Of a DNA stretch of 64,000 bases, positions 1-64,000 are shown piece by piece. The DNA lies in the sequence record OL631479.1, one strand, 5' to 3'. The DNA is from Escherichia phage ECML-10. The notes under the pieces were generated by a model, which worked only from the letters and a program-made list of their open reading frames with translations, did no database searches and was not told the DNA's origin. The translations under genes were made by a program, and so were the position numbers. How positions within the stretch are numbered: the stretch's first letter is position 1; the number at the start of each line of letters is the position of its first letter.

Positions 1-78
1 AGCTAAGTCGTTGGCAAAATCTATTGCATCATCCAGTGCACGAAATTCACCTTCATCTTCTAAATAATCCTCATTCAT
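1..78 (-). CDS. hypothetical protein, N-terminal fragment (gene runs off the left edge)
   Basis: Minus-strand ATG at 78 opens an acidic reading frame (MNEDYLEDEGEF...) that continues past position 1; weak RBS. Confidence 0.3.
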   Translation of the reverse strand, partial: MNEDYLEDEGEFRALDDAIDFANDLA

Positions 79-184
79 GGAACGAAAAACGAGCTTAACC
101 TTAAACATAGCATTACCTGTAGACCTCGTAAGTTAAAATTGTAGCACATCATATTGCAGATCTTATCAGGTAACATTATTTTTG

Positions 185-394
185 TCAACAGATTCCGGCC
201 TTATCTCGCCTGTCTGCGTATTCTTTAATCGCAACCTCATCTGCATTAGTGACCAGGTCTTCAAAGTAACTCTCAAGCTCCTCGTCAATGTCAGGAGACC
301 AGCTCTTTTTCCTGTCAGTGTGAATTGCAGACTTGTTGAACTTATTACAGTTCTTTGCTACCGGATTATTCATTAAGCGCTCCTCAGCGTTCAT
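185..394 (-). CDS. hypothetical protein (69 aa)
   Basis: ORF track; start overlaps stop of upstream gene 384..962 by 11 nt; no clear SD. Confidence 0.4.
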   Translation of the reverse strand: MNAEERLMNNPVAKNCNKFNKSAIHTDRKKSWSPDIDEELESYFEDLVTNADEVAIKEYADRRDKAGIC

Positions 395-962
395 AGTAAA
401 TTTTATTTAACATTACCTCATCCTTTGCAGAAAGAATACCGAGATATGCATCACCGAATCTACCTGCAACAACCTCTGCGTGATACATCACTTCGTTAAT
501 ATCGTCAAGAGTGATAACTGGATGACCGTATCTCTCTGAGTATTGTCTCAGAGTGCGATGTAGGGAGTCATCATCATAGGCAGACTTTTTAATATCACAA
601 ACACGACGAATAGCCTTGATGTCGAAAAACCCTGTACGATACCAACCAAGAAAAAGGTTTCGTGCAGTGTCAACATCTACATCAATACCATCAAGAACCT
701 TATCTACAAGATAGCTGTCATCCTTTGGACCTGCTTCCTTAGTGCGAATGTAGTTGCCATCTTTTCCAGGTGACAGCTCCTTCTCATCACCAACCTGAAT
801 GCCATCATTTGGCGGTGTTAACCACTTATCCGGATGCTTACGATCACGAGCGTTAGAATGATTACGCTGGAAACCTGGCTTCCACTTGAAAGTTTTCTCC
901 ATCTGTTCTTCATTCTGATAACGTTTTGCAATCTTTTCACGGTCATCTTTGCGTGAGCTCAT
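384..962 (-). CDS. hypothetical protein (192 aa)
   Basis: ORF track; SD GAGGAGG 6 nt upstream of ATG at 962. Confidence 0.6.
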   Translation of the reverse strand: MSSRKDDREKIAKRYQNEEQMEKTFKWKPGFQRNHSNARDRKHPDKWLTPPNDGIQVGDEKELSPGKDGNYIRTKEAGPKDDSYLVDKVLDGIDVDVDTARNLFLGWYRTGFFDIKAIRRVCDIKKSAYDDDSLHRTLRQYSERYGHPVITLDDINEVMYHAEVVAGRFGDAYLGILSAKDEVMLNKIYYER

Positions 963-1467
963 AGCTGCCTCCTCTTCAAGTTATAGAAAAACTCACTGTA
1001 TCGCTTTGTAACGAGCTTTTCTATCAAACTGGTGCGATTGCATTACTTGGTATGGTTTATACAGCTGTGGAGCGATTTAGGGGCCTCATTATCCGTTTCC
1101 ACACATAAACTTTATCCAAACTCGCGCGGGAGTCTCTCAACCGACTCCTTACGGCGCTGGCAAGCTTTCGTCGGTGGCCCACATTAGTGCTCGGCCTTTG
1201 GCCTGCGCTATCGCTTCGCTCCCACACATGTTAACAGACCTGCATGTATGCACTTCTGTTATTGTGTGCACTATGGAGGCCCGGCATCTCGCCCCCTCGT
1301 AGGCGAGTGCCAATGAAGGGCCGACACTACCTATAGAAAGTAATAAATTTAAAACATGGTACTTAGGATCTAGTATATTCTACATAAGTTAAGTATATGT
1401 ACTTAGTACCATAAGTACTAGATCTTTTATTTTTTATTATTTAGTTATTTTAGTTATATTCTTTATG

Positions 1468-1548
1468 TGTCCGTATCACGGACAGTTAGTGTCCGTATTA
1501 CGGGCAGATGTGTCCGCGTGACGGACAGTAGTGTCCGTATCACGGACA
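1468..1548. promoter_or_regulatory. array of four 17-bp palindromic operator-like sites (TGTCCGTATCACGGACA and variants)
   Basis: Copies at 1468-1484, 1490-1506, 1511-1527, 1532-1548; centre-to-centre 21-22 bp. Confidence 0.6.
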
Positions 1549-1623
1549 GTTACTAGCCTCTGTTCCAGGGCGAACATAAAACATACGAATCCTTATAGTA
1601 CAGATATTTAAGTTTTTACTGGT

Positions 1624-1974
1624 CTAACCAGTTGTTGACATCCGAATAACTTCTTCTGGTGGCAAAACTTTGGAAAATGTGCATCTTTTACCTCTCCCTT
1701 GTGTGGATATTTCAACCACTCCCGCACATTCTAAAGTTTTAACGCACGCTGCTGCTTTTGTTTTCTTTATCCCAACATCTGCTGCAATTTTCCTTGTGCT
1801 GGGTGTGAAGCGTGAATTTCCTCCAAGCTTATACCAGTTGTGCAGGTAGCAGTATACAATCTTGTCATACAAGTCAAGAACAACAACCTCTCCAGTTGTG
1901 TCATTCAAAACTTTTGACATAGACAGTATTTCAAGGGGGACTTTAAGATATAGCAGCTTATCCCCATCTTTCAT
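1624..1974 (-). CDS. putative DNA-binding protein (possible HTH)
   Basis: ORF track; SD AGGAGA before ATG at 1974; C-terminal RKIAADVGIKKTKAAACVKTLECAGVV resembles a helix-turn-helix; adjacent to palindrome array. Confidence 0.5.
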   Translation of the reverse strand: MKDGDKLLYLKVPLEILSMSKVLNDTTGEVVVLDLYDKIVYCYLHNWYKLGGNSRFTPSTRKIAADVGIKKTKAAACVKTLECAGVVEISTQGRGKRCTFSKVLPPEEVIRMSTTG

Positions 1975-2021
1975 ATCTCCTGATTCTCCTTGTGTGGCAA
2001 TTTTCTTTAAAATAGCAGGGA

Positions 2022-2576
2022 TTACTCCCCGCTGTCAATAGCAAGACTCATTGCAATACGGTATGCCTCTTCTAATGGTAAGAGTCTCCCCCACACATCC
2101 CAACCGACATCAAGCTGCCTGCCAAACAACTGTTGTGTGGTTCCGTGAGCATGACCGAACAGTTGGACTGATCCATGAGGCTTTCTGTTCCACTTTGCAA
2201 ACTGGTAATGGCTCATACAGATCAAATTCTTGTTGTGGCGAAGCTCGTAATAATCTACAACCTCGTGATAGAACTCTTTCATAATTCTGACAGTCGTCCT
2301 TGTGTCATGGTTGCCACGAACAAGAATAATATGTCCGTTCAACATATTTAGAATATCCGGGAGTAAGTTGTTGATATTCTTATCATTAGTGCACGCAATA
2401 TCTCCCAAGTGGAACACAGTGTCTGCAGGTGACACAACAGAGTTCCACTCGGCGATGATTCCTGCATTCATACTGTCAAGATTGTGATCATACTGAGATC
2501 TGTGTTTTTGACATGAATCAAACTCCATGACCCGCTGGTGGAGAAAGTGTGTGTCGCTTGTTACAAAGTATTTCAT
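2022..2576 (-). CDS. calcineurin-like metallophosphoesterase (protein/polynucleotide phosphatase)
   Basis: Start moved to internal ATG (MKYFVTSDTHF); motifs DxH, GDIACTNDKN, GNHD, GHAH typical of the family. Confidence 0.75.
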   Translation of the reverse strand: MKYFVTSDTHFLHQRVMEFDSCQKHRSQYDHNLDSMNAGIIAEWNSVVSPADTVFHLGDIACTNDKNINNLLPDILNMLNGHIILVRGNHDTRTTVRIMKEFYHEVVDYYELRHNKNLICMSHYQFAKWNRKPHGSVQLFGHAHGTTQQLFGRQLDVGWDVWGRLLPLEEAYRIAMSLAIDSGE

Positions 2577-2583
2577 ACATTCC

Positions 2584-2994
2584 TCATTTAAGTTTAATGC
2601 AGTTTTTAAGCTGGCGTTCCATACGATCCACAACCCTGTCTGGAACATCATGAATGCTTTTATTACCGTGGCGGTTTTCAACCACGATCACGGTATAACT
2701 ATACCCATGACTGATTGCCATGTCAATATATTCTTGCACATGTTTTTCTTTTGTAAACGTATTACTTACCACGATACGGTCGTATCCCATACGCATCATA
2801 TCTTCTACGTTATCTTTGCACCATTTTGCTGCAAGTGTTACTTTACTTGCATCCCAGTTGTAATTTCCGTCATCGTCGTACCAGAACATGTCGTTCTCAA
2901 AATGTGGATACAGACCTTCTAAAGATAGAGCATTTGCCAGTGTTGATTTGCCAGACCCTGGTATACCACGCACGATATATAGCATTTTAGACAT
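2584..2994 (-). CDS. polynucleotide kinase-like P-loop kinase (T4 Pnkp kinase-domain homolog)
   Basis: Start moved to ATG 2994 (SD GGGGGA); P-loop GIPGSGKST, RIVVSNT and HDVPDRVV align with T4 Pnkp N-terminal kinase domain. Confidence 0.65.
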   Translation of the reverse strand: MSKMLYIVRGIPGSGKSTLANALSLEGLYPHFENDMFWYDDDGNYNWDASKVTLAAKWCKDNVEDMMRMGYDRIVVSNTFTKEKHVQEYIDMAISHGYSYTVIVVENRHGNKSIHDVPDRVVDRMERQLKNCIKLK

Positions 2995-3112
2995 AGCAAT
3001 CCCCCGTTTTAATTTTAATGATAGTATACCTAACTGTTTTGTTAATTTCAAGTGTTGACACTAGGTTGTTTGTGTGGCAGGATAGACTGACAAAATGACA
3101 AATGAGGAACGT

Positions 3113-4030
3113 ATGATGAAGTATTTTAATGCAGACGATCTAGTTGACAAAGGTCTTGTAACCAGTCGATATTATCCAGATCTTGGATTAAAGATCTATA
3201 AATATGCCAGAAAAGTATTCTACAACAATCTGTGGCATTTGTCCCCTCGTTTGCTGGAGTGCCGAGGCATTGTTGTCGGTAATGAAGGAAATGTTGTGGC
3301 ATGGCCCTTCACAAAAGTGTTTAACTTGGGAGAAAATCACACCAACCTGCCTGACAATAAGCTTGTGACGGCGGTAGAGAAAAAGAACGGATTCCTCGGC
3401 GTGGTGTCATCTCATAAAGGTGAACTATTGTTCTCAACAACCGGATCTCTTGATTCCCCATATTGTAACCTCGCAAAGGAAACCATCCGGGAGCAATGTG
3501 GTAATTTAGATCTTATCAAGAAGGTTATGGGCAATGAAAACATGACATTCATGTTTGAAATTTGTCACCCTTCAGATCCGCATATTGTTCAGGAAGATCA
3601 TGGCGCATATTTGATAGGTTGCAGATATAATGATTCTGGAATAATGCTGCCAGAAGCAGCTTTAGATGGGATTGCCAAATACCTTGGCGCAAAACGTCCT
3701 CACACTGTGCGTGAAATTCCGTTCAGCTATGCAAAAGAATTGGCTGCAGAAACAAGAGGTGAAGGGTATATGATTCGTAAGCCTTACTACCCTTATGATC
3801 TGCAGCTGAAGATCAAGTCTCCATACTATCTGGCACGGAAGGCCGTAATGAGGGGTAAAGCTTGGAAGATTTGGGATGATGATATCTTTAAACGTGTTGA
3901 CGAAGAGTTTTACGGCATGGTAAACTTCATTCGTAGCAATTACACAGAAGATGTGTGGAACTGCCTACTGGAGCAGGAACGCAGGGAGATACTCGACCAC
4001 TATTTCCACAACGAGGACTATATGCAATGA
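3113..4030 (+). CDS. RNA ligase, Rnl1 (T4 RnlA) type
   Basis: ECRGI, FNLGEN, KxNG (EKKNGFLG) lysine motif, EGYMIRK and LKIK match T4 Rnl1 motifs; start set to ATG 3113 (SD GAGGAA). Confidence 0.8.
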   Translation: MMKYFNADDLVDKGLVTSRYYPDLGLKIYKYARKVFYNNLWHLSPRLLECRGIVVGNEGNVVAWPFTKVFNLGENHTNLPDNKLVTAVEKKNGFLGVVSSHKGELLFSTTGSLDSPYCNLAKETIREQCGNLDLIKKVMGNENMTFMFEICHPSDPHIVQEDHGAYLIGCRYNDSGIMLPEAALDGIAKYLGAKRPHTVREIPFSYAKELAAETRGEGYMIRKPYYPYDLQLKIKSPYYLARKAVMRGKAWKIWDDDIFKRVDEEFYGMVNFIRSNYTEDVWNCLLEQERREILDHYFHNEDYMQ

Positions 4031-4377
4031 AGAAGTTGATTGTGTGGCTGGATGATTTGAGAGATCCGTCAAATTATGGACTCCCAGACGCTGTTTGGCT
4101 GAAGAATTCCTCCGAGTTTATGGATTTTATTAACGATAAGGGAAAGCTCTACAGACGCGTTTCTGAGTGGCATATGGACAACGACTTAGGAGAAGTATTC
4201 GAAGGATATGATTGCCTATCCATGTTGGAGGAAAAATTTGTATTCGGTAAGCCTCCAGTGGTTGACAACGTGAAGATTTTCGTACATACTTCTAATCCAT
4301 CAGCGGCTCGTAAATTCATGCTTGCAGCTGACTCGTTTAAAAAGTTTGGAATAGAGATTAAACAAAACATCTACTGA
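4027..4377 (+). CDS. hypothetical protein (117 aa)
   Basis: ATGA start/stop overlap with RNA ligase; WLDDLRDP, HMDNDLG and HTSNP conserved-looking motifs, family not recognised. Confidence 0.55.
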   Translation: MKKLIVWLDDLRDPSNYGLPDAVWLKNSSEFMDFINDKGKLYRRVSEWHMDNDLGEVFEGYDCLSMLEEKFVFGKPPVVDNVKIFVHTSNPSAARKFMLAADSFKKFGIEIKQNIY

Positions 4378-4385
4378 GGACACTT

Positions 4386-5147
4386 ATGCGACGACTGATT
4401 ATTATCTCCGGTGCTGGTTTGAGCGCTGAATCTGGTATTCCCACTTTCCGATCTGGTAGCACTGCAATGTGGGAGAATTTCAGCATCGATGAGGTGTGCA
4501 ACATCCACACCTTTGCCAAGAACTACTATAAGGTGCATGACTTTTACAATGCACGTCGTGTAGCTCTGGGCAGTGTTGATCCTAACCTTGCACATCTTCG
4601 GATCGCTGAGTGGTATTCCCGCTGGTCTGGTCGTGTGATCAACCTTACCACCAATGTAGATGATTTGCTGGAGCGTGCTGGTGTAAAACATGAAGATATT
4701 TTACATGTCCACGGGTATTTGCCTGAAATCACCTACGAAGATGCTGAAGGTAATGATGTAATTAAAAATATCGGATACACGGAGGTAGATACAGGTAAGT
4801 ATACCTGGGTTAAGCCCAATGTAGTGTTCTTCGGTGAGGTTGCTCCTAAGTATACAGACATGTATGACCTGTTGACATCTCTCACAAGCAATGATATGGT
4901 GATCCTGGTAGGTTGTTCTAACACAGTTATTAATTTTAACTGGGAATTGTTTCCTGCTACTTGTAAAGGCACAAAACTGCTGATTGTAAACAAGTATGAT
5001 TCGCAGAGTGCAGATGGAAGTGGCATTTCACGTAGCGACCTTTATCAATATGAGGATCGCGGGATCCCTGTATGGTTTAACGGTGCTGTTGACGCTTTCT
5101 CTGATAAAGTATTTATTGAAACTGTAGAAAACTTTATGGAACTTTAA
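4386..5147 (+). CDS. SIR2-family NAD-dependent deacylase/ADP-ribosyltransferase
   Basis: Sirtuin signature GAGLSAESGIPTFRSG near N-terminus and HVHG catalytic His motif. Confidence 0.75.
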   Translation: MRRLIIISGAGLSAESGIPTFRSGSTAMWENFSIDEVCNIHTFAKNYYKVHDFYNARRVALGSVDPNLAHLRIAEWYSRWSGRVINLTTNVDDLLERAGVKHEDILHVHGYLPEITYEDAEGNDVIKNIGYTEVDTGKYTWVKPNVVFFGEVAPKYTDMYDLLTSLTSNDMVILVGCSNTVINFNWELFPATCKGTKLLIVNKYDSQSADGSGISRSDLYQYEDRGIPVWFNGAVDAFSDKVFIETVENFMEL

Positions 5148-5160
5148 AAGGAGACCTTTA

Positions 5161-5874
5161 ATGCTGAATACTAAACTGATCGACAACCTGGAAAAACTGT
5201 CTCAGCCTGAAAACTACCTTTGGTCTGCCAACTGGGTGGAAAACTGGAACCGTGTGGCAGCTAAGGTGAAAAAATCATACACACCATTCGAATTACAGCT
5301 TAGCTTCATTGAGGAAGAGTTCAATGAAGTTTTGGAAGAGCTGGAGAAAGGTGATGGTGGAGATCACTTGCTAAAAGAGGCCTGCGATCTTCATGTTGTC
5401 ACAAGTTATGCCGCTTATCTTGTTAATGACAATCACGAAAAGTGGTCAAACCTGTTTGATAATCCACGAGGTATTAAGTTCAAGATTGGTGAGTTCTATG
5501 ATACACTGATCGCTGCGAAAAACACCTCTAAGCAAAGAGCGTCTGCTTACCGCTTAGCAGAGTTGTCAACAGCTTTGCTGTTCCAGCTTCGCGGTGATGT
5601 GTGCGGGATGATGCGTAAGGTTCTCAAATCGAATGACAGCAAGTTTGCACGGGTCAACCATCTACGGTATTCACACGGTGCCAGTGCAGATATGCCTGCT
5701 GAACAACTCATCGAGTTGGAGATTAAAGATCTTGAGCGACGCTTTGATGGTCGATATGAAGGTTTTGTTGCCAAGGAAGAATTCTACAACGGTAATAAAG
5801 TTATCATATTCCTTGACAGTAAAGGTAAGATCATGAAGCCTTCAAGCTTCAAGGATGTAACAGAGTATATTTAA
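5161..5874 (+). CDS. hypothetical protein; possible MazG-like NTP pyrophosphohydrolase N-domain
   Basis: ORF track; SD AAGGAG; EEEFNEVLEELEKGDGGD resembles the MazG/HisE EExxE..D motif (tentative). Confidence 0.5.
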   Translation: MLNTKLIDNLEKLSQPENYLWSANWVENWNRVAAKVKKSYTPFELQLSFIEEEFNEVLEELEKGDGGDHLLKEACDLHVVTSYAAYLVNDNHEKWSNLFDNPRGIKFKIGEFYDTLIAAKNTSKQRASAYRLAELSTALLFQLRGDVCGMMRKVLKSNDSKFARVNHLRYSHGASADMPAEQLIELEIKDLERRFDGRYEGFVAKEEFYNGNKVIIFLDSKGKIMKPSSFKDVTEYI

Positions 5875-5880
5875 CAACAT

Positions 5881-5906
5881 AGCCGGGTGATCCCGGCTTT
5901 ACTTGT
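5881..5906 (+). terminator. rho-independent terminator
   Basis: Hairpin AGCCGGG-TGAT-CCCGGCT followed by TTACTTGTTG, just after stop at 5874. Confidence 0.5.
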
Positions 5907-5916
5907 TGTGGAAAGT

Positions 5917-6246
5917 ATGCAAGTGAGGCAGATAGTTATGTACAAGCACTCTAGAGATCTTGAAAACGATGCTGTGTTTGGGGATCAGATGAAAGAGTTG
6001 GTTAAACTCATAGACAGGATAGAGGATAAGTTTGACACTAAGATCTACATCGACAGCAAAGTATTCAACCACAAAATATGGACAAATCTGTGTGTTGGGC
6101 TACATGGTGATAAAGATATTGTAAATTTGGTTGTAATAAAGTTCATAGTGTGGCAGAATAAGACTATACGTTATTCCGATCCACACTTACTTGTTTATCC
6201 TATAAAAGACCTACTACAGAAGGAGGACTGCAATGCCGTTATTTAA
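5917..6246 (+). CDS. hypothetical protein
   Basis: Track ORF 5887..6246 begins inside the terminator hairpin; start moved to ATG 5917. Confidence 0.45.
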   Translation: MQVRQIVMYKHSRDLENDAVFGDQMKELVKLIDRIEDKFDTKIYIDSKVFNHKIWTNLCVGLHGDKDIVNLVVIKFIVWQNKTIRYSDPHLLVYPIKDLLQKEDCNAVI

Positions 6247-6502
6247 TCTTGCTAAACCTGTAGAAGCCCACCAGTTTGACGGAAGCTCTTCATCAGTATC
6301 TGATCTGCAACGGTGGATTGATACAGGTGTGTTTACATCGTCACCTGTTCGGACCAGAGATCTTCGTCGCATGTGTGAGCTTGTCGAGCCTTTTGGTAAC
6401 CTTGTCTTGTACCAGGGAGATTGGCTAGTTGACTTTATGGGAGACTGGTTGGTAATGAGTAAAGAAGAGATGTTTAAAATTTTTAAGGAAGAGGCCGAGT
6501 AA
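6233..6502 (+). CDS. hypothetical protein (89 aa)
   Basis: ORF track; SD AAGGAGGA before ATG 6233. Confidence 0.5.
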   Translation: MPLFNLAKPVEAHQFDGSSSSVSDLQRWIDTGVFTSSPVRTRDLRRMCELVEPFGNLVLYQGDWLVDFMGDWLVMSKEEMFKIFKEEAE

Positions 6503-7785
6503 TGCATCAAATCAAAACAACACTGTACGCACTGAACAAAGATGGCAGCTACCAACAGTGGAAAGTATTCACTGATGGCGAAAAGGTTATCGTAGAGTTT
6601 GGCAAGCTTGACGGTAAATTGCAGTACAAAGAGACGGTATGCACACCTAAGAACGTAGGTCGTGCCAATGAGACTACAGCTGAGCAACAGGCCGAGCTTG
6701 AGGCTATCAGCAAGTGGGAAAAACAAGTCCGTCTGGGGTATGTTGAAAACATGGAAGATTGCGAGCAGGGTGTTGATCTTTTACCCATGCTGGTGCATGA
6801 CTACCTGAAGCGTGGCAAGGCACTTAAATTACCTTGCTGGATCTTGCGTAAGTTAGATGGCCTTCGTCTGCTTGTTGTTTTCCAAAATGGTGAGCCTAAA
6901 TTTATTTCCCGTGGTAATAAGTCCTATCCTATTCAAGGAAAGCTTTTAGAGCAACTTCGTTCTTTCCATTCTACCACTGGGATTAAACAACTTGATGGGG
7001 AACTATACATTCATGGTCTTCCTTTGCAGAAAATAGTGTCTCTTGCTAAACGGTGGCGCACACAGGAAGAGATTCAGGCCGAGATCGATAAAGACTATGA
7101 GGCAGATAAAAAACGCCGTCATGCCGCAATTAAGGCAGGCTTATCAACATACAAAAACTTCAACAAGGTAGATATTCCTGTCGATGTTGAGCCTGTTCGT
7201 GATGATTTGCGTTACGGTGGGTACTGTAGCTACGATCTTGAGTATCACATTTTTGATATTCCTAGCGACAAGGTGTGGTGGGATCCAGAAACAGAGTCTG
7301 GACGCTGCAAGGATCTTATGGATGCAGAGGATACCGTTACCACTCTGATGCTTGACCATATCAAGGTTGTTGACGCAGAGCTTGCGTACACAGTTGATCA
7401 TTGCGAAGAATCTGTTGGTATATTCATGTCCGAAGGATATGAAGGTACCATTATGCGTAACTTCTGTGGTAAATATGAGTATGGTCAGCGAACATCTGAA
7501 GCATTGAAATGGAAAAAGTTCAACGACGCAGAGGTGAAAGTTATTGACGTTGAGAAAGATAAGAATGATGAAGGTGTTCTTATCTGTGTTGACAAGGAAG
7601 GTGTTGTTGTTAAAATGAAGATGAAAGGCACGCACGAGGAGCGTAGCTATGACAGGATGCAGAAAATGATCGGCAAGTTTGTCACCTTCAAATATCAAGC
7701 AAGGACAGAAGACAACAACTACCAATTCCCTGTCGGTATCTGCGTCCGAAATGTTAACCCAGACACTTGGGAGGTTCTGGAATGA
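6502..7785 (+). CDS. ATP-dependent DNA ligase
   Basis: Motif I KLDGLR, motif IV EGTIMRN, motif V KWKKF, and C-terminal GKFVTFKY...FPVGICVR like Chlorella-virus/T7 ligases. Confidence 0.8.
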   Translation: MHQIKTTLYALNKDGSYQQWKVFTDGEKVIVEFGKLDGKLQYKETVCTPKNVGRANETTAEQQAELEAISKWEKQVRLGYVENMEDCEQGVDLLPMLVHDYLKRGKALKLPCWILRKLDGLRLLVVFQNGEPKFISRGNKSYPIQGKLLEQLRSFHSTTGIKQLDGELYIHGLPLQKIVSLAKRWRTQEEIQAEIDKDYEADKKRRHAAIKAGLSTYKNFNKVDIPVDVEPVRDDLRYGGYCSYDLEYHIFDIPSDKVWWDPETESGRCKDLMDAEDTVTTLMLDHIKVVDAELAYTVDHCEESVGIFMSEGYEGTIMRNFCGKYEYGQRTSEALKWKKFNDAEVKVIDVEKDKNDEGVLICVDKEGVVVKMKMKGTHEERSYDRMQKMIGKFVTFKYQARTEDNNYQFPVGICVRNVNPDTWEVLE

Positions 7786-7912
7786 TGTAGGATGGTTTAG
7801 TAGATAACGGTAGCCAATTGAATGATGGTTTTTCAATTGGCACCTACATAACCACACTATGCAGTGTTGTTGTTGATCGGGTTAGTTATGAGTAAACTGG
7901 AGAGTATGAAAA

Positions 7913-8410
7913 ATGAAACTTGATAAAAATGTTCAACGAAAAGCTTTCTTGGATCTTATTGGCTGGGCAGAGGGAACAACAACCCACCCTGCCACCAAAT
8001 GTGGAGGATACGATGTTGTAGCATACGGGATGGACGGAAAACCTGAAATCTTTACAGATTTTTCTACGCACCCTTTTGCAAACGGTCGCCCTGGTAAAGT
8101 GTTTAACTCAAAAGGGCAAAGAACTACAGCCTGCGGTAAATATCAATTTCTTGTCAAATACTGGGAACACTACAAAAAACAGCTTAAGTTGCCGGATTTT
8201 GGACCAGATAGCCAGGATAAGTGGGCAATCCAGTTGATCAGGGAACGTAAAGCACTTGAAGACATAGATAACGGTCATATTAAATCTGCTATACGTAAGA
8301 CCTCAAATATTTGGGCTTCGTTCCCATACAACCAGTACGACCAAAATCCAAAAACCATTGACAAGTTGCTTAAGAAATTTGTAGAGTTTGGAGGTGTTGT
8401 TCTGGATTAA
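7913..8410 (+). CDS. endolysin, lambda R-type lytic transglycosylase
   Basis: KAFLDLIGWAEGT, GYDV, FTDFSTHP, YQFL, SNIWASFP align closely with lambda R lysozyme. Confidence 0.9.
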   Translation: MKLDKNVQRKAFLDLIGWAEGTTTHPATKCGGYDVVAYGMDGKPEIFTDFSTHPFANGRPGKVFNSKGQRTTACGKYQFLVKYWEHYKKQLKLPDFGPDSQDKWAIQLIRERKALEDIDNGHIKSAIRKTSNIWASFPYNQYDQNPKTIDKLLKKFVEFGGVVLD

Positions 8411-8418
8411 TGATCAAA

Positions 8419-8446
8419 AGGTAGGCCACTCGCCTACCTTTCTACA
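8419..8446 (+). terminator. possible terminator hairpin
   Basis: AGGTAGGC-CACTC-GCCTACCT followed by TTCTAC (weak U tract). Confidence 0.35.
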
Positions 8447-8464
8447 CCAGAGGTGTGTTGAGAT

Positions 8465-9226
8465 ATGAAGATACATTTCTTTTTTAATGATCACTATCCT
8501 TATTGGTACAAGGATGGTGATCTAATCTTTTGGAAACCTGGCTACAGTAGGAATGGAAATAGGGCTGGACACTACAACAAAAAGACTGGATATTTCCAAG
8601 TGTACAATAAGCTGACAAATGTTAAACGTGGCAGACATAGGGAAATTTTTGACATGTTTTACGGATGTGTCACAGATACTTGGCATATCGATCATATCGT
8701 CTCTAAGAAAAATTCTACTAACGGAGTGCCTGTAGACAAGATAGAAAACCTTCAAATGTTGAAGCCTTGGGATAACTACTGTAAGAGAGCCTTGGAAAAT
8801 GTGCAAAGCAATAACACCTCTACAGTGACTGGTGTGGTATGGCTGAAAAGAGAGGGTAAGTGGAGGGCAAGTAGAAGGATAAATAGGGTAAATGTTAGGT
8901 TGGGAGATTTTGACACTTTCGAAGAGGCTAAGTCTAGGGTTGAATGGTCAATAGCCAACCCGGAAGAGGCTTTAAAGATAGTTCCAAACCCGCACAAGAA
9001 TAATATCCTGCCAGGTATTGATTGGTCTAAGAAAGATACCTGTTGGAGGGCACGAGATAACAAAGGAAGAAACTTAAGATGCTTCAACGACAGGAAGTGG
9101 CTAAATCCGTGGTGGGAGGCAGTTTGTGCAAGAAAGTCTTGGGAAGTAAACTGTCTCTACGGAGGGATGTCACTAACTGAGTGGAAGTTATCCAGAGGCT
9201 ATCCAAGACCTTGTGTTGAGGATTGA
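8465..9226 (+). CDS. HNH homing endonuclease with AP2-like DNA-binding domain
   Basis: HIDHIVSKKNSTNG...NLQML HNH motif; GVVWLKREGKWRASRRINRVNVRLGDFDTFEEA AP2-like. Confidence 0.75.
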   Translation: MKIHFFFNDHYPYWYKDGDLIFWKPGYSRNGNRAGHYNKKTGYFQVYNKLTNVKRGRHREIFDMFYGCVTDTWHIDHIVSKKNSTNGVPVDKIENLQMLKPWDNYCKRALENVQSNNTSTVTGVVWLKREGKWRASRRINRVNVRLGDFDTFEEAKSRVEWSIANPEEALKIVPNPHKNNILPGIDWSKKDTCWRARDNKGRNLRCFNDRKWLNPWWEAVCARKSWEVNCLYGGMSLTEWKLSRGYPRPCVED

Positions 9227-9289
9227 TCATTGACATAACCACACGGACGTGGTACTGTTACCTCATAAAATGTTTGAGGGGGTTTAACC

Positions 9290-9496
9290 ATGAAAGATTT
9301 TCTGTTGGCAATTTTGTTCATGGCGGCATGTCTGGCCTGTGGTGTCGTGTTTGCAGGTGAAACAGCGTATCTTGTCGATGTATATCGTGACAATGGTAAA
9401 CGTATTTGCCTTTATGAGACAAGCCAAGGTGAGCTCTACGAGCTTGTGAAACAAGGTGAGGCAGGTTCCTGCCCTCGCACCAATTTCTTTGAATGA
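9290..9496 (+). CDS. small protein with N-terminal hydrophobic signal-like segment
   Basis: SD GAGGGGG; MKDFLLAILFMAACLACGVVFAG hydrophobic N-terminus. Confidence 0.45.
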   Translation: MKDFLLAILFMAACLACGVVFAGETAYLVDVYRDNGKRICLYETSQGELYELVKQGEAGSCPRTNFFE

Positions 9497-9506
9497 GGGA
9501 GAACAC

Positions 9507-9971
9507 GTGGAAGACGGACGTTTAATGAAGTCTGAACGAAGGCTTATTGTGCAACTGATCCCAGAAACAGCTTGGTATAATAACCTCCGAAACGCTGTGA
9601 AGAAGAGTGAGTGGGATAAGATCCGCAAGAAGTGCTATAGAGAAGCCAACTACACCTGTGAGGTGTGCGGCGGTAAAGGCAGCAAACACCCAGTGGAGTG
9701 TCATGAACTTTACACTTTCGAAGAGGGAGTGATCCGGCTTGTCGGACTGATAGCACTGTGCCCGGATTGTCACACATCGGTGCATCCTGGGTTAGCAAAT
9801 ATCCGTGGAAAGTATGCTCAGGCAGTTAATCAGTTGGCTAAGGTGAATAAGATCACCAAGAGTATGGCAGAGGCGTATTACCGAGACTGCTTTGCAGAGT
9901 GGCGTGAGCTTAGTAAAGTTCCAGAATGGAAGACTGACTTTTCGTGGATAGAGGGTTACCTTGATGGCTAA
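9507..9971 (+). CDS. HNH-like zinc-finger nuclease, putative
   Basis: Start moved to GTG 9507 (SD GAGGGAG); CEVCGG...H...CPDCH Cys/His cluster. Confidence 0.5.
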   Translation: MEDGRLMKSERRLIVQLIPETAWYNNLRNAVKKSEWDKIRKKCYREANYTCEVCGGKGSKHPVECHELYTFEEGVIRLVGLIALCPDCHTSVHPGLANIRGKYAQAVNQLAKVNKITKSMAEAYYRDCFAEWRELSKVPEWKTDFSWIEGYLDG

Positions 9972-10254
9972 GAGACCTGTAAAAGAGAAATTCGATAAGA
10001 CAGCTTTTGTATTCGATACACCTCTGGACGACATCATTAGAGGTATGCAATCATTGTATCGGAAGGCTGAATCTGAGCAGCTGTCGGAATCAGAACTTTA
10101 CTGGCTCGGTTGGTGGGAGTTAAACCTGCCTAAAGCTGAAAGTTCTTCTCTGAGAACTGTTAAAACGTGCGCCCAAGAAAACGCTGCACTTGGAATCTAC
10201 CACAAAAGGAAAAGATCAACAAAAAGCTCTCCAAGAAAGACTAAAAAGTCTTGA
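9964..10254 (+). CDS. hypothetical protein
   Basis: ORF track; ATG 9964 overlaps upstream stop. Confidence 0.45.
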   Translation: MAKRPVKEKFDKTAFVFDTPLDDIIRGMQSLYRKAESEQLSESELYWLGWWELNLPKAESSSLRTVKTCAQENAALGIYHKRKRSTKSSPRKTKKS

Positions 10255-10280
10255 CAAAAGTGTTATTAATCTGATATTAT
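10251..10280 (+). promoter_or_regulatory. sigma70-type promoter (TTGACA-18-TATTAT)
   Basis: -35 at 10251-10256, -10 at 10275-10280, AT-rich context, 34 nt before gene start. Confidence 0.5.
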
Positions 10281-10313
10281 CGGTCAGATATCTATAAACT
10301 AGGAGAACTAGAT

Positions 10314-10622
10314 ATGCTTAAAATTTTTATTGTTGAAGATAAAGATATTGTCCAGTTGTATGCAAACGAGAATCATAAAGGTATGATTCTGAAGAAGGCA
10401 AGCAACCTTCATGAAAACACAATTCAACCTGGCGATGTAATTAAGATCTGTGGTTATATGATACCAGACTCCTTGATGAAAATAACCCACCACTGGGGGT
10501 CTAATCCGTTCCTTTTTGAAAAGTATTGGGATGTTGAGTCACTTATTGCAGAGAGTGATGATGCATTCCATTACAGCATCCAACCATCTTGCAGAATAAC
10601 TAACAGGAGGGTCTTTGAGTAG
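10314..10622 (+). CDS. hypothetical protein (102 aa)
   Basis: ORF track; SD AGGAGAA. Confidence 0.5.
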   Translation: MLKIFIVEDKDIVQLYANENHKGMILKKASNLHENTIQPGDVIKICGYMIPDSLMKITHHWGSNPFLFEKYWDVESLIAESDDAFHYSIQPSCRITNRRVFE

Positions 10623-11754
10623 AGAATATCCACTTATTGAGTCCATAGATTGTCTGGCTGATCTTCTTGAACCTGACGCTATAGTTTATTATGACTTCGA
10701 TCAGGTTGCATATCAAGCTGCAGCAAGTTGTGAAAAAAGGACAATTGAGGTAACACACAAAGCCTCCGGACGTAAGAAGATGTTTAAAACACGAACAGAG
10801 TTCTGGGGGCGGCAGAAGAACACAGTTGGTGGTTGGTTAAAAGCTGAGAATACCAACCGTGAAGCTGCATGTAAAAAGGCTGGCAAGGAGTTTATTCCGT
10901 GGACACGAGAAGATTTCGATGTCTTGGATATCCAAACCCCTGATCCTGTAGAGAACTGCTTGCACACAATTAAGTGTAAAGCGAATGCAGTCCTTAATTA
11001 TCTCGGTATTCCGGAAGATCGGTGCGTGGGGGTACTTGGAGGCACAGGTAATTTCAGACTAGATCTTCCCATGCCGGAAAGATATAAAGCCAACCGTAAC
11101 AATACTCTTCGACCACTGCTGCTTGGAGATGCAAGACAGTATCTCCAAAAGCAGTATAATGCTCAAGTGATCAACGGTATCGAGGCTGACGACTGGTTAG
11201 CTATCCAGCAATTTGAAGGTTGGAACCACTACCAAAAAACAGGTAAGTTCAACAAGTTTATTATCTCTATTGATAAGGACCAAAGAACACTGCCGGGGCT
11301 TGTGTTCGATCCCATGCGAAACGATAAGGGAGATTTTGTAAGGGAAACCCCTATGCTGATCGATAACGGTATGGGGAACATCTTCATGAAGCCTAATGGA
11401 GAGGTTGGTGGTTACGGAATGCTGTTCTTCGGATACCAAATGCTGTGTGGTGACTCTGCCGACAATATCAAGCCGTATCAAGGACTTATCGGTAAGGGTA
11501 AGTTCGGGGATGCCTCAGCATTCTACCTACTGTCTCAGTGCAGCACTCCAAAGGAGATGTGGGTGGCTATTATTGATCAGTACAAGAAGTGGTTCCCGAA
11601 AGGTGTTGTTAAGTATACTGACTTCAATGGTGTTGATCGTAGAATTTCCGTAGGTCAATGGATGAGTATAATTTTTGACTGTTTGTATATGAAGCGAACA
11701 TTCAATGATCAAACAAAACTTGTTAACGTTCTTAGAAATGTTGGAGCAATTTGA
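10615..11754 (+). CDS. 5'-3' exonuclease / flap endonuclease (T5 D15-like)
   Basis: GIEADDWLAIQ, SIDKDQ, LCGDSADNIKPYQGLIGKGKFG match FEN motifs; TTG start with SD AGGAGG. Confidence 0.65.
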   Translation: MSREYPLIESIDCLADLLEPDAIVYYDFDQVAYQAAASCEKRTIEVTHKASGRKKMFKTRTEFWGRQKNTVGGWLKAENTNREAACKKAGKEFIPWTREDFDVLDIQTPDPVENCLHTIKCKANAVLNYLGIPEDRCVGVLGGTGNFRLDLPMPERYKANRNNTLRPLLLGDARQYLQKQYNAQVINGIEADDWLAIQQFEGWNHYQKTGKFNKFIISIDKDQRTLPGLVFDPMRNDKGDFVRETPMLIDNGMGNIFMKPNGEVGGYGMLFFGYQMLCGDSADNIKPYQGLIGKGKFGDASAFYLLSQCSTPKEMWVAIIDQYKKWFPKGVVKYTDFNGVDRRISVGQWMSIIFDCLYMKRTFNDQTKLVNVLRNVGAI

Positions 11755-12086
11755 TGACTAAAAATTCTGTAGATAGTGCAATTATGGAAGCTGTTTTTGA
11801 GGATGATCATACAACAGGGACACTTAAAACAAAAAATACATTCGTTGTTGCCACAGGTATGTGGCGGTTGTATGAAGATGACACCATTTCATACATCCTG
11901 TACACTGATGATTACGCAGATGACCGTGTATGGTCTGCTGTTTTAAAAGAGGATTGTGAACTGATTGAGGGCGAGCGGTTATGCATGTTCCCCAGTGTGG
12001 AAACAGATGTTAAGCTTTGCTCTCTCGTCTTGTTCAAAGATAAGGCTTATGCTCCTGATGAAGGAGAGGAGGATGAGGAAGTATGA
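11754..12086 (+). CDS. hypothetical acidic protein
   Basis: ORF track; ATG 11754. Confidence 0.5.
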   Translation: MTKNSVDSAIMEAVFEDDHTTGTLKTKNTFVVATGMWRLYEDDTISYILYTDDYADDRVWSAVLKEDCELIEGERLCMFPSVETDVKLCSLVLFKDKAYAPDEGEEDEEV

Positions 12087-12712
12087 GAGAGCGTCTATTA
12101 TCCATAGACCAGTCGTTGACACACACAGCTTGCGTTGTATGGGACGATGGAAAGCCTGTTCATAAGGTTGTGTTACGAACTCAAAGCTCATCTGCAAAAG
12201 AGAAGAAACCAGGGACGGTTTCTTTTGCAACAGCTGCTGAGCGTATTGACTGGATCTGCAAACAGGTCAGATATTATATCCACACGCACGGAGTTGACAC
12301 CGTGGTTATGGAAGGACTTTCCTTCGGATCTCGCGGGGATGCCACACGTGAACTGGCTGGGTTGTTTTACGGTCTCGAAGTTATGCTTTGGGATGCTTTA
12401 GCTGATTGTGAAAATGACGGCCTGTTTAAGGTTCACACAGTGACACCAACAACTGCCAAAAAGTTTGCTCGTAGTCATCTTCCTGAAGAACTTGCTTTTG
12501 AGGAGAAGAAAAAGCTTGACAAAAAGACAGGTAAAGAGCATACTGTGAAGAAACCTGTTACGATGGATAAAAAGTTGATGGTTAAGGCCTGCGAAGTATC
12601 TGAACCAGGGTTCCTAGATGGGATCAATTTGGTACAAGGTAAGGCCGATCTCGCAGATGCTTATTGGATAGGCAGGGCGCATCTGGAGGGGTTATCGCAA
12701 AGCGTAAAATAA
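12083..12712 (+). CDS. RuvC-like Holliday junction resolvase
   Basis: LSIDQSLTHTACVV, VVMEGLSFGSRG, KADLADAYWIGRAHL match RuvC catalytic D/E/D-containing motifs. Confidence 0.6.
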   Translation: MRERLLSIDQSLTHTACVVWDDGKPVHKVVLRTQSSSAKEKKPGTVSFATAAERIDWICKQVRYYIHTHGVDTVVMEGLSFGSRGDATRELAGLFYGLEVMLWDALADCENDGLFKVHTVTPTTAKKFARSHLPEELAFEEKKKLDKKTGKEHTVKKPVTMDKKLMVKACEVSEPGFLDGINLVQGKADLADAYWIGRAHLEGLSQSVK

Positions 12713-13269
12713 GAAAGAAAGCTGTCAAAGCCCCCGTTCATAGCGGGTGGCTAAAAGATTCTAAGGACATAGCCAACTTTCGAAAAGAATTGTCAGAGGA
12801 GCAGGATGGTCTTGATCCGATCTTGTGCGAGCCACTTCGTAAGCCTTGTTTAGATCATGATCATCTGACTGGTCGTTGCAGGGGTGTTTTGTCTCAGTGC
12901 ACTAATACCTTTGAGGGGTATGTGCTTAAATACTGGATGAAATACTGTAACGAGTATACAGATTGCAGTTTATCAGAGGCGTTGCGCCGGATGGCTGACT
13001 ATCTGGAGAAAGACTACAGCGACTTCCCGCTCCACAAAAACTACAGAGATGATATGACAAAGTTCTTGAGGAGATGCTCTAAAGCTACGATTATTGCACG
13101 AGCAGAATCAGATCTCAATCTTGTCATTAATCCAGAGTGCACCAAGCATGAGGCTATTGAGTCCTACATGCAGGAGTTTATAAAGAAAACTGAGGAGAGA
13201 GATTTCTATGGGGATGAAAAAGGTATTCAATCCTTGCGACTCAGTCCTGATCAGGATGAAATACCGTAA
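12664..13269 (+). CDS. endonuclease VII-family nuclease (T4 gp49-like)
   Basis: CEPLRKPCLDHDHLTGRCRGVLSQCTN motif; start uncertain (no ATG; TTG at 12664 overlaps upstream gene). Confidence 0.6.
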   Translation: MDRQGASGGVIAKRKIRKKAVKAPVHSGWLKDSKDIANFRKELSEEQDGLDPILCEPLRKPCLDHDHLTGRCRGVLSQCTNTFEGYVLKYWMKYCNEYTDCSLSEALRRMADYLEKDYSDFPLHKNYRDDMTKFLRRCSKATIIARAESDLNLVINPECTKHEAIESYMQEFIKKTEERDFYGDEKGIQSLRLSPDQDEIP

Positions 13270-13429
13270 CTGGAAAGGTGTTGTTGCAGATCGCTGCGTT
13301 ACTGAGCCTAATTTATGGTTTGGCTCTACAGAGTATCATAAAGAAGAGCAGTGGTTGATGCATGCCTTTGATGTAGACAAGGGCGAATATCGTGACTTCG
13401 CTTTAAAAGACATTCTTCAGTTTTACTAA
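13208..13429 (+). CDS. hypothetical protein (73 aa)
   Basis: SD GAGGAGAGAG before ATG 13208; overlaps 3' end of upstream gene by 62 nt. Confidence 0.4.
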   Translation: MGMKKVFNPCDSVLIRMKYRNWKGVVADRCVTEPNLWFGSTEYHKEEQWLMHAFDVDKGEYRDFALKDILQFY

Positions 13430-13441
13430 GGAATTTTGACG

Positions 13442-14425
13442 ATGATGGCAAAGTTAACTCTTGAGCAAATTTTAACACTAAAGCAGCAGGGATACACTAA
13501 TAGACAAATTGCTCGTGAATTTTTAGGCCGTGAGTCACGTGAGAGTTGGATCCGACTACAGCTTAAACGTGCACAAGAGAATATGTCAGAGATTGTAGGA
13601 GAAGCAACGGAGCGCTTCCTTGAAGAACACAAAGGAGCTAAAGTTTGGGTGTATGATACAGAAACATCACCAACAAACGGCTGGTTCTTTGGGCACTATA
13701 AGACCAACATTCAAACCTGCGGTATTGAAATTATGCCCTATATGCTAACTTTCGCAGGTAAGTGGTTAGACAGTCCTAGTGTGGTTGACTGCGCTCTTCC
13801 CGATTACAAAATGTGGGATGAGGATATTCACAATGACCTCGAATTGATTCAGGACTTGTGGTATTATCTGGATAAATGTGATGTCGCAGTAGCCCACAAT
13901 TCAGGTTTTGACTGTGGGTGGGCAAACCAACGATTTGCATTTCACGGGTTGCCTCCAACAAGCCCATACAAAGAGGTTGACACCCTTAAAATGATCAAGA
14001 AGGCATTCCGTTTGAATGCAAACACTTTGGAGTATGCATGCAAATACTTCCAACTTGCCAGACAGAAACTGATTGACCACACATTTGAAATGTGGATCAA
14101 GTGTGTTCATGGTGATCTTGAGGCGTTTAAACAGATGCGGGAGTACAATGTTGGTGATATCCTATCTCTGGAAGGCCTGTATTTGCTGGCACGCCCGTTT
14201 GCTAAGCAGCACCCCAACATGTCATTGTACTACCAGGATGAGGAGCCAAAAGTTCGTTGCCCACGCTGCGGTGGAGAACACCTTCACGAGGAAGAAGCTT
14301 TGGCGTATACTCAACTGAGTGCATTTAAAACATATCGCTGCGAAGGTTGTGGATCTGTTGTTCGTGACCGTAACAACATCCGTACCAGAGAAGAAATGAA
14401 AAACACCCTGATTCAGATAATCTAA
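13442..14425 (+). CDS. DEDD-family 3'-5' exonuclease with C-terminal zinc ribbon
   Basis: VYDTETS and AHNSGFD exonuclease motifs; CPRCGG...CEGCG; start moved to ATG 13442. Confidence 0.7.
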   Translation: MMAKLTLEQILTLKQQGYTNRQIAREFLGRESRESWIRLQLKRAQENMSEIVGEATERFLEEHKGAKVWVYDTETSPTNGWFFGHYKTNIQTCGIEIMPYMLTFAGKWLDSPSVVDCALPDYKMWDEDIHNDLELIQDLWYYLDKCDVAVAHNSGFDCGWANQRFAFHGLPPTSPYKEVDTLKMIKKAFRLNANTLEYACKYFQLARQKLIDHTFEMWIKCVHGDLEAFKQMREYNVGDILSLEGLYLLARPFAKQHPNMSLYYQDEEPKVRCPRCGGEHLHEEEALAYTQLSAFKTYRCEGCGSVVRDRNNIRTREEMKNTLIQII

Positions 14426-14434
14426 TCAAGTATA

Positions 14435-14458
14435 GGGAGGCTTGCGCCTCCCTTTTCC
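14435..14458 (+). terminator. rho-independent terminator
   Basis: GGGAGGC-TTGC-GCCTCCC followed by TTTTCCTTTT. Confidence 0.6.
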
Positions 14459-14471
14459 TTTTGGAGGCACT

Positions 14472-15290
14472 TTGAGCAAGAAAGAGTCCAACGACAAATA
14501 TTACACAAACCCTGAGTATGCAGAATATCTTGTTGGTAAAGTAAAAGATAAGTATGGAAATTGTGCATACGTTGAGCCTTCTGCTGGAAGGGGTTCTTTT
14601 TCAAAACTATTTTCAGAGATACTGTCTTACGATCTAGTACCAGATCCTGAATTTGAAGGACCAACACCGTGCATTCAGGCAAACTTCTTGGAGGTGCATC
14701 CCAAGGCAGATGTCTTCATAGGTAACCCACCATTTGGCAAGAATTCATCTTTAGCTTGCAAATTCTTTAACCATTGTGCATCATTGCTAGAGCTTGGAGG
14801 GGCTATAGCCTTCATCTTGCCACGGACATTTGAAAAAATATTTTTTGCAAACAAACTGGACATGTCGATGCACCTTGTCTACAGTGAAAGGTGCCCTAAG
14901 AACTCGTTTCTACTTAATGGCAAACCTTATGACGTGCCGTGTGTTTTCCAAATTTGGGAGAAAAAGGCGTGCAACAGGGATCCTGTAGAGATTGGGGAGA
15001 ATAAGTTATTTTCTTTTAGCACTCCAGATGACTACGACTTCTGTGTAAGACGTGTTGGGTATAATGCTGGAAAAGTATTGGGGGAGGATGACCCAAAATC
15101 TGAAGAATCAACATATTTCATAAAATCTTTAGTTGACGGTGTTGACAGAGTGTTTGCTGAATGCTATTCTTCTTTTCAAGAAGAAGCAGGTAAGACTGCC
15201 GGAATGAAGAGTATAGGTAAGAAAGAACTACAATACATTTTGGAGACTAGGTATGATCAAAAGCATAGACTTGACCAAAGAACTTACTGA
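14472..15290 (+). CDS. DNA N6-adenine methyltransferase
   Basis: Motif I VEPSAGRGSF, motif IV GNPPFG, YYTNPE; start set to TTG 14472 (SD GGAGG) because track start lies inside the terminator hairpin. Confidence 0.65.
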   Translation: MSKKESNDKYYTNPEYAEYLVGKVKDKYGNCAYVEPSAGRGSFSKLFSEILSYDLVPDPEFEGPTPCIQANFLEVHPKADVFIGNPPFGKNSSLACKFFNHCASLLELGGAIAFILPRTFEKIFFANKLDMSMHLVYSERCPKNSFLLNGKPYDVPCVFQIWEKKACNRDPVEIGENKLFSFSTPDDYDFCVRRVGYNAGKVLGEDDPKSEESTYFIKSLVDGVDRVFAECYSSFQEEAGKTAGMKSIGKKELQYILETRYDQKHRLDQRTY

Positions 15291-15711
15291 TGCAAAAGCT
15301 TTTGGTGAGACAGCGGTACAAAGGGGGCAGGCGATGGGACTGGCACTACCTTTCGTATTAAAAGAGCACTTTACAGATTTTCAACTTATCAAGGGTGATA
15401 AGGGAATGCTTATCCTGGAGCATAAGTTGAGTAAGAAACGCTATAAAGTTGTTTTTAATTCTAAAGCTCCAACAAAACTGGGATTCAGAACTTACAATCT
15501 TAACCCATCCTACACTAAGGGTGTTGGAAGGGTAGAACAACAGCATTTCAGTGCCAGAGCTTCTTTAGCCCCTTTGATGCTAAATTTCTCAGGGGTGGCT
15601 TTAGGATACCTTGATAAGAAAAGAGTTCTTCATGTCCGTTTCACAGACTTTGTAACGCTTCTAGCCAACAACGAGGTTGATGAAAAGGGACGTGTAAAAA
15701 CAAACTTCTAA
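15253..15711 (+). CDS. hypothetical protein (152 aa)
   Basis: ORF track; SD GGAGA. Confidence 0.5.
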   Translation: MIKSIDLTKELTDAKAFGETAVQRGQAMGLALPFVLKEHFTDFQLIKGDKGMLILEHKLSKKRYKVVFNSKAPTKLGFRTYNLNPSYTKGVGRVEQQHFSARASLAPLMLNFSGVALGYLDKKRVLHVRFTDFVTLLANNEVDEKGRVKTNF

Positions 15712-15738
15712 TAACGCATAGTATGATTGGAGAACGCA

Positions 15739-15930
15739 ATGACACTAAAGTTAACAATTCCAGACAGCTTTTCAGAAGACTTTATCCCAGAAATGATGGG
15801 TAAGATGCGATCATTGCTTGATCAGATCGAGGAAGCTGTTTGGGAAGACGATGCTGTAGTGGCTAACGAGCTGGTAGATAAGTGTAAAAGTATTATTGAT
15901 GCAGTTGAAGAATACCACGGAGGTTTTTGA
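15739..15930 (+). CDS. hypothetical acidic protein
   Basis: Start moved to ATG 15739 (SD GGAGAA). Confidence 0.45.
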   Translation: MTLKLTIPDSFSEDFIPEMMGKMRSLLDQIEEAVWEDDAVVANELVDKCKSIIDAVEEYHGGF

Positions 15931-16544
15931 TGGATATTATTGTTCTTAACGCCCCACCCAGCAGTGGTAAGGATCACATTGCAGATCTCTTGTTGGAAGC
16001 TATTCCTAACTCACACCACCGTGAGGTTAAGGAGATGCTCTTCAGTGTGGCAATTAAGGCAGCTGGTGTAACTCCTCAACTCTGGAATGCACTTTATGAC
16101 CGCCACTACAAAGAAGAGCCTTGCCCTTTCTTAATGATAGACGGCAAGCATGTTTCTCCGCGAGAATGGATGATCCATTGTAGTGAAAATCTGATTAAAC
16201 CTATCTTTGGTGAAGATGCTTTCGGTAAAGCCGCAGTCGCATCTTTGAAGAAAGATTTCCCTAAAGGTAAAGGGGTTGTTGTTTACTCCGATGGTGGATT
16301 CAAAGAGGAGCTGGCATGCCTTAGCGAGTACGCGTACAGCACAGGTGGAGATCTGTTGTTGTTCCGTATTCACCGTGTCGGATATGACTGGGGAAATGAT
16401 TCCAGAACCTATCTAAGTCTGGAAAAGAACGGAATAAAAGGAATTGAGTTCGATGTTGTAAACCCTGAAGGTGCACCTTGGGAATGTGCATCGGAGATTG
16501 TGTGCAAGTATATTGATGCTAAAGAGGCCCAAGAAGAATGTTAA
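15930..16544 (+). CDS. dNMP kinase-like P-loop protein
   Basis: NAPPSSGKDHIADLL resembles T4 gp1 dNMP kinase P-loop; ATGA overlap with upstream gene. Confidence 0.45.
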   Translation: MDIIVLNAPPSSGKDHIADLLLEAIPNSHHREVKEMLFSVAIKAAGVTPQLWNALYDRHYKEEPCPFLMIDGKHVSPREWMIHCSENLIKPIFGEDAFGKAAVASLKKDFPKGKGVVVYSDGGFKEELACLSEYAYSTGGDLLLFRIHRVGYDWGNDSRTYLSLEKNGIKGIEFDVVNPEGAPWECASEIVCKYIDAKEAQEEC

Positions 16545-17131
16545 TCGGTATTGATGTAGATTTGACACTGGTAGATTCAGGAACAGCATGGTGGGAGTGG
16601 TTGGAGCGTTTATATGGTCCAGCCAGTAAGACAGTCACTAAACCTTCTAATGGGTTAATGTATTACGATCTGTCAAAGTATTGGCCTGATCGCCCCAAAG
16701 AAAACATCATAGGGCCTTTTGATTTCTGGAGTGACCCGTTCCTCTACGACTTTCTTAAGCCTGAAGAGGGGGCTATTGAGGTTATGAAAGATTTGGTGGC
16801 TCGTGGTCACAAGCTTGCATTTATCTCGGTATGCAAGAAAGGTCACCTTGCATCTAAATCAAGGTTCTTAAAGCGTTGGACTAGTGATTTTATGGATCTG
16901 GACGATCACACCCAGGGTCACGGCTTCTACGCCACGCATTTCAAGGGAAATGTGGCTGTAGATGTTATAATTGACGACAGGCATGAATACCTGAACCAAT
17001 TCGCTTCACGCCCTGAAGTTATTAAAATCCTAAAAGATACGCCTTATGAGCAATTTGAGGAGTTAAAGGTTAGTGTTGACTATACCGCTAATAGCTGGTA
17101 TAAAATAGGAAAGTTTTTAGAAGGTATTTGA
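16538..17131 (+). CDS. HAD-family 5'-deoxyribonucleotidase-like phosphatase
   Basis: HAD motif I IGIDVDLTLVD; KLAFISV motif-II-like; C-terminal DDRHEYL. Confidence 0.6.
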   Translation: MLIGIDVDLTLVDSGTAWWEWLERLYGPASKTVTKPSNGLMYYDLSKYWPDRPKENIIGPFDFWSDPFLYDFLKPEEGAIEVMKDLVARGHKLAFISVCKKGHLASKSRFLKRWTSDFMDLDDHTQGHGFYATHFKGNVAVDVIIDDRHEYLNQFASRPEVIKILKDTPYEQFEELKVSVDYTANSWYKIGKFLEGI

Positions 17132-17132
17132 A

Positions 17133-17333
17133 ATGGGCAGATGTTCTAAAGGTGGCGATCCTGTAGTCAGATACGGTGACTGGCTAGAGGTGTATGATCT
17201 GGGAGGTAAGCTGGTGTATGCCTCCAGGATCACCCAAGACATGTGCTCCGATATGTTCAACAGATACCTTGCATTTAAGGCCAACATAAACCCAGACGAA
17301 ATTTCCAAAATTAAAACAAGGAGAGCTAAATAA
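17133..17333 (+). CDS. hypothetical protein (66 aa)
   Basis: ORF track; stop overlaps next start. Confidence 0.45.
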   Translation: MGRCSKGGDPVVRYGDWLEVYDLGGKLVYASRITQDMCSDMFNRYLAFKANINPDEISKIKTRRAK

Positions 17334-18316
17334 TGCTAAAACTGTGCACTGCAAAGATCATTGCTGACAGCATTTCCGAGAAAGGTAAGCGCATCACAAC
17401 TTTTGAGCTAGAGTATCCTCGAATTATTCACTCAGAGCTTATGACGCACCGAGTGTTCAGCCGAAACGCCATGTCTTCCCGTGCAGTGCCTGTCGGAAAG
17501 ATGCTGCAACAGATTGTGGAGAATCCGGCAATGCCAGTTCGCTTCGGTGTAAATAAGCGAGGAATGGAAGATGGTGGGGAACACGATCAAAAGATCCGTG
17601 TAGAGTACACTGATATGGAGCTAACTCCGGAAGAGTTTTGGAAAGAAGCTGCAAAAAACGCCGCTTGGCATGCAGAGAAGTTTGCCCTTGCTGGTTACCA
17701 TAAGCAAGTATGTAACCGCTTAGTGGAGCCTTTTCAGCGCATGAAAACAGTTGTAACAAGCACCGAGTGGAATAATTTTTTCCACCTCCGTTGCTGGCAC
17801 GATGCGGATCCTACGATTCAGATGTTAGCTAATTGTATGTGGGAGGCTCTTGTGAATAGCACTCCTGAAATCCTTAAACCGGGTCAATGGCACACTCCAT
17901 ATGTAGAGCACGTTTATTTGGACGGGGAGTTTAACTACGCTGTACGTGACACAGAAGGAAAGCTCTGCATTCTCGATACTAAAGAAGCTCTGTCTATCAG
18001 TGCTAGTTGCTGTGCACAAGTATCTTATCGAAATATTGACAGCACGTTTGAAAAGGCAGACAGTGTGGCTAAAAAATTGATTGGTGGGGATCGTATTCAT
18101 GCAAGCCCTTACGAGCACCAGGCAACACCTATGGATCACGATAACGCAATGGAACGTTTAAACTACTACCTGTCTTCATGTGAAATCACACAAGACATCA
18201 GTACTTGGCAGGAAGGTGTAACCCATCAAGACCGTGATGGTAAATTCTGGTCTGCCAACTTTTGTGGGTGGGTTCAGCACAGACAACTGCTTAATAACCA
18301 CTTCGTGAAAGGTTAA
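17333..18316 (+). CDS. thyX: flavin-dependent thymidylate synthase ThyX-like
   Basis: THRVFSRNAMSSR resembles ThyX signature RHRxxSxNxxSxR (first Arg replaced). Confidence 0.5.
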   Translation: MLKLCTAKIIADSISEKGKRITTFELEYPRIIHSELMTHRVFSRNAMSSRAVPVGKMLQQIVENPAMPVRFGVNKRGMEDGGEHDQKIRVEYTDMELTPEEFWKEAAKNAAWHAEKFALAGYHKQVCNRLVEPFQRMKTVVTSTEWNNFFHLRCWHDADPTIQMLANCMWEALVNSTPEILKPGQWHTPYVEHVYLDGEFNYAVRDTEGKLCILDTKEALSISASCCAQVSYRNIDSTFEKADSVAKKLIGGDRIHASPYEHQATPMDHDNAMERLNYYLSSCEITQDISTWQEGVTHQDRDGKFWSANFCGWVQHRQLLNNHFVKG

Positions 18317-18345
18317 TCCTATCACAGCGATAGGTAACTTTTGTG

Positions 18346-18374
18346 TTGACTAATAGTATTAGATAATCTATAAT
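18346..18374 (+). promoter_or_regulatory. sigma70-type promoter (TTGACT-17-TATAAT)
   Basis: -35 at 18346-18351, -10 at 18369-18374. Confidence 0.5.
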
Positions 18375-18414
18375 AATGGCTCACTTTGTTGGTGAGCCAG
18401 AAATGGAGACAGAT

Positions 18415-18876
18415 ATGAGTAATGTTATGATTCCTAAAAAGACATTTATTTCAGTTACTTTGGATTTCCTATCTACCGTTCCCGGGTTTAACGTTCGCAC
18501 ACGAAACGGTCTCCGAGCTGCACTCTTTGCCGTAGGGTTTGATTTAAAAAGTATTGATGTTCTTCGTGGAAAAAACGTTCGATGCAAAAATAAGCCAACA
18601 CATTATCGAAAGGCAGATGTATTTGCTGGTGTCATGCGTGCAGACTTTAGATACCCGCAAATGTATAACGGTGTAGATATTTTAGATGTGGATAAAGCAC
18701 CTGGTGAGGCAATGCTTGTTCAAGATCTTCCGTATGATATTCCTGTAGAGGATCGTGTTAATGTAAGAAAGTATACAAAACAATCTGAAAAGGCTGAAGA
18801 TATTCATATTGTTGATGAACCTTTCAATTTTGAAGATCTGCATCGCCTGGAAAAATTATTCGGTATTGAAAGCTAA
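18415..18876 (+). CDS. hypothetical protein
   Basis: Track start 18376 lies upstream of predicted transcript start; moved to ATG 18415 (SD GGAGA). Confidence 0.45.
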   Translation: MSNVMIPKKTFISVTLDFLSTVPGFNVRTRNGLRAALFAVGFDLKSIDVLRGKNVRCKNKPTHYRKADVFAGVMRADFRYPQMYNGVDILDVDKAPGEAMLVQDLPYDIPVEDRVNVRKYTKQSEKAEDIHIVDEPFNFEDLHRLEKLFGIES

Positions 18877-18886
18877 GGTGGTGAAG

Positions 18887-19117
18887 ATGAGTCATAACTC
18901 CAAGTGGAAGGATCTTGGTTTTGCAAGTCGGTCAGAGTATGTTGGTTGGCTTTGGTTCAACGGCCTGACAAATGATATTAAAATGTATGATGATGTTTAT
19001 TATGACGAGTATACAGGCAAAATTATAAATATCTCTGTAGAAGAGGATACCTTTATCCAGCAAGATACTGATACCTGCCTTGATAAATACGTTGATGAAG
19101 TGGAGGAAGCAAATTGA
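18887..19117 (+). CDS. hypothetical acidic protein
   Basis: Start moved to ATG 18887 (SD AAGGTGGTG). Confidence 0.5.
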   Translation: MSHNSKWKDLGFASRSEYVGWLWFNGLTNDIKMYDDVYYDEYTGKIINISVEEDTFIQQDTDTCLDKYVDEVEEAN

Positions 19118-21429
19118 TCACCAAGGTAATTAAAAGCAACGGATGTGAAGTGGCATTCGATCCAGAACGTTTAAATAAGGCAGCTATTTTCGGTGACGAC
19201 GGTAACGGCAATTGGTCACATATTGCACTGGATGCATACAAACGACTGTATGATGGATGTACAACCAAAGAAGTTAACCAAGCTATCATAGACTCCTGTG
19301 TTAGCCGTAAAGACGAAGCACATTCCTGTATGGCTGGTCGTGTTCTTATTGGTCAGATTTATAAAGAGGCTTTTGGAGGGTTTACAAAGATCCCTTCCTT
19401 ACCATCATTTTACAACGACATGGTTGAGAAAGGGTATTGGGAGGATATGGGATATAGCTTTACCGAGCTAAACACTTTAGACGCTGTTATTGACCACAGT
19501 AAAGATCTCGGTTATGGCTATGCAGTCCTTAAACAGTTTCGCGACAAATACGGGATCAAGGATACTCTTAAAGACACCTTGTTTGAATCTCCCCAGATGA
19601 TGTTTATGGGGATAGCAATGGCTGTCATGAAGAATATGCCGAAAGAACGTCGTATCAACGATGTTGTAAAATTATACACTTATCTGTCCGACTTAAAGAT
19701 CAATGCCCCGACACCGTACTTAAACGGGCTGCGCACAGGTAAGACAGGGTATGCATCTTGTTGTGTAATAAAAGCTGACGATACAGCAAAATCTATTGGT
19801 GTGGCACGTGAAGTTGCGTACACAATGACGGTTAACCAAGCAGGTATCGGCTACTATTTATCATCAAGATCTGCAGGTGATGGTGTTCGCGGTAACACTA
19901 TTAAACACATGGGTAAGATTCCATATTATCGAGGTATTGACGCTGGGGTTAAGGAGAACAGGCAACAATCACGTGGCGGTTCTGCAACAGTATCATTCCT
20001 TGCACTAGACCCGCAGATTGATGAGCTAATCCGCTTGAGAAACCCTATGACTGTTGCTTCAAAAAGAATCAACACCATGGACTACTCCATCGGTATTAAT
20101 AGGTCGTTTATCAACCGTGTGGCTAAGAATTTAGATTGGATGCTTGTTTCTTATAAGCACGCTCCTCAACTGCATGAGGGTATCTTCACCATGTCTATGG
20201 AGGAGTTTGATGCAGAGGTTGATCGTATTGCTAAAGATGACAGTATCCCTAAAACATGGATCCGAGCCAGAGATCTTGCTGTTGAACTGATCACGCAGCG
20301 TACTGAGGTGGGAAGGCTGTATGTATACTGGACAGATGAGATGAATAGACATACACCTTTTAAAGATGTGATCTATTCAAGTAACCTGTGTGCAGAAATA
20401 GCCCTCCCTACAAAAGGCTATTCAGATATGCGTAATATCTTCAAGTACGATGCTGATGATGGAGAGGTTGCATTGTGCTTCCTGTCATCTCTTGTAGCTG
20501 GAAGGGTTACTCCAGAGGAGTATGAGGATGTTGCATACTACACGGTGCTTATGATTGACAATGTTATGGAAATCATGACATATCCGTATGAAAATATGGA
20601 AAGCACAGTTAAAAAACGCAGATCCATCGGGGTTGGCCTTACCAATGTTGCACATTTTATTGCCAGCCACAAGGTTACTTACGGATCTCCTGAAAGTAAA
20701 CAGCTTGTTCACGATCTTGCAGAACTTCACAGCTACAGCTTGCATAAGGCAAGTTTACGGTTGGCAAAAGAGCGTGGTGTCTGCGAGTGGATGCATAAAA
20801 CAAAATATCCAGAAGGTTGGTTACCAATCGACACCTATAACAAAGAGGTCGATAGCGTGGTGAAAGATCCTTCTCTTAAACAGGATTGGGAAGGGTTACG
20901 TAAAGAAATTATTGAAAATGGTGGGCTACGTAATAGCGTTCTTGAAGCATATATGCCTAATGAAAGCTCTTCGCTGGCAACAAACACCACTAACGGGGTT
21001 TATCCTGTCCGTGAGCACATTATCTTTAAAAAGTCGCCACAAGGGCAGGTGCTGTTTATCGTTCCTGACTATGATGAGTTGAAAGAGTATTACACCTCGG
21101 CTTGGGACGTTGATACTAACGACATGATCGATATGTATGCTGTGATTCAAAAATTTACAGGTCAGGCAATCAGCGCGGATTTATACATAGACTACACCAA
21201 GTTGAAAGATGGTAAAATTTCAATGAAGGAGCAGCTAGGGTACCTTATCCGTGCCACTAAATTCGGGATGAAGACATGGTATTATTTAAACTCCAGGGTT
21301 GGTGCTGGTGACTCATTGGCAGAGGAACTTCATGCCAAGAAACAGGCTGAAGATGAAACCAGAAAGAACTACCCTTTGATTGCAGATAGTTCGGTTGAAG
21401 ATCCGTATTGCGAAAGTTGTGCACTATAA
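19114..21429 (+). CDS. nrdA: ribonucleotide reductase class Ia large subunit
   Basis: 771 aa; N-terminal ATP cone; active-site SNLCAEI; TTG start with SD GGAGGAAG. Confidence 0.9.
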   Translation: MITKVIKSNGCEVAFDPERLNKAAIFGDDGNGNWSHIALDAYKRLYDGCTTKEVNQAIIDSCVSRKDEAHSCMAGRVLIGQIYKEAFGGFTKIPSLPSFYNDMVEKGYWEDMGYSFTELNTLDAVIDHSKDLGYGYAVLKQFRDKYGIKDTLKDTLFESPQMMFMGIAMAVMKNMPKERRINDVVKLYTYLSDLKINAPTPYLNGLRTGKTGYASCCVIKADDTAKSIGVAREVAYTMTVNQAGIGYYLSSRSAGDGVRGNTIKHMGKIPYYRGIDAGVKENRQQSRGGSATVSFLALDPQIDELIRLRNPMTVASKRINTMDYSIGINRSFINRVAKNLDWMLVSYKHAPQLHEGIFTMSMEEFDAEVDRIAKDDSIPKTWIRARDLAVELITQRTEVGRLYVYWTDEMNRHTPFKDVIYSSNLCAEIALPTKGYSDMRNIFKYDADDGEVALCFLSSLVAGRVTPEEYEDVAYYTVLMIDNVMEIMTYPYENMESTVKKRRSIGVGLTNVAHFIASHKVTYGSPESKQLVHDLAELHSYSLHKASLRLAKERGVCEWMHKTKYPEGWLPIDTYNKEVDSVVKDPSLKQDWEGLRKEIIENGGLRNSVLEAYMPNESSSLATNTTNGVYPVREHIIFKKSPQGQVLFIVPDYDELKEYYTSAWDVDTNDMIDMYAVIQKFTGQAISADLYIDYTKLKDGKISMKEQLGYLIRATKFGMKTWYYLNSRVGAGDSLAEELHAKKQAEDETRKNYPLIADSSVEDPYCESCAL

Positions 21430-21435
21430 TTTTAA

Positions 21436-21457
21436 AGGGGCTTCGGCCCCATTTTAG
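21436..21457 (+). terminator. rho-independent terminator
   Basis: GGGGC-TTCG-GCCCC followed by ATTTTA. Confidence 0.55.
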
Positions 21458-21468
21458 AGGTTAGAATA

Positions 21469-22557
21469 ATGGCTGTATTTAATGCTGAGAACACCGCTCA
21501 TAAAACTGGTGACTATCCGCTGTTTCTAGGACAGCAAATGGGTATGTATGACTCTATCAACAAAAAATATCCACAACTGTTTGAACTATACAAAAAACAA
21601 AAAGAGCAAGATTGGGCAGAGGATGAAGTGGATTTGTCGCAATCTATTTCAGATTTTGTAACATGCTCCAAGTCAACTTATGACGTGATGGTGCAGACCT
21701 TGATGTGGCAATGGGAGGCTGATAGCGTTGCGGCAAGATCGATCATCTGCCTCTTTTCACCATTCATCACTAATAGTGAGCTTTTCACTCTATTGATGAA
21801 ACAGTCAGAGATTGAAGTTCTTCACGCACTAACTTACTCAGAGATTGTTAGACAATGCCTCCCCAATGCCCGTGAGATTATAGAAGAGATTCAGGAAAAC
21901 CAAAACGTTCTGAGCAGATCTGGCGTTATTGTCAAATACATGCAAGAGCTCGAGGTTATTGGTGCAAAATACCGACTGGATCCTTCTAGTGTTGAAGAAG
22001 ATGTTGTGCGGAAATGCATTCTTAGAGCGCTTTTTGCACTTTTAGCCCTGGAAAGTATTGAGTTTATTGCAAGTTTTGCATGCACTTTCGCAGTAGCTGA
22101 ACAGGGTATCTTTGTTCAGGTGGCGCAGCTTGTTCAAAAAATCATGCTTGACGAAATGCTACATTCGAAAGGTGATTTTGCCATCATTGATATCCTGCTT
22201 AATGATCCCACATGGGAGAAAAGCTTCCTTGAGATAAAGGGGGAGTTAAAAGAGATTCTTGATGAAGTACGAACCAAAGAGTACGGTTGGAGTGACTATA
22301 TTTTCAGCGAAGGAAGGGCGATTATAGGTCTTAACTCACCGTTGCTTAAAGAATGGGTTGACTATAACTGCTCACCGATTTATGATTACTACGACATCGA
22401 CAAAGACTTTGTGCCGCCAACAAAGGACCCGCTACCGTTTATGCAGGTGTGGATGAAACCTTCATTGCAACAGACGGCGAACCAAGAAATGTCGAACACT
22501 GACTACCGCGTCAACACAACTGTTAACGACGCTGAAGAAGAAATTTGGGAGTTTTAA
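21469..22557 (+). CDS. nrdB: ribonucleotide reductase class Ia small subunit
   Basis: 362 aa directly downstream of nrdA; size and position typical of the radical-generating subunit. Confidence 0.8.
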   Translation: MAVFNAENTAHKTGDYPLFLGQQMGMYDSINKKYPQLFELYKKQKEQDWAEDEVDLSQSISDFVTCSKSTYDVMVQTLMWQWEADSVAARSIICLFSPFITNSELFTLLMKQSEIEVLHALTYSEIVRQCLPNAREIIEEIQENQNVLSRSGVIVKYMQELEVIGAKYRLDPSSVEEDVVRKCILRALFALLALESIEFIASFACTFAVAEQGIFVQVAQLVQKIMLDEMLHSKGDFAIIDILLNDPTWEKSFLEIKGELKEILDEVRTKEYGWSDYIFSEGRAIIGLNSPLLKEWVDYNCSPIYDYYDIDKDFVPPTKDPLPFMQVWMKPSLQQTANQEMSNTDYRVNTTVNDAEEEIWEF

Positions 22558-22560
22558 TAT

Positions 22561-22839
22561 ATGAGCTGCGAAAAATCTTTTTTCATCATCATTTACGGTA
22601 AGGATAACTGCCCACATTGTGTCAGAGCAAAAGAATTTGCAATCAGCAAAGGTCTGCCTTTTGTATATAAGACACTTGGCGAGGGCTACACAAAAGAAGA
22701 GCTTATTGAGAAGTGTAGTCCAATCGTCCCCCGAACGTTGCCGCAGATCTTCTTAGAAAGCGATCTTGACAGTATCCATATAGGCGGTGCCGACGATTTC
22801 ATCTCTTTTGTTAAGAATGGTTTTGGAGAGAAAAAGTGA
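22561..22839 (+). CDS. glutaredoxin-like redoxin
   Basis: CPHC active site, GGADDF motif, 92 aa, between nrdB and nrdD. Confidence 0.7.
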   Translation: MSCEKSFFIIIYGKDNCPHCVRAKEFAISKGLPFVYKTLGEGYTKEELIEKCSPIVPRTLPQIFLESDLDSIHIGGADDFISFVKNGFGEKK

Positions 22840-23681
22840 AAGTTGTAAAACGGGACGGTAGAGAAGAGTTCTATAACGGAATTAAGGTGATCAAGGCGGC
22901 AGAGTCCGCCTTATTTGAGTCTGGACATACTGAAGAAGAAGCTTACCGGATCGCCTGCGAGGTTAATGAAGTTGTTGCTAACAATCTACCAACCGACCAG
23001 TGCACGATCTCTGTAAAAAATATCCATATCCTTGTTGAAGACGCTCTTATGGATATGGGTTTAAAATGTGCAGCCAGAGAATACATCCAGTATAGGCAGA
23101 CAAGAGATAATAACAGAGAGGCAGGTGGAAAACTGCTCGCAGATATTAGTGGCTTCTTGGATCGCACTTGTGATGAATTTACAAAAGAAAACGCAAATAA
23201 GCCTACCAATCATGTACACACTCATCGTGACCTGCTTGCAGGCATCCTTAGCAAACACCTTGCATCAACACAGATCCTGCCAGACCGTGTCTCAGAAGAG
23301 CACAATAAAGGCTTCATCCATGTGCATGATCTTGACTACTTGATCAGTCCGTTAACAAACTGTTGTTTGGTAAATTATCCAGATATGTTGGAAAACGGAT
23401 TCAACATTGGTAACGCCCATGTCAGTAAGCCGAAGTCAATAGGGGTTGCAACAACAATCCTTAGCCAAATCTCTAGTGCGGTAGCTAGTGCTCAATATGG
23501 GGGTCAGACTATGAGCCATATTGATCATTATCTGGCACAGTATGCTGAAGCGACCTATGAGAAGAACCTTAAATTTTGCCAGGAACATTGGTTGCCAGAT
23601 GCTGAGACTGTTGCAATGCAAATGACAGATAAAGACGTATTTGACAGTATGCAGACATTACTTTATCAAATCAACACGTTA
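22836..23681 (+). CDS. nrdD: anaerobic ribonucleotide reductase NrdD, exon 1 (3' boundary approximate)
   Basis: MKVVKRDGREEFYNGIK ATP cone aligns with E. coli NrdD N-terminus; frame stops at 23697 just after conserved NTL. Confidence 0.7.
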
Positions 23682-24483
23682 ACCTCTGTCAACGGTTAAC
23701 AAACTGGCCGTTGTAAAACTCTCCTAACCTCATAAGAGGGGTCGGTAAATCCGGCTAACGGGGAACGCTAAGGCGAAAGCTATGCCAATCCCGTGACTAG
23801 TTCTTACAGGAGTTGGAACGGTTGTAACGACTAACGAAAGGCAGAGATGCTTGACAAACATTTCTGAACCAAGTAGTGTAGGGGTTAGTTGAAATACTAA
23901 CTTCGAAATGGAGAGGCTCTATGAAAAAGATCATTCTTAATGGTGAAGAATCAAACTATGTGATTGATGAGGTTGGAAACGTATACGGAAAACGTGGAAT
24001 GCTACACCCAATATTGTGGGGAGGTTATGGAAAAGGTAACAAGCATGTTAAACGCCGTTATATGTACTCTTTCAACCACAAAGGTAAAAAGATTCGAATC
24101 CAAACCTCAAGGATTGTTGCCTTGTATTGTTTGCCGGATGTCCCAGAAGACCCTGAAAACTGGGAAGTGAATCATAAAGATGGCAATACATTGAATGATC
24201 ATCCGTCTAACCTAGAGTGGGTTTTGCCGGAAGATAATAAGAGACATGCTTTCCGAACAGGACTTTGTCCAGGTAAGTGCTATAGGAAAGTGCAGGCATA
24301 CAAAGGGAAAACCTTGGTGGGTGAATATCCTTCACTCTATGCCTGTGCAAAAGCCTTAAATTTGAACGTAGGTAACGTTCATAGGGCTATCGAAGGAAAT
24401 GCCGAAGGTAAGCATCTCACAATAAAGGGTTATTATCTTATTGAAGTAGAGTAAGAGATAGTCTGGCCCTGTGGAAACACAGG
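23682..24483 (+). mobile_element. probable group I intron interrupting nrdD (boundaries approximate)
   Basis: About 800 nt between two nrdD halves whose products align contiguously with E. coli NrdD; contains a free-standing HNH ORF; exon 1 would end in T and the proposed intron in G. Confidence 0.5.
23921..24454 (+). CDS. intron-encoded HNH homing endonuclease
   Basis: VNHKDGNTLNDHPSNLEWV HNH motif; NUMOD-like YVIDEVGNVYGKRG; SD GGAGAGG. Confidence 0.7.
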   Translation: MKKIILNGEESNYVIDEVGNVYGKRGMLHPILWGGYGKGNKHVKRRYMYSFNHKGKKIRIQTSRIVALYCLPDVPEDPENWEVNHKDGNTLNDHPSNLEWVLPEDNKRHAFRTGLCPGKCYRKVQAYKGKTLVGEYPSLYACAKALNLNVGNVHRAIEGNAEGKHLTIKGYYLIEVE

Positions 24484-25756
24484 GAGGAGACAGCAGACTC
24501 CATTCATCACATTAAGTTTAGGACTGGATACCTCGGTCTTTGGTAGAATGATTACCAAAAACTACTTGAAAGTCCACAAAATGGGTCTTGGTGAAGAACG
24601 TATCACACCTGTGTTCCCTAAAGTGCTGTTCTTCCTAGAAGAGGGTGTCAACATGAACCCTGGAGATCCTAACTATGATTTGAAACGATTAGCTCTGGAA
24701 TGCTCTGCAGAGCGGATTTATCCTGACTTTGTTTCTGTTCCACTAAATCGTAAAGTGACAGGCTCGACAGATGGTAAAGTAACGAGCATGGGTTGCCGGA
24801 GTTTTCTTAGCAAATACAATGACTTGGAAACAGGCGAGGAGAAATACCTTGGTAGATTTAACTTAGGCGTTGTTAGCCTTAACCTGCCAATGATTGCGGC
24901 AAAAGCTAAGACGGAAGGTGTTGATTTCTTTGCCGTTCTTGACGAGTATCTGGATTTGGCATATGAAGCTCACCTTGTAAGGGTTAACCGTCTGAAAGGC
25001 ACCAAAGCAGGGCAGAACCCTATCATGTGGTGTGAAGGCGCTCTTGCTCGCCTGGATCCTGAAGAGAGTATTGATAAACTCTTCTATGACGGGTACGCTT
25101 CCATCAGTATTGGGTATATTGGTGTGTATGAAACCTGTCAGATTTTGGGCAGGGAGGGTGACAAGGCTTTAGCTCTTGGAATACTTCAGCACATGAGAGA
25201 TGCTTGTGAGCGATACAAGAAGGAAAGTAGACTAGCGTTTAGCTTGTACGGCACCCCTTCTGAGAGTCTATGCTATAAAGCTGCAACCTGTCTGGATCGT
25301 GAATATCCTGAAGTGTTGAAGCACGAGCATGAATATCTCACCAACAGTTTCCATCAGCCAGTATGGATCAATAGCTCTCCTTTTGATAAGTGGGAGTATG
25401 AGGAAGGTTTTGCTATGATCTCCTCTGGTGGCAACATCGGATACGTAGAGACACCAAATCTGAAAAACAACTTAGATGCTTTGGAAGCTCTTGTTGATTT
25501 CGGATATAAACACATTATGTATTTTGGTATCAACCAGCCTGTGGATAAATGTCTCAAGTGTGGTTTCTCTGGTGAGTTCAGTGCAACAGCTAAAGGCTTT
25601 GTATGCCCAGAGTGCGGAAACCATGAAGAGGGAACGATCAGCGTAATTCGACGTGTGTCTGGATACCTTTCCAGTCCTAACTCTCGTCCTTACAATAAAG
25701 GTAAGCAAGCGGAAGTTATCGAGCGAGTTAAGCACTACGGAAGTTGTGGTTGCTGA
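24484..25756 (+). CDS. nrdD: anaerobic ribonucleotide reductase NrdD, exon 2 (5' boundary approximate)
   Basis: GLDTSVFGRM...EEGVNMNPGDPNYD aligns with E. coli NrdD; C-terminal Zn ribbon and glycyl-radical motif RVSGYL. Confidence 0.7.
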
Positions 25757-25822
25757 TACTTGACAAAAGCCACAAGGATGTGGCACACTTAGTTCAAAGA
25801 TTAGAGCTAAGAAGGTTCAGCA

Positions 25823-26950
25823 GTGTCCAGAAAACTTACAACAGATGAGTTTATAAAGAGGGCAAAAGCAGTTCATGGAGATAAGTATGATTACTCTAAG
25901 GTTGAGTATGTAAATGCCTGCACCAAGGTTATAATTATCTGCCCATATCATGGAGAATTTGAACAAGCTACCCACCAACACCTTGCAGGACGAGGCTGCC
26001 GGGAATGTGGAAAGCTAAAAATGGCACAAAGCCACATTATACCACATAAGGAGTGGTTGAATGTTATCCAAGAGGTCAATCCTTATGTCGAAGTGATTGG
26101 AGAAATAATAAGCTGCAGAACAAAAGTGCCGTGCCGCTGCAAAATTTGCAGTCATGAATGGTCAGCAATGCCTTATCTTCTTAAACAAGGACATGGGTGC
26201 CCTAGATGCGGCAAGCTAAAATTCGCACAAAGCAGAGCTATAGCCCATACCGAGTGGGTCGAGGACATAACGAAGAAAAATACATATATTGAAATAGTAG
26301 AAAGGGTTAAAAATAGCGATACACCAGTATTGGCACGATGCAAAATTTGTAGTCATGAATGGTTAGCAAGACCATCCCATCTTAAACGAGGGCATGGGTG
26401 CCCTAGATGTAAAGGCAATGCAAAGAGATCCCATGTGGAATGGGTAGGGCATATAAAGGTTGTCAATCCAAGTATTAAAGTGCTTGGAAAAATTAAAAAC
26501 GGCAGTGCAAAAGTATTATGTAGGTGTAAGATTTGTGATTATGAATGGTCTCCTGCTCCTATTAGGCTCAAGCAAGGACATGGGTGCCCTAGATGTGCTA
26601 ACTACGGCTTTTTATCGTACAATCACGGCAAACTTTACATTATGGTTGATGACTTAGAAGTACCAACACTTATGAAGATCGGTATTAGCGTCAGTGTCGA
26701 AGAGAGAAAAGATAGGATATTGAAAAGTGCCAAAAGGGCAGGGGTAGGTATTTATGATCTCTACCTGGCGAAAACGTGGGAAGGATCAACTCAAAACATG
26801 GCAGATTTAGAAAAATCTGTGCATAAGGCCTTCAGCAAGTATAAAATAAACTTCCCTGTAAAATTTGATGGTAGCACAGAATTCTTCTACTACAGGCCTG
26901 AAGTGTTTGACACGGTGGAAGAAGTATACAGGAAGATTTGTGGTAAATGA
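25823..26950 (+). CDS. T5orf172-domain (GIY-YIG superfamily) putative homing endonuclease with four N-terminal Zn-ribbon repeats
   Basis: Four CxxC...GHGCPRC modules; C-terminal KLYIMVDD...LMKIGISVSVEERKDRI resembles the T5orf172 domain; GTG start. Confidence 0.6.
   Translation: MSRKLTTDEFIKRAKAVHGDKYDYSKVEYVNACTKVIIICPYHGEFEQATHQHLAGRGCRECGKLKMAQSHIIPHKEWLNVIQEVNPYVEVIGEIISCRTKVPCRCKICSHEWSAMPYLLKQGHGCPRCGKLKFAQSRAIAHTEWVEDITKKNTYIEIVERVKNSDTPVLARCKICSHEWLARPSHLKRGHGCPRCKGNAKRSHVEWVGHIKVVNPSIKVLGKIKNGSAKVLCRCKICDYEWSPAPIRLKQGHGCPRCANYGFLSYNHGKLYIMVDDLEVPTLMKIGISVSVEERKDRILKSAKRAGVGIYDLYLAKTWEGSTQNMADLEKSVHKAFSKYKINFPVKFDGSTEFFYYRPEVFDTVEEVYRKICGK
26104..26610 (+). repeat. intragenic tandem repeats (about 190-200 nt period) encoding the Zn-ribbon modules
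   Basis: Near-identical stretches GCAAAATTTG(C/T)AGTCATGAATGG and GGACATGGGTGCCCTAGATG recur three times. Confidence 0.6.
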
Positions 26951-27002
26951 TCGTAGAAAGATATGCATATCTTAAATATGCTATTAACTAAGGAGGTTCA
27001 GT

Positions 27003-27119
27003 ATGTCATCGGGTATCTATAAAATCTGCAAGTGCGGTTGTCATTGTAATCTTCGTTGGTGCAAGGCACTGGACGATTTTATTTGGCATTGCCCTAAATG
27101 TGATGCGGAGTATCTATGA
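27003..27119 (+). CDS. Cys-rich 38-aa micro-protein (putative zinc ribbon)
   Basis: SD AAGGAGG before ATG 27003; 8 Cys in 38 aa (CKCGCHC...CPKC); stop overlaps nrdG start (ATGA). Confidence 0.4.
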   Translation: MSSGIYKICKCGCHCNLRWCKALDDFIWHCPKCDAEYL

Positions 27120-27589
27120 ACATTGCCGGATACACAGAAATATCTTACACCGAAGGGCCAGGTATTAGAACTGCCTTATGGGTATCTGGGTGCCCACACG
27201 CCTGCCCTGGTTGCTTTAATCAGGCATTTTGGTCAAAAGATAAAGGAAGAGAGTTCACTGAAGAAGACTTGCAAAAAATCTTGTCAGATTTAGATAACCC
27301 GTCTGTGTGCGGTATCTCTCTGCTGGGTGGAGAACCCTTAGCATACTATAATGAGCCAGATATTATTAACCTGATGGAGAAAATTAAGGAAAAATTTGGT
27401 GACAAGAAAACTATTCTTGTATATACTGGGTTCACATTTGACCATATCTCTAGCGATGTTCTTAAACTGGCTGATATCATCATTGACGGTAAGTATGTAA
27501 AAGATTTACCAACCAAGAAACCGTTCCGAGGTAGCGATAACCAAAGAATGTTTAAAAAAGTATCAGGCGGTTGGGTTCAGGTAGACTAG
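27116..27589 (+). CDS. nrdG: anaerobic ribonucleotide reductase activating protein (radical SAM)
   Basis: Radical-SAM cysteine cluster GCPHACPGC; 157 aa. Confidence 0.85.
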   Translation: MNIAGYTEISYTEGPGIRTALWVSGCPHACPGCFNQAFWSKDKGREFTEEDLQKILSDLDNPSVCGISLLGGEPLAYYNEPDIINLMEKIKEKFGDKKTILVYTGFTFDHISSDVLKLADIIIDGKYVKDLPTKKPFRGSDNQRMFKKVSGGWVQVD

Positions 27590-27592
27590 TTG

Positions 27593-27622
27593 TTGACAAA
27601 GCTTTGTTTAGATAGGTATAAT
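27593..27622 (+). promoter_or_regulatory. sigma70-type promoter (TTGACA-18-TATAAT)
   Basis: -35 at 27593-27598, -10 at 27617-27622. Confidence 0.55.
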
Positions 27623-27653
27623 TATCGTAAAATGAAAGCAGAGGAGGTGCCAA

Positions 27654-27767
27654 ATGGCTAAAAAAGCCTTGAAGAAGGCGTACAAGAAAGAGATTGCGCT
27701 TGAGCTTAAGAAAAAACACAAGCGTGAAAAGAAACATCATGAGGATGAAGAGGGGGTGCAACAGTGA
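27654..27767 (+). CDS. small lysine-rich 37-aa protein
   Basis: SD GAGGAGG before ATG 27654; MAKKALKKAYKKEIALELKKKHKREKKHH; below track size cutoff. Confidence 0.4.
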   Translation: MAKKALKKAYKKEIALELKKKHKREKKHHEDEEGVQQ

Positions 27768-28114
27768 CACAAGAACGTATCGATTTGGCTAATAAGTTTG
27801 TAGATCTCATTTTGCCACGGTTAGTTACTCAACATGCAGACGCTATTTCTACTAATCTTGATGGCTTACGTCTAATGCTAAATCGCACAGATGACCCTCG
27901 TATTCGGGCTGATTTAGAAGCCTCTGCCAACAAACTGGAAAAGTTCTTGCAAGTAGATACGCAAGAAGCCTTACACAAGATTATGGTGGAAGGTTTCTCT
28001 AAAGAATTTACCATTAAAGAGCTTAAGGAGCTGATCCACCAAGAAGAGATGAATATCCGAGTTCAGGCTGTTGCAAGCAGCATGGAGGCGGCTATTGAAA
28101 AACTGTTGCAGTAA
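27764..28114 (+). CDS. hypothetical protein (116 aa)
   Basis: ORF track; GTG start overlapping upstream stop. Confidence 0.5.
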   Translation: MTQERIDLANKFVDLILPRLVTQHADAISTNLDGLRLMLNRTDDPRIRADLEASANKLEKFLQVDTQEALHKIMVEGFSKEFTIKELKELIHQEEMNIRVQAVASSMEAAIEKLLQ

Positions 28115-28152
28115 AAGTACTTGGCACATCTCAATCTGAAAGGAGTCCCAAC

Positions 28153-28941
28153 ATGGGTCGAGCTAAAGAAACAAAACGCATGCGTGATGAAGCTAGAGAG
28201 GCTCGCAAATCTGATCGCCTGCGTAAGGCTGCTGAGAAATTTGCTGACGAACGAGAGCACACCGCTCCAGCTCTCCGACCAATGAATAAAAAGCAGCAAA
28301 AGTATCTTGATTATCTAGGGTCACGTAAGATTATTATTGTAAACGGTGTGTTTGGATCCGGTAAGACATTCATGGCATCTGCATATGCAGGTGATCTTCT
28401 GCGTAAGAATGAGATTGATAAGATCATTGTTGCACGTCCTTATGTACAGACCGGAAAATCAAGCGGATACAAACCGGGAACGTCAATGCAGAAGCTTTGG
28501 CCTTACCTTCGTAGTATGATGGACACGATTTGTCGTCGTGTTGGCAAAGGTGCTTTTGCCGCAATGCTGGGAGACGGTCAGAACAGCCGTATCGAGATTT
28601 GTGAAGTTGAAAGCATTCGTGGTCGTAGTTTCGATGAGCGATGCTTTGTCCTGATTGACGAGGCACAGCAAACTAACCCTGAAGAAATGTTGTCAATTAT
28701 CACAAGGATCTCTGATCAGGCCACCCTTGTAATTATGGGCGATAATAGCCAACGTGACATCCCTGGTAAATCTGGCCTTGCATGGGTGACGGATTTCTTT
28801 ACTCGTCATCCAGATCCTGAGGTTGGAATGATCAGCTTTGATAGTCCAGACGATGTCGTTCGTTCCGGGTTGGGTCGTCAGATTGCACTCAATCTTATTG
28901 AGGATCGTGCAAATCATATTTGGACCCCTGTTTCCGAGTAA
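28153..28941 (+). CDS. phoH: PhoH-like ATPase
   Basis: P-loop GVFGSGKTFMA; 262 aa; SD AAAGGAG. Confidence 0.8.
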   Translation: MGRAKETKRMRDEAREARKSDRLRKAAEKFADEREHTAPALRPMNKKQQKYLDYLGSRKIIIVNGVFGSGKTFMASAYAGDLLRKNEIDKIIVARPYVQTGKSSGYKPGTSMQKLWPYLRSMMDTICRRVGKGAFAAMLGDGQNSRIEICEVESIRGRSFDERCFVLIDEAQQTNPEEMLSIITRISDQATLVIMGDNSQRDIPGKSGLAWVTDFFTRHPDPEVGMISFDSPDDVVRSGLGRQIALNLIEDRANHIWTPVSE

Positions 28942-28985
28942 TACAGAAGGGTGGTTATTCCACCCTTAAATATCTAAAACAGTTG

Positions 28986-29014
28986 TTGACAAATAGGCAA
29001 GCTTTAGATATTAT
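28986..29014 (+). promoter_or_regulatory. sigma70-type promoter (TTGACA-17-TATTAT)
   Basis: -35 at 28986-28991, -10 at 29009-29014. Confidence 0.5.
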
Positions 29015-29042
29015 TATCGGACAAAACAAGGAGAAGGACAGT

Positions 29043-29354
29043 ATGGCCACAATACAAGAGAAACTGAATAAAATATACTGCCTGTTTGTCTATAACGGCG
29101 AGACAATTTTGGCATATAAAGGATCCAAGAATGTATGGATCAAGGACAGTGGTGGTAATATAATCAATTTAGCGTTGCTACGTGAGCGCCGACACAGATT
29201 CTTTATCGAGTCTAGAATTATTGAAAGTAGTACCTGCTACAGAACAGGCGATAAAGTAATTGTTGACAATGATACGTGGTATGTGGTAGACTGGCAATCA
29301 TTGAGCTGTGATGCTTCTGACAATCGTAAGTACTCTATAGTGATTGCTAAATAA
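29043..29354 (+). CDS. hypothetical protein
   Basis: Track start 28920 is upstream of the promoter; moved to ATG 29043 (SD AAGGAGAAGGA). Confidence 0.5.
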   Translation: MATIQEKLNKIYCLFVYNGETILAYKGSKNVWIKDSGGNIINLALLRERRHRFFIESRIIESSTCYRTGDKVIVDNDTWYVVDWQSLSCDASDNRKYSIVIAK

Positions 29355-29414
29355 AGGTAAATGTGAATCAGGTTTAAATAAATAGCTTTCAACTTCCAAT
29401 ATTAAGGATTTCTC

Positions 29415-30464
29415 ATGAATTTAACACCTCGCAGCACCATGGTACACGGCATGAAAGAAAAACAGAACGGTTTCGAACCTATGAGTAATAAAATGTTCGG
29501 TATGCCGGGTGGTATTATGGAAACATACAGCTACCCAACACCAGTTGTTGACCACGTTCTTTATATCGACGATTTGGAAGACTTACAAGATCATATGTCT
29601 CGTCTGCAGACGATCCGTATGGCTCAGCCGGAAGAAAGCATTCGGGTGATCATCAATAGCCCTGGGGGTTGCGTGCACATTGCAATGGCTTATCTGCAGG
29701 CATTCCGCGAGTCTCAGGCAAGCGTTGTTGCACATGCTGAAGGGATGTGTTGCTCTGCTGGAACAATCTTATGGCTTGGTTGCAAAGAACGTACTGTGGC
29801 TCCGGACACAGAATTTATGTTCCACTACTATCAAGGTGGCACTTATGGTAACGGTGTGAACATGAATACTCAGGTCAGCTACTGGAAAAAACGTTTTGAA
29901 CGCCTGATCGAAAAATACTACGGTGAGGTGCTGACAGAAGATGAGATCGCATCCATCACAGCTGGTGGCGAAGTGTGGTTGGACGGAGAAGAGCTGGCAG
30001 CACGCACTGGAGCTATTATTCTGGATGAAGGCAACATACAACGCATCCAGAACGGACAAAAACCGAAAAAGCTTCTGGCAAAAGGTGATGAGGAAGGCGT
30101 GTTAGGTGAAGCAGGTCTTCCGGAGATTCACCAGTGCACATCTTTAGATGAGTTAGTTCATGCTGTTGAATCTGCAAAAGAGGGTGGTTCGAAAGGTGAT
30201 GTTCACACTGTGTTCCTGAATCTGCAGATGGAAAGTGGCGAGACCGTCCGAATTGCCCTGGGTGAGATTACTTCAGAAGATCTGCAGAGATTCTCTGTCG
30301 TTGAACTTCAGGATATTCTGTCTCAATTGAAGACCACTCTGAACGGCGGTGAAGAGGTTAAGGTGAAAGATAAGACTCGCAAGCGTCTTGTGGACAATAT
30401 TATTAAAACAGCAAAAGAGCTCAATGAAAAAATCCTGGGTGCAGGAATTGTCGAAGAAGCTTAA
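29415..30464 (+). CDS. ClpP-like serine protease
   Basis: VINSPGG, GMCCSAG (Ser) and FMFHYYQGG (His) resemble ClpP catalytic motifs. Confidence 0.6.
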   Translation: MNLTPRSTMVHGMKEKQNGFEPMSNKMFGMPGGIMETYSYPTPVVDHVLYIDDLEDLQDHMSRLQTIRMAQPEESIRVIINSPGGCVHIAMAYLQAFRESQASVVAHAEGMCCSAGTILWLGCKERTVAPDTEFMFHYYQGGTYGNGVNMNTQVSYWKKRFERLIEKYYGEVLTEDEIASITAGGEVWLDGEELAARTGAIILDEGNIQRIQNGQKPKKLLAKGDEEGVLGEAGLPEIHQCTSLDELVHAVESAKEGGSKGDVHTVFLNLQMESGETVRIALGEITSEDLQRFSVVELQDILSQLKTTLNGGEEVKVKDKTRKRLVDNIIKTAKELNEKILGAGIVEEA

Positions 30465-30476
30465 ACATTAATTCTA

Positions 30477-30499
30477 AAGCCCTCTTCGGAGGGCTTTTA
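30477..30499 (+). terminator. rho-independent terminator
   Basis: AGCCCTC-TTCG-GAGGGCT followed by TTTTAT. Confidence 0.65.
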
Positions 30500-30515
30500 T
30501 GATCTGGAGATTTGC

Positions 30516-31049
30516 ATGACTTGTGCTAGAAAACCTGATGAACAACGTAACGCATACGATGAGTATGTGACACCGGAGTGGTGTGCAGAAGGGCTGTATG
30601 ACCTCATTCCGTTCCCAGAAGATTGGACCTATTTGGAGCCTTGCAGAAATAGCGCCTCAGGCGTGTTCTACTCCCGTATGCCGTTAGGATCTGCATGGGG
30701 AGAAATCCAAGAAGGTGTTGACTATCTGAATACAGAATACAACCATGTTGACTGTATTATCACCAACCCACCGTACAGCTTGGCTCGTGAGTTTGTAGAC
30801 AAGGCGTTGAAAGATGCTGACGTAGTTATTATGCTTTTGCGTCTTAATTTTCTGGAAAGCAAAGCCAGATTTGAATGGTGGCTTGATAATGCACCTACCA
30901 CTGTGATCACAATATCTAAGCGTCCATCATTCCAATCGAATGGCAGAACTGACGGGCAAGCATATGCATATTTTGTATGGGACAAGAAAAACCGTCTAGA
31001 CTTGCCGCCATTTATGTGGTTGGCACCACCAGAGGCAGATTTGAAATGA
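30516..31049 (+). CDS. DNA N6-adenine methyltransferase (phage Dam-like)
   Basis: CIITNPPYSLAREF motif IV (NPPY). Confidence 0.7.
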   Translation: MTCARKPDEQRNAYDEYVTPEWCAEGLYDLIPFPEDWTYLEPCRNSASGVFYSRMPLGSAWGEIQEGVDYLNTEYNHVDCIITNPPYSLAREFVDKALKDADVVIMLLRLNFLESKARFEWWLDNAPTTVITISKRPSFQSNGRTDGQAYAYFVWDKKNRLDLPPFMWLAPPEADLK

Positions 31050-31330
31050 AAATGAGTGCTAAGGACAAGTTGCACCAGTTAGCGCTAAAACGTCCTGTAA
31101 CGCTCCCTGACGAGCTTAACTCCATTTATGATGCGATTGTAGGGGAGATACAAAATAAAGCGTTAGCAGGCTTTCTGGGATGCGGATTTTCGATAAATCT
31201 ACCCTCACATCTCTCAGATTACTTCCCGCATATTGTTGGGGATTTGAGGGCAGGAGGTCTGCAGGTAGATGTTGTTGGCATCTCTCCAGAGAAAAATAAC
31301 ACGGTTGCCTACTTGACAGTAACCTGGTAG
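31046..31330 (+). CDS. hypothetical protein
   Basis: ATGA overlap with upstream gene; start moved to ATG 31046. Confidence 0.5.
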   Translation: MKMSAKDKLHQLALKRPVTLPDELNSIYDAIVGEIQNKALAGFLGCGFSINLPSHLSDYFPHIVGDLRAGGLQVDVVGISPEKNNTVAYLTVTW

Positions 31331-31364
31331 TTGTGTATTGTTGTTATCAACAAGGGGGTCATTT

Positions 31365-31604
31365 ATGTACAAGTCATTTTCAATTTACTCAAGACAGGCG
31401 AAACACTACACAGAGATCCTGATTACTCAGAAAAAATCTGTAGAGGGTGAGTGGGAGTATCACCATAAAATGTTGCGTCCAGCTTGGGTTTTTGATAGAC
31501 TTATTGCTATGATCCCTCTTGGAGAAGTATACCCTCTGACAGGTCATAGGGATGCTTGGGATTTAATTGATTACATAGATTCATTTAAGGAGCCCAGTGT
31601 ATGA
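31365..31604 (+). CDS. hypothetical protein
   Basis: Start moved to ATG 31365 (SD AAGGGGG). Confidence 0.45.
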   Translation: MYKSFSIYSRQAKHYTEILITQKKSVEGEWEYHHKMLRPAWVFDRLIAMIPLGEVYPLTGHRDAWDLIDYIDSFKEPSV

Positions 31605-31999
31605 AGATTGAGATCACTAAAGAAGGTAAGAAAGTGTCTGGAGACTATGCAACAGTAATTCGAGATTTAATGTTTGAAACCACCAAGTTCGGCACATCTA
31701 AAGTTGGTCAAACGGTGAGTGTGCAAGGTAATATCACCTCAGGAGAGAAGATAATCATCGTGATCAAAGGACAAGATCCTGTGGAAGGAACAGTGGGCCG
31801 AGGAGGCTACCTGTGCATTTCTGAAGAACCGCGCATGCTGGTTGCTGATGACTCCACAGGTAAAAAGCGGGTATGTAACACTGACGAGGTGATGATTATC
31901 TATCCAGTCAACCCAGATGATCCTGCAACATGGATTGTGGGGAATGAAATCTTCTCTTTAGAAGAGTTATCCTTCCCAGCTCCGCGCTCTGTTCAGTAA
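31601..31999 (+). CDS. hypothetical protein (starts MKIEIT)
   Basis: ORF track; ATGA overlap. Confidence 0.5.
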   Translation: MKIEITKEGKKVSGDYATVIRDLMFETTKFGTSKVGQTVSVQGNITSGEKIIIVIKGQDPVEGTVGRGGYLCISEEPRMLVADDSTGKKRVCNTDEVMIIYPVNPDDPATWIVGNEIFSLEELSFPAPRSVQ

Positions 32000-32038
32000 T
32001 AATTTATCTTACCAGGGACGGTAGAAGTAGGAGGTAGC

Positions 32039-32272
32039 ATGAAAGTTAAATTTCTTACAGATTTAGGGTACCCTTCCTTGGTTGACTGCGTTGGTAAAAT
32101 TGTGGAAGCAAAACGACTATCTGCAAACGATAATGTTGTCATGGTTAAGGGAAAAGATTTACTATCTGCAGGTGCAGAGTCTGGCAGGATCTCTCCTGAC
32201 TATACGTATTACCTGTCTTTAAGTAATCTACCAGAACGAGGCGGCAAAGGCCTTGAAGTTGTGGAGGAGTGA
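32039..32272 (+). CDS. small acidic protein, MK(V/I)K family member
   Basis: SD GGAGG; MKVKFL start, C-terminal LEVVEE shared with paralogs. Confidence 0.5.
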   Translation: MKVKFLTDLGYPSLVDCVGKIVEAKRLSANDNVVMVKGKDLLSAGAESGRISPDYTYYLSLSNLPERGGKGLEVVEE

Positions 32273-32796
32273 CAGGTATGCTACTGGTTGATTGGAAAGA
32301 TTTTTATGGCGATAAAGACCCGAAAGCATTTATATATAAGCCTTGGAGATACTCAGAGAGTCAAATTGCTGCAATAAACCTTACAGCAAAGCGCCGAAAA
32401 ATTATTGAAAGTAAATATAGATACGCCCAGCTAGTGGCTGGTGTTTCTCCACAGGTAGAGGGTTTTGTACTTAAACTGTACGAAAAGTTTATGAATTACG
32501 ATTTGTCATTCGTGAAGGTGGGCGAGGATTTATCCCCTGGTAACAACGTAACCCGTTGGAAAGTTTCGTGTGACAAAAAACTCCCGATCAGTATTGAGGT
32601 GTGTCGATACTGGGGGTATCATGATTGTGGATTGTATGACTACCATGATGTGGAAATAAAGCCACGCAATCATCTAAGCGACCCAGAAAAAGATTACTTG
32701 AAGCATGTGATTCTTTCCATGTTTGGAGGGTATATCACAGAGAAAAATAGCGAAGACAGAGTATCCTTTCTTAACAGTTTGAACCAGGAGATGTAA
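32269..32796 (+). CDS. hypothetical protein (175 aa)
   Basis: ORF track; SD GGAGGAG. Confidence 0.55.
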   Translation: MTGMLLVDWKDFYGDKDPKAFIYKPWRYSESQIAAINLTAKRRKIIESKYRYAQLVAGVSPQVEGFVLKLYEKFMNYDLSFVKVGEDLSPGNNVTRWKVSCDKKLPISIEVCRYWGYHDCGLYDYHDVEIKPRNHLSDPEKDYLKHVILSMFGGYITEKNSEDRVSFLNSLNQEM

Positions 32797-32797
32797 T

Positions 32798-33034
32798 ATG
32801 GCCATAGATACTGTGTTGGTTTGGTATTGCGCATTGACCTTTCTGACAATGGTTGTTTTAGCAACTCTTTGCATCATATCTTGTAGAAAAATTAAGTTTG
32901 ACGACTTTATAACTATAATCACTGCCGCACCTTTTTGGCCTGTCGTTCTCTTCATTGTTGTTATGTGCTTGGTAGATCACTGTAAAACCGTCAGAAAAAT
33001 GAAGGAGGCAGATAAGAATGGTAACAGTGACTGA
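32798..33034 (+). CDS. small membrane protein (2 predicted TM segments)
   Basis: Hydrophobic stretches VLVWYCALTFLTMVVLATLCIIS and ITAAPFWPVVLFIVVMCLV. Confidence 0.5.
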   Translation: MAIDTVLVWYCALTFLTMVVLATLCIISCRKIKFDDFITIITAAPFWPVVLFIVVMCLVDHCKTVRKMKEADKNGNSD

Positions 33035-33254
33035 AACTGTTTATACTGTTCTTAGGGAGATTGCATTCTATACAGACCTTAGTTCAGTATCTTCATGGGA
33101 AAAGAGTGTGTATTTAAAATGGTGCGTGAAATTAGAGGTGACCTTCTAATGTTTCAAGCCATGTTTATTGAAATGCTCTCCGGAGTATTACTGCTGGTAG
33201 CCATTTTGGGTGGTGCGGCACTAATGTATAATTATCTTGAAAAAGGGGACAGTA

Positions 33255-33440
33255 ATGACAAAAAATAAATCCTTAGAACAGGCTGAAAACCTTCTCCACG
33301 AGCTGGTAAAGGAGTGGAAAGTTGAATACTCAGATTTTAATGCAAGAGAGGGGGAAGATTATTGGCCTACGGAGCGCTCAGAGGGAGAGTGGTATCAAGA
33401 TTTCATAGAATGGTTATATCAGACGTGTGATGAGGGGTGA
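33255..33440 (+). CDS. hypothetical acidic protein
   Basis: Start moved to ATG 33255 (SD AAGGGGA); a 39-aa hydrophobic ORF at 33149-33268 overlaps in another frame. Confidence 0.4.
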   Translation: MTKNKSLEQAENLLHELVKEWKVEYSDFNAREGEDYWPTERSEGEWYQDFIEWLYQTCDEG

Positions 33441-33898
33441 CGATGTTTGTTAAATATGTAAAAACGTGCCTCAACAACCTTGGTAGAGAGCATTGGTACA
33501 CCTTGCTTGAAAAAGGAGAAATTTTAACAAAATCTGGAAAGATAACTTTGATACCCTTGGATGATAAAGACCCGTCACTACTTGTCATAGATGATTACGT
33601 TACAGGTGTGTCGTACGAGGTCTCTGTGGAGAGGTTAATACGCAGATCTGGAGGGCCTTATGACCGAAGAGAGTATGTTTTCGATTCTGTTACAGAGAAG
33701 GAGGATCCGTCTCTAATGTTTAGGATGGTAATCAGGGATATGAAATCATCTATAAATAGGATCGTAAAGGACATTAAAGAGCCTTTTAGGGTAAAAGTTA
33801 AGAAGTTTTTTGATTCTAAGATTAACATACTCGCCGTTGTGCTAGGCGTAATTCAACTTCTGTTAATTTTGCACTATCTTGAACTGTTGTTCAAGTAG
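33437..33898 (+). CDS. hypothetical protein with C-terminal TM helix
   Basis: ORF track; ILAVVLGVIQLLLILHYLELL. Confidence 0.5.
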   Translation: MTMFVKYVKTCLNNLGREHWYTLLEKGEILTKSGKITLIPLDDKDPSLLVIDDYVTGVSYEVSVERLIRRSGGPYDRREYVFDSVTEKEDPSLMFRMVIRDMKSSINRIVKDIKEPFRVKVKKFFDSKINILAVVLGVIQLLLILHYLELLFK

Positions 33899-33958
33899 TG
33901 TGCAACAAGGCACAAAGGATGTGCCATGATTAAATAAACTAAGAAAGAGGTAGAGAGA

Positions 33959-34306
33959 ATGCCAAAGATTAAGTCGGTATTAATGTGGGCAGCTGTTGTA
34001 GCTTTTGTAGGATACTGGACTTGGGAAACTGAATTAAAAGATATCGGATATACCAGTCTTGAGAGCAAGGCATGCATTGGCATAACCGATGCATTCAGGC
34101 AAAATGCTATGGATCACGAATGTGTTGATGCAGATATAGATGAGAAACTGTCTAAGGACAAGGATTTTTACCATGGTCATGCCTTGCTTGATAGTGGTGA
34201 CACTGTGGAATTCTGGTCGTGGTTCCGTGAAGATGGAACAATAAAGACAGCAGTAAAGATTTCCAACAAAGAGTTAATGCTGTTGCAGCAGAAGGAGGTG
34301 CAATGA
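33959..34306 (+). CDS. membrane-anchored protein (N-terminal TM)
   Basis: SD AAGAGG; VLMWAAVVAFVGYWTW. Confidence 0.5.
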   Translation: MPKIKSVLMWAAVVAFVGYWTWETELKDIGYTSLESKACIGITDAFRQNAMDHECVDADIDEKLSKDKDFYHGHALLDSGDTVEFWSWFREDGTIKTAVKISNKELMLLQQKEVQ

Positions 34307-34590
34307 TTTGGATATCCTACACTGATGGCACCATGCTGTATACCGCAGGTACTAGGTATGAAGTTCAGGAGGACGATAAAAAATTTATCGTAAAAACATT
34401 TGACAAGGACGACAACCTTTTGCTAGAATTGACTTACAAGGTTGGAGAGGTATCCGATATCCAATTGGATTGTGGTCATAAAGATAATCCACTCAAAAAA
34501 CCTGGAATAGGCAAGGCTTCAGAAGAACGTTTGTCTCGTATTGCAGAAAGCGTTTCTCCCCAAAAATCTAAGAAGAGGAGTAGAAAATGA
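34303..34590 (+). CDS. hypothetical protein
   Basis: ORF track; ATGA overlap. Confidence 0.45.
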   Translation: MIWISYTDGTMLYTAGTRYEVQEDDKKFIVKTFDKDDNLLLELTYKVGEVSDIQLDCGHKDNPLKKPGIGKASEERLSRIAESVSPQKSKKRSRK

Positions 34591-34787
34591 GTGACAAAAT
34601 TCTTAAATTTAATACCTACTATGAGAATGATTTGAACGATCTGTATTATATAGTGCGTAGCGAAAACCCGAATGTAGTACTGTTTTGCCGAGAACCTTTC
34701 AAAGGAGAGGAGATTGAATCTACCATGAATGTGGATCAGATTTCACACCTGCTGCTCCTTGGATCATTAAAAGAGGCAGTATTCTAA
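34587..34787 (+). CDS. hypothetical protein
   Basis: ORF track; ATGA overlap. Confidence 0.45.
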   Translation: MSDKILKFNTYYENDLNDLYYIVRSENPNVVLFCREPFKGEEIESTMNVDQISHLLLLGSLKEAVF

Positions 34788-34806
34788 ACCAGGATGGAGG
34801 GTTTTT

Positions 34807-34992
34807 ATGAAGCACTATTGTCTGTCTGGCAGAATGGGTGCAGATTGTGATTGGGTTTTCTTAAAACTTGTCAGTATTCGAGAGTTCATTCCAGAGGAAG
34901 AGCAAGAAAGTGAGCTGATGTCATGGATCAACCATTACGGTAACACTTTTCGGCATGTTAAGGTGGAAGAGTTGCCAAGCGAGGCTGATTGA
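34807..34992 (+). CDS. hypothetical protein
   Basis: ORF track; SD GGAGGG. Confidence 0.4.
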   Translation: MKHYCLSGRMGADCDWVFLKLVSIREFIPEEEQESELMSWINHYGNTFRHVKVEELPSEAD

Positions 34993-35087
34993 CTATGATT
35001 GCATCAATATTAACGTTTATGGGTGGCGTGGCATTCGGATTCATTGTTTGCCTGTTTATAGTGATTATGTCTATGCGAGGCTGAATT

Positions 35088-35381
35088 ATGAAACTTTTTG
35101 AGTGGTTTAAAAAGTTTAAATATAAAGCTGTAGCCATCGTGCCGTGGTCCATTCAGTGGGTGGACGATGAGGGATTACCAATTCCAGGTGATAAAGACAC
35201 GGGATACTGGATCATGCTTGAGAACGGGTTCGGTAAACGGAAATATTCCTGCACGGATACCTCAGGAGCATCTTTTAGGAGAATTCCTGGGTATAAATGT
35301 ATGATTGTGTGGAAGATGTCTGGTGTACCTCCGGCCAATGCACAATATCTTACTACCAATCCAACCACAGAAGAGGACTAG
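35088..35381 (+). CDS. hypothetical protein
   Basis: ORF track. Confidence 0.45.
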   Translation: MKLFEWFKKFKYKAVAIVPWSIQWVDDEGLPIPGDKDTGYWIMLENGFGKRKYSCTDTSGASFRRIPGYKCMIVWKMSGVPPANAQYLTTNPTTEED

Positions 35382-35383
35382 TA

Positions 35384-35665
35384 ATGAAAAAGATTTGCGA
35401 TACAGATGTGGAGTTCAAGGTGTGTAGTAAGGAGACCTATTGGGAAGTGAGACAAAAGGTATATTTGTTTGGACTTATCCCATATTGGTCCAAATTCTAC
35501 TGGGGAGCAGATGAATTAGGGAGATATGCCACCAAAGCTATGGCGCTTATAGGTATAGCTGAATATATTGCTGCTAGGGACAGGGCTGGAAAAACCTGCT
35601 ACTACACTGCTGACGAGATTCGTAACAGTGTTTACGTCCCCCAACCACCTGAAGGAGACCGTTGA
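35384..35665 (+). CDS. hypothetical protein
   Basis: Start moved to ATG 35384 (track start overlapped upstream gene). Confidence 0.45.
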   Translation: MKKICDTDVEFKVCSKETYWEVRQKVYLFGLIPYWSKFYWGADELGRYATKAMALIGIAEYIAARDRAGKTCYYTADEIRNSVYVPQPPEGDR

Positions 35666-35889
35666 TGAAAGTTAAAGTTTTAGATTCAAGCTTCTATATT
35701 GGTCAGGAGCCTTTAGTGGGTAAAGTGTTTACCGCTGTCCATAACGAAGATTATCCTGACCTTTTAAAAATAAAGGGTGCAGATCTTATTGCCGCTGGTG
35801 CATCTCAGGAATGCTTTGACAGTCAGTGGACCTACAACTTTGCCCTAGGTGAGGATGTAGAGATAGTGGAGGACGATCATGAAGGTTAA
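35665..35889 (+). CDS. small acidic protein, MK(V/I)K family member
   Basis: MKVKVLDSSFYIGQ start; C-terminal EDVEIVEDDHEG. Confidence 0.5.
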   Translation: MKVKVLDSSFYIGQEPLVGKVFTAVHNEDYPDLLKIKGADLIAAGASQECFDSQWTYNFALGEDVEIVEDDHEG

Positions 35890-36133
35890 AATTCTTGATT
35901 CTAACGTCTACTTGGGGCAATCCTTCCTGAAAGGAAAGGTCGTACCTGCGGTATACTTTGAAGGGTTGCCGTGGGATGATCCTGTGCGGCAACATCACAG
36001 TTATGTAGGCCACAACGTGGTGTTTATCTTGGGATCAGACCTGATCACCGCTGGTGCACCTGAATATTATTTCGGGGAAGAGTCCTATTATGCCTTTGGG
36101 GTAGGGTCAGATGCAGATATTGTAGAGCTGTGA
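35879..36133 (+). CDS. small acidic protein, MK(V/I)K family member
   Basis: MKVKILDSNVYLGQ start, very similar to preceding gene; C-terminal GSDADIVEL. Confidence 0.5.
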   Translation: MKVKILDSNVYLGQSFLKGKVVPAVYFEGLPWDDPVRQHHSYVGHNVVFILGSDLITAGAPEYYFGEESYYAFGVGSDADIVEL

Positions 36134-36145
36134 TGGGTAACCGTT

Positions 36146-36544
36146 GTGAAAAATAAACTGTTCAAAGTTACAATGAAAATTCGCGGAGCTTGGAGCGTAA
36201 AGCAAGGGCGTATCCCAGAATTTGAGAAAGATTTCTACGTAGTCTCCACCTCGGAGGAGGCTGCATGCTGGCAGGCTGGCTATGCCTATGCAAGAACCTG
36301 GTACGAAGGATACCAGACTGGGGGCTATGACGGAGAAATTGTCAGCAAGGGTGTAGAAGAAATTAATGTGTTGACAAGTGAAAAAGTTTTTGTTATAGTG
36401 CATCCAGATTCCAGAGTGAAGCATTACTGGAATGCCAGAACAAAAACTTGGACACCGTTTGCAGACTCTGCTACACCACTTTTAAACCAAAAAGCTCTTG
36501 ACTCTGCCCCGAGCTATGGGGTTGTTGAAGAAAAGCTAAACTGA
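36146..36544 (+). CDS. hypothetical protein, paralog of 38355..38750
   Basis: Shares HP.S...YW....WTP motif block with 38355..38750. Confidence 0.5.
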   Translation: MKNKLFKVTMKIRGAWSVKQGRIPEFEKDFYVVSTSEEAACWQAGYAYARTWYEGYQTGGYDGEIVSKGVEEINVLTSEKVFVIVHPDSRVKHYWNARTKTWTPFADSATPLLNQKALDSAPSYGVVEEKLN

Positions 36545-36561
36545 AACAGTGAGGTGTCACT

Positions 36562-36852
36562 ATGATGGATTTAATTCTAAATATTGATAACGCAGAAGAA
36601 TTTAAAGACGATGGTGTAACAAGCATGGACAAACCCTGCTCTGCTAAGGTTGACTCAAAATGGACCTACAAGTTTGACGGAGAGATCTTTGCAAATGATG
36701 AGAAGGTTGTAGATGCTGCAGCCATTTTAAACGCTCTAGGGTACGACCCTGTGAATTCTTTGATCAAGGATCCTGTTGAGTTTGCAGAGTATGTTCGAAA
36801 AATGGCAGATCTTGCTGCGGATATTTTAAAAACTATAGACAACAAGCTGTAA
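36562..36852 (+). CDS. hypothetical acidic protein
   Basis: ORF track; SD GAGGTG. Confidence 0.5.
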   Translation: MMDLILNIDNAEEFKDDGVTSMDKPCSAKVDSKWTYKFDGEIFANDEKVVDAAAILNALGYDPVNSLIKDPVEFAEYVRKMADLAADILKTIDNKL

Positions 36853-36934
36853 AAACTGTTGACACAACGCTTCAGATTTAGTATCATTGTTTTCAAAGAG
36901 GGTTTGGTTCCCTCTTCTTTAAAAGGAACACGTT

Positions 36935-37252
36935 ATGCAAATTGAAATCACTGGCAACGTAGAAATCACTGAAGGTATGGTGTCTTTCATTTCCCACAAA
37001 ATGTCTAAGCTGGAGCGTTTGCACCCCTCTGCCAACTATACACGTGTGAGTGTAAAAGTTGAAAATGATCACCAGGAAGTCATGGCGTTCATTTTTGACA
37101 CTTCCGGAAAAGAAGTTATTGCCAAAGCTAAAGGCAGTGACGCTTACGAGGCAACTGACCGTATGGTAGATGTTGCAGCACGTCAGTTGGCTAAATGCGG
37201 TGGAAAGAAAGGTAAAGGGAAGGGCAAAGTAAAGATTGACTTTGGAGAATGA
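36935..37252 (+). CDS. hpf: ribosome hibernation promoting factor (HPF/RaiA/YfiA family)
   Basis: MQIEITGNVEITEG, KLERL, VSVKVEN and GKEVIAKAKGSDAYEATDRMVDVAARQLAK align with E. coli HPF/YfiA (from memory). Confidence 0.7.
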   Translation: MQIEITGNVEITEGMVSFISHKMSKLERLHPSANYTRVSVKVENDHQEVMAFIFDTSGKEVIAKAKGSDAYEATDRMVDVAARQLAKCGGKKGKGKGKVKIDFGE

Positions 37253-37389
37253 GGTGCTACAATGGGCGTGATTAAGAAATTAGTACCAAATGTAGAGATT
37301 GCATGCTTTGAAATTATGTTTGCAATCGCAGTTGTAGTTAATGTGTTAGGTTACGGCTATTAATATCAAATAATTGAGGAGACCTCTAA

Positions 37390-37659
37390 ATGAAAATTAA
37401 ATTATTCAAAACTGAGCTGGCAGACAAAAACTGTGGACTGGTTGAAGGCATGATCGTTGAAGCACAACCAGTGGACTACATGAAGGTAGTTCGTGATGCC
37501 TTGGGTGAAGGCTTTGATCTGATGGAGCCAGCTCTGCGAGAAGATGTTATCGAGATGGCTAAAAAGCACACACCTGAAGGCTTGGTGGTGTTTGTTGCAC
37601 CGGGTAACGGAGAAGAGTTGATTGTAACTCCTGATGTGTATGAGATTGTAGAAGAGTAA
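37390..37659 (+). CDS. small acidic protein, MK(V/I)K family member
   Basis: MKIKLFK start; C-terminal VYEIVEE; SD GAGGAGA. Confidence 0.5.
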   Translation: MKIKLFKTELADKNCGLVEGMIVEAQPVDYMKVVRDALGEGFDLMEPALREDVIEMAKKHTPEGLVVFVAPGNGEELIVTPDVYEIVEE

Positions 37660-37754
37660 TCCTGCTTGGATTAGCATACTTCTCTCAATAAAAAGAAAAG
37701 TTTGTAATTATTTGTGGGAAAGGAATCCCCATCTCTTGCCAGAGGTGATACTAT

Positions 37755-38018
37755 ATGATTGTTTATTTTAAAACTTCAGGTGGATACCCTGATTCTCAAA
37801 GCTTGATCGGAAAAACGTGCACAGCATACTCACCTCTTGATGAGGAGGTAAGCGATATTCTACGAGATATGTATCGGATTGATCCCCAAGAAGCTTTTGA
37901 TCAAAACCTTGTATTTGTCAAGGGCTCAGACATGAAGTCTTTGGGAGCATTCCCTGAAGCAGATGATGATGCCGTTTATTCGTTCATGACTCCTTTTGAA
38001 GCTATGGTTGTTGGGTGA
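37755..38018 (+). CDS. small acidic protein
   Basis: ORF track; SD AGAGGTGA. Confidence 0.5.
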   Translation: MIVYFKTSGGYPDSQSLIGKTCTAYSPLDEEVSDILRDMYRIDPQEAFDQNLVFVKGSDMKSLGAFPEADDDAVYSFMTPFEAMVVG

Positions 38019-38022
38019 GAAT

Positions 38023-38355
38023 ATGAAAGTACGATTTATTGGTGAAACAATTCCTGTGCATCTCCGGTCGCCTGAAGATTCTGCAGATCTTGCATCTCAG
38101 AAGGCGAGAGGTTATGATAAGAAAGTAATCTCAAACGATGTAGAACTTGAGGCTACTAGTTTACCTGACCCTGCTGCATTCTTTAATCATTATGGATACT
38201 ATTTCAGCAATCTGATGAATATCGGTGAGCTTGTGTTTATTAGTGGTGGAGAAATTGTTAGCAAGCTTGGCGGCGATCCGGATGTCTTTCATGAAACCTG
38301 TCCTTTTGCATTTGTGGTAGGTTCAGATGTGGAAGTTATTGAGGAGGTGCGGTAA
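38023..38355 (+). CDS. small acidic protein, MK(V/I)K family member
   Basis: Start moved to ATG 38023 (MKVRFIG); C-terminal GSDVEVIEEV. Confidence 0.5.
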   Translation: MKVRFIGETIPVHLRSPEDSADLASQKARGYDKKVISNDVELEATSLPDPAAFFNHYGYYFSNLMNIGELVFISGGEIVSKLGGDPDVFHETCPFAFVVGSDVEVIEEVR

Positions 38356-38750
38356 TGGTAAGACTATACCGTGTTGAGTATAGCTCAGATACTGTATACA
38401 ACGTAAGAAGCAAAGATCGCAGCGACAGAGTGCAAGAAATGTATGTTCTTGCCGACAGTCCGCTATCTGCAGCGTTCAAGGCAGGGGCTCTTGCATCTCG
38501 TTGGAAATTTGAAGGTGGATCTTTCTATGAAGAAACCCTTGAAGATTCTGTTGTTATTTCTTCTGTAGAGGTTTCAGATGACTACGAAGGGAAAAAGTTC
38601 GTAATGCGGCACCCACACAGCAACATTGCGTACTACTGGGATGTTCTGAACAACGAGTGGACCCCAGATCTTCAGAAGGCTACTGTGCTAACACCGTTTT
38701 TGGCAGATAAGTTTCCACCAGAAGGTAATTTATCCGCACTGTTTCAGTAA
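38355..38750 (+). CDS. hypothetical protein, paralog of 36146..36544
   Basis: FVMRHPHSNIAYYWDVLNNEWTP matches VFVIVHPDSRVKHYWNARTKTWTP. Confidence 0.5.
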   Translation: MVRLYRVEYSSDTVYNVRSKDRSDRVQEMYVLADSPLSAAFKAGALASRWKFEGGSFYEETLEDSVVISSVEVSDDYEGKKFVMRHPHSNIAYYWDVLNNEWTPDLQKATVLTPFLADKFPPEGNLSALFQ

Positions 38751-38826
38751 TTTTCTTGCACACAGGTGTTGACAACGCCAACCCTGTGTGAAATAATACC
38801 TTCATCTTAACAAGACAGGAGACCGA

Positions 38827-39087
38827 TTGATGAAGATTAAATTGAAAAACCTTGAAACGGCAGAGATTCAGGACGGTGTAGATTTCCGTTCTAAAGATGG
38901 TGACATCTTAGAGGTAAATCTTCCAACCTACACGCTGATTAAAGGTTTTGGCAACGTTCCGGAAGAGGATATTCCAGAAATTCTTATGATGTTGATTCTT
39001 GACGGAACTGTGTTTGTAGGTGAAGGTGAGAACGCTATTGCAATCCCAAGCCATTTTTATGAAGTAGTCGACGAAGAGGTGCTGTAA
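38827..39087 (+). CDS. small acidic protein, MK(V/I)K family member
   Basis: MMKIKLKN start; C-terminal FYEVVDEEVL. Confidence 0.5.
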   Translation: MMKIKLKNLETAEIQDGVDFRSKDGDILEVNLPTYTLIKGFGNVPEEDIPEILMMLILDGTVFVGEGENAIAIPSHFYEVVDEEVL

Positions 39088-39438
39088 ATGAAAGTAGAAA
39101 TTACCGGTTTTGATGTGAATGCGGTTCCGGAAGATATTTTATCTAAATTGCCGGAAGGTTTTGGTAACGGTGTTGTGGTGGATGCTGTTCCTCCTACCAA
39201 AGACATTCTGCTGCAGTATGGTGTAGCAGAGGAAGATGTTGATAAAGTTCTTACAATGATGGCAATCGATCGTGTTGTCGTTGTTAAAGGTCTCGATAAT
39301 TTTGAGAGTGATCCTCTGATTATTCGTGGAGATGACTACAAAATCATCGATAATGAAGGCCAAGAGTTCTATGAGCCTTGTGCAGAAGATATTCTTAACT
39401 TATTACTGGAAGCAGGCACCGAAGAGGAGGACGAATAA
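39088..39438 (+). CDS. small acidic protein, MK(V/I)K family member
   Basis: MKVEITGFD start; acidic tail. Confidence 0.5.
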   Translation: MKVEITGFDVNAVPEDILSKLPEGFGNGVVVDAVPPTKDILLQYGVAEEDVDKVLTMMAIDRVVVVKGLDNFESDPLIIRGDDYKIIDNEGQEFYEPCAEDILNLLLEAGTEEEDE

Positions 39439-39767
39439 TGAAGATTGACCCGTTACTGAAGGCTCGTGCAGAAAAAGCGTACACCATTAAGCTGACCAAC
39501 CTGGTTCCTACTTGTCATCCAGATGTAGGTTGGCCCGAAGGTTTGGTGGAGGGAACTGTAACAGCTGCATACCTTCCTAACATCAAATACCTCATGGAGA
39601 TCTTAGAGATGGATGAGGAAACTGCAGAACAGTTCCAGTTGGATATGAAACAGAGTGGGACTCTGGTTATTCACGGGTGGTATAATACTAAAGATGCAGA
39701 AGACCCTCTGGTAACTTCTAATCTGGCATATGAAATCTTAGGGCCTTTGAACCTGGAGGAAGACTAA
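39438..39767 (+). CDS. small acidic protein
   Basis: ORF track; ATGA overlap; MKIDPLL start. Confidence 0.5.
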   Translation: MKIDPLLKARAEKAYTIKLTNLVPTCHPDVGWPEGLVEGTVTAAYLPNIKYLMEILEMDEETAEQFQLDMKQSGTLVIHGWYNTKDAEDPLVTSNLAYEILGPLNLEED

Positions 39768-40054
39768 TGAAAGATCTGGTTAAGATTAAGATTAAAGATA
39801 CCAATGGGGAGCTCAGCCATTTTGGAATTAATGATGGTGACGAGCTGATCGCACACCTGCCTACCAAGGAGGTTGTAAGCAAAGCAGTTGCCGGAGAAGA
39901 AGCTGCAATGCAGGCTGCAGGTGTGGATGAAAACTATGTAGCTATGTGCATGTGCCGAGATCAGGTTGTTCTGTATAAAGCGTATCGACCAAACGGAGCC
40001 ACGGAGTGGCTTGTATTCCGACCCGAAGGATATGAAATCTTAGAGGCACTATGA
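39767..40054 (+). CDS. small acidic protein
   Basis: ORF track; MKDLVKIKIK start. Confidence 0.5.
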   Translation: MKDLVKIKIKDTNGELSHFGINDGDELIAHLPTKEVVSKAVAGEEAAMQAAGVDENYVAMCMCRDQVVLYKAYRPNGATEWLVFRPEGYEILEAL

Positions 40055-40143
40055 TAAATCTTGCCAAGGTTGCAACGGCACTGTTAATTATTTGCTGGTC
40101 AGTAACCTTAACACTGTGTCTTGTATTTCAGTGAGGTGCTTGT

Positions 40144-40407
40144 ATGAACATCCTGATGTGGGTTATAGCAGTGGCGTTTGTTGCATGTTTTTGCTGCTGG
40201 GTTGCGGTGAGGATTTCTGTAGCTACCCTTCGGAAGTTGGGGTTCTCAGAATGGGATATTAATATCCTTTCTTTTCGCAATGAGACAATATCAGCCGCCC
40301 TGCTTTGTAAGAAATTCAAGTGGGAACCTTGTGAGGTCATGAACTATCTAAGAACGGGAGATATCCCTGAAAGATTTAAAAAAGTTCTTGACGGTAAGGA
40401 TAAATGA
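40144..40407 (+). CDS. small membrane protein
   Basis: MNILMWVIAVAFVACFCCWVAV hydrophobic N-terminus. Confidence 0.45.
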   Translation: MNILMWVIAVAFVACFCCWVAVRISVATLRKLGFSEWDINILSFRNETISAALLCKKFKWEPCEVMNYLRTGDIPERFKKVLDGKDK

Positions 40408-40435
40408 TAGTATAGTGACTAACAAGAGGTGAGGA

Positions 40436-40576
40436 ATGACAGATTTTACTGAAGCTTTAATGATGGCCTTGTCTGTTTTAGCGCTATCGGTGTGTTTTGG
40501 GGCGTTATTCACATCTCTGGTTAAAGTTTTACATACAGTATTATTACCCAAGGAGCGCAGTAATGACGAAGATTGA
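40436..40576 (+). CDS. 46-aa hydrophobic micro-protein
   Basis: SD AAGAGGTGAGGA before ATG 40436; ALMMALSVLALSVCFGALF TM-like; below track cutoff. Confidence 0.35.
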   Translation: MTDFTEALMMALSVLALSVCFGALFTSLVKVLHTVLLPKERSNDED

Positions 40577-40814
40577 CTTGAATGCTGGCGACCATGTTGT
40601 TGTCAAATGCATCGGAGATTATCTTGGATTCACAATCGGCAATACTTACGAGGCGGTAGTGGCGAAGGTTTATCATGATAAAGTCCTCAGTCTTGTATTT
40701 GACTGCGATGATGATGGGGATGACCGATACGTCTGTGAGGTGCTGGCACGAGACGATAGTGAAGACCAGAAATTCCTGGTTATTGAACTGAACGGTATTT
40801 TTGTAGAACGTTAA
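40563..40814 (+). CDS. hypothetical protein
   Basis: Start moved to ATG 40563 (SD AAGGAG). Confidence 0.45.
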   Translation: MTKIDLNAGDHVVVKCIGDYLGFTIGNTYEAVVAKVYHDKVLSLVFDCDDDGDDRYVCEVLARDDSEDQKFLVIELNGIFVER

Positions 40815-40842
40815 TTTAAAACAACATAAGGAGACTCTTACT

Positions 40843-41148
40843 ATGGCTAAATCTAAAGTTGAACTGTTCACCTCTCTTCCTTCTGACACTGCAGAGCGTG
40901 ATCGCCTTCGCAAAACAATCGAAGAACTGGTGGAACTCCAACTTCAGATTAAAGATCTGAAAGATGCCATCAAGGATATCATTCTTGTTGAGAAGCAGGA
41001 TCATCTGTATTCTCCTAAATTCATCAAATCTCTGGTGGCTACCGAGTTCGATATTCGATATGAGGCTGAAAAACGTCGAGCTAAAATCGAAGAAGAGGTT
41101 GAGCACATGTCCGAGGCAGACATTCTGTTCAAACGCTCTGTAGAATAA
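40843..41148 (+). CDS. hypothetical protein, predicted coiled coil
   Basis: SD AAGGAGA; charged heptad-like sequence. Confidence 0.5.
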   Translation: MAKSKVELFTSLPSDTAERDRLRKTIEELVELQLQIKDLKDAIKDIILVEKQDHLYSPKFIKSLVATEFDIRYEAEKRRAKIEEEVEHMSEADILFKRSVE

Positions 41149-41156
41149 TGACAAAG

Positions 41157-41181
41157 AGAGGGGCTTGGGCCCCTCTTTTTA
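41157..41181 (+). terminator. rho-independent terminator
   Basis: AGAGGGGC-TTGG-GCCCCTCT followed by TTTTT. Confidence 0.65.
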
Positions 41182-41203
41182 CTATCTATGAAGGAGATTT
41201 GAG

Positions 41204-41530
41204 ATGGGTATACCGATCACTGTAAAAGAATTGAATGAACGTGATGCAGGTGGTCTATGGCCTGCACGAAAAATACGCTGCGTCTACATGAAAGAGAACC
41301 TTGAACATCTTGATCAACAGATCAAGGTCGGTGATATTTTCGAGGTCTTCTATTCCAATCGTCGCAACTGGGAAACCATTCAGCCTTCTGGTTTTGTTCT
41401 TGCCAAACTTGACACTGGAGAAGTGATTATCCCAGGGTTGGATATTGTCTTCGAAATTATCCAGGAGTGGGATCCGGATAAGATTAGATATGAAGAGTTA
41501 TTCGGTGAAGGTATTATCAAACCTGTGTGA
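41204..41530 (+). CDS. hypothetical protein (108 aa)
   Basis: ORF track; SD AAGGAGA. Confidence 0.5.
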   Translation: MGIPITVKELNERDAGGLWPARKIRCVYMKENLEHLDQQIKVGDIFEVFYSNRRNWETIQPSGFVLAKLDTGEVIIPGLDIVFEIIQEWDPDKIRYEELFGEGIIKPV

Positions 41531-41538
41531 GGTGGATT

Positions 41539-41838
41539 ATGTCTACAAAGACGGCTAAATACTCCTACATGCCATCAACCTCTGCAGAGGTAGATTTTAG
41601 TTTCGATGTGTTTCCACTGTTTGAGGTGGTTCTGGCATACCCAACAATACTATCTACTCCGGAATCACTTGTGCCTGTTAAGTTGCAGAACGCCATGCAT
41701 TCTATGCACTACAACAATAAATGCAGGCACAGATGGTGTCAGGACGAGGAAAAAGATCTGGATAGTTTGAGAGATTTTGACAGTCACCTTTTGACACCTT
41801 TCAGCTACTCCAACCTTGATAAGCCATCATGGGTATAG
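41539..41838 (+). CDS. hypothetical protein
   Basis: Start moved to ATG 41539 (SD GAGGTGG). Confidence 0.45.
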   Translation: MSTKTAKYSYMPSTSAEVDFSFDVFPLFEVVLAYPTILSTPESLVPVKLQNAMHSMHYNNKCRHRWCQDEEKDLDSLRDFDSHLLTPFSYSNLDKPSWV

Positions 41839-41862
41839 CAAAATATCAAATTTAAGACACCT

Positions 41863-41890
41863 AGGACGCTCTGTGGCGTCCTTTTCTTTA
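41863..41890 (+). terminator. rho-independent terminator
   Basis: GGACGC-TCTGTG-GCGTCC followed by TTTTCTTT. Confidence 0.6.
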
Positions 41891-42051
41891 TCTGGTGCAC
41901 GATTGCATACCTTGGACAGATAATCTCCTTACAGAGCGTTTAAGAGCTTCCTACAAACAACTCTCTTTTTCGAGCGTAGCGAGAACGCACGTCCGTTTTG
42001 ACCCAAATCCCCATACGCTCGGATTTTAACCAAACCCTCGCGGCGTTTCTA

Positions 42052-42080
42052 TTGACACATTACCGCTCCAGTGATAGTAT
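42052..42080 (+). promoter_or_regulatory. sigma70-type promoter (TTGACA-17-TAGTAT)
   Basis: -35 at 42052-42057, -10 at 42075-42080. Confidence 0.45.
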
Positions 42081-42198
42081 CCACACATAGTTTGTAGAAT
42101 ATGGAATACACAATGAGAACATTGTCCGAAGTTTTAGTAGTGATCCTGATGATCATTACGTCCATAGCGGCTGTTGCCGGAATACTCACGGGTGGAAC

Positions 42199-42411
42199 AT
42201 GATCAACACGCATGCACCTGAAGAGACATCCGAAGGAGTGACCATATGTCCATTGTCTGAGCCAGTGAAAGAGGAAAACTTCGATTCTGAAGATTCTCCA
42301 TCTTCGCTCCAGGTAGATCCTGAGGCTGATGACCTAACGTGGGAAGACATCGTAGACATCTGGTTCTCCATTATGCCTGAGCACGAAGAGTTCAGAGGTG
42401 GTAGACTATGA
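42199..42411 (+). CDS. hypothetical acidic protein (70 aa)
   Basis: ORF track; weak SD. Confidence 0.4.
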   Translation: MINTHAPEETSEGVTICPLSEPVKEENFDSEDSPSSLQVDPEADDLTWEDIVDIWFSIMPEHEEFRGGRL

Positions 42412-42532
42412 AGCACCGAGCCCACACAGGTTCCTCATGCTAAAGCATGGCCTGAAGAGGCAAACGTGTATAATTCCAGTGCATTGGAACGTATAAAACC
42501 CTGTTCACACTCTCATTTCCAGAGGAGATTTC

Positions 42533-42748
42533 ATGAAGATAGAAATATTTGGTGGAGCTGACAACACTCGTGGCCTGATTTACCTTGAATTCGATGAAAC
42601 ATACCTGCCAGAGGTGTTAAATATAGACTCTGTTGCTGAGGCTTTGGGAGTAAACCCTAAAGAACTCCACTCTTGTGCTGAGATCGATGGTTGGGAAGAG
42701 ACCATGAACATTGATTTCAGTGAAGTAGAGGATGAACCGCTGGACTGA
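42533..42748 (+). CDS. small acidic protein, MK(V/I)K family member
   Basis: MKIEIFGG start; SD GGAGA. Confidence 0.5.
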   Translation: MKIEIFGGADNTRGLIYLEFDETYLPEVLNIDSVAEALGVNPKELHSCAEIDGWEETMNIDFSEVEDEPLD

Positions 42749-44329
42749 CACACAATTAGCTGCCCGGCTAAAGTGCTGGAAGCACCTATAACACATCTTT
42801 CAACTAAATTTCCCACCACCACAATCACTTACCTCCCACACATGACTGTTTGCTTGTTTAGTGAGCAGTCATGCCTTGACATTCTTGCCTATCCTGATAA
42901 AATTAAGTTCTTCTCTTTTCTTTTACCGAGTAATTCGGGTTTTCTGTTCTCTTCGGTTTGAAGGGGTATGGAGATACACCTGAGTGAACAGGGTGAACAA
43001 CCGAACATTTGGCTATGGCATTAGCATGGCGAAGCGGACGGGTGACGAAAGAGGGGCCGGAGGACACCAGTCACTGCCATATGATATATGGGTGATAACC
43101 TGAAGAGTCTGAATAAGTGTTTAAGTACCAGTCAGAGGAAAAGGTGAATGGTAGCCGAAGGGGGAGGGGGTTTCTTGTATCTTTAATTTGTATATTATGT
43201 ATACATTCGTAAACCAATCTCATCTGAATCTGTTTACCACACAAAGTGGATAGAGACAAATATTACCTATTAAACTTGAATTATTTATAGAAAATACTAC
43301 AACACTACTTAAGTATTTGATTTTACACACAAATCCTGCAGATATTCACCCCCCATATTTAACATACTTGTAACATATTCCATACTCTACCTGACCGATC
43401 AACTCACCCAACTACATCCTCCATATTTCCCCTGTCTGTACTACCCCTGCCCAGCCGGGAGTCCCGTCATATCTGGCTTTCCAGCAAATATCACACCCAC
43501 AAATATCATTGCCTGAAGAGGGTTTCATCCCATAATACATGCCTTACCTGAAGAGCGCTTCATATACCCCGTAAATTTTTTAATTGACACCCTCCCCGCC
43601 GCCGGAGGGGGTTGGCTTTTCCCACACAGACCCGAAGAGCCAGCCAGAAATATCTGAACAGGTCCAGCTATGCCACGATTTTGACCTGACCTACAGGAGT
43701 GCTTCCCTGTCAGGAGCCGGTAGCGACTGGAGTGCTGCCAGGCGGACGAAATGGGAATACTTCTCATTCTTATAATAATTCTCAAATATCGAGGCAGTGA
43801 GGCAAATTAATAGGTGAGGCCGTTCACACAGTGGCACAACATTTGCAACCTATCTTGTGTGGGGGAATGAGAATACCTATCATTGTGAGAATAGTTATCA
43901 TTACGGGCAATTTAACATAATACCCATTATGCGCACCACTGGCGATCCATACAGGGATTGATAACATGAGTTACTGTTTATGCATATAACAATTATATTT
44001 CTTACTATTTGTGTGGGATATAGTTAGCAGCCAATAGATTAGATATTGACCTGTAGACTTCTGACCGTCCAGACGTCTAAACGCCCACACAACAAGGCTT
44101 ATACATACATCGCTGAATGTAAACAGGGCCGCAAAAATGCTACCATACCAGATTGTAAATTTTTCATACAGCACTTGACAAAGAGGAGAAAAACTTGTCT
44201 GACACTTTAGACACAATAGTGACATAATGGTGACACACTGGGCATACTCAACACACTGGATACAATAACAGTTGTTACTATTGCATGCTTCACTGTTCAC
44301 GTATAGATTGTTTACACAGAGATGATAAG

Positions 44330-44620
44330 CCATGCCATTCGTTTGCATGACAATAATTAACTTGTTTACAATCTTTCACTGGCTATGCCAGGTGACCTTT
44401 GGTCACCCCTTCGGGTGTTTCTATGACATAATATAAAAGCAGGGCAACTATTAGAAGATCTATAGTTGCCTTGCTTGTTATGTCACGATTAACTAAATAC
44501 AAGGCAACTATGATCTGATTAATAGTTTGCAGACAAACTATCACGGGGGTGATGGTTACTGCTTTTATATTATGTCGCGACTCCGTCGCGCCATGCCATT
44601 CGTTTGCATAGTTGCCTTAT
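44330..44620. repeat. complex of direct and inverted repeats (GGCAACTAT iterons, 18-bp inverted pair, CCATTCGTTTGCAT direct pair)
   Basis: GGCAACTAT/ATAGTTGCC four times; GACATAATATAAAAGCAG at 44424-44441 with reverse complement at 44561-44578; CCATTCGTTTGCAT at about 44334 and 44596. Confidence 0.55.
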
Positions 44621-45234
44621 TGTTACGAATAAAACAATTGCATTGTTAATGATTTCTTATCTTTCTCTTAGTCATCTAATGATTCCAGTCAGTATAGTAA
44701 TGTACAGTAAACATTAGACGACTAAAGATTTCTCTGTTTATTATAACTCACCGTTATAATTTCGAGCTGTTTACGAAAAATGTTGACATCCTAGCCGATT
44801 TATGTTATGCAGTTTACACGAATAATTATTTTATGCAGGTATTGACTATTCCGTTATTCTATGGTTGGAATAAATACTTAGCAGGCTATAGACTGGTGAG
44901 CGTACGTAAATTCTGAGATCTGGCGGCTATAGTTATACTCGATTTTTCACGTAGAACACGCTTTTGTGGTTATGTAAGTGCATGAATTATAAGAATTTTT
45001 ATTTGTTGACAAGATATTGAAGATATGCATCAGGTTAAAATTTATGCAATAGCGGCATTACGTGCAATTTTGGAAGGAAAAGCGTGTAAAAATGGCCCTG
45101 CTACCACACAATGAAAGGTTATGCAATAGCTATTTTACATGTATATTTGTACAGTGTGTGGGATTGATGGCTCGTCAATTATTCCACTTGCCAGGTAGGG
45201 CCGTTTGTGGTAGGAAAAGAGAAGACAAAAAGAA

Positions 45235-45251
45235 AGGGGCTTTAAGCCCCT
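45235..45251 (-). terminator. rho-independent terminator for minus-strand block
   Basis: AGGGGC-TTTAA-GCCCCT; minus-strand reading is followed by TTTCTTTTT. Confidence 0.55.
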
Positions 45252-45270
45252 GACCGTTCATCTTGTTGTA

Positions 45271-45534
45271 TTATTTGTTGCTCATCCAGTTTTCCCAAGC
45301 TGCCTGATAATCTGCCTCACTACGGCGGATCTCTTCTTGTTCTTCAAGTCGGATCTCTTCTTCCAGGTACCCCAAGATGTCAGCCTTTTTGGTCTGGCGT
45401 AGCATCCAGTCATCTTTTTTGCGGGTAAAGATCTTATAAGCTTTCTCGCAAACCTCTTTTTTGCTACCTTTCTGGACTTCCAGAACACGATAAGCCATAT
45501 ATTGAACTAGTTTGAGCTGGTCAAGACGTTTCAT
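45271..45534 (-). CDS. hypothetical protein (87 aa)
   Basis: SD AAAGAGGAAAAA before ATG 45534. Confidence 0.55.
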   Translation of the reverse strand: MKRLDQLKLVQYMAYRVLEVQKGSKKEVCEKAYKIFTRKKDDWMLRQTKKADILGYLEEEIRLEEQEEIRRSEADYQAAWENWMSNK

Positions 45535-45596
45535 GATGTTTTTCCTCTTTATGTGGTTTTTGTTCAGTGGGCCTTTTGGCCCGTGTCATTATCTTA

Positions 45597-45869
45597 TTAC
45601 TTACGGCGGCAGAATTCAAGCGTTTTTAATTGATAATCTTCCTCAGCCTGGAGTACAACCGCCTCGATCATTTCGTTGGCATTGTTGAAGCCATACCCTT
45701 TAGCGAACTCATCCGCACCACCTTCGTGATCATGTTCTGCGTTCATCGCTTCCACGAAATGGAATTCAAGATTATTGAGATAAGGGCTTGATGTTCCGTC
45801 CTCTTTTTCGATGAGATCCCAAATAGCATTAAAACGTGATTCGACTTCTTGATTAATCCAGCTTGACAT
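45597..45869 (-). CDS. hypothetical acidic protein (90 aa)
   Basis: SD GAGAGGAAAA before ATG 45869. Confidence 0.55.
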   Translation of the reverse strand: MSSWINQEVESRFNAIWDLIEKEDGTSSPYLNNLEFHFVEAMNAEHDHEGGADEFAKGYGFNNANEMIEAVVLQAEEDYQLKTLEFCRRK

Positions 45870-46080
45870 AATGTTTTCCTCTCTTCTGGTTGTTGTGTGG
45901 GCACTTTTGCCCCTTCAAGATAAATGTTACCCCACCACCTGGCAGATGTCAACGGTTTTTATAGTTCTTATATGACAGGCAGGCCCGGTGATTGTCTCCC
46001 CCCGTCGCCAGGTGCCTGCCGTGTAATAAGTATAACAAAAAACAGGACCATTGCAAGCCCTGTTTTCTAGTTAATAAGGA

Positions 46081-46272
46081 TTATATTTTTTCGCCTATGT
46101 AGTCCGGTCGGTTTTTCTCTGTCATGCGCTTTAGCAATTCTTGCATGTTACTTATGGCTTGTAGTGTATCCTCTTCCAGACTTGAATCAACATAATCAGG
46201 ATCGTCTATGACCTTTCTATGATTATGATAACGCAGTACCGCCAATACCTTTCTAACTTGTTCAACATTCAT
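46081..46272 (-). CDS. hypothetical protein (63 aa)
   Basis: ORF track; weak SD. Confidence 0.45.
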   Translation of the reverse strand: MNVEQVRKVLAVLRYHNHRKVIDDPDYVDSSLEEDTLQAISNMQELLKRMTEKNRPDYIGEKI

Positions 46273-46421
46273 TTTTATCGCTCTTTAAAACAAGGTGCCA
46301 ACCGTTTCTAGTAGATCACTGACCACCAGGACAATACTGATCAGCACATATCTAACCATAAGGGGAAAGAGCGCCAGCGATCCCGCCACAATCCCCAAGG
46401 TAATGATTATCTTTTTCACGG

Positions 46422-46706
46422 TTAACGGTTAACGTAAGCTTTACCGTTCACGGTTATGGGTAGATCCTCCAGGTCTGGATCTTCCTTAAGGTCGCGAGCA
46501 AGCTCACCGCACCGGATACCCTCGAATCCGTAGTACTCTGTTGTACCGTCATTAAAAGTTTTAGCGGCAAGGCATAAGCGATAAGTAACCCCGATTTGAT
46601 TGACGGCATGGATATCCGTTAGATCAACCTCTTTTGCCAGCTCTTTAGCCATTACAGGCGCATTAAGTCCAACAACCAGGGCAACTACTGCGATCATCTT
46701 TTTCAT
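46422..46706 (-). CDS. secreted/periplasmic small protein (signal peptide)
   Basis: MKKMIAVVALVVGLNAPVMAKE signal-peptide-like N-terminus; SD AGAGGA. Confidence 0.55.
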   Translation of the reverse strand: MKKMIAVVALVVGLNAPVMAKELAKEVDLTDIHAVNQIGVTYRLCLAAKTFNDGTTEYYGFEGIRCGELARDLKEDPDLEDLPITVNGKAYVNR

Positions 46707-46797
46707 TGTGTCTATCCTCTTTCTGCTACGTTTAAGGCGGCGGTAACCGCCTGTTTATGTTTTGTTGGTTAATTTTCGGGTATCGGTATAAATTAAA

Positions 46798-47031
46798 CTA
46801 TGCTGTACGCTCAACTATAACAACGGCTTGAGGGATCTCACCTTCAACCACTATCAAGGCTTTTTTCTGCGTGATAGATATCTTTACCCGCTTCAGTGTG
46901 GCGGTAAAATCTTTCATTTCGTCACGTGGTGTTTTAGTGCAATGCCAGATCTCGGGCTTGCCGATCTGTAAGCTGCGCAAGAATTCCGTTTTACCTGTTT
47001 TATTCGTGATCATTTGATTCACCTTATCCAA
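46798..47031 (-). CDS. hypothetical protein
   Basis: ORF track; alternative ATG at 47013. Confidence 0.45.
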   Translation of the reverse strand: MDKVNQMITNKTGKTEFLRSLQIGKPEIWHCTKTPRDEMKDFTATLKRVKISITQKKALIVVEGEIPQAVVIVERTA

Positions 47032-47180
47032 TACCGTGGGAAGATAGGATCATGTTAGCCATAGTTGCAACCACTCCAACCGATAATGCCAGGCCAACTA
47101 CTACAACCGTGAAAATTTTATCTAACATGATTCTACCCTCATTAATGGGCGTTGCCTTATTGCCCCGCCCTACGAAATAC

Positions 47181-47208
47181 ATTCTACCTGATTTACAATT
47201 GTTGTCAA
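47181..47208 (-). promoter_or_regulatory. sigma70-type promoter on minus strand (TTGACA-16-TAGAAT)
   Basis: Plus-strand tgtcaa at 47203-47208 and attcta at 47181-47186. Confidence 0.45.
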
Positions 47209-47214
47209 ACTATT

Positions 47215-47394
47215 TTAACGATAATCATCATATGCTTTATTGACCTGGCGAATATAACATTCAAAAGCTAGATCAATAGATTTATATTCACGGATATATT
47301 CACCATAGGAAACCACATACATTTCTATAGCTTCCTCATATGCGAGGAGAATAGAATCTAAGCCTACGATCTCAGTCTTTGCAATAATAGCCAT
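47215..47394 (-). CDS. hypothetical protein (59 aa)
   Basis: SD GAGGA before ATG 47394; just below track size cutoff. Confidence 0.4.
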   Translation of the reverse strand: MAIIAKTEIVGLDSILLAYEEAIEMYVVSYGEYIREYKSIDLAFECYIRQVNKAYDDYR

Positions 47395-47470
47395 GATTTT
47401 TATCCTCTTTGTGGTTGGTGGGGCTTGTTGCCCCCATTTGATTTATATATTACAGTCTTATATGGTCATG

Positions 47471-47704
47471 TCAACTATTTTCAAAAAATTTTTCTGCTGT
47501 GATATTTTTCCCGGTAGGGTTCGCTACTTTTAAAATTCTATCATGCACCGGACGCCCGAAAGAATAAGATCCGTATACAGTAAACCAATAATTGCCGTCA
47601 GGCTGTACTATTACCGTCGCATATGGTACGCCTTTTTCGTTTTTGCTGACAAAATAGATCACATTGCCATTAATAGCCTCGGCGCGTTTAATTTGTTCCA
47701 TCAT
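47471..47704 (-). CDS. hypothetical protein (77 aa)
   Basis: SD AGGTGA; 5' leader hairpin GGGGCC-GAAAA-GGCCCC upstream. Confidence 0.55.
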   Translation of the reverse strand: MMEQIKRAEAINGNVIYFVSKNEKGVPYATVIVQPDGNYWFTVYGSYSFGRPVHDRILKVANPTGKNITAEKFFENS

Positions 47705-47767
47705 GATGATTCACCTATCTTTATTTTTTCATAGTTTCAGGAGGGGGCCTTTTCGGCCCCGCCAGGT

Positions 47768-48052
47768 TTATTTATTGATAGCGTGCAGCGGGAAAGGTAC
47801 GCCAGGTTGATAGATAACCTTTACAACCTCATCAGGACAAAAGAAATTGCAGAACTCACCGCAATAGGCCTCATCCTCTTTCAACTCTTCATCAACATAC
47901 TCAAAAAAGTAGTCGATGCTTGGATAATCTTGACCAGGGTTATAATCAACCATAGTGAGGACCAGTTCAAGATCATTGCGGATGATATGCATACCAGCTT
48001 TTAAATACTTCGCTTCCATTTTTACTACATCGCCAGCGGTAACAATAGCCAT
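47768..48052 (-). CDS. hypothetical protein
   Basis: Start moved to ATG 48052 (SD AGGAG). Confidence 0.5.
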   Translation of the reverse strand: MAIVTAGDVVKMEAKYLKAGMHIIRNDLELVLTMVDYNPGQDYPSIDYFFEYVDEELKEDEAYCGEFCNFFCPDEVVKVIYQPGVPFPLHAINK

Positions 48053-48184
48053 GGTTTTAACTCCTGTTTCTGTTAATGATTGGAGGCATAACCCCCCTCG
48101 ACAACTCTTATTATCCATATTGTAGGGCTTGATGCAAGTACTTCTTTAAAAAATTTTTAAGTGCCTTGGAGGCCGCTGTAACGC

Positions 48185-48219
48185 CAAAATAATAAAGGCC
48201 ATGCAACCGCATAGCCTTT
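48185..48219 (-). terminator. possible terminator hairpin
   Basis: AAAGGCCATGC-AACC-GCATAGCCTTT (one mismatch); minus-strand reading followed by ATTATTTTGG. Confidence 0.4.
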
Positions 48220-48277
48220 ATGTGATTATATCGCTGCAGGCCCTGCTAGGGGCCTTATTTTGCATCATTTGCCGGAA

Positions 48278-48586
48278 CTATACAGAGAAAACATCGTTCA
48301 CAATAGCGATCACAATGCCGCCCACCTTGTCACGGTCAACAATGCACAAATCACCATAGATCATGTGGTAGTCTGGATGATCTTTCACGGAATAGTCAAT
48401 GAGCGTTTTCTTGTCGTCCAGCTTTGTAACTTCCATTCTCATAACGATATGAGAATCATCAAAGGCATTATTCCGAAAAGTCATAGCCTGACCACCATGG
48501 CACCCAGTGATCTCCACTTCCACACCGTCTACGATCTGACCATTAAAGAAATAAAGATTATTAGCCAGGATAAACATGTTTATCAC
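48278..48586 (-). CDS. hypothetical protein (102 aa)
   Basis: SD AAGGAG before ATG 48586. Confidence 0.55.
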   Translation of the reverse strand: MINMFILANNLYFFNGQIVDGVEVEITGCHGGQAMTFRNNAFDDSHIVMRMEVTKLDDKKTLIDYSVKDHPDYHMIYGDLCIVDRDKVGGIVIAIVNDVFSV

Positions 48587-48635
48587 TCCTTGTTAACTGC
48601 GTGTTATTTTTACCACGATTAAAATTTACTTTACT

Positions 48636-48659
48636 GATGGCCCTGGCGTCAAGGCCATC
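48636..48659. repeat. conserved stop-codon-adjacent stem-loop element, copy 1 (GATGGCC-N10-GGCCATC)
   Basis: Element tttactttactGATGGCCctggcgtcaaGGCCATCtaaaaataaattta; core ends 12 nt before stop of 48671..48871. Confidence 0.6.
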
Positions 48660-48670
48660 TAAAAATAAAT

Positions 48671-48871
48671 TTACAGGCCTACAATCTCTTTGATTCGTTT
48701 AACTGCTGCCTCAGCGCCTTGGGGGTAGAAATTATGGTAACCGATCACGCGAGTGATACTAATTGCAGTTTGATGATCTTCATAATAGCCCTTGAAGATT
48801 TCTTGACCGTCAATCAGCACGGCAATTTTTTCTTCTTTTTTGAAGTTAATAACGCGGATATTGTTGCTCAT
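48671..48871 (-). CDS. hypothetical protein (66 aa)
   Basis: SD AAAGGAGAAA before ATG 48871. Confidence 0.55.
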   Translation of the reverse strand: MSNNIRVINFKKEEKIAVLIDGQEIFKGYYEDHQTAISITRVIGYHNFYPQGAEAAVKRIKEIVGL

Positions 48872-48974
48872 TTTGTTTCTCCTTTCTGGTTTTTGTGTTG
48901 GTGGGGATTAGCTCCCCGTTGATTATTATTATCCATATTTCGGACCGGATTGCAACACCCCGGAAGAAAAATTT

Positions 48975-49008
48975 TTTGAAAAAGTTAGGCCCCCAGGGAT
49001 CGGGGGCC
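48975..49008 (-). terminator. rho-independent terminator
   Basis: GGCCCCC-AGGGATC-GGGGGCC; minus-strand reading followed by TAACTTTTTCAAAAAATTTTTC. Confidence 0.55.
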
Positions 49009-49012
49009 GTTA

Positions 49013-49132
49013 TCAGTTACTTACAGCGATAAAATACATCCCTACGCCTAACAATATTTCAAGGGCGATGATCTCAAGCCATACCATAACCCGGCGCACC
49101 TTATCGGTGCGGGGCTTATCCTTGGTTGTCAT
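49013..49132 (-). CDS. 39-aa membrane micro-protein
   Basis: SD AAAGGGGGAGA before ATG 49132; hydrophobic VMVWLEIIALEILLGVGMYFIAV; below track cutoff. Confidence 0.4.
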   Translation of the reverse strand: MTTKDKPRTDKVRRVMVWLEIIALEILLGVGMYFIAVSN

Positions 49133-49374
49133 CGTCTCCCCCTTTCATCCTGGTAGTAGTGACGTGGTTTACAATGGCCCCCAGGAGTACCATCACCACG
49201 CACATCACAAGAAAAATTATCTCTGTCGTTGTTCGATCCATTGTTATAAAATTCCTTAAGATCAGGCCTGAAAATAAAGCGTTCGTTATTGAATCCATCA
49301 CGCCAGGCGGCTGGCTTCAAATCTTCATCAAAGGGATTAATTAACGTGGTATTATTTAAACGGCTGGCCCACAT
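49129..49374 (-). CDS. hypothetical protein
   Basis: Start moved to ATG 49374 (SD GAGAGGAA). Confidence 0.45.
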   Translation of the reverse strand: MWASRLNNTTLINPFDEDLKPAAWRDGFNNERFIFRPDLKEFYNNGSNNDRDNFSCDVRGDGTPGGHCKPRHYYQDERGRR

Positions 49375-49723
49375 ATTTTCTATTCCTCTCAAATAGGCGA
49401 TCCGCCTCAGTTAAACAAATCTCATGGGCGTGATCTCTGGTTTTAGCTTCATCGAAAACCTGTTGTGCAAGGCTGCAGCGTAGGGAGACTGGAAGATCAC
49501 TATAATAGGCGTTGACAAATGTTTGCGCGTCATACAGGTCGGAAAATACTTTACCCTTTCTATTATCGCCTTTGTCAACAATTGCAAGGATAACAAGTAC
49601 AATAGTTGCAACCACCCCCAGGAAAATAGATATAATAAACCATAAAAAGGCGGATCTACCCATCTTGCCAGCGATCCAGGCGTTAAACAAGGCAACTAAT
49701 ACGGCCAAAATAATAAATTCCAT
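49352..49723 (-). CDS. membrane protein (2 N-terminal TM helices)
   Basis: Start moved to ATG 49723 (SD AAAGAGGT); MEFIILAVLVALFNAWIAG and FLWFIISIFLGVVATIVLVILAIV. Confidence 0.5.
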   Translation of the reverse strand: MEFIILAVLVALFNAWIAGKMGRSAFLWFIISIFLGVVATIVLVILAIVDKGDNRKGKVFSDLYDAQTFVNAYYSDLPVSLRCSLAQQVFDEAKTRDHAHEICLTEADRLFERNRKYVGQPFK

Positions 49724-49787
49724 TCTATGTACCTCTTTTGCAGTTCTGTTTAACAATAAGGCGGCAAATATGCCGCCTGTTACCTGA

Positions 49788-50168
49788 TTAAAAATTATCG
49801 CCGTAAATCTTTCCGCTTTCTGCCCACACCACCACGCGGGGCATACTATCCCACACGTCTTGTTTTAGATTGAGCGCGTGCAATTCTTCGGTGGTGCCCA
49901 TACCAGGCACGGGCTGATTGTATACTGCAAAACGACCACCTGCATAATCATAGGCCAGGGTTAAATCACACTGAATCATCTTTTTGATCATGGCGTTGAG
50001 CATAGCGTTAGCCGCATACTGGTCACGTTTTAAAGGCAACTCTTTGATTAGTTTGCGATAGTTTTCAATGTGATCGCACACTGTTTCACGTGGAAGATCT
50101 TTCATATCCTCGCGAAAGGTAACCAGGTTAAACATAACGGTGTCAATAGCTTTAGTAGTGTTTTTCAT
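49788..50168 (-). CDS. hypothetical protein (126 aa)
   Basis: SD AAAGAGGAAAAC before ATG 50168. Confidence 0.55.
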   Translation of the reverse strand: MKNTTKAIDTVMFNLVTFREDMKDLPRETVCDHIENYRKLIKELPLKRDQYAANAMLNAMIKKMIQCDLTLAYDYAGGRFAVYNQPVPGMGTTEELHALNLKQDVWDSMPRVVVWAESGKIYGDNF

Positions 50169-50482
50169 AATGTTTTCCTCTTTGTTTTGTGTGGGGCAAA
50201 CGTCTTGCCCCCCTTGAGTTTTAATATAGCAAGTTTTTAGATTATTGCAACACTTTATTTATGAAAAACTCATCTCTCCATATTCATCCACATCAAACCG
50301 CCAATCATTGGCCTCAATAAGGCCGATCAGGTTTTCGGTAGTGAACTGTTCTAGATAGGCCTCCTCCAGGTCTACGTAAACCTTGCGGGATAGCTCCCGT
50401 ACCGTCTCGGTGATCAGCTCTTCCAGGTCTTCCACTTTGTTTTCTTTGTTAGTGGCGGGAAGTTTTCCCGTTTACATGCTTA

Positions 50483-50510
50483 AGTATACTTATCGAGATT
50501 TACTTGTCAA
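50483..50510 (-). promoter_or_regulatory. minus-strand promoter (TTGACA-16-TATACT) with downstream GGGAAAACTTCCC hairpin
   Basis: Plus-strand tgtcaa at 50505-50510, agtata at 50483-50488; hairpin at 50457-50469. Confidence 0.5.
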
Positions 50511-50760
50511 CACTATTTTTTAAATTATTGTGGCGCAAAATGTTTAAAATCTCTTCAACGTCATCAACACGGCGGCAATTTTTAAACGCTACCAATTGCC
50601 CCAAGATTTTGATCACTGGGCGGCCTTGCCAGTGCCCCTGGAGAAAGCGCGCTTTAACTTTATCGGTGGAACTATCACGCCACCAAACTGCTTTATTATT
50701 GCAGTAGTAAAAATTATTCAGGACAACATCAACTTTATCAAAATTTTTTAATTTACGCAT
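50500..50760 (-). CDS. hypothetical protein (86 aa)
   Basis: SD AGGAAGGAG before ATG 50760. Confidence 0.55.
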   Translation of the reverse strand: MRKLKNFDKVDVVLNNFYYCNNKAVWWRDSSTDKVKARFLQGHWQGRPVIKILGQLVAFKNCRRVDDVEEILNILRHNNLKNSVDK

Positions 50761-50795
50761 GGCGTTTACTCCTTCCTTCTTGCTTTGATGTGGTT

Positions 50796-50824
50796 AGTAT
50801 ATCCGGACTGTTCCAAGGTGTCAA
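50796..50824 (-). promoter_or_regulatory. minus-strand promoter (TTGACA-17-TATACT)
   Basis: Plus-strand tgtcaa at 50819-50824, agtata at 50796-50801. Confidence 0.5.
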
Positions 50825-50969
50825 TCTTTAAATAAAATCACTGTTAATGATATTTTTAACACCATAAAACGGCCCTAGGTGATGTTTTCAGGTCAATAAA
50901 GGGGATTGCATAGGTAGGGGCTTTTGTGGCGTTTGTGGGGCCAACCAGGGGCGCTATTCGTAGGATAGA

Positions 50970-50999
50970 AATAAAAAGCCCCGCACAATGGCGGGGCGT
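50970..50999 (-). terminator. rho-independent terminator
   Basis: GCCCCGC-ACAATG-GCGGGGC; minus-strand reading followed by TTTTTATTTC. Confidence 0.6.
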
Positions 51000-51005
51000 T
51001 GGTTG

Positions 51006-51203
51006 CTATTTGTCTTTATGGCGGTACCGTTCCGCCTGTCGTTCACGTTCCAAAAGCAGGCCCGGCAGTTTACGATCATAATGATTCCGCCAGATCTTCC
51101 CAAATCTTTTTGGCTTATTTAGTTTATTGTTACGCTGGCGGCGTTCCGGCAGCTCTTCGGAATCATGAGATCGCTTTACAATCTTTTCAAAATTAATCTT
51201 CAT
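51006..51203 (-). CDS. small basic protein
   Basis: Start moved to ATG 51203 (SD AAGGGGGG); Arg/Lys-rich. Confidence 0.5.
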   Translation of the reverse strand: MKINFEKIVKRSHDSEELPERRQRNNKLNKPKRFGKIWRNHYDRKLPGLLLERERQAERYRHKDK

Positions 51204-51540
51204 ATATTCCCCCCTTGCTAACTTCAATATTGGCCTGAATAGCCCGGATACGGCGCTTTATAACTTCCTGATCTGTGTGATCGTATCCCCAAAAGTCTAC
51301 AATTTTTGCGCCCCCCGCTTCCAGGCGGTACAGTGTTTCCTGCATTTTGTAAGCCGGGATCGGTCGCGGTGTTACTTGGTCACCTTCTTTATTTTTATAC
51401 TTTATAATATAATCTTCATTATCGTTGAATGTCCAAAATGGATATTCTGCAAGGGCGGTACTTTCCTTTTTATCCTGGATCTTGTTTACAATTAAAGCCG
51501 TAGCAATAGCGCCAATAATAAAACTAGCCCCGCTGATCAT
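51193..51540 (-). CDS. membrane-anchored protein
   Basis: Start moved to ATG 51540 (SD AAAGGAGA); MISGASFIIGAIATALIV. Confidence 0.5.
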   Translation of the reverse strand: MISGASFIIGAIATALIVNKIQDKKESTALAEYPFWTFNDNEDYIIKYKNKEGDQVTPRPIPAYKMQETLYRLEAGGAKIVDFWGYDHTDQEVIKRRIRAIQANIEVSKGGIYED

Positions 51541-51615
51541 GTACTTTCTCCTTTCATTGTGTTGATAAACTATCTTTATAGATGGCCCTGCTACCAGGAC
51601 CACCGAAAAACCAGC

Positions 51616-51861
51616 TTATTTGACGATACCGACAAAACAGATCCCGCCTTCCCCTATATAGGCAATATCGGTAATTTGATAATTTGTCAAGATCCGCGTG
51701 TTCAGATCATTAATAAAATCGGTCATCGCGTTGGTGTAGTTGTCTTCCGTGTCTAAGGCATAATCCCAGGTGTAAACCTTTTTACGTCCGAAGCCTTTTA
51801 CCATGATACGGGCGCTTTTGGTGTTGGTAGGGGCATAATATTTGGTGATTAGTGCTGCCAT
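51616..51861 (-). CDS. hypothetical protein (81 aa)
   Basis: SD AGGAG before ATG 51861. Confidence 0.55.
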   Translation of the reverse strand: MAALITKYYAPTNTKSARIMVKGFGRKKVYTWDYALDTEDNYTNAMTDFINDLNTRILTNYQITDIAYIGEGGICFVGIVK

Positions 51862-51915
51862 GGTTTTAACTCCTATGCATTAGTTCAGTGTTAACAGTAT
51901 AACGTTTACTTTATT

Positions 51916-51939
51916 GATGGCCCTGGAGTCAAGGCCATC
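51916..51939. repeat. conserved stop-codon-adjacent stem-loop element, copy 2
   Basis: tttactttattGATGGCCctggagtcaaGGCCATCtaaaaataaattta; core ends 12 nt before stop of 51951..52292. Confidence 0.6.
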
Positions 51940-51950
51940 TAAAAATAAAT

Positions 51951-52292
51951 TTACTCGTTTTCTTCCAGTTCTGCAAGCTCTTCTTTCACTTCTTCAAGCT
52001 CTGTATGCAATTCCTGGTATTCTTCATCGTCCTCAATATCCAGGCTGTCGATGTAGTCGCTAAATCCGCAGCGGTAAGCGATAGGATCTAGCTCCTTGAG
52101 GATACGCGACGGAAGAAAAGAAATGTTTCCGATCATAATTTCGCCGTAGATCTCGTCTAACCATTCATCATAGTTTTCGTCGTACTTGTCCTCGTCGATT
52201 TCAAAGTTATCGATCTTGTTCTCAAGGTCTGCGATCTGTTTTTTCAGCGCGGCGATCTGCATAGCTTTTTCTGCGGCGGTCATAGTAGTCAT
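51951..52292 (-). CDS. hypothetical acidic protein, predicted coiled coil
   Basis: SD AAAAGGAGAAAA before ATG 52292. Confidence 0.55.
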   Translation of the reverse strand: MTTMTAAEKAMQIAALKKQIADLENKIDNFEIDEDKYDENYDEWLDEIYGEIMIGNISFLPSRILKELDPIAYRCGFSDYIDSLDIEDDEEYQELHTELEEVKEELAELEENE

Positions 52293-52343
52293 AGTGTTTT
52301 CTCCTTTTGTGTGCTCTGGGAAGTTTTCCCGTTTACGTGTTTA

Positions 52344-52371
52344 AGTATATCGATCTAAGTTAGTTTGTCAA
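52344..52371 (-). promoter_or_regulatory. minus-strand promoter (TTGACA-16-TATACT) with downstream GGGAAAACTTCCC hairpin
   Basis: Plus-strand tgtcaa at 52366-52371, agtata at 52344-52349; hairpin at 52317-52330. Confidence 0.5.
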
Positions 52372-52491
52372 TTAAAAATTTAAGAAAAATTTTGCAAAAC
52401 TGTTAGCGCTACTCATTAACATTTGCGCCAGGATGTAACCGACAACGCAAACGATAATAGTTATCTTTGTGTATTGGCGTGTAGTGCTCAT
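52369..52491 (-). CDS. 40-aa hydrophobic micro-protein
   Basis: SD AAAGGGGG before ATG 52491; below track cutoff. Confidence 0.35.
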
Positions 52492-52536
52492 CTTAAAGCC
52501 CCCTTTTTCGCTTAGTTGAGATTAGTTTACTTTATT

Positions 52537-52560
52537 GAAGGCCCTGGAGTCAAGGCCATC
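52537..52560. repeat. conserved stop-codon-adjacent stem-loop element, copy 3 (one mismatch in stem)
   Basis: tttactttattGAAGGCCctggagtcaaGGCCATCtaaaaataaactta; core ends 12 nt before stop of 52572..52976. Confidence 0.55.
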
Positions 52561-52571
52561 TAAAAATAAAC

Positions 52572-52976
52572 TTAGTAAGTTTTCAGTACTTTACCGTCCA
52601 ACCTGTCAAGCTGGATCTCGATAGCTGCAGAAAACCTATTGTAAACCACATCGCCCATAGAATCCAACCAGTCTATGACATTATACACTTGCTCTTTGTT
52701 CTTGCAGGTCCGGATCCGTTTCATGATGTAAGCCGGATCAATATTGGTACTCTCGTTGGTGTTCCCCTGTACCTGGTTTGCCGTATTAGTTACATCTTTA
52801 ATGGCCTTTACCACCACCTGGAATGGCTTTAAGGTGCCTTTTGCGTTCATCTCACGCGCTTTTGCGGCGCGGTTGTTATATGTTACACAACGGCGGCAAA
52901 TGTTGACCAAATGCATGTCAATAATTTTTTCATCGTTTGCCAGTTCGTTCATGATGCGGCGTACGTTCTTATTCAT
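52572..52976 (-). CDS. hypothetical protein (134 aa)
   Basis: SD AGAGGAAAAG before ATG 52976. Confidence 0.55.
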   Translation of the reverse strand: MNKNVRRIMNELANDEKIIDMHLVNICRRCVTYNNRAAKAREMNAKGTLKPFQVVVKAIKDVTNTANQVQGNTNESTNIDPAYIMKRIRTCKNKEQVYNVIDWLDSMGDVVYNRFSAAIEIQLDRLDGKVLKTY

Positions 52977-53055
52977 AGCTTTTCCTCTGTGTTGGCGGGA
53001 TGTTCCCCGCCTTTTGTGTCTAGTTTACTTAAATTTTGCAGCGTGTCAATGATTT

Positions 53056-53454
53056 TTATTCGTGGGCGCATGTTACAATGTGCTTTTTATAGCCTAGGTG
53101 GTCAGCAAGTGCCGACAAAAACTCTTCTTCGTAGATCCAGCCGTCGGCAGTGATCCCCATAGCATTTAATGCGCTCTCAAGTGCTGCGTTAGCTTTATCA
53201 TAACCGTGACCGCCCGCCTTGCCGCCAGTATAGCCGTACTTATTGTTCTTGTTGTCGTGTATCCAAAAAACGCAGTAGTGAGTGTTCCCGCTGGCGGCGG
53301 CATAATACCGGATCTCAGCTACTTCGTGCAAATTATTGTCATCGTCCAGGCCCACCAGATTATAAGCCTTGTAAAATCCACGATCACGGCGGCAGTTCTT
53401 GACATCAGAAAAAGAAAAGTCCGCATTATCAAAATTAAAGGTAGTGGTTTTCAT
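53056..53454 (-). CDS. hypothetical protein (132 aa)
   Basis: SD AAGAGGA before ATG 53454. Confidence 0.55.
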   Translation of the reverse strand: MKTTTFNFDNADFSFSDVKNCRRDRGFYKAYNLVGLDDDNNLHEVAEIRYYAAASGNTHYCVFWIHDNKNNKYGYTGGKAGGHGYDKANAALESALNAMGITADGWIYEEEFLSALADHLGYKKHIVTCAHE

Positions 53455-53486
53455 GATTTTATCCTCTTAGTGTCTTTTGTGCTTTT

Positions 53487-53515
53487 AGTGTATTTTGTGT
53501 CAGGCCATATGTCAA
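53487..53515 (-). promoter_or_regulatory. minus-strand promoter (TTGACA-17-TACACT)
   Basis: Plus-strand tgtcaa at 53510-53515, agtgta at 53487-53492. Confidence 0.45.
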
Positions 53516-53518
53516 TAC

Positions 53519-53716
53519 TTATTTTTTATTAAACCAGTGGTTGATCTGGCCTTTTGTCAGGGCGCAACGATTAAGTTGGTGCCGGGTATAGCTCTGACCG
53601 CGACGGAATTTATAAAGGCCTTGCCCGTTGTTGATGGTTACGTCCACCTGGCAAACCATTTGATCGGTGACCACCTGGCGAGTGCTGCGACGTACTTTGA
53701 TTCCGTAGGCGTTCAT
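53519..53716 (-). CDS. hypothetical protein
   Basis: Start moved to ATG 53716 (SD GAGAGGA). Confidence 0.45.
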   Translation of the reverse strand: MNAYGIKVRRSTRQVVTDQMVCQVDVTINNGQGLYKFRRGQSYTRHQLNRCALTKGQINHWFNKK

Positions 53717-53795
53717 GATTTTTTTATCCTCTCTGTTAATTAGTGTGGTGTTGTTCACCTTGCGAGGATAAGAATAACAAGAACTGTCCGAGCTG

Positions 53796-53957
53796 TCAAC
53801 CATTAGTTAAAATTATTTTTGCCCCTGCCAGGTTAACCATCATTTTTTCGTACTCTTCTTTATGTTCCAACGCTCCCGCCATAGCCTTTTCAACCAGGGC
53901 GATAGCCTCAGCGTCATTAATAGCTACATTTTCCAGGGGGATTATATTACCTTTCAT
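53796..53957 (-). CDS. 53-aa hypothetical protein
   Basis: SD GGGGAGGT before ATG 53957; below track cutoff. Confidence 0.4.
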   Translation of the reverse strand: MKGNIIPLENVAINDAEAIALVEKAMAGALEHKEEYEKMMVNLAGAKIILTNG

Positions 53958-54149
53958 TTTTGTACCTCCCCTTCAATTGTTACCTATCCTATAGCATAGG
54001 CCCACCAGGTTTACAAGCCTTCATTCTCTCCTGCCTGGTCAGTTAGGTCCTGCCAGGCTGGCCCCGCCAGGTTGCAGCGGTTAGCGCATCAGGTTAGAAA
54101 AATTTTTTGAAAAGTGTTGACAGCGGCCCCGCCAGGTGGCACAATATAC

Positions 54150-54400
54150 CTATCGAAAGGACGGCAGGCACCGGTGACGGGGGAGACAACCACCGGGGAT
54201 GGGCGCTGCATAAAATGAGAACGGTTATCATTATCATTTAAAAATTTATGCAAAAAATCCTTGCTTTCTTTGTCCTGTGTGATACTATAATAACAAGCCG
54301 GGGCAACAGGGGCCGGGAGACAATCACCGGGCCTGCCCGTTATTCTGCAAACGAGAATGATTATCATTCAAAATTCTAAATGAGAACTCCTCGCATTTAA
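54150..54400. repeat. two copies of a duplicated noncoding unit carrying Fur-box-like palindromes
   Basis: GGGAGACAA(C/T)CACCGGG and ...GAGAA(C/T)G(G/A)TTATCATT... occur twice; GAATGATTATCATTC is a perfect 15-bp palindrome. Confidence 0.5.
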
Positions 54401-54419
54401 TAAATTTAATTAGCATGCT

Positions 54420-54960
54420 AATTACCCTCCGTAACAATTTCCTATAAAACAGTATCCCATAAAATATTCCCATATAGAAATTTTAAAAATCCATTTCTGA
54501 AAACGAAAAATCGATTTCGTCCCCAAAAATTTCAGGTCGAGATCCGGAACGATTTCCAGAAAATCCGATTCAGAAAACGAAAAACAGATCGAGTACTGAG
54601 AAATTTATCGAGAAAAATTTTCAGAAAATCCAAGCCATGAAATGAAAAGTAGATCGAGTACTTGGAAAGCTGCACCGCAACTTCAAGATAGTGGTTAGAT
54701 TGTTACCATAGAAGGTTAAGGGCAAGTGGAGGAAGTTCTAGTAGAGGGAGGTTAGCATGTGTGGGAAATCTATAATGGTGGCCTGGAATATGGTGCAAAC
54801 GATAGGATGAGTTATTCAGCTTGTCGCGCCTACTCTGAAAAATCCATTTTAGTTTTCGATCCATTTTCTGATTTTCTAAGAATTTTAAAATATCCAGCCC
54901 GGTGAAATATCAAAAGGAGGAAATCCATTTTAGAAATCCCCCTTACACTTGATATGCCAG
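54420..54960. repeat. AT-rich iteron-dense noncoding region
   Basis: Repeated GAAAATCC, TTCAGAAAACGAAAAA, AGATCGAGTACT and AAATCCATTTTAG motifs; no credible ORF. Confidence 0.55.
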
Positions 54961-54973
54961 GAATTTTCAAGTA

Positions 54974-55303
54974 TCAGCTGTCTTTGTTTTTAGGTTTGTA
55001 CATGCGTAAAGGTATGGTCTTTGTAACATTCCATTTCCTCAATCCTTCCCAGCTCCAGTTGTGGGCGTGGTATCCGGTTATGCATGCACTACTGGAGTGA
55101 TCGTAAGCATAAGAGAACGCTAAGCGCACCAGGTGGGGCCAGTCCTTCCATGGTTGTGGACCGTAAGCTTTTCTCCAACACCGACACAAACTAAATGTCT
55201 CAAGGATAGGAAGGATAACAAACCCATACACTGTCACCAAAATAGTCAGTGCAATGATTGTCAGGAACACATACCCTGCAGTTGAAATGATGATCTCTGT
55301 CAT
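54974..55303 (-). CDS. membrane protein (N-terminal TM helices)
   Basis: SD AAAGGGGA before ATG 55303; ISTAGYVFLTIIALTILVTVYGFVILPIL. Confidence 0.55.
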   Translation of the reverse strand: MTEIIISTAGYVFLTIIALTILVTVYGFVILPILETFSLCRCWRKAYGPQPWKDWPHLVRLAFSYAYDHSSSACITGYHAHNWSWEGLRKWNVTKTIPLRMYKPKNKDS

Positions 55304-55497
55304 TTGTCGTCCCCTTTCTTACGGATATAAATGTGAGAACCTGCCTGTATATAAATTTCTCGACCATCTTCTGCGAAGATGTGGAATACACGGTCACCTT
55401 CGTACTCAATACGAGATATCTTCATAATGGTCTTTCCACCTGGGATACGGATCTCGTCCCCCACAGCGATGTTCCATGCAGATTTAAGCTTAAACAT
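55300..55497 (-). CDS. hypothetical protein
   Basis: Start moved to ATG 55497 (SD AAAGGAGGGTG). Confidence 0.5.
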   Translation of the reverse strand: MFKLKSAWNIAVGDEIRIPGGKTIMKISRIEYEGDRVFHIFAEDGREIYIQAGSHIYIRKKGDDK

Positions 55498-55735
55498 CTG
55501 CACCCTCCTTTGGGAACTTGAACTCTGGCATAGCCATATACGCTACAACAGGGTTGTGATCAAAGTAGAACTGACCGTTAATTATCCCGGTTTTACTCAC
55601 ATAGTTACCAGATCCTGCAAGAACAACCTCGCAAGCTCCGAAATCTACATTGCCATCCTCATCAGCCATGGCTACGATATACTTTCCTAGAGGCATGTTT
55701 TTAACGCCGTCTACAAATGTCCACCCTTTGTTCAT
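55490..55735 (-). CDS. hypothetical protein (81 aa)
   Basis: SD AGGAGA before ATG 55735. Confidence 0.55.
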   Translation of the reverse strand: MNKGWTFVDGVKNMPLGKYIVAMADEDGNVDFGACEVVLAGSGNYVSKTGIINGQFYFDHNPVVAYMAMPEFKFPKEGADV

Positions 55736-55755
55736 ACTTTATCTCCTGCACTTTC

Positions 55756-56088
55756 TTAAGGTAACCAGTAAACAATCTCGCCTTTCAGCTTCATGTCGTT
55801 TCCAACATAAATTTCCCAGCCATCCATCTTAGCAACTGTAGGCCCAAAGTCATCCGCACCCCTTACCTCTTTCCAGGCTCCGTAGTCAGGTTGCCAGATA
55901 TAGAATCCACCTTCTTTGTCCCATGCTCCGTACACTACGTTTAACAGGTTTCCCATTGCAACAATGGTGGGCCGTGGGAATAATACATCTACAGATGCGC
56001 CACAATTTCGGGTATCTTTTAAGTTGCAATCCCAAAAGATGTCTGCCAGTGTGGCGGCGATAGCTTTACGTCTTTCTAATGTTACCAT
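55756..56088 (-). CDS. hypothetical protein (110 aa)
   Basis: ORF track; weak SD. Confidence 0.5.
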   Translation of the reverse strand: MVTLERRKAIAATLADIFWDCNLKDTRNCGASVDVLFPRPTIVAMGNLLNVVYGAWDKEGGFYIWQPDYGAWKEVRGADDFGPTVAKMDGWEIYVGNDMKLKGEIVYWLP

Positions 56089-56097
56089 GTATCATAC

Positions 56098-56289
56098 TCA
56101 CTTGTTGTTAATAAGTTCTAAAACTTTCTGTCTTACTTTGTCAAGGTCTGTTGATTCAAAAACTGTGCGATATCCCCAACTTTGCCCATAGGAGTGACTG
56201 CAATCTCCGTAGCACCATTGCTCAATTTGATAGTATTCAAGGAAGGGGTGCTGTCTAACTATGATGCCATCCCGGTTAAAAATTACCAT
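56098..56289 (-). CDS. hypothetical protein (63 aa)
   Basis: ORF track. Confidence 0.45.
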   Translation of the reverse strand: MVIFNRDGIIVRQHPFLEYYQIEQWCYGDCSHSYGQSWGYRTVFESTDLDKVRQKVLELINNK

Positions 56290-56352
56290 AATACGTCGCT
56301 CTCTGTTAGTCTGTGCGTATATTATACACTGTAGTTTTCAGATGTCAATCTT

Positions 56353-56547
56353 TTACAGGTTACTCCAGTATGCTCGGCATTTACATTTCGGGCAATGAGG
56401 CTCTTTTATGTAATAACCATCAGTCTTTGGAACACTTTTTGGTGCAGTTTTAAGATTGTACCGAGTAAAACACCGGAAGCAGGTTACCTCTCCAACCTGT
56501 TGATCGTTTATCCACTCGCCAGAGTAAAGCTCTCTCTTGTTTCTCAT
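56353..56547 (-). CDS. small zinc-ribbon protein
   Basis: Start moved to ATG 56547; CFRCF...CPKCKC Cys cluster. Confidence 0.45.
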   Translation of the reverse strand: MRNKRELYSGEWINDQQVGEVTCFRCFTRYNLKTAPKSVPKTDGYYIKEPHCPKCKCRAYWSNL

Positions 56548-56576
56548 AATTCTCTCCCAAATCCTCTGCAATCTTA

Positions 56577-56744
56577 TACCAAAATCTCCAGCCAGAAAGC
56601 ACACGGGAACACTTTGATGATTGAATCTTTACCTGGTTCAGCAGTTCTTTTTCCGTAGGGTAGGTAGAAATACCCTCCTGCAGATTCGAACACAGCCCCT
56701 TCGGTTGTATCTATCACAGCCAGAATTAAGATTTTAGTCTCCAT
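56577..56744 (-). CDS. 55-aa hypothetical protein
   Basis: SD GAGAGGGAG before ATG 56744; below track cutoff. Confidence 0.35.
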
Positions 56745-56797
56745 AGTGCTCCCTCTCTCAATCGTTGTGGTGACTATACCATCTCAAAAACCAGCTG

Positions 56798-57256
56798 TCA
56801 ACACTTTTTGTACTCCACCACGATAATATTCATATCAAAAGTGGCAAGGTTAATAACGTCCTCTACGTGCTCCCACTTCAAACCGCCTATGCCGCACCCG
56901 ATCTTAGGGATGTAGAATGGTAAAGTCGATCCACTGAATACCTCATTGACTAGCTCAAAGCCTTTCAGGATTGAGAAATATTCAGCATTAGGCCCTGGGT
57001 AGAACTGAGTATACAGATTGATTCCGTAGACAATACCTCTCGGAGATAAGTGCTCCCATCGGGAGAACGCACCCAGTTTACTTAGGCAACCATATCTAGT
57101 CTCTTTGTCAGCTGCCAATGCTTGAGGGAACTCACGGGAAATCTGTTTTGCTATCCCCTTGCCCATTGTGTGGAAGCAGTTACAACCGTGGATCAGGTGA
57201 CCAGCACCGCTCTTAAAAAGGGAGATTAAATCTCCCTCTACAGTATCAATAATCAC
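56798..57256 (-). CDS. macro-domain protein (ADP-ribose binding/processing)
   Basis: EGDL, HLIHGCNCFHTMGKGIAKQI and PKIGCGIGGL match macro-domain motifs; start set to GTG 57256 (SD AGAGGAG). Confidence 0.6.
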   Translation of the reverse strand: MIIDTVEGDLISLFKSGAGHLIHGCNCFHTMGKGIAKQISREFPQALAADKETRYGCLSKLGAFSRWEHLSPRGIVYGINLYTQFYPGPNAEYFSILKGFELVNEVFSGSTLPFYIPKIGCGIGGLKWEHVEDVINLATFDMNIIVVEYKKC

Positions 57257-57671
57257 GGTATGCCAGCTCCTCTTCCGCAATTTCAAAAAACTCAGTCCAG
57301 CACTGTGGCATATTGGAGTTACCGAAGTGGCTTTCATAGTAAAGGTTCTCACCACTTGGAAGATAGAAATCTGTTACCTCATAGAATCCACAATCGTCGC
57401 ACTCGCCTTCTTCAAACTTAGCCTCAACCTTAATACCGAGGAAGGTGAAAAGTTTATGGATATCTTCAGTTTCGAACTCCCAGTGAATGTTGTTTTCCGC
57501 ATCGGTGTAGAACTGGATCAGCAGACCATTGTCCAGTTTACCAAAATACTCTGTGAAGTAACTTCCTTCCCAGAAATCTTTATGACAAATAATATCCATG
57601 CGTTTGCCCATAATAATGGTGTGAGCGTTTTGGGCATCGTCACGAATCAGTTTTGGCATTTCATAGATCAT
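57246..57671 (-). CDS. hypothetical protein (141 aa)
   Basis: SD GGAGAA before ATG 57671. Confidence 0.55.
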   Translation of the reverse strand: MIYEMPKLIRDDAQNAHTIIMGKRMDIICHKDFWEGSYFTEYFGKLDNGLLIQFYTDAENNIHWEFETEDIHKLFTFLGIKVEAKFEEGECDDCGFYEVTDFYLPSGENLYYESHFGNSNMPQCWTEFFEIAEEELAYRDY

Positions 57672-57739
57672 CTTAGTTCTCCGGGTTCAACAGGTGGTGG
57701 TGCTACAGGAAGATCATAAAACATGGCTATCACAGTCTC

Positions 57740-57937
57740 TTACACAGGAATTGCTTCAAATAGACCGTTATCTATACCGTCCTTCAGATAGAGATTATAT
57801 TCTATGTCGGTATCTGTATAAAGGGCAGCATCCAGCATTCTATCCGTGAGTCCATCCATCGGGTGGAGAAACCACCACCCACGCCAGTCAAAGTAACAGC
57901 CTGGTGCATCTTCTCTTACACGGATTCGATAAATCAT
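57740..57937 (-). CDS. hypothetical protein (65 aa)
   Basis: SD AGGAGG before ATG 57937. Confidence 0.55.
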   Translation of the reverse strand: MIYRIRVREDAPGCYFDWRGWWFLHPMDGLTDRMLDAALYTDTDIEYNLYLKDGIDNGLFEAIPV

Positions 57938-58033
57938 GGGCAGTGGCCTCCTGTTAGCTATACATCCCAGTTTTCTTCGTTCATCACGTCCTCCCGTTCT
58001 ATGAAGTTATAATTGCACACCTTTCAACCTGTG

Positions 58034-58450
58034 TCAACAGAAAACTTCAACAAATTCTTCCACAGTTTTAATGTCGTGGGAAAAAGGTTTACGGCTATAG
58101 CGGGCAATAGCACTATCAACCACCGCCCGGTACTCCAAATCTTCAGAATATTTCATGAAGCATTGCAGCGTCTCTGGGCAGATAGCTAAATAGCTCCACC
58201 ACCCCTCTTCAGATTGGTAGTCGAATCCCATACTCTCCAACCATGAAGCATATACTCCTGCACCCTCTAGCCAGTGGGTATTTTCATCAAGAAATTTATT
58301 CACCGACATGTGTGCTTCCAGGCACTCGTCAAGCTCTTTTCCGTTAACCAGCCATGCACTGACTGTGGCGCATCCGAGGTCTACAGATTGAGTTGGCAGG
58401 TTGTATTGGTCATAGTTCTCAGGTTTAACAATGATATCTTCTAATGTCAT
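58034..58450 (-). CDS. hypothetical protein (138 aa)
   Basis: SD AAGGAGA before ATG 58450. Confidence 0.55.
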   Translation of the reverse strand: MTLEDIIVKPENYDQYNLPTQSVDLGCATVSAWLVNGKELDECLEAHMSVNKFLDENTHWLEGAGVYASWLESMGFDYQSEEGWWSYLAICPETLQCFMKYSEDLEYRAVVDSAIARYSRKPFSHDIKTVEEFVEVFC

Positions 58451-58512
58451 TTTTCAGATCTCCTTATACAAAAATGCCCCACCCTTTCGGGCAGGGCTAT
58501 GTTAGTTAGGTG

Positions 58513-59136
58513 CTAAAAGTATTCATAGAGGTATCCATCTGGGGCTGGAATTTTTTCATGAATGTAGTAATCAACACATATTCCGGTTTCTCTTCTGCAA
58601 GAATTGTGGGATACCCATTCTTTGAGAACGTTGCCATTCATGTCCAGCCTCCTTACATTTTTACACCGTCTACCGCTGGTGCTTCTATGCAACAGAATAT
58701 CCTCTGTCTGCTTGTCTTTATTTTCTCCCCAAGTCGTTAAACGGATATTATCAAAAGAGTACCCTTTGAAATCATCTATCCTGTCACAAGAAGGCTTTTT
58801 CCTTTTGTCGTATCCGCTGGCTACCCACTGGTCATACAACTCTTTGTAACCGTTTAGGTATAGCCACTCCTTAAACTCTTTTTTGGTGTAAGTCGGAGGT
58901 GGGTGACCTCTCTTCTTACTGTTGCACTTTTGAGTCTTGTACAACACGCGGATCACACCTTTTTCTGAAGAGTCGTGGGAAAATTGGTCAGCCTCCCTGC
59001 TGGCCTTCTTGCAACACTCTTTGCACTTATTAAGATGACCGTCAGACATCTTTGGGTGTTTGTAGAACTCGGAGAGGTTTTTCACCTCTCCGCACTTGAT
59101 GCACCTCTTACAATGCGTGGATTCTACTTTTGCCAT
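58513..59136 (-). CDS. putative HNH-type homing endonuclease with N-terminal Cys-rich finger
   Basis: [10 protein letters not shown]...CKECC finger; [23 protein letters not shown] resembles HNH_3; C-terminal [20 protein letters not shown] resembles endonuclease DNA-binding modules; start approximate. Confidence 0.5.
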
Positions 59137-60379
59137 ATTGCAAACCCACCGGAGCGAAAGGTATGTCATCACAGAAGTCGTACTGTGCTGGATTCTGATC
59201 CATCGGGTCATCTTCCTCATCATTTACAGGAGGGGCGTCTACAGTGTTTTGCTGTGGAGCTGCTTCCTGTTTGGCAGCCTGAGGTTCTTGATGGTCAGTT
59301 GACCCAGCACCGTTCTTGATCCAATCGTACAACGGCTCAGCCAGATTAGTCAAGACATCTTTTGCTTCTACAGTAATTGCCGCTGCAAAATCATCAACTT
59401 TCGTTTTCTTGTCAATACGGCGACAAGCGTTCAACACTGCATTACCGACACTGGCACCTACTTCATCTTCAGTTCGGTTGGTGGCTTGAGCATACTCTTT
59501 CTTAAGCTCAATGGTGACTACGTGCAGTGTTTTAGCCACGCCCAGTGGGTCGTCTACCTTAAACCCGCGATCCAGGATGATCTGCAACGCATTGATGCTA
59601 TGCCCCGTTTCCACACCGATAGGGTCGTAAGAGGATTTACGCTTGCCACCGGAGCCTTGAGTGCCGTTCTCTGCCTTAGGAGGATAGGCCTTGAAACCAC
59701 TGATAATGTTTCCAGTGTCTTTGTCAACAATGGCTGCAACACGACCACCTACCACCAGGTCTTTAAGCTGCTCATCAGTGACAACCATAGCACCTTCGCC
59801 AATCTTGTGGTCATTAACAGTAACCACGTTGCCAACAATCTGAGTCACATCACCATAGATGCGTAAAACGTCCTGATTGGCATTCTGCTGAGGTTTCTGC
59901 TTCTGGCCTTGTGATTGTGCACCTTGTTGCTGTTTTTGCTGCTGAGTCGCTGCTGGAGCCTCTCCTGCACCCAGCTTGACCATCTTAGCCAGTGAGCCTT
60001 TGTAATAGGTCTTACCGTTATGCTCGTTTGCCTTCAAAGGGATATTTACGATCCATCCTGGCGTTACGGTTTCCCACTTGTCATCAATCTTAACAGAGAC
60101 AGAGTCTTGATGCCCCGGTTTAAGCAGCTTATCACCCATGCTGATCCAGACTTCTTCACCGCCTTGAAGCAGGTTATCAGAGGAATCCAGTTCAGAAATC
60201 AGTAAAGAGATAGTGTGGCTGGATTCAATTTTCTTACCTTGCCACACGGTGGTTTTAATACCTGTTGCAGGATCAGCCCCTTTAATAGGTTTAATGCTAA
60301 CACGCTTGATCATGCCGTGAGCCAGTAAAACAGTTTCACGCGGATTCATCGGGTTAGCGAATTGTTGAATAACGCTCAT
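59108..60379 (-). CDS. hypothetical protein with Gln-rich linker and acidic tail containing DDIPF
   Basis: 423 aa; [20 protein letters not shown] low-complexity linker; C-terminal DFCDDIPF resembles SSB tail motif; ATG overlaps upstream stop. Confidence 0.55.
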
Positions 60380-60744
60380 TATTTGTCTCCTTGTTCTTCG
60401 TTAGTGTTTGCCGTGTGTGCAAACCCTGCTTGAATTAATTTGTCCTGAACTTGAGCCAACAGGCCCATTGCAAAACTTGTGGTCCCAGAGAGGGCCATCA
60501 ACATATCTCGTTGTTGAGCTACCCAACCTAAGGCATAGTCCAAACGACGATATTTTTCTTCTTCACGCAGAGCCTGAAATAATTGTTCAGCCTCCGGTTG
60601 TTGTGTGAGCTCCTGAAGTCTTCCCATGAAAGAAGAAAGCACTAGCAAAAGAGACACTTGATCTTTACTTAACCCTAAGAAAAATTCTTGAGGTTGTTCT
60701 TGCTCGTTCATCGCAACCGACTCTTGATCGTTCATTTGTTCCAT
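60379..60744 (-). CDS. hypothetical protein (121 aa)
   Basis: SD GGAGAT before ATG 60744. Confidence 0.55.
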   Translation of the reverse strand: MEQMNDQESVAMNEQEQPQEFFLGLSKDQVSLLLVLSSFMGRLQELTQQPEAEQLFQALREEEKYRRLDYALGWVAQQRDMLMALSGTTSFAMGLLAQVQDKLIQAGFAHTANTNEEQGDK

Positions 60745-60827
60745 TATGGAATCTCCGATTTTATTTGAACAACATAGAAGGAGACACTATTTTAGCATCC
60801 CCTTCTGTAAATTACAATAGGTATTTG

Positions 60828-61073
60828 TTAGCCAATCACTTCGAAAGTTCCCCAATTCCCGTCCAGCAGGCAGGTGATCGGATCCCCATCGTCGTCAAAG
60901 ATTTCAAAGTTTTCAGCATCCAGGATGTGGCCCTCGAACACAATACTTTCGTCGCCACCACCAGAGATAACAGCGTATTCCTTACCTTGTGTCAAGTTTT
61001 GACACCCTTTGCCACCAAAACCTACTTCAACACAACGTACTTTCTGTCCTGCGCGAGCAACTACTTCAGCCAT
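60828..61073 (-). CDS. hypothetical protein (81 aa)
   Basis: SD AGGAGA before ATG 61073. Confidence 0.55.
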   Translation of the reverse strand: MAEVVARAGQKVRCVEVGFGGKGCQNLTQGKEYAVISGGGDESIVFEGHILDAENFEIFDDDGDPITCLLDGNWGTFEVIG

Positions 61074-61090
61074 CTTAAGGTCTCCTGATA

Positions 61091-61393
61091 TTAATCGTCA
61101 AGTTCAAAATAGATTTTAACAGCTTCATCAAAGATTGGAATCCCGATGTTGTTGATAAGCTGCCAAACTACCATATCTTTACCGGGGTCTGGGAGAATGT
61201 CAACCTTTCTCCATGCGCTGTATATCCAGTTCGGACCACCTTCTGCACTAACTGGCAGATTTTCACCAGCCTCCTGCAGATACTTATACAGCAAAAGATA
61301 TTCTGGATACTCTAGAACACTGTCCTCTGTAGTGTATAGCAGTTCACGGTATACTTTTAAGAACCCTGCGGGGGTGATGTTTTCAGTCTTCAT
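61091..61393 (-). CDS. hypothetical protein
   Basis: Start moved to ATG 61393 (SD AGGAGAGG). Confidence 0.5.
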   Translation of the reverse strand: MKTENITPAGFLKVYRELLYTTEDSVLEYPEYLLLYKYLQEAGENLPVSAEGGPNWIYSAWRKVDILPDPGKDMVVWQLINNIGIPIFDEAVKIYFELDD

Positions 61394-61772
61394 TTGCTGC
61401 CTCTCCTGCATTCATCAGATCTGCCATAGCGTCACCAACGAAGAGAACAACCACATCGTTGACAGCGTCAGTATCATCTTTGTTGACGTTGCTGAATTTA
61501 GGACACACAGCAATGATCATATAGACACCGTTACCCACCTGAACTGTCCGTGTGGTGCACATCATGGCGGTATTTGTGCCTTCTTTGAAGGCGAAGCCTT
61601 GAAGACGCTCCTCTAAAGTGTTACCGGTAGATTTCAGAAGCGCCAGCTCGTCCAAGGCATAGATGATATCTCCGGAAGTTAGTGTTGCCTTGCCATCAGA
61701 CACCATAATCACTCCATCAGCACCGTCAAGCTTAGAGGCTTCAAAGATATCAATATCCCAAATATTTTTCAT
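61383..61772 (-). CDS. hypothetical protein
   Basis: Start moved to ATG 61772 (SD GAGGAAG); ATGA overlap with upstream stop. Confidence 0.5.
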   Translation of the reverse strand: MKNIWDIDIFEASKLDGADGVIMVSDGKATLTSGDIIYALDELALLKSTGNTLEERLQGFAFKEGTNTAMMCTTRTVQVGNGVYMIIAVCPKFSNVNKDDTDAVNDVVVLFVGDAMADLMNAGEAANED

Positions 61773-62032
61773 CACGCTTCCTCGTCGTCTAAGGAGTTGA
61801 AGATTTCACCGAAGTATTCTAAGACTTCTAGCTCCCGTGTGGTGCAGAAAACACAGTCACCGTTGTCATCCTCGATAACGGCCTCTTTACCCAGCACATC
61901 TACTTCAAGTTTATCGTTCAACAGGACAGCCCCTGTGTAAACTTTGTCGGCTGTGCAGTCCCGAAAAGCAGAGTCCTTCTCCAGATAGTCTGGCTTAACC
62001 TTGGCTTTAATTCGTTGATATTGTTTGGTCAT
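61772..62032 (-). CDS. small Cys-containing protein, paralog of 62096..62350
   Basis: Start moved to ATG 62032 (SD AAAGGGGA); AFRDCT...DDNGDCVFCTTRELEV matches AFKDCT...DDEGDSVWCTVNEVVFV. Confidence 0.5.
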   Translation of the reverse strand: MTKQYQRIKAKVKPDYLEKDSAFRDCTADKVYTGAVLLNDKLEVDVLGKEAVIEDDNGDCVFCTTRELEVLEYFGEIFNSLDDEEA

Positions 62033-62095
62033 TACTGTGGTCCCCTTTCGTTTGGATAGGGCCATTATAATAGGTCCTATCACTGTTGTCAAGTA

Positions 62096-62350
62096 TTAAT
62101 GTTCAGGTTTTACAAAAACTACCTCGTTAACAGTGCACCAGACAGAGTCCCCTTCATCATCTTTAAAGGTAAGGCACTGTGCTGAGTTTTCCAGCTCATC
62201 AATCTCTTCTTGTGATAAAGGAGCCCCTTCTTCCAGAAGGGCTTTTACCAAAGGGTTCTCACAAAACTCTGCTTCATAAATTGCACCGACTGTGCAATCT
62301 TTAAAAGCTCGGTCATTTGCAACGCATTCTGGCTTCAAAGTAATTTTCAT
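62096..62350 (-). CDS. small Cys-containing protein, paralog of 61772..62032
   Basis: SD GAGGAGA before ATG 62350. Confidence 0.55.
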   Translation of the reverse strand: MKITLKPECVANDRAFKDCTVGAIYEAEFCENPLVKALLEEGAPLSQEEIDELENSAQCLTFKDDEGDSVWCTVNEVVFVKPEH

Positions 62351-62426
62351 CTTGGCAGTCTCCTCAGTTATTTAAAAATCAACGCTCTGTTTGTGTGAAG
62401 CATCTTATATCTAATCTTACTTCTTG

Positions 62427-62798
62427 TCAATGGCTATTTTCAATCAGCCACGCAGGGTCGAGGTAAATTTGTTGGCGTGTTGCCCAATGACAAACTTCAT
62501 TGTACATCTGAATCTCTTTGTCTGTCAATTCACGAATAGGCTCATCTATACCCTCATTTTTGTGGTAATCCCAGTCGGCATCGATTTCCCACAGCCATGA
62601 CTTGTTGTCACCACGCTTACGCACACAAAAGTCACCCGGACGGCCTGCCAATGCATTTAAGAACTCGTTCTCCGCTCGCTCTTGGAGAATACTAAGGAGC
62701 AAAACGTTAGAACATGACCGTAGAATATGCTTCAGCTCACAATCATCAATCTCAACTTCAATACGTTGTTTGACTGTGTGGGTACCTTTTACTAACAT
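62427..62798 (-). CDS. hypothetical protein
   Basis: Start moved to ATG 62798 (SD GAGGAGG). Confidence 0.5.
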   Translation of the reverse strand: MLVKGTHTVKQRIEVEIDDCELKHILRSCSNVLLLSILQERAENEFLNALAGRPGDFCVRKRGDNKSWLWEIDADWDYHKNEGIDEPIRELTDKEIQMYNEVCHWATRQQIYLDPAWLIENSH

Positions 62799-62808
62799 CC
62801 TACCTCCT

Positions 62809-63003
62809 CTAAACGAACTCTGCAAGGGTTGTGTTGTTCACTGCACCGCAGTAAATGGAGTATCCCAGCCCATTAGAGTGCAGAAACCACGGCGTTCCGA
62901 AATTATCTTTCACGTAGACATCGCCGTTGCTTGTAAAGGGCCAATATTCTTCGCCAAGGGTAAAATACCTACTCATACCTTCAGCAAGATACTTTACTTT
63001 CAT
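62809..63003 (-). CDS. small protein, member of a three-gene paralog run
   Basis: SD GAAGAGGA; GTPWFLHSNGLGYSIY motif shared with neighbours. Confidence 0.5.
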   Translation of the reverse strand: MKVKYLAEGMSRYFTLGEEYWPFTSNGDVYVKDNFGTPWFLHSNGLGYSIYCGAVNNTTLAEFV

Positions 63004-63227
63004 AGGTCCTCTTCTACAGCTACAAACTTGGCAAGCAGGGTGGTTCCGTAGATATGATACTCACCGTTTGCCAGATGGGAGATAAACCAGGCAATCCCTT
63101 CCTCGTCTTTAATCATCTTGTTTGCACGATTTTTATCGTAATAAACCTCGTAGGTCTTTCCTTCTTTAAAGAATGACAGGTCTGTCATCTTTTCTTCTAC
63201 AAAAGTAGCTTTAACCAAAGTTGTCAT
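63000..63227 (-). CDS. small protein, member of a three-gene paralog run
   Basis: SD AAGGAGA; GIAWFISHLANGEYHIY. Confidence 0.5.
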   Translation of the reverse strand: MTTLVKATFVEEKMTDLSFFKEGKTYEVYYDKNRANKMIKDEEGIAWFISHLANGEYHIYGTTLLAKFVAVEEDL

Positions 63228-63508
63228 TGATCGGTCTCCTTCTTGTTAAGTCTGAATACTGCAATAATAACATTCCCAAGGTGCAGTGTCAAATCATTTC
63301 CAAGATACCACAACATTCCACGGTCATCTTTGATGAAAGGGTAACAATCTGGTGCCTTCCAGACATTGTACACTTTCCCAACCTGAAAGAAATCAGGCCC
63401 TGTTGGGATTTTGGTACCAGGCCACACTTGAGATACCTGAACACACTCCACCTGCATAATAACAGGGATAGTCATAGATGTAAATGTTTTTGTTGGTTCT
63501 ACTACCAT
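63224..63508 (-). CDS. small protein, member of a three-gene paralog run
   Basis: Start moved to ATG 63508 (SD AAAGAGGAGA); RGMLWYLGNDLTLHLGNVI. Confidence 0.5.
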   Translation of the reverse strand: MVVEPTKTFTSMTIPVIMQVECVQVSQVWPGTKIPTGPDFFQVGKVYNVWKAPDCYPFIKDDRGMLWYLGNDLTLHLGNVIIAVFRLNKKETDQ

Positions 63509-63557
63509 AAAAGTCTCCTCTTTGCTCAACAACACTTCCATGTGTTGATAGTTTACA

Positions 63558-63914
63558 TTAGTGACAATCACCCCAATTACGACCACACAAGTATTCACCT
63601 GTGATCTGGAACGGGACTCCCATCATTTTAGAAGCTTGCCAGAAGCAATGTACCACCATTTCGCCCACAGGACTCCAGATAAGTTCAAGCTTTCCGTCAT
63701 CGTTCAGGATAGGATCGTACACCGTGTTTCCGTCTCTGTCAACCACTTCGTTTCCGTTTTCATCCTTGCGTGCCTTTTTGTACTTATGACCGTCAAACAC
63801 ATGAAGTTTGGCCTCCTGCTCTGCCTTAAATGCTTCCAATTCTTCAATTGTGTCGAAGGTGTACACAGTCTTATACTTAGGCGTGTCAGGAACCTGAAGT
63901 TGGTACTCATCCAT
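63558..63914 (-). CDS. hypothetical protein (118 aa)
   Basis: ORF track; weak SD. Confidence 0.45.
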   Translation of the reverse strand: MDEYQLQVPDTPKYKTVYTFDTIEELEAFKAEQEAKLHVFDGHKYKKARKDENGNEVVDRDGNTVYDPILNDDGKLELIWSPVGEMVVHCFWQASKMMGVPFQITGEYLCGRNWGDCH

Positions 63915-64000
63915 CTGTTCAGGTAGGTCGTTAAGCTACCCCGCACCATTACGTGCATAGCCATACAGTTTCCTGTATGGATCGGACTACCTCACTGCCT

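What the first reader, a model, noticed from the sequence alone, without database searches (positions are those of the whole stretch)
963..1623. 660-bp ORF-free region with a GC-rich structured segment and an AT-rich palindromic segment
Positions about 1040-1320 are markedly more GC-rich than the surrounding genome and contain several short hairpins (GGAGTC-N8-GACTCC, GGCC-TTT-GGCC, CTCGCC-N9-GGCGAG). Positions 1330-1440 are AT-rich with inverted repeats (GGTACTTAG/CTAAGTACC, GATCTAGTA/TACTAGATC). No ORF of 60 aa or more exists on either strand. A structured noncoding RNA or an origin/packaging region are possible.
Basis: seen in the sequence. Interest (0 to 1): 0.5.

Follow-up and report, generated by a model that had tools for sequence, protein, structure and literature searches.

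The report
Likely phage replication origin region
This gene-free stretch of an rV5-like E. coli phage looks like its replication origin (four repeated protein-binding sites beside an easily melted AT-rich tract), and next to it lies a conserved cluster of small hairpins that 13-kb satellite-like E. coli plasmids carry beside their own origins.

Summary
Window 963-1623 has no ORF of 60 aa or more. Positions 1124-1323 are the GC-richest 200 bp of the 64-kb window, and 1331-1466 is its least stable and AT-richest stretch. In a divergent relative, the AT tract, the repeats and that gene are replaced together as one unit. This fits an iteron-type origin, which has not been mapped for rV5-like phages.

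The GC-rich part is non-coding and matches no Rfam family. It is a string of small hairpins separated by CCACACA-like motifs. Two of its modules are the only non-coding DNA this phage shares with ~13-kb circular E. coli plasmids. Those plasmids encode rV5-like tail and neck proteins and their own initiator, and the hairpin string again sits beside their AT-rich tract and repeats. Compensatory changes preserve the stems (module A, p about 1e-5 to 3e-4).

Whether the hairpins act as RNA or as single-stranded DNA is unresolved, and so is the strand. My best reading is an origin plus an origin-accessory element. No experiment supports any of this yet.

The parts
384..962 (-). Left flanking gene (rV5 gp073 homologue, 192 aa, function unknown). 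It is found only in Vequintavirus.
   Evidence: ORF list. No Pfam hit; PHROG 12226, function unknown. tblastn finds it only in 119 Vequintavirus records. Matches rV5 annotation 64086-64664.
963..1029 (.). Highly conserved leader just upstream of the gp073 ribosome-binding site. It holds a 12-nt inverted repeat, ATAGAAAAACTC / GAGCTTTTCTAT (983-994 / 1013-1024).
   Evidence: Inverted repeat I8. It is 92.5% identical to the divergent relative L006, against 69% at third codon positions of the neighbouring gene. The minus strand folds slightly better (z -2.15 against -1.4).
1030..1120 (.). Poorly conserved upstream part of the GC-rich element. It holds a 20-mer, TGGTGCGATTGCATTACTTG (1030-1049), that the satellites carry in inverted orientation. 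It also holds GCGATTTAGGGGCC (1072-1085), which is shared with the satellites.
   Evidence: 64% identity to L006, which is near neutral. The 18/20 plus/minus match to L003 is; the alignment is.
1121..1186 (.). Hairpin module A. Its core is CGGCGCTGGCAAGCTTTCG and its helix is 1140-1145/1170-1175. It ends in CCCACAT. It is present in all 118 Vequintavirus records and in 7 of the 8 satellite-like sequences examined; L145 keeps only its start and end.
   Evidence: 82-85% identity to the plasmids. Helix ACCGAC/GTCGGT in the phages becomes GCTGCC/GGCAGC in the satellites, which is 3 compensated pairs. Random-substitution control: 2 of 200,000 for a single stem, 62 of 200,000 over all stems. 91% identity to L006. 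The L145 variant is shown.
1187..1230 (.). Hairpin modules B and C, containing GGCC-TTT-GGCC (1193-1203) and GCGAAGC on the minus strand. They end in CTCCCACACA.
   Evidence: 98.8% mean pairwise identity among typical relatives and 87.5% to L006. Sequence.
1231..1274 (.). Hairpin module D, a long imperfect inverted repeat (1225-1245 / 1248-1268). It is variable, and two relatives carry an 18-nt deletion.
   Evidence: Inverted repeat I2. Alignment shows the 18-nt deletion in A147 and typing phage 5. 73% identity to L006.
1275..1334 (.). Hairpin module E. Its stacked stems are 1278-1282/1318-1322, 1283-1286/1308-1311 and 1288-1293/1302-1307, followed by GACAC. It is shared with satellite plasmid NZ_CP020521.1.
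   Evidence: 87% identity to L003 12635-12694. The same fold appears in phage and satellite, with z -3.4 and -3.55 on the plus strand and -2.1 and -2.2 on the minus strand. Two compensated pairs; control p about 0.023. 92% identity to L006.
1335..1466 (.). AT-rich tract and candidate DNA-unwinding element. It holds GATCTTTTATTTT (1421-1433), interleaved inverted repeats and two GATC sites.
   Evidence: AT-richest and least stable stretch of the 64-kb window. It holds the only exact match in the window to GATCTNTTNTTTT. Its hairpin potential is not above shuffles. It is replaced together with the repeats and the winged-helix gene in L006.
1467..1552 (.). Four tandem 21-22-bp repeats (candidate iterons), each containing the 17-bp dyad TGTCCG-N5-CGGACA.
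   Evidence: Repeat family D1. Within two mismatches, the other two matches in the window (15633, 61545) are at chance level. Copy number is 2, 3 or 4 among relatives. Folding z -6.6.
1553..1623 (.). Spacer between the repeats and the stop codon of the winged-helix gene.
   Evidence: Sequence. 89% mean pairwise identity among relatives.
1624..1974 (-). 116-aa winged-helix DNA-binding protein (rV5 gp075 homologue). It is the candidate origin-binding initiator, or alternatively a regulator.
   Evidence: PHROG 12838 'replication initiation protein' (E 2.5e-80), with weaker hits to other initiator and O-like PHROGs. HTH_36 and DUF6945 score just below their Pfam cut-offs. PDB 4ro3 at E 1.4e-6 and RepA_N at E about 1.2. 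Found only in Vequintavirus. L006 carries a 143-aa homologue at 27% identity with different repeats.
2009..2038 (-). Sigma-70-like promoter upstream of the winged-helix gene (TTGACA-18-TATTTT, with TG). Transcripts from it would read through the repeats, the AT tract and the hairpin array, because no terminator is predicted in between.
   Evidence: Promoter and terminator scan. rV5 annotates promoter P76 at the equivalent place. Read-through is an inference.

Best explanation
The ORF-free region is a composite cis-acting replication-control region of an rV5-like (Vequintavirus) phage.

Right half (1335-1552): an iteron-type origin. Dimers of the adjacent 116-aa winged-helix protein would bind the four dyad-symmetric repeats, which are phased about two helical turns apart. 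The complex would then open the neighbouring AT-rich tract, the least stable DNA in the window.

Left half (1030-1334): a non-coding array of small hairpins punctuated by CCACACA-like motifs. I read it as an origin-accessory element. After melting, or when transcribed, the hairpins form in single-stranded DNA or RNA. They would then give the phage's own T7-like primase-helicase and polymerase a place to load or prime, or supply an activating or primer transcript.

Thirteen-kb plasmid-like satellites of these phages carry their own initiator and repeats. They keep the phage's hairpin modules A and E beside their origins, presumably to borrow the helper's replication machinery.

What is shown: the anatomy, the conservation, the compensatory changes, the cassette swap and the sharing with satellites. 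What is inferred: binding, melting, priming and hijacking.
For: Origin:
- Four 21-22-bp repeats each carry a 17-bp dyad, which is essentially confined to this site in 64 kb. Copy number varies from 2 to 4 among relatives.
- They abut the AT-richest and least stable tract of the window, more than 5 sd from the mean. That tract holds the only exact GATCTNTTNTTTT match. This string is the E. coli oriC 13-mer consensus, from my own knowledge.
- The adjacent gene's best family matches are phage replication-initiator PHROGs.
- In the divergent relative L006, the AT tract, the repeats and the gene are replaced as one block. The replacement is a 27%-identical homologue with different repeats, while the flanks stay homologous. 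This is how origin/initiator specificity cassettes behave.
- The order along minus-strand transcription is initiator gene, repeats, AT tract, palindromic DNA. This mirrors lambda ori, from my own knowledge.

Hairpin array:
- It is non-coding, with no codon-position bias and with frame-breaking indels.
- Modules A, B/C and E are 88-92% identical to L006, against 69% at synonymous-like sites.
- Stems are kept by compensatory change in module A (controls 2 of 200,000 for a single stem and 62 of 200,000 over all stems) and module E (2 pairs, p about 0.023). Stems are also kept among satellite modules.
- All 10 arrays tested fold better than shuffles (z -1.7 to -6.9).
- Modules A and E are the only non-coding DNA shared between the phage and the satellites.
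- The array has the same orientation and the same position, followed by an AT-rich tract and then repeats, in both phage and satellites.
- Satellite repeats and initiators differ from one another while module A stays the same in 7 of the 8 satellite sequences.
- The satellites encode homologues of rV5 gp048, gp056 and gp049 and an O-like initiator.
Against: - There is no experimental datum of any kind: no origin mapping, binding assay or transcript.
- The winged-helix protein is only 116 aa and lacks any recognisable helicase-recruiting domain. Its Pfam hits fall just below cut-off, and the single-sequence AlphaFold model was unusable (pLDDT 42). It could equally be a transcription factor.
- DnaA-box-like sites are not enriched (2 near the region; 36 in the window against 20 expected).
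- The published GC-skew analysis of rV5 did not single out this site (PMC3606486).
- No sigma-70-like promoter or terminator lies within the region.
- The strand and the chemistry of the hairpins (RNA or DNA) are unresolved. The A-C versus G-T pattern slightly favours the minus strand. A terminator-like last module and a promoter-like site in the satellites favour the plus strand. Fold energies show no preference.
- Most covariation rests on one phage-versus-satellite split.
- One satellite (L145) lacks the module A core.
Confidence: 0.5

Rival explanations
1. The region is a regulatory operator array, not an origin. The 116-aa winged-helix protein would be a transcription factor. Its four dyad sites would control leftward expression of gp073, the tRNA genes and downstream genes, or its own operon. 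The AT tract would be promoter or upstream DNA.
For: - Many records annotate the gene as a transcriptional regulator.
- Its weak profile matches include CodY, LexA, TrmB and MarR-type HTH domains.
- The protein is small and single-domain.
- The dyad sites lie between two minus-strand genes, and the conserved leader 963-1029 lies in front of gp073.
Against: - No sigma-70-like promoter is found anywhere in 963-1623 on either strand.
- The rV5 late-promoter motif TGGTAAAATA is absent from the intergenic region.
- The strongest family matches are replication initiators.
- The AT tract is an extreme outlier in stability.
- The analogous arrangement in the 13-kb plasmids must include their replicon, because no other rep gene is present.
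Confidence: 0.2
2. The GC-rich element (about 1030-1334) is a free-standing structured non-coding RNA, or an array of small RNAs separated at the CCACACA motifs. Its function would be unrelated to replication, for example titrating an RNA-binding protein or countering a host defence. The satellites would have copied parts of it.
For: - Stems are conserved by compensatory changes, and folding is significant.
- In the satellites the array is preceded by a promoter-like site and ends in a terminator-like hairpin on the plus strand.
- The unit 'hairpin then CCCACACA' also occurs in 5' leaders of phage genes, at window 50194, 45900 and 1997.
- No coding signal is present.
Against: - No Rfam family matches in the phage or the satellites.
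- No promoter or terminator is predicted in the phage copy.
- Both strands fold equally well, which is the usual signature of DNA-level palindromes.
- Within-genus covariation is nil (covariation term +0.14).
- The array sits immediately beside an AT tract and repeats in every genome.
Confidence: 0.18
3. Modules A and E are the packaging recognition (pac) site of these headful-packaging phages. The satellites would copy the site so that the helper terminase packages their DNA.
For: - Vequintavirus is reported to use headful (pac) packaging with partial permutation, according to PhageTerm (PMC13211470).
- The satellites encode no terminase.
- Modules A and E are the only non-coding sequences they share with the helper. 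This parallels P4 carrying the P2 cos site, from my own knowledge.
Against: - The site lies 3.8 kb from the large-terminase gene, with tRNA and lysis genes in between, and is not in or next to any small-terminase candidate.
- Selection acts on stem pairing rather than on sequence, which is not expected for a double-stranded terminase-binding site.
- The array tracks the origin in both kinds of genome.
- One satellite (L145) lacks the module A core.
Confidence: 0.1

Closest known systems
Phage lambda origin (ori-lambda with O protein)
   Same: Both have four tandem repeats, each with dyad symmetry for a dimeric winged-helix initiator domain. In both, an AT-rich tract follows and then palindromic DNA. 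Both are transcribed through from the initiator's promoter. Origin and initiator swap together between relatives. The lambda details come from my own knowledge; the local features are.
   Different: Lambda ori lies inside the O gene, whereas here the repeats lie downstream of the gene. O has a C-terminal domain that recruits P and DnaB, whereas this protein has 116 aa and one domain. Similarity to O-like PHROGs is only weak (E 0.02-0.08). Lambda has nothing like the roughly 300-bp hairpin array.
RSF1010/IncQ oriV (iterons, GC-rich and AT-rich segments, ssiA/ssiB hairpins used by the plasmid's own primase)
   Same: Both combine iterons and an AT-rich tract with conserved stem-loops that act as single-strand initiation signals for an element-encoded primase. 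This is the closest analogue for the mechanism proposed for the hairpin array. The RSF1010 details come from my own knowledge.
   Different: No sequence similarity was tested or seen. RSF1010 has two hairpins on opposite strands. Here there are at least five modules in one orientation, separated by a CCACACA-like motif. Priming is not shown here.
Transcript-dependent origins: ColE1 RNA II, the T7 primary origin and T4 oriF/oriG
   Same: In these, a structured or R-loop-forming transcript, or promoters next to an AT-rich tract, starts DNA synthesis. rV5 has a T7-like DNA polymerase and primase-helicase. The plus strand of the array is C-rich (GC skew -0.10 to -0.21), so a minus-strand transcript would be G-rich.
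   Different: No promoter is predicted in the phage copy. No RNA I-like antisense partner is evident. There is no sequence relationship.
PLE satellites of vibriophage ICP1 (own RepA_N initiator and iterons, but the helper's replisome)
   Same: In both, a satellite of a virulent myovirus brings its own initiator and repeats and depends on helper replication proteins. The PLE details come from my own knowledge. The 13-kb plasmids here have an O-like initiator and 5-6 repeats spaced at 23 bp.
   Different: PLEs are integrated islands without capsid or tail genes. These elements are circular plasmids that encode a capsid protein, a tape measure, and Dit-like and neck proteins. A non-coding element shared between helper and satellite has not been described for PLE.
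P4/P2 shared cos site
   Same: In both cases a short non-coding sequence is nearly the only DNA shared between satellite and helper. This is the basis of the packaging rival.
   Different: cos is a double-stranded terminase site next to the terminase genes. Here the shared DNA is a set of hairpins kept by compensatory change, and it lies beside origins.

Membership tests
Iteron-type replication origin (lambda-like or plasmid-like) | Tandem direct repeats of about 17-22 bp in helical phase | tested here: met
   Four copies at 1467-1552 with spacing of 22, 21 and 21 bp, each holding a 17-bp dyad. The dyad is essentially unique to this site in 64 kb. Relatives carry 2-4 copies.
Iteron-type replication origin (lambda-like or plasmid-like) | Adjacent AT-rich DNA-unwinding element | tested here: met
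   1331-1466 is the least stable and AT-richest tract of the window, at 19% GC. It holds the only exact GATCTNTTNTTTT match in the window.
Iteron-type replication origin (lambda-like or plasmid-like) | Neighbouring gene is a member of a known initiator family | tested here: inconclusive
   PHROG 12838 is labelled 'replication initiation protein', and there are weaker hits to other initiator and O-like PHROGs. However, HTH_36 scores 24.5 against a cut-off of 25 and DUF6945 scores 27.1 against 28. RepA_N structures match only at E about 1.2. The structure model was unusable.
Iteron-type replication origin (lambda-like or plasmid-like) | Repeats and DNA-binding protein change together between relatives (specificity cassette) | tested here: met
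   In L006 the AT tract, repeats and gene are replaced by a 143-aa homologue (27% identity, E 5e-7) with ATCTGATGCA-type repeats. The flanking genes and the hairpin array stay homologous.
Iteron-type replication origin (lambda-like or plasmid-like) | Host DnaA boxes flanking the repeats (common in plasmid origins, not universal) | tested here: inconclusive
   One-mismatch boxes lie at 1112-1120 and 1702-1710, but 36 occur in the window against 20 expected by chance.
Iteron-type replication origin (lambda-like or plasmid-like) | Supports initiation of DNA synthesis in vivo or in vitro | not testable with these tools
   This needs marker-frequency or 2D-gel mapping, or a replication assay.
Lambda ori specifically | Origin embedded in the initiator gene, and a two-domain initiator that recruits a helicase loader | tested here: not met
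   The repeats lie 72 bp beyond the stop codon of a 116-aa single-domain protein.
Curated structured RNA family (Rfam) | Match to a covariance model at the gathering score | tested here: not met
   No match in the window, in 900-1700 under permissive filters (best hit rli43, 26 bits against 100), or in the satellites and L006. ARAGORN finds no tRNA or tmRNA.
Structured non-coding RNA in general | Secondary structure supported by compensatory changes | tested here: met
   Module A helix has 3 compensated pairs and module E has 2 (controls). Satellite modules have 1 and 3 compensated pairs. Within the phage genus there is too little variation to test.
Structured non-coding RNA in general | Defined strand, promoter and terminator, or a detected transcript | tested here: inconclusive
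   The phage copy has no promoter or terminator. The satellites have a weak plus-strand promoter and a terminator-like last module. Fold z-scores are similar on both strands. Transcripts cannot be tested here.
pac site of a headful-packaging phage | Located in or beside the small-terminase or terminase genes | tested here: not met
   The rV5 large terminase is at 58027-60872. This region is at 64665-65307, with tRNA genes and spanin genes in between.
pac site of a headful-packaging phage | First terminase cut maps to the site | not testable with these tools
   This needs virion DNA end mapping. Only the packaging mode is reported.
Single-strand initiation (ssi/sso-type) priming signals | Conserved stem-loops next to an origin, with pairing rather than sequence maintained | tested here: met
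Single-strand initiation (ssi/sso-type) priming signals | Recognised by a primase or RNA polymerase on single-stranded DNA, in one orientation only | not testable with these tools
   T7-type primase sites (GGGTC, TGGTC, GTGTC) were inspected by eye. Only one occurs in the phage array, at 1322-1327 on the minus strand, so there is no enrichment.
Small protein-coding genes (as annotated in some records, e.g. rv5_gp074, bas52_0217-0219) | Codon-position bias of substitutions and a preserved reading frame | tested here: not met
   Variable sites by codon position are 16/21/15, 13/7/12, 18/17/23 and 7/10/12. Single-base indels are present. There are no PHROG hits.

The most novel reading that the evidence does not exclude
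The hairpin array would be a previously undescribed kind of cis-acting 'handle': a string of interchangeable small stem-loops punctuated by CCACACA. Virulent rV5-like phages would use it to start DNA synthesis with their own primase-helicase. A new family of plasmid-borne satellites that encode their own capsid and tail proteins would have copied it, so that they are replicated, or otherwise served, by the helper. This would be a new point of molecular parasitism between a satellite and a strictly lytic coliphage.
Probability: 0.3. Interest if true: 0.8.

Novelty: new variant of a known kind. Interest (0 to 1): 0.6.

Why it matters
rV5-like phages are widely used in E. coli O157 biocontrol and in phage-therapy collections, yet their replication origin has never been located. 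The original genome paper tried base skew only. A concrete, testable origin with a candidate initiator would help engineering and rebooting of these 137-kb genomes.

The hairpin array links these lytic phages to 13-kb plasmids found in E. coli isolates from humans, a chicken and a feral pig. Those plasmids encode rV5-like tail and neck proteins, a capsid protein and their own initiator. If they are satellites, they would be a new example of satellites exploiting a virulent coliphage. The shared hairpins would mark where the exploitation happens. This is relevant to phage-therapy efficacy and to gene transfer.

Tried and rejected
- **Known RNA families:** Rfam at gathering and permissive thresholds, and ARAGORN, found nothing.
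- **Small ORFs in the GC-rich part as genes:** rejected. There is no codon-position bias, frame-breaking indels are present, and there are no PHROG hits.
not conserved.
- **AT-rich inverted repeats as hairpins:** not above shuffles, and they are interleaved.
- **Within-genus covariation:** too little variation to be useful.
- **Strand assignment from fold energies:** no preference.
- **Strand assignment from mismatch types:** 3-4 A-C cases and no G-T cases on the plus strand. This is suggestive of the minus strand only.
- **rV5 late-promoter motif TGGTAAAATA:** absent from the region, so the 'late-operon leader' idea was dropped.
- **DnaA boxes:** not enriched.
- **CCACACA as a replication- or transcription-oriented polar motif:** 31 of 48 and 28 of 48 sites are consistent, and neither count is convincing.
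- **T7-type primase sites:** not enriched (by eye).
- **Exact 17-mer scan of genome contigs:** returned only chance matches, including a REP-like repeat in a Selenomonadales MAG. The IMG/VR hit L005 is also chance.
- **IMG/VR protein-based searches:** nothing found for the winged-helix protein or the satellite capsid protein.
- **Homologues of gp073 and the winged-helix protein outside Vequintavirus:** none, so no syntenic comparison with other genera was possible.
- **Single-sequence AlphaFold model of the winged-helix protein:** pLDDT 42, so no fold search was run.
- **Literature:** no paper was found on a Vequintavirus origin, transcriptome or satellite.
Full report
**What the window is.** BLAST of 900-1700 finds 118 phage records at 91-98% identity, all of them Vequintavirus (rV5-like myoviruses of E. 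coli). The region corresponds to rV5 64665-65307. It lies between gp073 (192 aa, function unknown) and gp075 (116 aa, annotated 'replication initiation protein' or 'transcriptional regulator'). Both flanking genes are on the minus strand. To the right lie a phosphoesterase, a polynucleotide kinase and a divergent promoter region. To the left lie small genes, six tRNA genes, spanins, the large terminase (3.8 kb away) and the structural genes. The rV5 genome paper shows a 'non-coding' box on its map, and it looked for the origin by base skew only, without success (PMC3606486).

**Checking the observation.** No ORF of 60 aa or more lies in 963-1623.
- Positions 1124-1323 are the GC-richest 200 bp of the whole 64-kb window (59.5% against 42.6 ± 3.8%).
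- Immediately next to them, 1331-1466 is the AT-richest (19% GC) and thermodynamically least stable tract, more than 5 sd from the mean.

Three corrections are needed.
- The GGAGTC/GACTCC stem is perfect only in this window; 20 of 21 relatives have a mismatch at its fifth pair.
- One of the two AT-rich inverted repeats is imperfect. The two are interleaved rather than nested, and the tract does not fold better than shuffles.
Each contains the 17-bp dyad TGTCCGTATCACGGACA. Within two mismatches, the only other matches in the window (15633, 61545) are at chance level.

**The right half reads as an origin.** Four lines of evidence point this way.
- The repeats are phased about two helical turns apart, and relatives carry 2, 3 or 4 copies.
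- The repeats abut the extreme AT tract, which contains the only exact match in the window to GATCTNTTNTTTT. I recognise this string as the oriC 13-mer consensus from my own knowledge.
- The adjacent gene is a winged-helix protein whose best matches are phage replication-initiator families: PHROG 12838, then 8102, 428 and 270, and weakly the O-like families. Pfam HTH_36 and DUF6945 fall just under their cut-offs. In the PDB it matches an uncharacterised 120-aa protein (4ro3, E 1.4e-6) and, very weakly, RepA_N domains.
- A divergent rV5-like genome (IMG/VR and JGI contigs, L006/L134) keeps gp073, the GC-rich element and the phosphoesterase gene. However, it replaces the AT tract, the repeats and the gene as one block. 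The replacement is a T-rich tract, a different set of ATCTGATGCA-type repeats, and a 143-aa homologue only 27% identical.

Joint replacement of a DNA-binding protein and its sites is what origin/initiator specificity cassettes do. Along the direction of minus-strand transcription, the order is initiator gene, four dyad repeats, AT tract, then palindromic DNA. That is the order in lambda ori (my own knowledge). Here, though, the repeats lie outside the gene and the protein has only one domain. The caveats are real: DnaA boxes are not enriched, the structure model was unusable, and nothing has been tested at the bench.

**The left half is a conserved, non-coding hairpin array.** The small ORFs that some records annotate here show no codon-position bias and are broken by single-base indels. 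They also have no PHROG hits. The divergent genome differs at 31% of third codon positions in the neighbouring gene. Against that genome, identity is:
- 92.5% for the leader 963-1029;
- 91% for module A (1121-1186);
- 87.5% for modules B/C (1187-1230);
- 92% for module E (1275-1326).

In contrast, 1030-1120 (64%) and module D (73%) drift at about the neutral rate. On the plus strand the array reads as stem-loops, each followed by CCACACA, CCCACAT or a similar motif. No Rfam family matches.

**The link to 13-kb plasmids.** The GC-rich part matches 82-87% to unannotated DNA in small circular E. coli plasmids: NZ_CP020521.1, NZ_CP178698.1, NZ_CP035869.1, CP148565.1, CP134895.1 and a 39.6-kb trimer, NZ_CP043822.1. 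It also matches two metagenome contigs. These elements encode:
- a major capsid protein (PHROG 29);
- a Dit-like protein 50% identical to rV5 gp048;
- a neck protein 45% identical to gp056;
- a tape measure 26% identical to gp049;
- several HTH proteins;
- a 303-aa protein that weakly matches O-like initiators.

They encode no terminase, portal or sheath. They therefore look like satellites of rV5-like phages. I found no paper describing them.

Across the whole phage genome, the only non-coding DNA the satellites share is module A, module E and a few short strings just upstream of module A. In the satellites the array is longer, and its inner modules are shuffled like cassettes from one plasmid to another. 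Module A is constant in 7 of 8; L145 keeps only its ends. In every satellite, the array is followed in the same orientation by a short AT-rich GATCTATT-type tract. Next come 5-6 repeats spaced at 23 bp, which differ between satellites. So the array accompanies origins but is independent of which initiator is used.

**Are the hairpins selected?** Yes.
- In module A the phage helix ACCGAC/GTCGGT becomes GCTGCC/GGCAGC in the satellites, which is three compensated pairs out of only 11 differences. Random substitution reaches this in 2 of 200,000 trials for a single stem, or 62 of 200,000 counting all stems.
- Module E has two compensated pairs (p about 0.023) and folds identically in phage and satellite.
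- Between satellites, one three-hairpin module shows one compensated pair in one stem and three in another.
- All ten arrays tested fold better than dinucleotide shuffles (z -1.7 to -6.9).

**RNA or DNA, and which strand?** This is unresolved.
- The few non-Watson-Crick cells are all A-C on the plus strand, which is G-U or G-T on the minus strand. The minus strand is probably transcribed by read-through from the promoter at 2038-2009, because no terminator intervenes.
- On the other hand, the satellites have a promoter-like site upstream on the plus strand and a terminator-like final module. The unit 'hairpin then CCCACACA' also occurs in the sense orientation in the 5' leaders of several phage genes.
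- Fold energies do not discriminate. That pattern is what DNA-level palindromes give.

**Most likely mechanism (inferred).**
1. gp075 dimers occupy the four repeats.
2. The AT tract melts.
3. The hairpin array, exposed as single-stranded DNA or made as a transcript running towards or away from the melted tract, provides loading or priming signals for the phage's T7-like primase-helicase and polymerase (gp225 and gp223).
4. The satellites supply their own initiator and repeats but keep the helper's hairpin modules in order to use that machinery.

The closest known analogues are lambda ori for the right half. For the left half they are the ssiA/ssiB hairpins of RSF1010 oriV, or the transcript-dependent origins of ColE1, T7 and T4. 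For the satellite logic the analogue is PLE/ICP1.

**Rivals.**
- An operator array for a transcription factor (0.2).
- A free-standing structured RNA (0.18).
- The pac site (0.1). This one is plausible because Vequintavirus is reported to package by the headful mechanism and the satellites lack a terminase. Against it, the site is far from the terminase gene, and selection acts on pairing rather than on sequence.

**Verdict.** The finding is real and more structured than reported. It is a new variant of a known kind: an iteron-type origin with an unusual accessory hairpin array. The unexpected link to apparently undescribed satellite plasmids raises its interest.

Noticed in passing
L003 (NZ_CP020521.1, whole 13,689 bp); also L127-L131, L133, L145 and L004: About 13-kb circular E. 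coli plasmids encode a capsid protein, a tape measure and an O-like initiator with its own 23-bp-spaced repeats. They also encode Dit-like and neck proteins that are 45-50% identical to rV5 gp048 and gp056. They have no terminase or portal. One record is a head-to-tail trimer. They look like an undescribed satellite family of virulent rV5-like phages that encodes its own capsid and tail proteins.
   Followed up: partly
window 53,990-54,900: This is another complex ORF-poor region. It has two tandem units, each made of a sigma-70-like promoter, a GC-rich hairpin and a shared AAAYGAGAAYGRTTATCATT tail (about 54110-54245 and 54255-54381). Three AT-rich repeats of 65-74 bp follow at 54468-54668. 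It pairs the second GC-richest 200-bp stretch of the window with one of its four least stable 100-bp tracts. It could hold small RNA genes or a second origin-like region.
   Followed up: no
window 44353-44421 (-), 42217-42274 (+), 43584-43775 (+); L003 10884-10934: A peptide motif of about 23 aa (PEGVT.GHL..PVKE-like) is shared between the C-terminal half of the satellite initiator-like protein and several tiny phage ORFs. It may be a short interaction motif.
   Followed up: partly
whole window and rV5 (L146-L148); L003: The heptamer CCACACA/TGTGTGG is about 3-fold over-represented in the phage (48 against about 17 expected). It is about 10-fold over-represented in the satellite (17 against 1.7). 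Several copies form the unit 'hairpin, CCCACACA, ribosome-binding site, ATG' in front of small genes (window 50194, 45900, 1997, all minus strand). Its strand bias fits neither transcription nor replication direction convincingly.
   Followed up: partly
L006 1953-2816 (IMGVR_UViG_3300010279_000001), equivalent to window 1327-2021: A divergent rV5-like genome carries a different winged-helix gene (143 aa) with its own ATCTGATGCA-type repeats and a T-rich tract at exactly this locus. This is a clean example of a swapped specificity cassette.
   Followed up: yes
window 1057-1227 (-) and neighbouring small ORFs: Some GenBank records annotate 30-56-aa 'hypothetical proteins' inside the GC-rich element (rv5_gp074; bas52_0217 to 0219). 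Substitution patterns and indels indicate that they are not genes.
   Followed up: yes
L007, L016, L030, L045, L051 (Selenomonadales MAG CAMUZU01): A REP-like repeat in this MAG happens to contain the same 17-mer as module A (GCGCTGGCAAGCTTTCG). The flanks are unrelated, so this is a coincidence and not homology.
   Followed up: yes
window 2584-4030 and 4386-5147: Polynucleotide kinase, phosphoesterase and RNA ligase 1 genes sit beside a Sir2-like gene, right next to the candidate origin and about 2 kb from the phage tRNA cluster. They look like a tRNA-repair and anti-defence gene set.
   Followed up: no

What the first reader, a model, noticed from the sequence alone, without database searches (positions are those of the whole stretch)
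1468..1548. Four evenly spaced 17-bp palindromes forming an operator-like array
TGTCCGTATCACGGACA (twice exact, two variants) recurs at 21-22 bp spacing, about two helical turns, which would put four dimer-binding sites on one face of the DNA. The array lies in a 660-bp ORF-free region just downstream of a small gene (1624-1974) whose product has a helix-turn-helix-like segment. Candidate roles are cooperative repressor binding, a replication-origin iteron set or a packaging site.
Basis: seen in the sequence. Interest (0 to 1): 0.7.

Follow-up and report, generated by a model that had tools for sequence, protein, structure and literature searches.

The report
Probable phage replication origin: iterons plus initiator
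Four evenly spaced palindromes next to the most easily melted DNA in the window, just after a small gene resembling the DNA-binding half of plasmid and satellite replication initiators, are probably a replication origin of rV5-like E. coli phages, whose origin has never been mapped.

Summary
Four TGTCCG-N5-CGGACA sites sit at 1468, 1490, 1511 and 1532, spaced 22, 21 and 21 bp. No other good copy occurs in the 64 kb.

The window is a Vequintavirus (rV5-like) genome. The array lies 75 bp after the stop codon of the rV5 gp075 orthologue (1624-1974, minus strand). It abuts the least stable 100 bp of the whole window.

The 116-aa protein is not a generic HTH. By sequence and predicted fold, its closest solved relatives are the N-terminal DNA-binding domains of V. 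cholerae PLE RepA and staphylococcal RepA_N initiators. These bind semi-palindromic iterons as dimers. It lacks their C-terminal domain.

Among relatives the array is the most conserved stretch of the locus. Changes fall in the 5-nt centres. In 17 unrelated viral contigs, arrays of the same motif sit inside wHTH genes; most of those gene families match replication-initiator (O-like) profiles.

Published transposon data for a 97%-identical phage show about 10-fold depletion of insertions in both gene and array. Neither is essential.

Best reading: an iteron origin with a minimal initiator (confidence about 0.6). An operator or roadblock role is the main rival. A packaging site is unlikely.

The parts
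1624..1974 (-). Gene for a 116-aa winged-helix protein, the orthologue of rV5 gp075 and Bas54_0212. It is a RepA_N/PLE-RepA-like N-terminal DNA-binding domain with no C-terminal domain, and is the candidate iteron-binding initiator.
   Evidence: PHROG 12838 'replication initiation protein', E 2.5e-80. Pfam DUF6945 (27.1 bits, cut-off 28) and HTH_36 (24.5 bits, cut-off 25). PDB sequence search: 4RO3 at E 1.4e-6, and 1.3e-13 with a profile. AlphaFold model pLDDT 81; top Foldseek hits are 4RO3, 4PQL, 4PT7 and 5KBJ.
2009..2038 (-). Sigma-70-like promoter upstream of the gene. Its transcripts would run through the array and the AT-rich stretch.
   Evidence: TTGACA-18-TATTTT with a TG extension. It corresponds to promoter P76 in the rV5 RefSeq record.
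1549..1623 (.). Variable spacer between the stop codon and the array.
   Evidence: 24 of 75 columns vary among 11 distinct Vequintavirus sequences. It is unalignable in the 71%-identity orthologue.
1532..1548 (.). Site 1, nearest the gene: TGTCCGTATCACGGACA.
1511..1527 (.). Site 2: TGTCCGCGTGACGGACA.
1490..1506 (.). Site 3: TGTCCGTATTACGGGCA, with one half-site mismatch.
   Evidence: the site is TGTCCG in phage JEP1
1468..1484 (.). Site 4: TGTCCGTATCACGGACA. It abuts the AT-rich stretch.
1325..1467 (.). AT-rich stretch, the candidate DNA-unwinding element. It contains two GATC sites inside inverted 9-mers (GATCTAGTA / TACTAGATC) and two GTACTTAG repeats.
   Evidence: It has the lowest GC of any 60-, 100- or 140-bp stretch in the 64 kb (19% over 100 bp). 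Nearest-neighbour dG is -102.2, against a mean of -132.4 with sd 5.9; the next lowest is -110.9. Repeats.
1020..1324 (-). Conserved GC-rich structured block. Whether it belongs to the origin is uncertain; it may be a non-coding RNA or a 5' leader of the next gene.
   Evidence: GC 55-58%. Fold z-score -3.1. Conserved consensus structure with several one-sided changes that keep pairing on the minus strand only, GC to GU and AU to GU. No Rfam match. Transposon insertions are tolerated here.

Best explanation
The array, the adjacent AT-rich stretch and the upstream gene together form an iteron-type replication origin module of rV5-like phages.

**Proposed mechanism.**
- The 116-aa protein is a RepA_N/PLE-RepA-like winged-helix domain. 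It binds as a dimer to each TGTCCG-N5-CGGACA site, with half-sites one helical turn apart (inferred).
- The four sites are two turns apart, so four dimers lie on one face of the DNA and can assemble into a bent or wrapped nucleoprotein complex, as lambda O and staphylococcal RepA do (inferred).
- This would strain and open the neighbouring 140-bp stretch, the least stable DNA in the window. Transcription reading through from the promoter upstream of the gene would help (inferred).
- The protein has no C-terminal recruitment domain. The opened DNA is therefore presumably used directly by the phage's own gp4-like primase-helicase, perhaps with its PIF1/SF1B helicase. PLE RepA depends in a similar way on an SF1B helicase of phage ICP1, whose polymerase is among the closest homologues of rV5's (inferred).
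- The origin is advantageous but not indispensable, so other initiation routes must exist.

**Shown here:** the anatomy, the protein's family resemblance, the selective constraint, and the shared fitness cost of gene and site.
**Not shown:** binding, melting and origin firing.
For: 1. **Protein family.** The best solved relative by sequence is 4RO3 (E 1.4e-6; profile 1.3e-13). 4RO3 is the N-terminal domain of PLE RepA, an experimentally shown initiator that binds semi-palindromic iterons at the PLE origin (PMC7145576). The predicted fold (pLDDT 81) matches 4RO3 first (TM 0.66). Staphylococcal RepA_N N-terminal domains and their iteron complex come next (4PQL, 4PT7, 5KBJ). All rank ahead of CodY and other generic winged-helix regulators.
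2. **Anatomy.** pSK41 Rep uses a 120-residue N-terminal domain to bind four Rep boxes next to its coding sequence (PMC5703833). Here a 116-residue domain is followed by four boxes and then the least stable DNA of the 64 kb.
3. **Constraint.** Only 5 of 81 array columns vary among 11 distinct relatives: half-sites 1 of 48, centres 4 of 20, inter-site spacers 0 of 13. The adjacent spacer varies at 24 of 75 columns, and third codon positions of the gene at 40 of 117. A 71%-identity orthologue keeps TGTCCG-N5-CGGACA and the 21-bp period although the spacer is unalignable.
4. **Other phages.** 17 of 17 unrelated IMG/VR contigs carrying tandem TGTCCG-N5-CGGACA have 2-7 copies at 20-25 bp. The arrays lie inside, or at the 3' end of, genes with an N-terminal winged helix. 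Most of these gene families hit PHROG 'replication initiation / O-like' profiles.
5. **Transposon data.** In Bas54/MaxBurger, 97% identical here, mean insertion reads are 13.6 in the gene and 18.1 in the ORF call covering the array. Flanking genes give 78-140 (10.1101/2025.11.20.689424). Cis site and trans factor thus share one phenotype. Polarity does not explain it, because the downstream genes tolerate insertions.
6. **No competing promoter.** No promoter-like site overlaps the array.
Against: - No binding, melting or replication data exist for this locus.
- The protein lacks the C-terminal domain that is essential in pSK41 Rep and present in PLE RepA and lambda O. A bare DNA-binding domain is also what a repressor looks like.
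- Gene and array are non-essential ('Intermediate' class; 17 of 20 and 4 of 7 TA sites hit).
- The GC-skew turning point lies 1.5 kb away, at the divergent promoters, and is explained by transcription direction.
- The same RepA_N-like domain is also used as a targeting module of nucleases (ICP1 Odn), so the fold does not dictate an initiator role.
- Homologues in sister genera have only one or two palindromes, at chance level. One distant homologue locus shows no array.
- In bacterial chromosomes the same motif also occurs in non-replication contexts, for example upstream of recA.
Confidence: 0.6

Rival explanations
1. Operator or roadblock array for a transcription regulator. The 116-aa winged-helix protein binds cooperatively to the four sites at the end of its own operon. 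It would control read-through into the downstream genes and tRNA cluster, or a non-sigma-70 promoter in the AT-rich stretch, or act as an upstream activator of the GC-rich RNA.
For: - The protein is only a DNA-binding domain, and many GenBank records call it 'putative transcriptional regulator'.
- CodY, MarR and IclR-type regulators are the next-best sequence and fold matches.
- Gene and site are non-essential with a shared moderate fitness cost, which misregulation would also give.
- No terminator was found between the gene and the next one, so read-through is plausible.
Against: - No promoter-like element overlaps or adjoins the array on either strand.
- Insertions in the downstream genes carry no cost, so loss of their regulation is an unlikely source of a 10-fold defect.
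- The closest relatives over the full length are initiator domains, not regulators.
- Arrays of the same motif sit inside initiator-like genes elsewhere.
- The adjacency to the most meltable DNA of the window has no role in this model.
Confidence: 0.2
2. Another DNA-level role for the same protein-site pair. Candidates are a centromere-like or pac-like assembly site, a decayed remnant of a homing or origin-directed nuclease (winged helix plus T5orf172) with its target, or a decoy or protection site in conflicts with satellites.
For: - The RepA_N-like domain is fused to GIY-YIG/T5orf172 nucleases in ICP1 Odn and in Salmonella phage SSE121 gp228, which sits at an analogous genome position. It is also fused in metagenomic protein P0013.
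- There is a weak match to the centromere-binding protein TubR.
- Several assembly contigs end in the array.
Against: - rV5 is circularly permuted and the terminase operon is far away.
- The contig ends fall at different positions within the array.
- No nuclease domain or partition ATPase adjoins the gene.
- Strong purifying selection and a fitness cost argue against a decaying remnant.
Confidence: 0.1
3. The palindromes act as hairpins in RNA or single-stranded DNA, for example processing or attenuation signals or cruciforms, rather than as duplex protein-binding sites.
For: The transcript of 1455-1560 folds at -44.6 kcal/mol, z = -6.6. The array lies in a transcribed 3' UTR or intergenic region.
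Against: - The 21-22 bp helical phasing and the invariant inter-site spacers are not explained by hairpins.
- Natural variants TGCCCG...CGGACA give a C-A mismatch in the sense-strand hairpin.
- No compensatory changes are seen.
- In other phages the same arrays sit in-frame inside coding sequences.
Confidence: 0.05

Closest known systems
V. cholerae PLE RepA and the PLE origin (Barth et al. 2020, PMC7145576; structure 4RO3)
   Same: It is the closest solved relative of the protein by sequence and predicted fold. It is a dimeric N-terminal winged helix that binds semi-palindromic iterons in a non-coding region near its gene. It works with a phage replisome (ICP1) whose polymerase is among the closest homologues of rV5's.
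   Different: PLE RepA has a C-terminal domain; the rV5-type protein stops after the DNA-binding domain. The PLE iterons have longer sub-repeats converging on a poly-A tract, whereas here 6-bp arms flank a 5-bp centre. PLE is a satellite, and this is the phage itself. Origin function is proven for PLE and not here.
Staphylococcal RepA_N initiators (pSK41, pTZ2162; 4PQL, 4PT7, 5KBJ)
   Same: A roughly 120-residue N-terminal domain binds four Rep boxes lying immediately after the sequence that encodes it. The domains oligomerise and bend the DNA. These are the second-best fold matches, aligning 106 columns.
   Different: In pSK41 the boxes lie inside one long rep gene, and the C-terminal domain that binds DnaG is essential. 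Here a stop codon precedes the boxes and no C-terminal domain exists. Pfam RepA_N itself (PF06970) is not among the matches reported.
Phage lambda ori and O protein (from general knowledge; not tested here)
   Same: Four dyad-symmetric iterons are followed by an AT-rich stretch. Each is bound by a dimer of the winged-helix N-terminal domain of the initiator. The origin is activated by transcription running through it.
   Different: Lambda ori lies inside gene O, and the O C-terminus recruits P-DnaB. There is no detectable sequence relationship beyond weak PHROG 'O-like' links, and those are to the metagenomic array-bearing proteins.
Metagenomic phage initiator-like genes with embedded TGTCCG-N5-CGGACA arrays (IMG/VR loci L012-L028)
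   Same: The half-sites, the 5-nt variable centre and a 20-25 bp period are the same, with 2-7 copies. The associated proteins have an N-terminal winged helix. One group (L014 type, 133 aa) is also short, with four sites at the 3' end of the gene.
   Different: The proteins are only remotely similar to the rV5 one (hhalign 94% for the L014 type, 7-30% for the others). In them the arrays are translated as linker peptides. None has been studied experimentally.

Membership tests
RepA_N-type replication initiators (including PLE RepA / DUF6945) | N-terminal winged-helix DNA-binding domain of the RepA_N/DnaD-N fold | tested here: met
   Profile search of the PDB: 4RO3 at E 1.3e-13. Foldseek on the pLDDT-81 model ranks 4RO3, 4PQL, 4PT7 and 5KBJ first, with TM 0.53-0.66 over 82-110 columns. 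Pfam DUF6945 scores 27.1 bits, just under its cut-off of 28, and PF06970 itself is not reported.
RepA_N-type replication initiators (including PLE RepA / DUF6945) | Tandem semi-palindromic iterons within or beside the initiator gene | tested here: met
   Four TGTCCG-N5-CGGACA sites at 21-22 bp, starting 75 bp after the stop codon.
RepA_N-type replication initiators (including PLE RepA / DUF6945) | C-terminal domain required for replication (recruitment of primase or replisome) | tested here: not met
   The ORF ends at residue 116 in all 118 phage records. In-frame read-through hits a second stop in the first palindrome. No separate gene resembling a C-terminal domain was found: the next gene has no match to the partner ORF of the L014 type or to any PDB chain.
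RepA_N-type replication initiators (including PLE RepA / DUF6945) | The protein binds its iterons, and the pair drives replication | not testable with these tools
   Indirect support only: published transposon data show equal depletion of insertions in gene and array.
Iteron-type origin of replication (generic) | AT-rich DNA-unwinding element adjacent to the iterons | tested here: met
   1325-1467 is the lowest-GC and least stable stretch of the 64 kb, 5 sd below the mean stability.
Iteron-type origin of replication (generic) | Replication bubbles or a coverage peak initiate at the site | not testable with these tools
   No time-course sequencing is available. The published skew analysis was uninformative.
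Repressor-operator array | Sites overlap or flank a promoter that they control | tested here: not met
   No sigma-70-like promoter lies within 963-1623 on either strand. Phage-specific promoter types are not covered by the scan.
pac/cos packaging site | Defined genome terminus, or proximity to the terminase genes | tested here: not met
   rV5 is reported as circularly permuted. The terminase operon is at position 1 of the Bas54 map, about 130 kb from this locus on that map. Contig ends fall at different array positions.

The most novel reading that the evidence does not exclude
rV5-like phages start replication with an initiator reduced to the RepA_N-type DNA-binding domain alone. It marks and distorts the origin. 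The phage's own primase-helicase and PIF1/SF1B helicase then enter without any protein-protein recruitment domain.

If so, the replication module of the cholera-phage satellite PLE is a copy or mimic of the native origin system of this replisome lineage, which comprises ICP1 and the rV5 group. rV5-like phages would then be a tractable E. coli model for the open question of how RepA_N proteins actually trigger initiation.
Probability: 0.25. Interest if true: 0.7.

Novelty: new variant of a known kind. Interest (0 to 1): 0.55.

Why it matters
- **An unmapped origin.** The origin of the Vequintavirinae, a large group of broad-host-range therapeutic E. coli phages, is unknown. The rV5 genome paper tried skew analysis and failed.
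- **Directly testable.** This locus gives a concrete origin-plus-initiator candidate. Published transposon data already show a matching fitness cost for the site and the protein.
- **How RepA_N proteins fire an origin.** An initiator consisting only of the DNA-binding domain bears on that question, which the PLE authors call unresolved.
- **A widespread iteron class.** The TGTCCG-N5-CGGACA arrays inside initiator-like genes of many uncultured phages suggest an undescribed iteron class.
- **Practical use.** The origin fragment could serve for phage-dependent plasmid amplification or phage engineering.

Tried and rejected
- **Known RNA families.** No credible Rfam family at 900-1700; the only match was rli43 at 26 bits against a cut-off of 100. 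No tRNA either.
- **Single-sequence AlphaFold model.** Useless at pLDDT 42. It was replaced by a model built on a 23-sequence alignment.
- **Close homologues.** They are confined to the genus. Only 5 clusters were found among 5.8 billion proteins, and 10 representatives among 1.8 billion, two of them spurious (Ig repeats, low complexity).
- **Small ORF over the array.** This ORF (Bas54_0213, MiataMamis CDS0240; 33 aa) was rejected as coding. Its N-terminal part changes freely, and in the 71% orthologue the frame relative to the palindromes differs.
- **Contig ends as a genome terminus.** Rejected, because the ends fall at four different positions within the array.
- **GC skew as origin evidence.** Rejected. 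The minimum lies at about 3050, at the divergent promoters, as the rV5 authors also concluded.
- **DnaA boxes.** Only one-mismatch boxes occur near the locus (700, 1112, 1702, 1958, 2903, 3172), a weak enrichment not pursued.
- **Palindromes in sister genera.** Mydovirus has one and Seunavirus two, both at chance level, so co-variation of protein and site could not be shown. The L011 homologue locus has no array.
- **A separate C-terminal partner.** Not found.
- **Per-TA-site transposon counts.** Counts for the AT-rich stretch are cut off in the stored supplement.
- **NCBIfam.** Nothing for the protein.

Full report
**What the window is.** Region 960-2000 is 97-98% identical to 118 phage records, all of the genus Vequintavirus (rV5-like E. 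coli myophages; some are deposited under other host names). Window coordinate x corresponds roughly to rV5 coordinate x + 63,684.

On the minus strand, an operon runs from a divergent promoter region near 3050. It passes through an AAA_33 kinase-like gene, a metallophosphoesterase and a 116-aa gene (1624-1974, rV5 gp075). A 661-bp gap follows, then a 192-aa gene (384-962) and a tRNA cluster.

**The observation.** Four units of TGTCCG-N5-CGGACA lie at 1468, 1490, 1511 and 1532, spaced 22, 21 and 21 bp.
- Two units are identical, one has a half-site mismatch (CGGGCA), and one has a different centre.
- Half-sites recur every 10-11 bp, so all eight face one side of the helix.
- Shuffles of the window give 0.09 matches, against 9 observed. 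Outside the array only one 3-mismatch hit exists. The degenerate pattern adds only two 2-mismatch hits in 64 kb.

**The surroundings.** In the direction of transcription, the order is:
- the stop codon;
- a 75-bp spacer;
- the array;
- a 143-bp AT-rich stretch (1325-1467);
- a GC-rich (55-58%) block of about 300 bp;
- the next gene.

The AT-rich stretch is the lowest-GC 60-, 100- and 140-bp stretch of the entire 64 kb. Its nearest-neighbour stability is -102.2 kcal/mol per 100 bp, against a window mean of -132.4 with sd 5.9. The runner-up is -110.9. It carries two GATC sites inside inverted 9-mers, and two GTACTTAG repeats.

No sigma-70-like promoter or intrinsic terminator is predicted anywhere in 963-1623. 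The nearest promoter is upstream of the 116-aa gene (2038-2009, P76 of the rV5 record), so its transcripts should cross the array.

**The protein.**
- Pfam gives DUF6945 and HTH_36 just below their cut-offs. PHROGs places the protein in family 12838, 'replication initiation protein', and links it weakly to other initiator families.
- Against all PDB sequences the best hit is 4RO3, at E 1.4e-6. This rises to 1.3e-13 with a small family profile. CodY regulators follow at 1e-6, and staphylococcal RepA N-terminal domains appear near E = 1.
- 4RO3 is the N-terminal domain of RepA of the V. cholerae satellite PLE. That protein is a RepA_N-type initiator shown by EMSA and genetics to bind semi-palindromic iterons at the PLE origin (PMC7145576).
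- With a 23-sequence alignment the AlphaFold model reaches pLDDT 81 and pTM 0.76.
- Foldseek against the PDB ranks 4RO3 first (E 5e-6, TM 0.66, 110 columns). Next come pSK41 RepA NTD (4PQL), pTZ2162 RepA NTD (4PT7) and the RepA-iteron complex (5KBJ). Generic winged-helix regulators rank lower and align over fewer columns.
- The protein is therefore a RepA_N/PLE-RepA-like DNA-binding domain and nothing more. It ends at residue 116 in every record.
- In pSK41 Rep, the first 120 residues bind four Rep boxes that lie centrally in the gene. A separate C-terminal domain that binds DnaG primase is essential (PMC5703833).
- The rV5 arrangement looks like such a gene cut off after the DNA-binding domain, with the boxes now lying just past the stop codon.

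**Selective constraint.** I aligned 11 distinct Vequintavirus sequences.

| Segment | Variable columns |
|---|---|
| Array, whole | 5 of 81 |
| Array, half-sites | 1 of 48 |
| Array, 5-nt centres | 4 of 20 |
| Array, inter-site spacers | 0 of 13 |
| Spacer between stop codon and array | 24 of 75 |
| Third codon positions of the 116-aa gene | 40 of 117 |
| Third codon positions of the next gene | 52 of 193 |

- The array is thus the most conserved part of the locus. The pattern, fixed half-sites with free centres, is what a dimeric DNA-binding protein imposes.
- A metagenomic orthologue only 71% identical in protein has an unalignable spacer. It still carries TGTCCGTCACACGGACA, followed 21 bp later by the next TGTC, where its contig ends.
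- The only half-site variant seen is TGTCCG to TGCCCG.

**The same motif elsewhere.** A scan of IMG/VR for two adjacent TGTCCG-N5-CGGACA units found 17 contigs, none rV5-like (GC 49-70%).
- Each has 2-7 copies, 16 of the 17 at least three, at 20-25 bp (mostly 21-22).
- In all 17 the array lies inside, or at the 3' end of, an ORF with an N-terminal winged helix. The array is translated as a repetitive linker.
- Most of these protein families hit PHROG 'replication initiation protein' or 'replication initiation O-like' profiles, namely 270, 345, 391, 678 and 16167. These include profile 270, which gp075 hits weakly.
- One family (L014 type, 133 aa) is short, like gp075, with four sites at its 3' end. 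It is detectably related to gp075 (hhalign 94%). The others are too distant to call.
- This is the lambda O and pSK41 layout of an origin inside the initiator gene. It is the strongest comparative argument that such arrays are iterons.

A caveat comes from the scan of bacterial genomes, which found 37 more loci.
- Some are again inside winged-helix genes (Actinoplanes, Treponema, Kiritimatiellae, Parachlamydiaceae).
- Others are intergenic with a strict 20-bp period. Examples lie between recA and a ComM-like gene in a Kofleriaceae MAG, and in several Burkholderiales.
- The motif by itself is therefore not diagnostic of an origin.

**Relatives in sister genera.**
- Klebsiella phage VLCpiM5b (Mydovirus) has a 105-aa remote homologue: BLASTP E 8e-6, hhalign 96.7%, DUF6945 above its cut-off.
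- That homologue lies beside an AT-rich divergent intergenic region.
- Salmonella phage SSE121 (Seunavirus) has, at the corresponding place, a 186-aa protein with a weakly similar winged helix fused to a T5orf172/GIY-YIG-type nuclease domain.
- Both intergenic regions contain AAGATCT boxes resembling those of the window's AT-rich stretch.
- They hold different palindromes: TGCTCAA-T-TTGAGCA once in Mydovirus, and ATTCCC-N4-GGGAAT twice in Seunavirus. These counts are at chance level.
- I therefore treat this as suggestive only.

A tblastn search with the 4RO3 sequence finds ICP1 gp88 (Odn) first and the rV5-like genes second. Odn is a nuclease that borrowed the RepA DNA-binding domain to cut the PLE origin (PMC8263062). 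The domain is therefore a portable iteron-recognition module used by both initiators and nucleases. This limits what the fold alone can prove.

**Experimental data already published.** HIDEN-SEQ transposon mapping of Bas54 (phage MaxBurger, 97.2% identical here) gives the following (10.1101/2025.11.20.689424).

| Bas54 feature | Window equivalent | TA sites hit | Class | Mean reads |
|---|---|---|---|---|
| bas54_0211 | phosphoesterase | 26 of 27 | Non-essential | 139.9 |
| bas54_0212 | the 116-aa gene | 17 of 20 | Intermediate | 13.6 |
| bas54_0213 | ORF call over 1476-1577, i.e. the array | 4 of 7 | Intermediate | 18.1 |
| bas54_0214 | 1232-1327 | 5 of 5 | NA | 134.9 |
| bas54_0215 | 1058-1228 | 4 of 6 | Intermediate | 78.4 |
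| bas54_0216 | the next gene | 31 of 34 | Non-essential | 139.5 |

- The protein and its presumed site thus share a roughly 8-10-fold depletion that their neighbours lack.
- Polarity cannot explain this, because the downstream genes are dispensable.
- Neither element is essential, so if this is an origin it is not the only route to replication.
- The GC-rich block tolerates insertions. It is therefore not required for whatever the array does.

**Interpretation.** The best-supported model is an iteron origin.
- Dimers of the RepA_N-like domain occupy four in-phase sites and form a higher-order complex. The adjacent, exceptionally unstable stretch opens, helped by transcription from the upstream promoter.
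- There is no recruitment domain. Entry of the replisome would have to rely on the phage's own gp4-like primase-helicase and PIF1/SF1B helicase.
- This echoes two facts about PLE RepA. It depends on an ICP1 SF1B helicase, and how RepA_N proteins start replication is acknowledged as unknown.
- The rV5 polymerase has ICP1's among its closest homologues, which makes the parallel less arbitrary.
- All steps after 'the protein resembles an iteron binder and sits next to iteron-like sites and a meltable stretch' are inference.

The main rival is a regulator with an operator or roadblock array. It fits a bare DNA-binding domain and non-essentiality. However, it lacks a promoter to act on, and it gives no role to the AT-rich stretch. 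It also does not explain a fitness cost when the downstream genes are dispensable. Packaging, partition, nuclease-remnant and RNA-hairpin readings are each weaker, for the reasons listed with the rivals.

**Novelty.**
- The rV5 genome paper reports that skew analysis failed to define an origin. Full-text searches found no paper linking rV5-like phages with iterons or naming an origin.
- Some GenBank records mark the array as an unannotated 'repeat_region'. RefSeq labels the gene 'replication initiation protein' by profile inference.
- The kind of system is well known. The variant, an initiator reduced to its DNA-binding domain with the iterons outside the gene, is not described.
- It fails one defining feature of RepA_N initiators, the essential C-terminal domain. 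I therefore file it as working like that family, not as a member.

Noticed in passing
window 1020-1335, minus strand: A conserved GC-rich block (55-58% GC in a 43% genome) with a stable fold (z -3.1). Its consensus structure is kept across relatives by several one-sided changes, GC to GU and AU to GU, that preserve pairing only on the minus strand. It has no Rfam or tRNA match. rV5 itself carries an 18-bp deletion of one hairpin arm. Transposon insertions are tolerated in Bas54. It may be a non-coding RNA or a 5' leader.
   Followed up: partly
window about 41,840-43,970: An ORF-poor region of about 2.1 kb between convergent gene blocks. [quoted passage not shown] It has no TGTCCG-type sites, no Rfam match and no striking repeats. 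It could hold an essential cis element, possibly another origin.
   Followed up: partly
L049 1017-1113 (Kofleriaceae MAG); also L045, L053, L055, L058, L065 (Burkholderiales MAGs): Bacterial chromosomes carry arrays of the same TGTCCG-N5-CGGACA motif at a strict 20-bp period with variable centres. One example has five copies between recA and a ComM-like gene. This looks like an operator-type use of the motif, unrelated to phage initiator genes.
   Followed up: partly
L007 1713-2273 (Salmonella phage SSE121 gp228): A 186-aa protein joins a weak HTH_36/RepA_N-like N-terminus to a T5orf172/GIY-YIG-type nuclease domain (PHROG 681 endonuclease, E 4e-18). The architecture is the same as the ICP1 origin-directed nuclease Odn. 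It sits beside an AT-rich intergenic region holding two ATTCCC-N4-GGGAAT palindromes.
   Followed up: partly
L010, L029, L030, L036 (Logan assemblies), at positions equivalent to window 1468-1548: Four independent metagenomic contigs end inside or just after the array, each at a different position. These look like assembly breaks caused by the repeats or the AT-rich stretch, not a genome terminus.
   Followed up: yes
L017 6490-6545: In a metagenomic phage with seven embedded TGTCCGGAAACCGGACA sites, the array is followed at once by three direct 11-bp repeats (TTAGACTCTTC). This may be an unwinding element of that origin.
   Followed up: no
window 700, 1112, 1702, 1958, 2903, 3172: Six of the 36 one-mismatch DnaA-box matches in the 64 kb fall in the first 3.2 kb, around the candidate origin. 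None is a perfect box, so the enrichment is weak.
   Followed up: no
window 1476-1577, minus strand: A 33-aa ORF across the array, annotated in some records, translates the palindromes into a VRxxD-type repeat. This resembles the linker peptides of the metagenomic initiator-like proteins. That fits descent from a longer gene with embedded iterons, but the resemblance follows from the DNA motif alone.
   Followed up: partly
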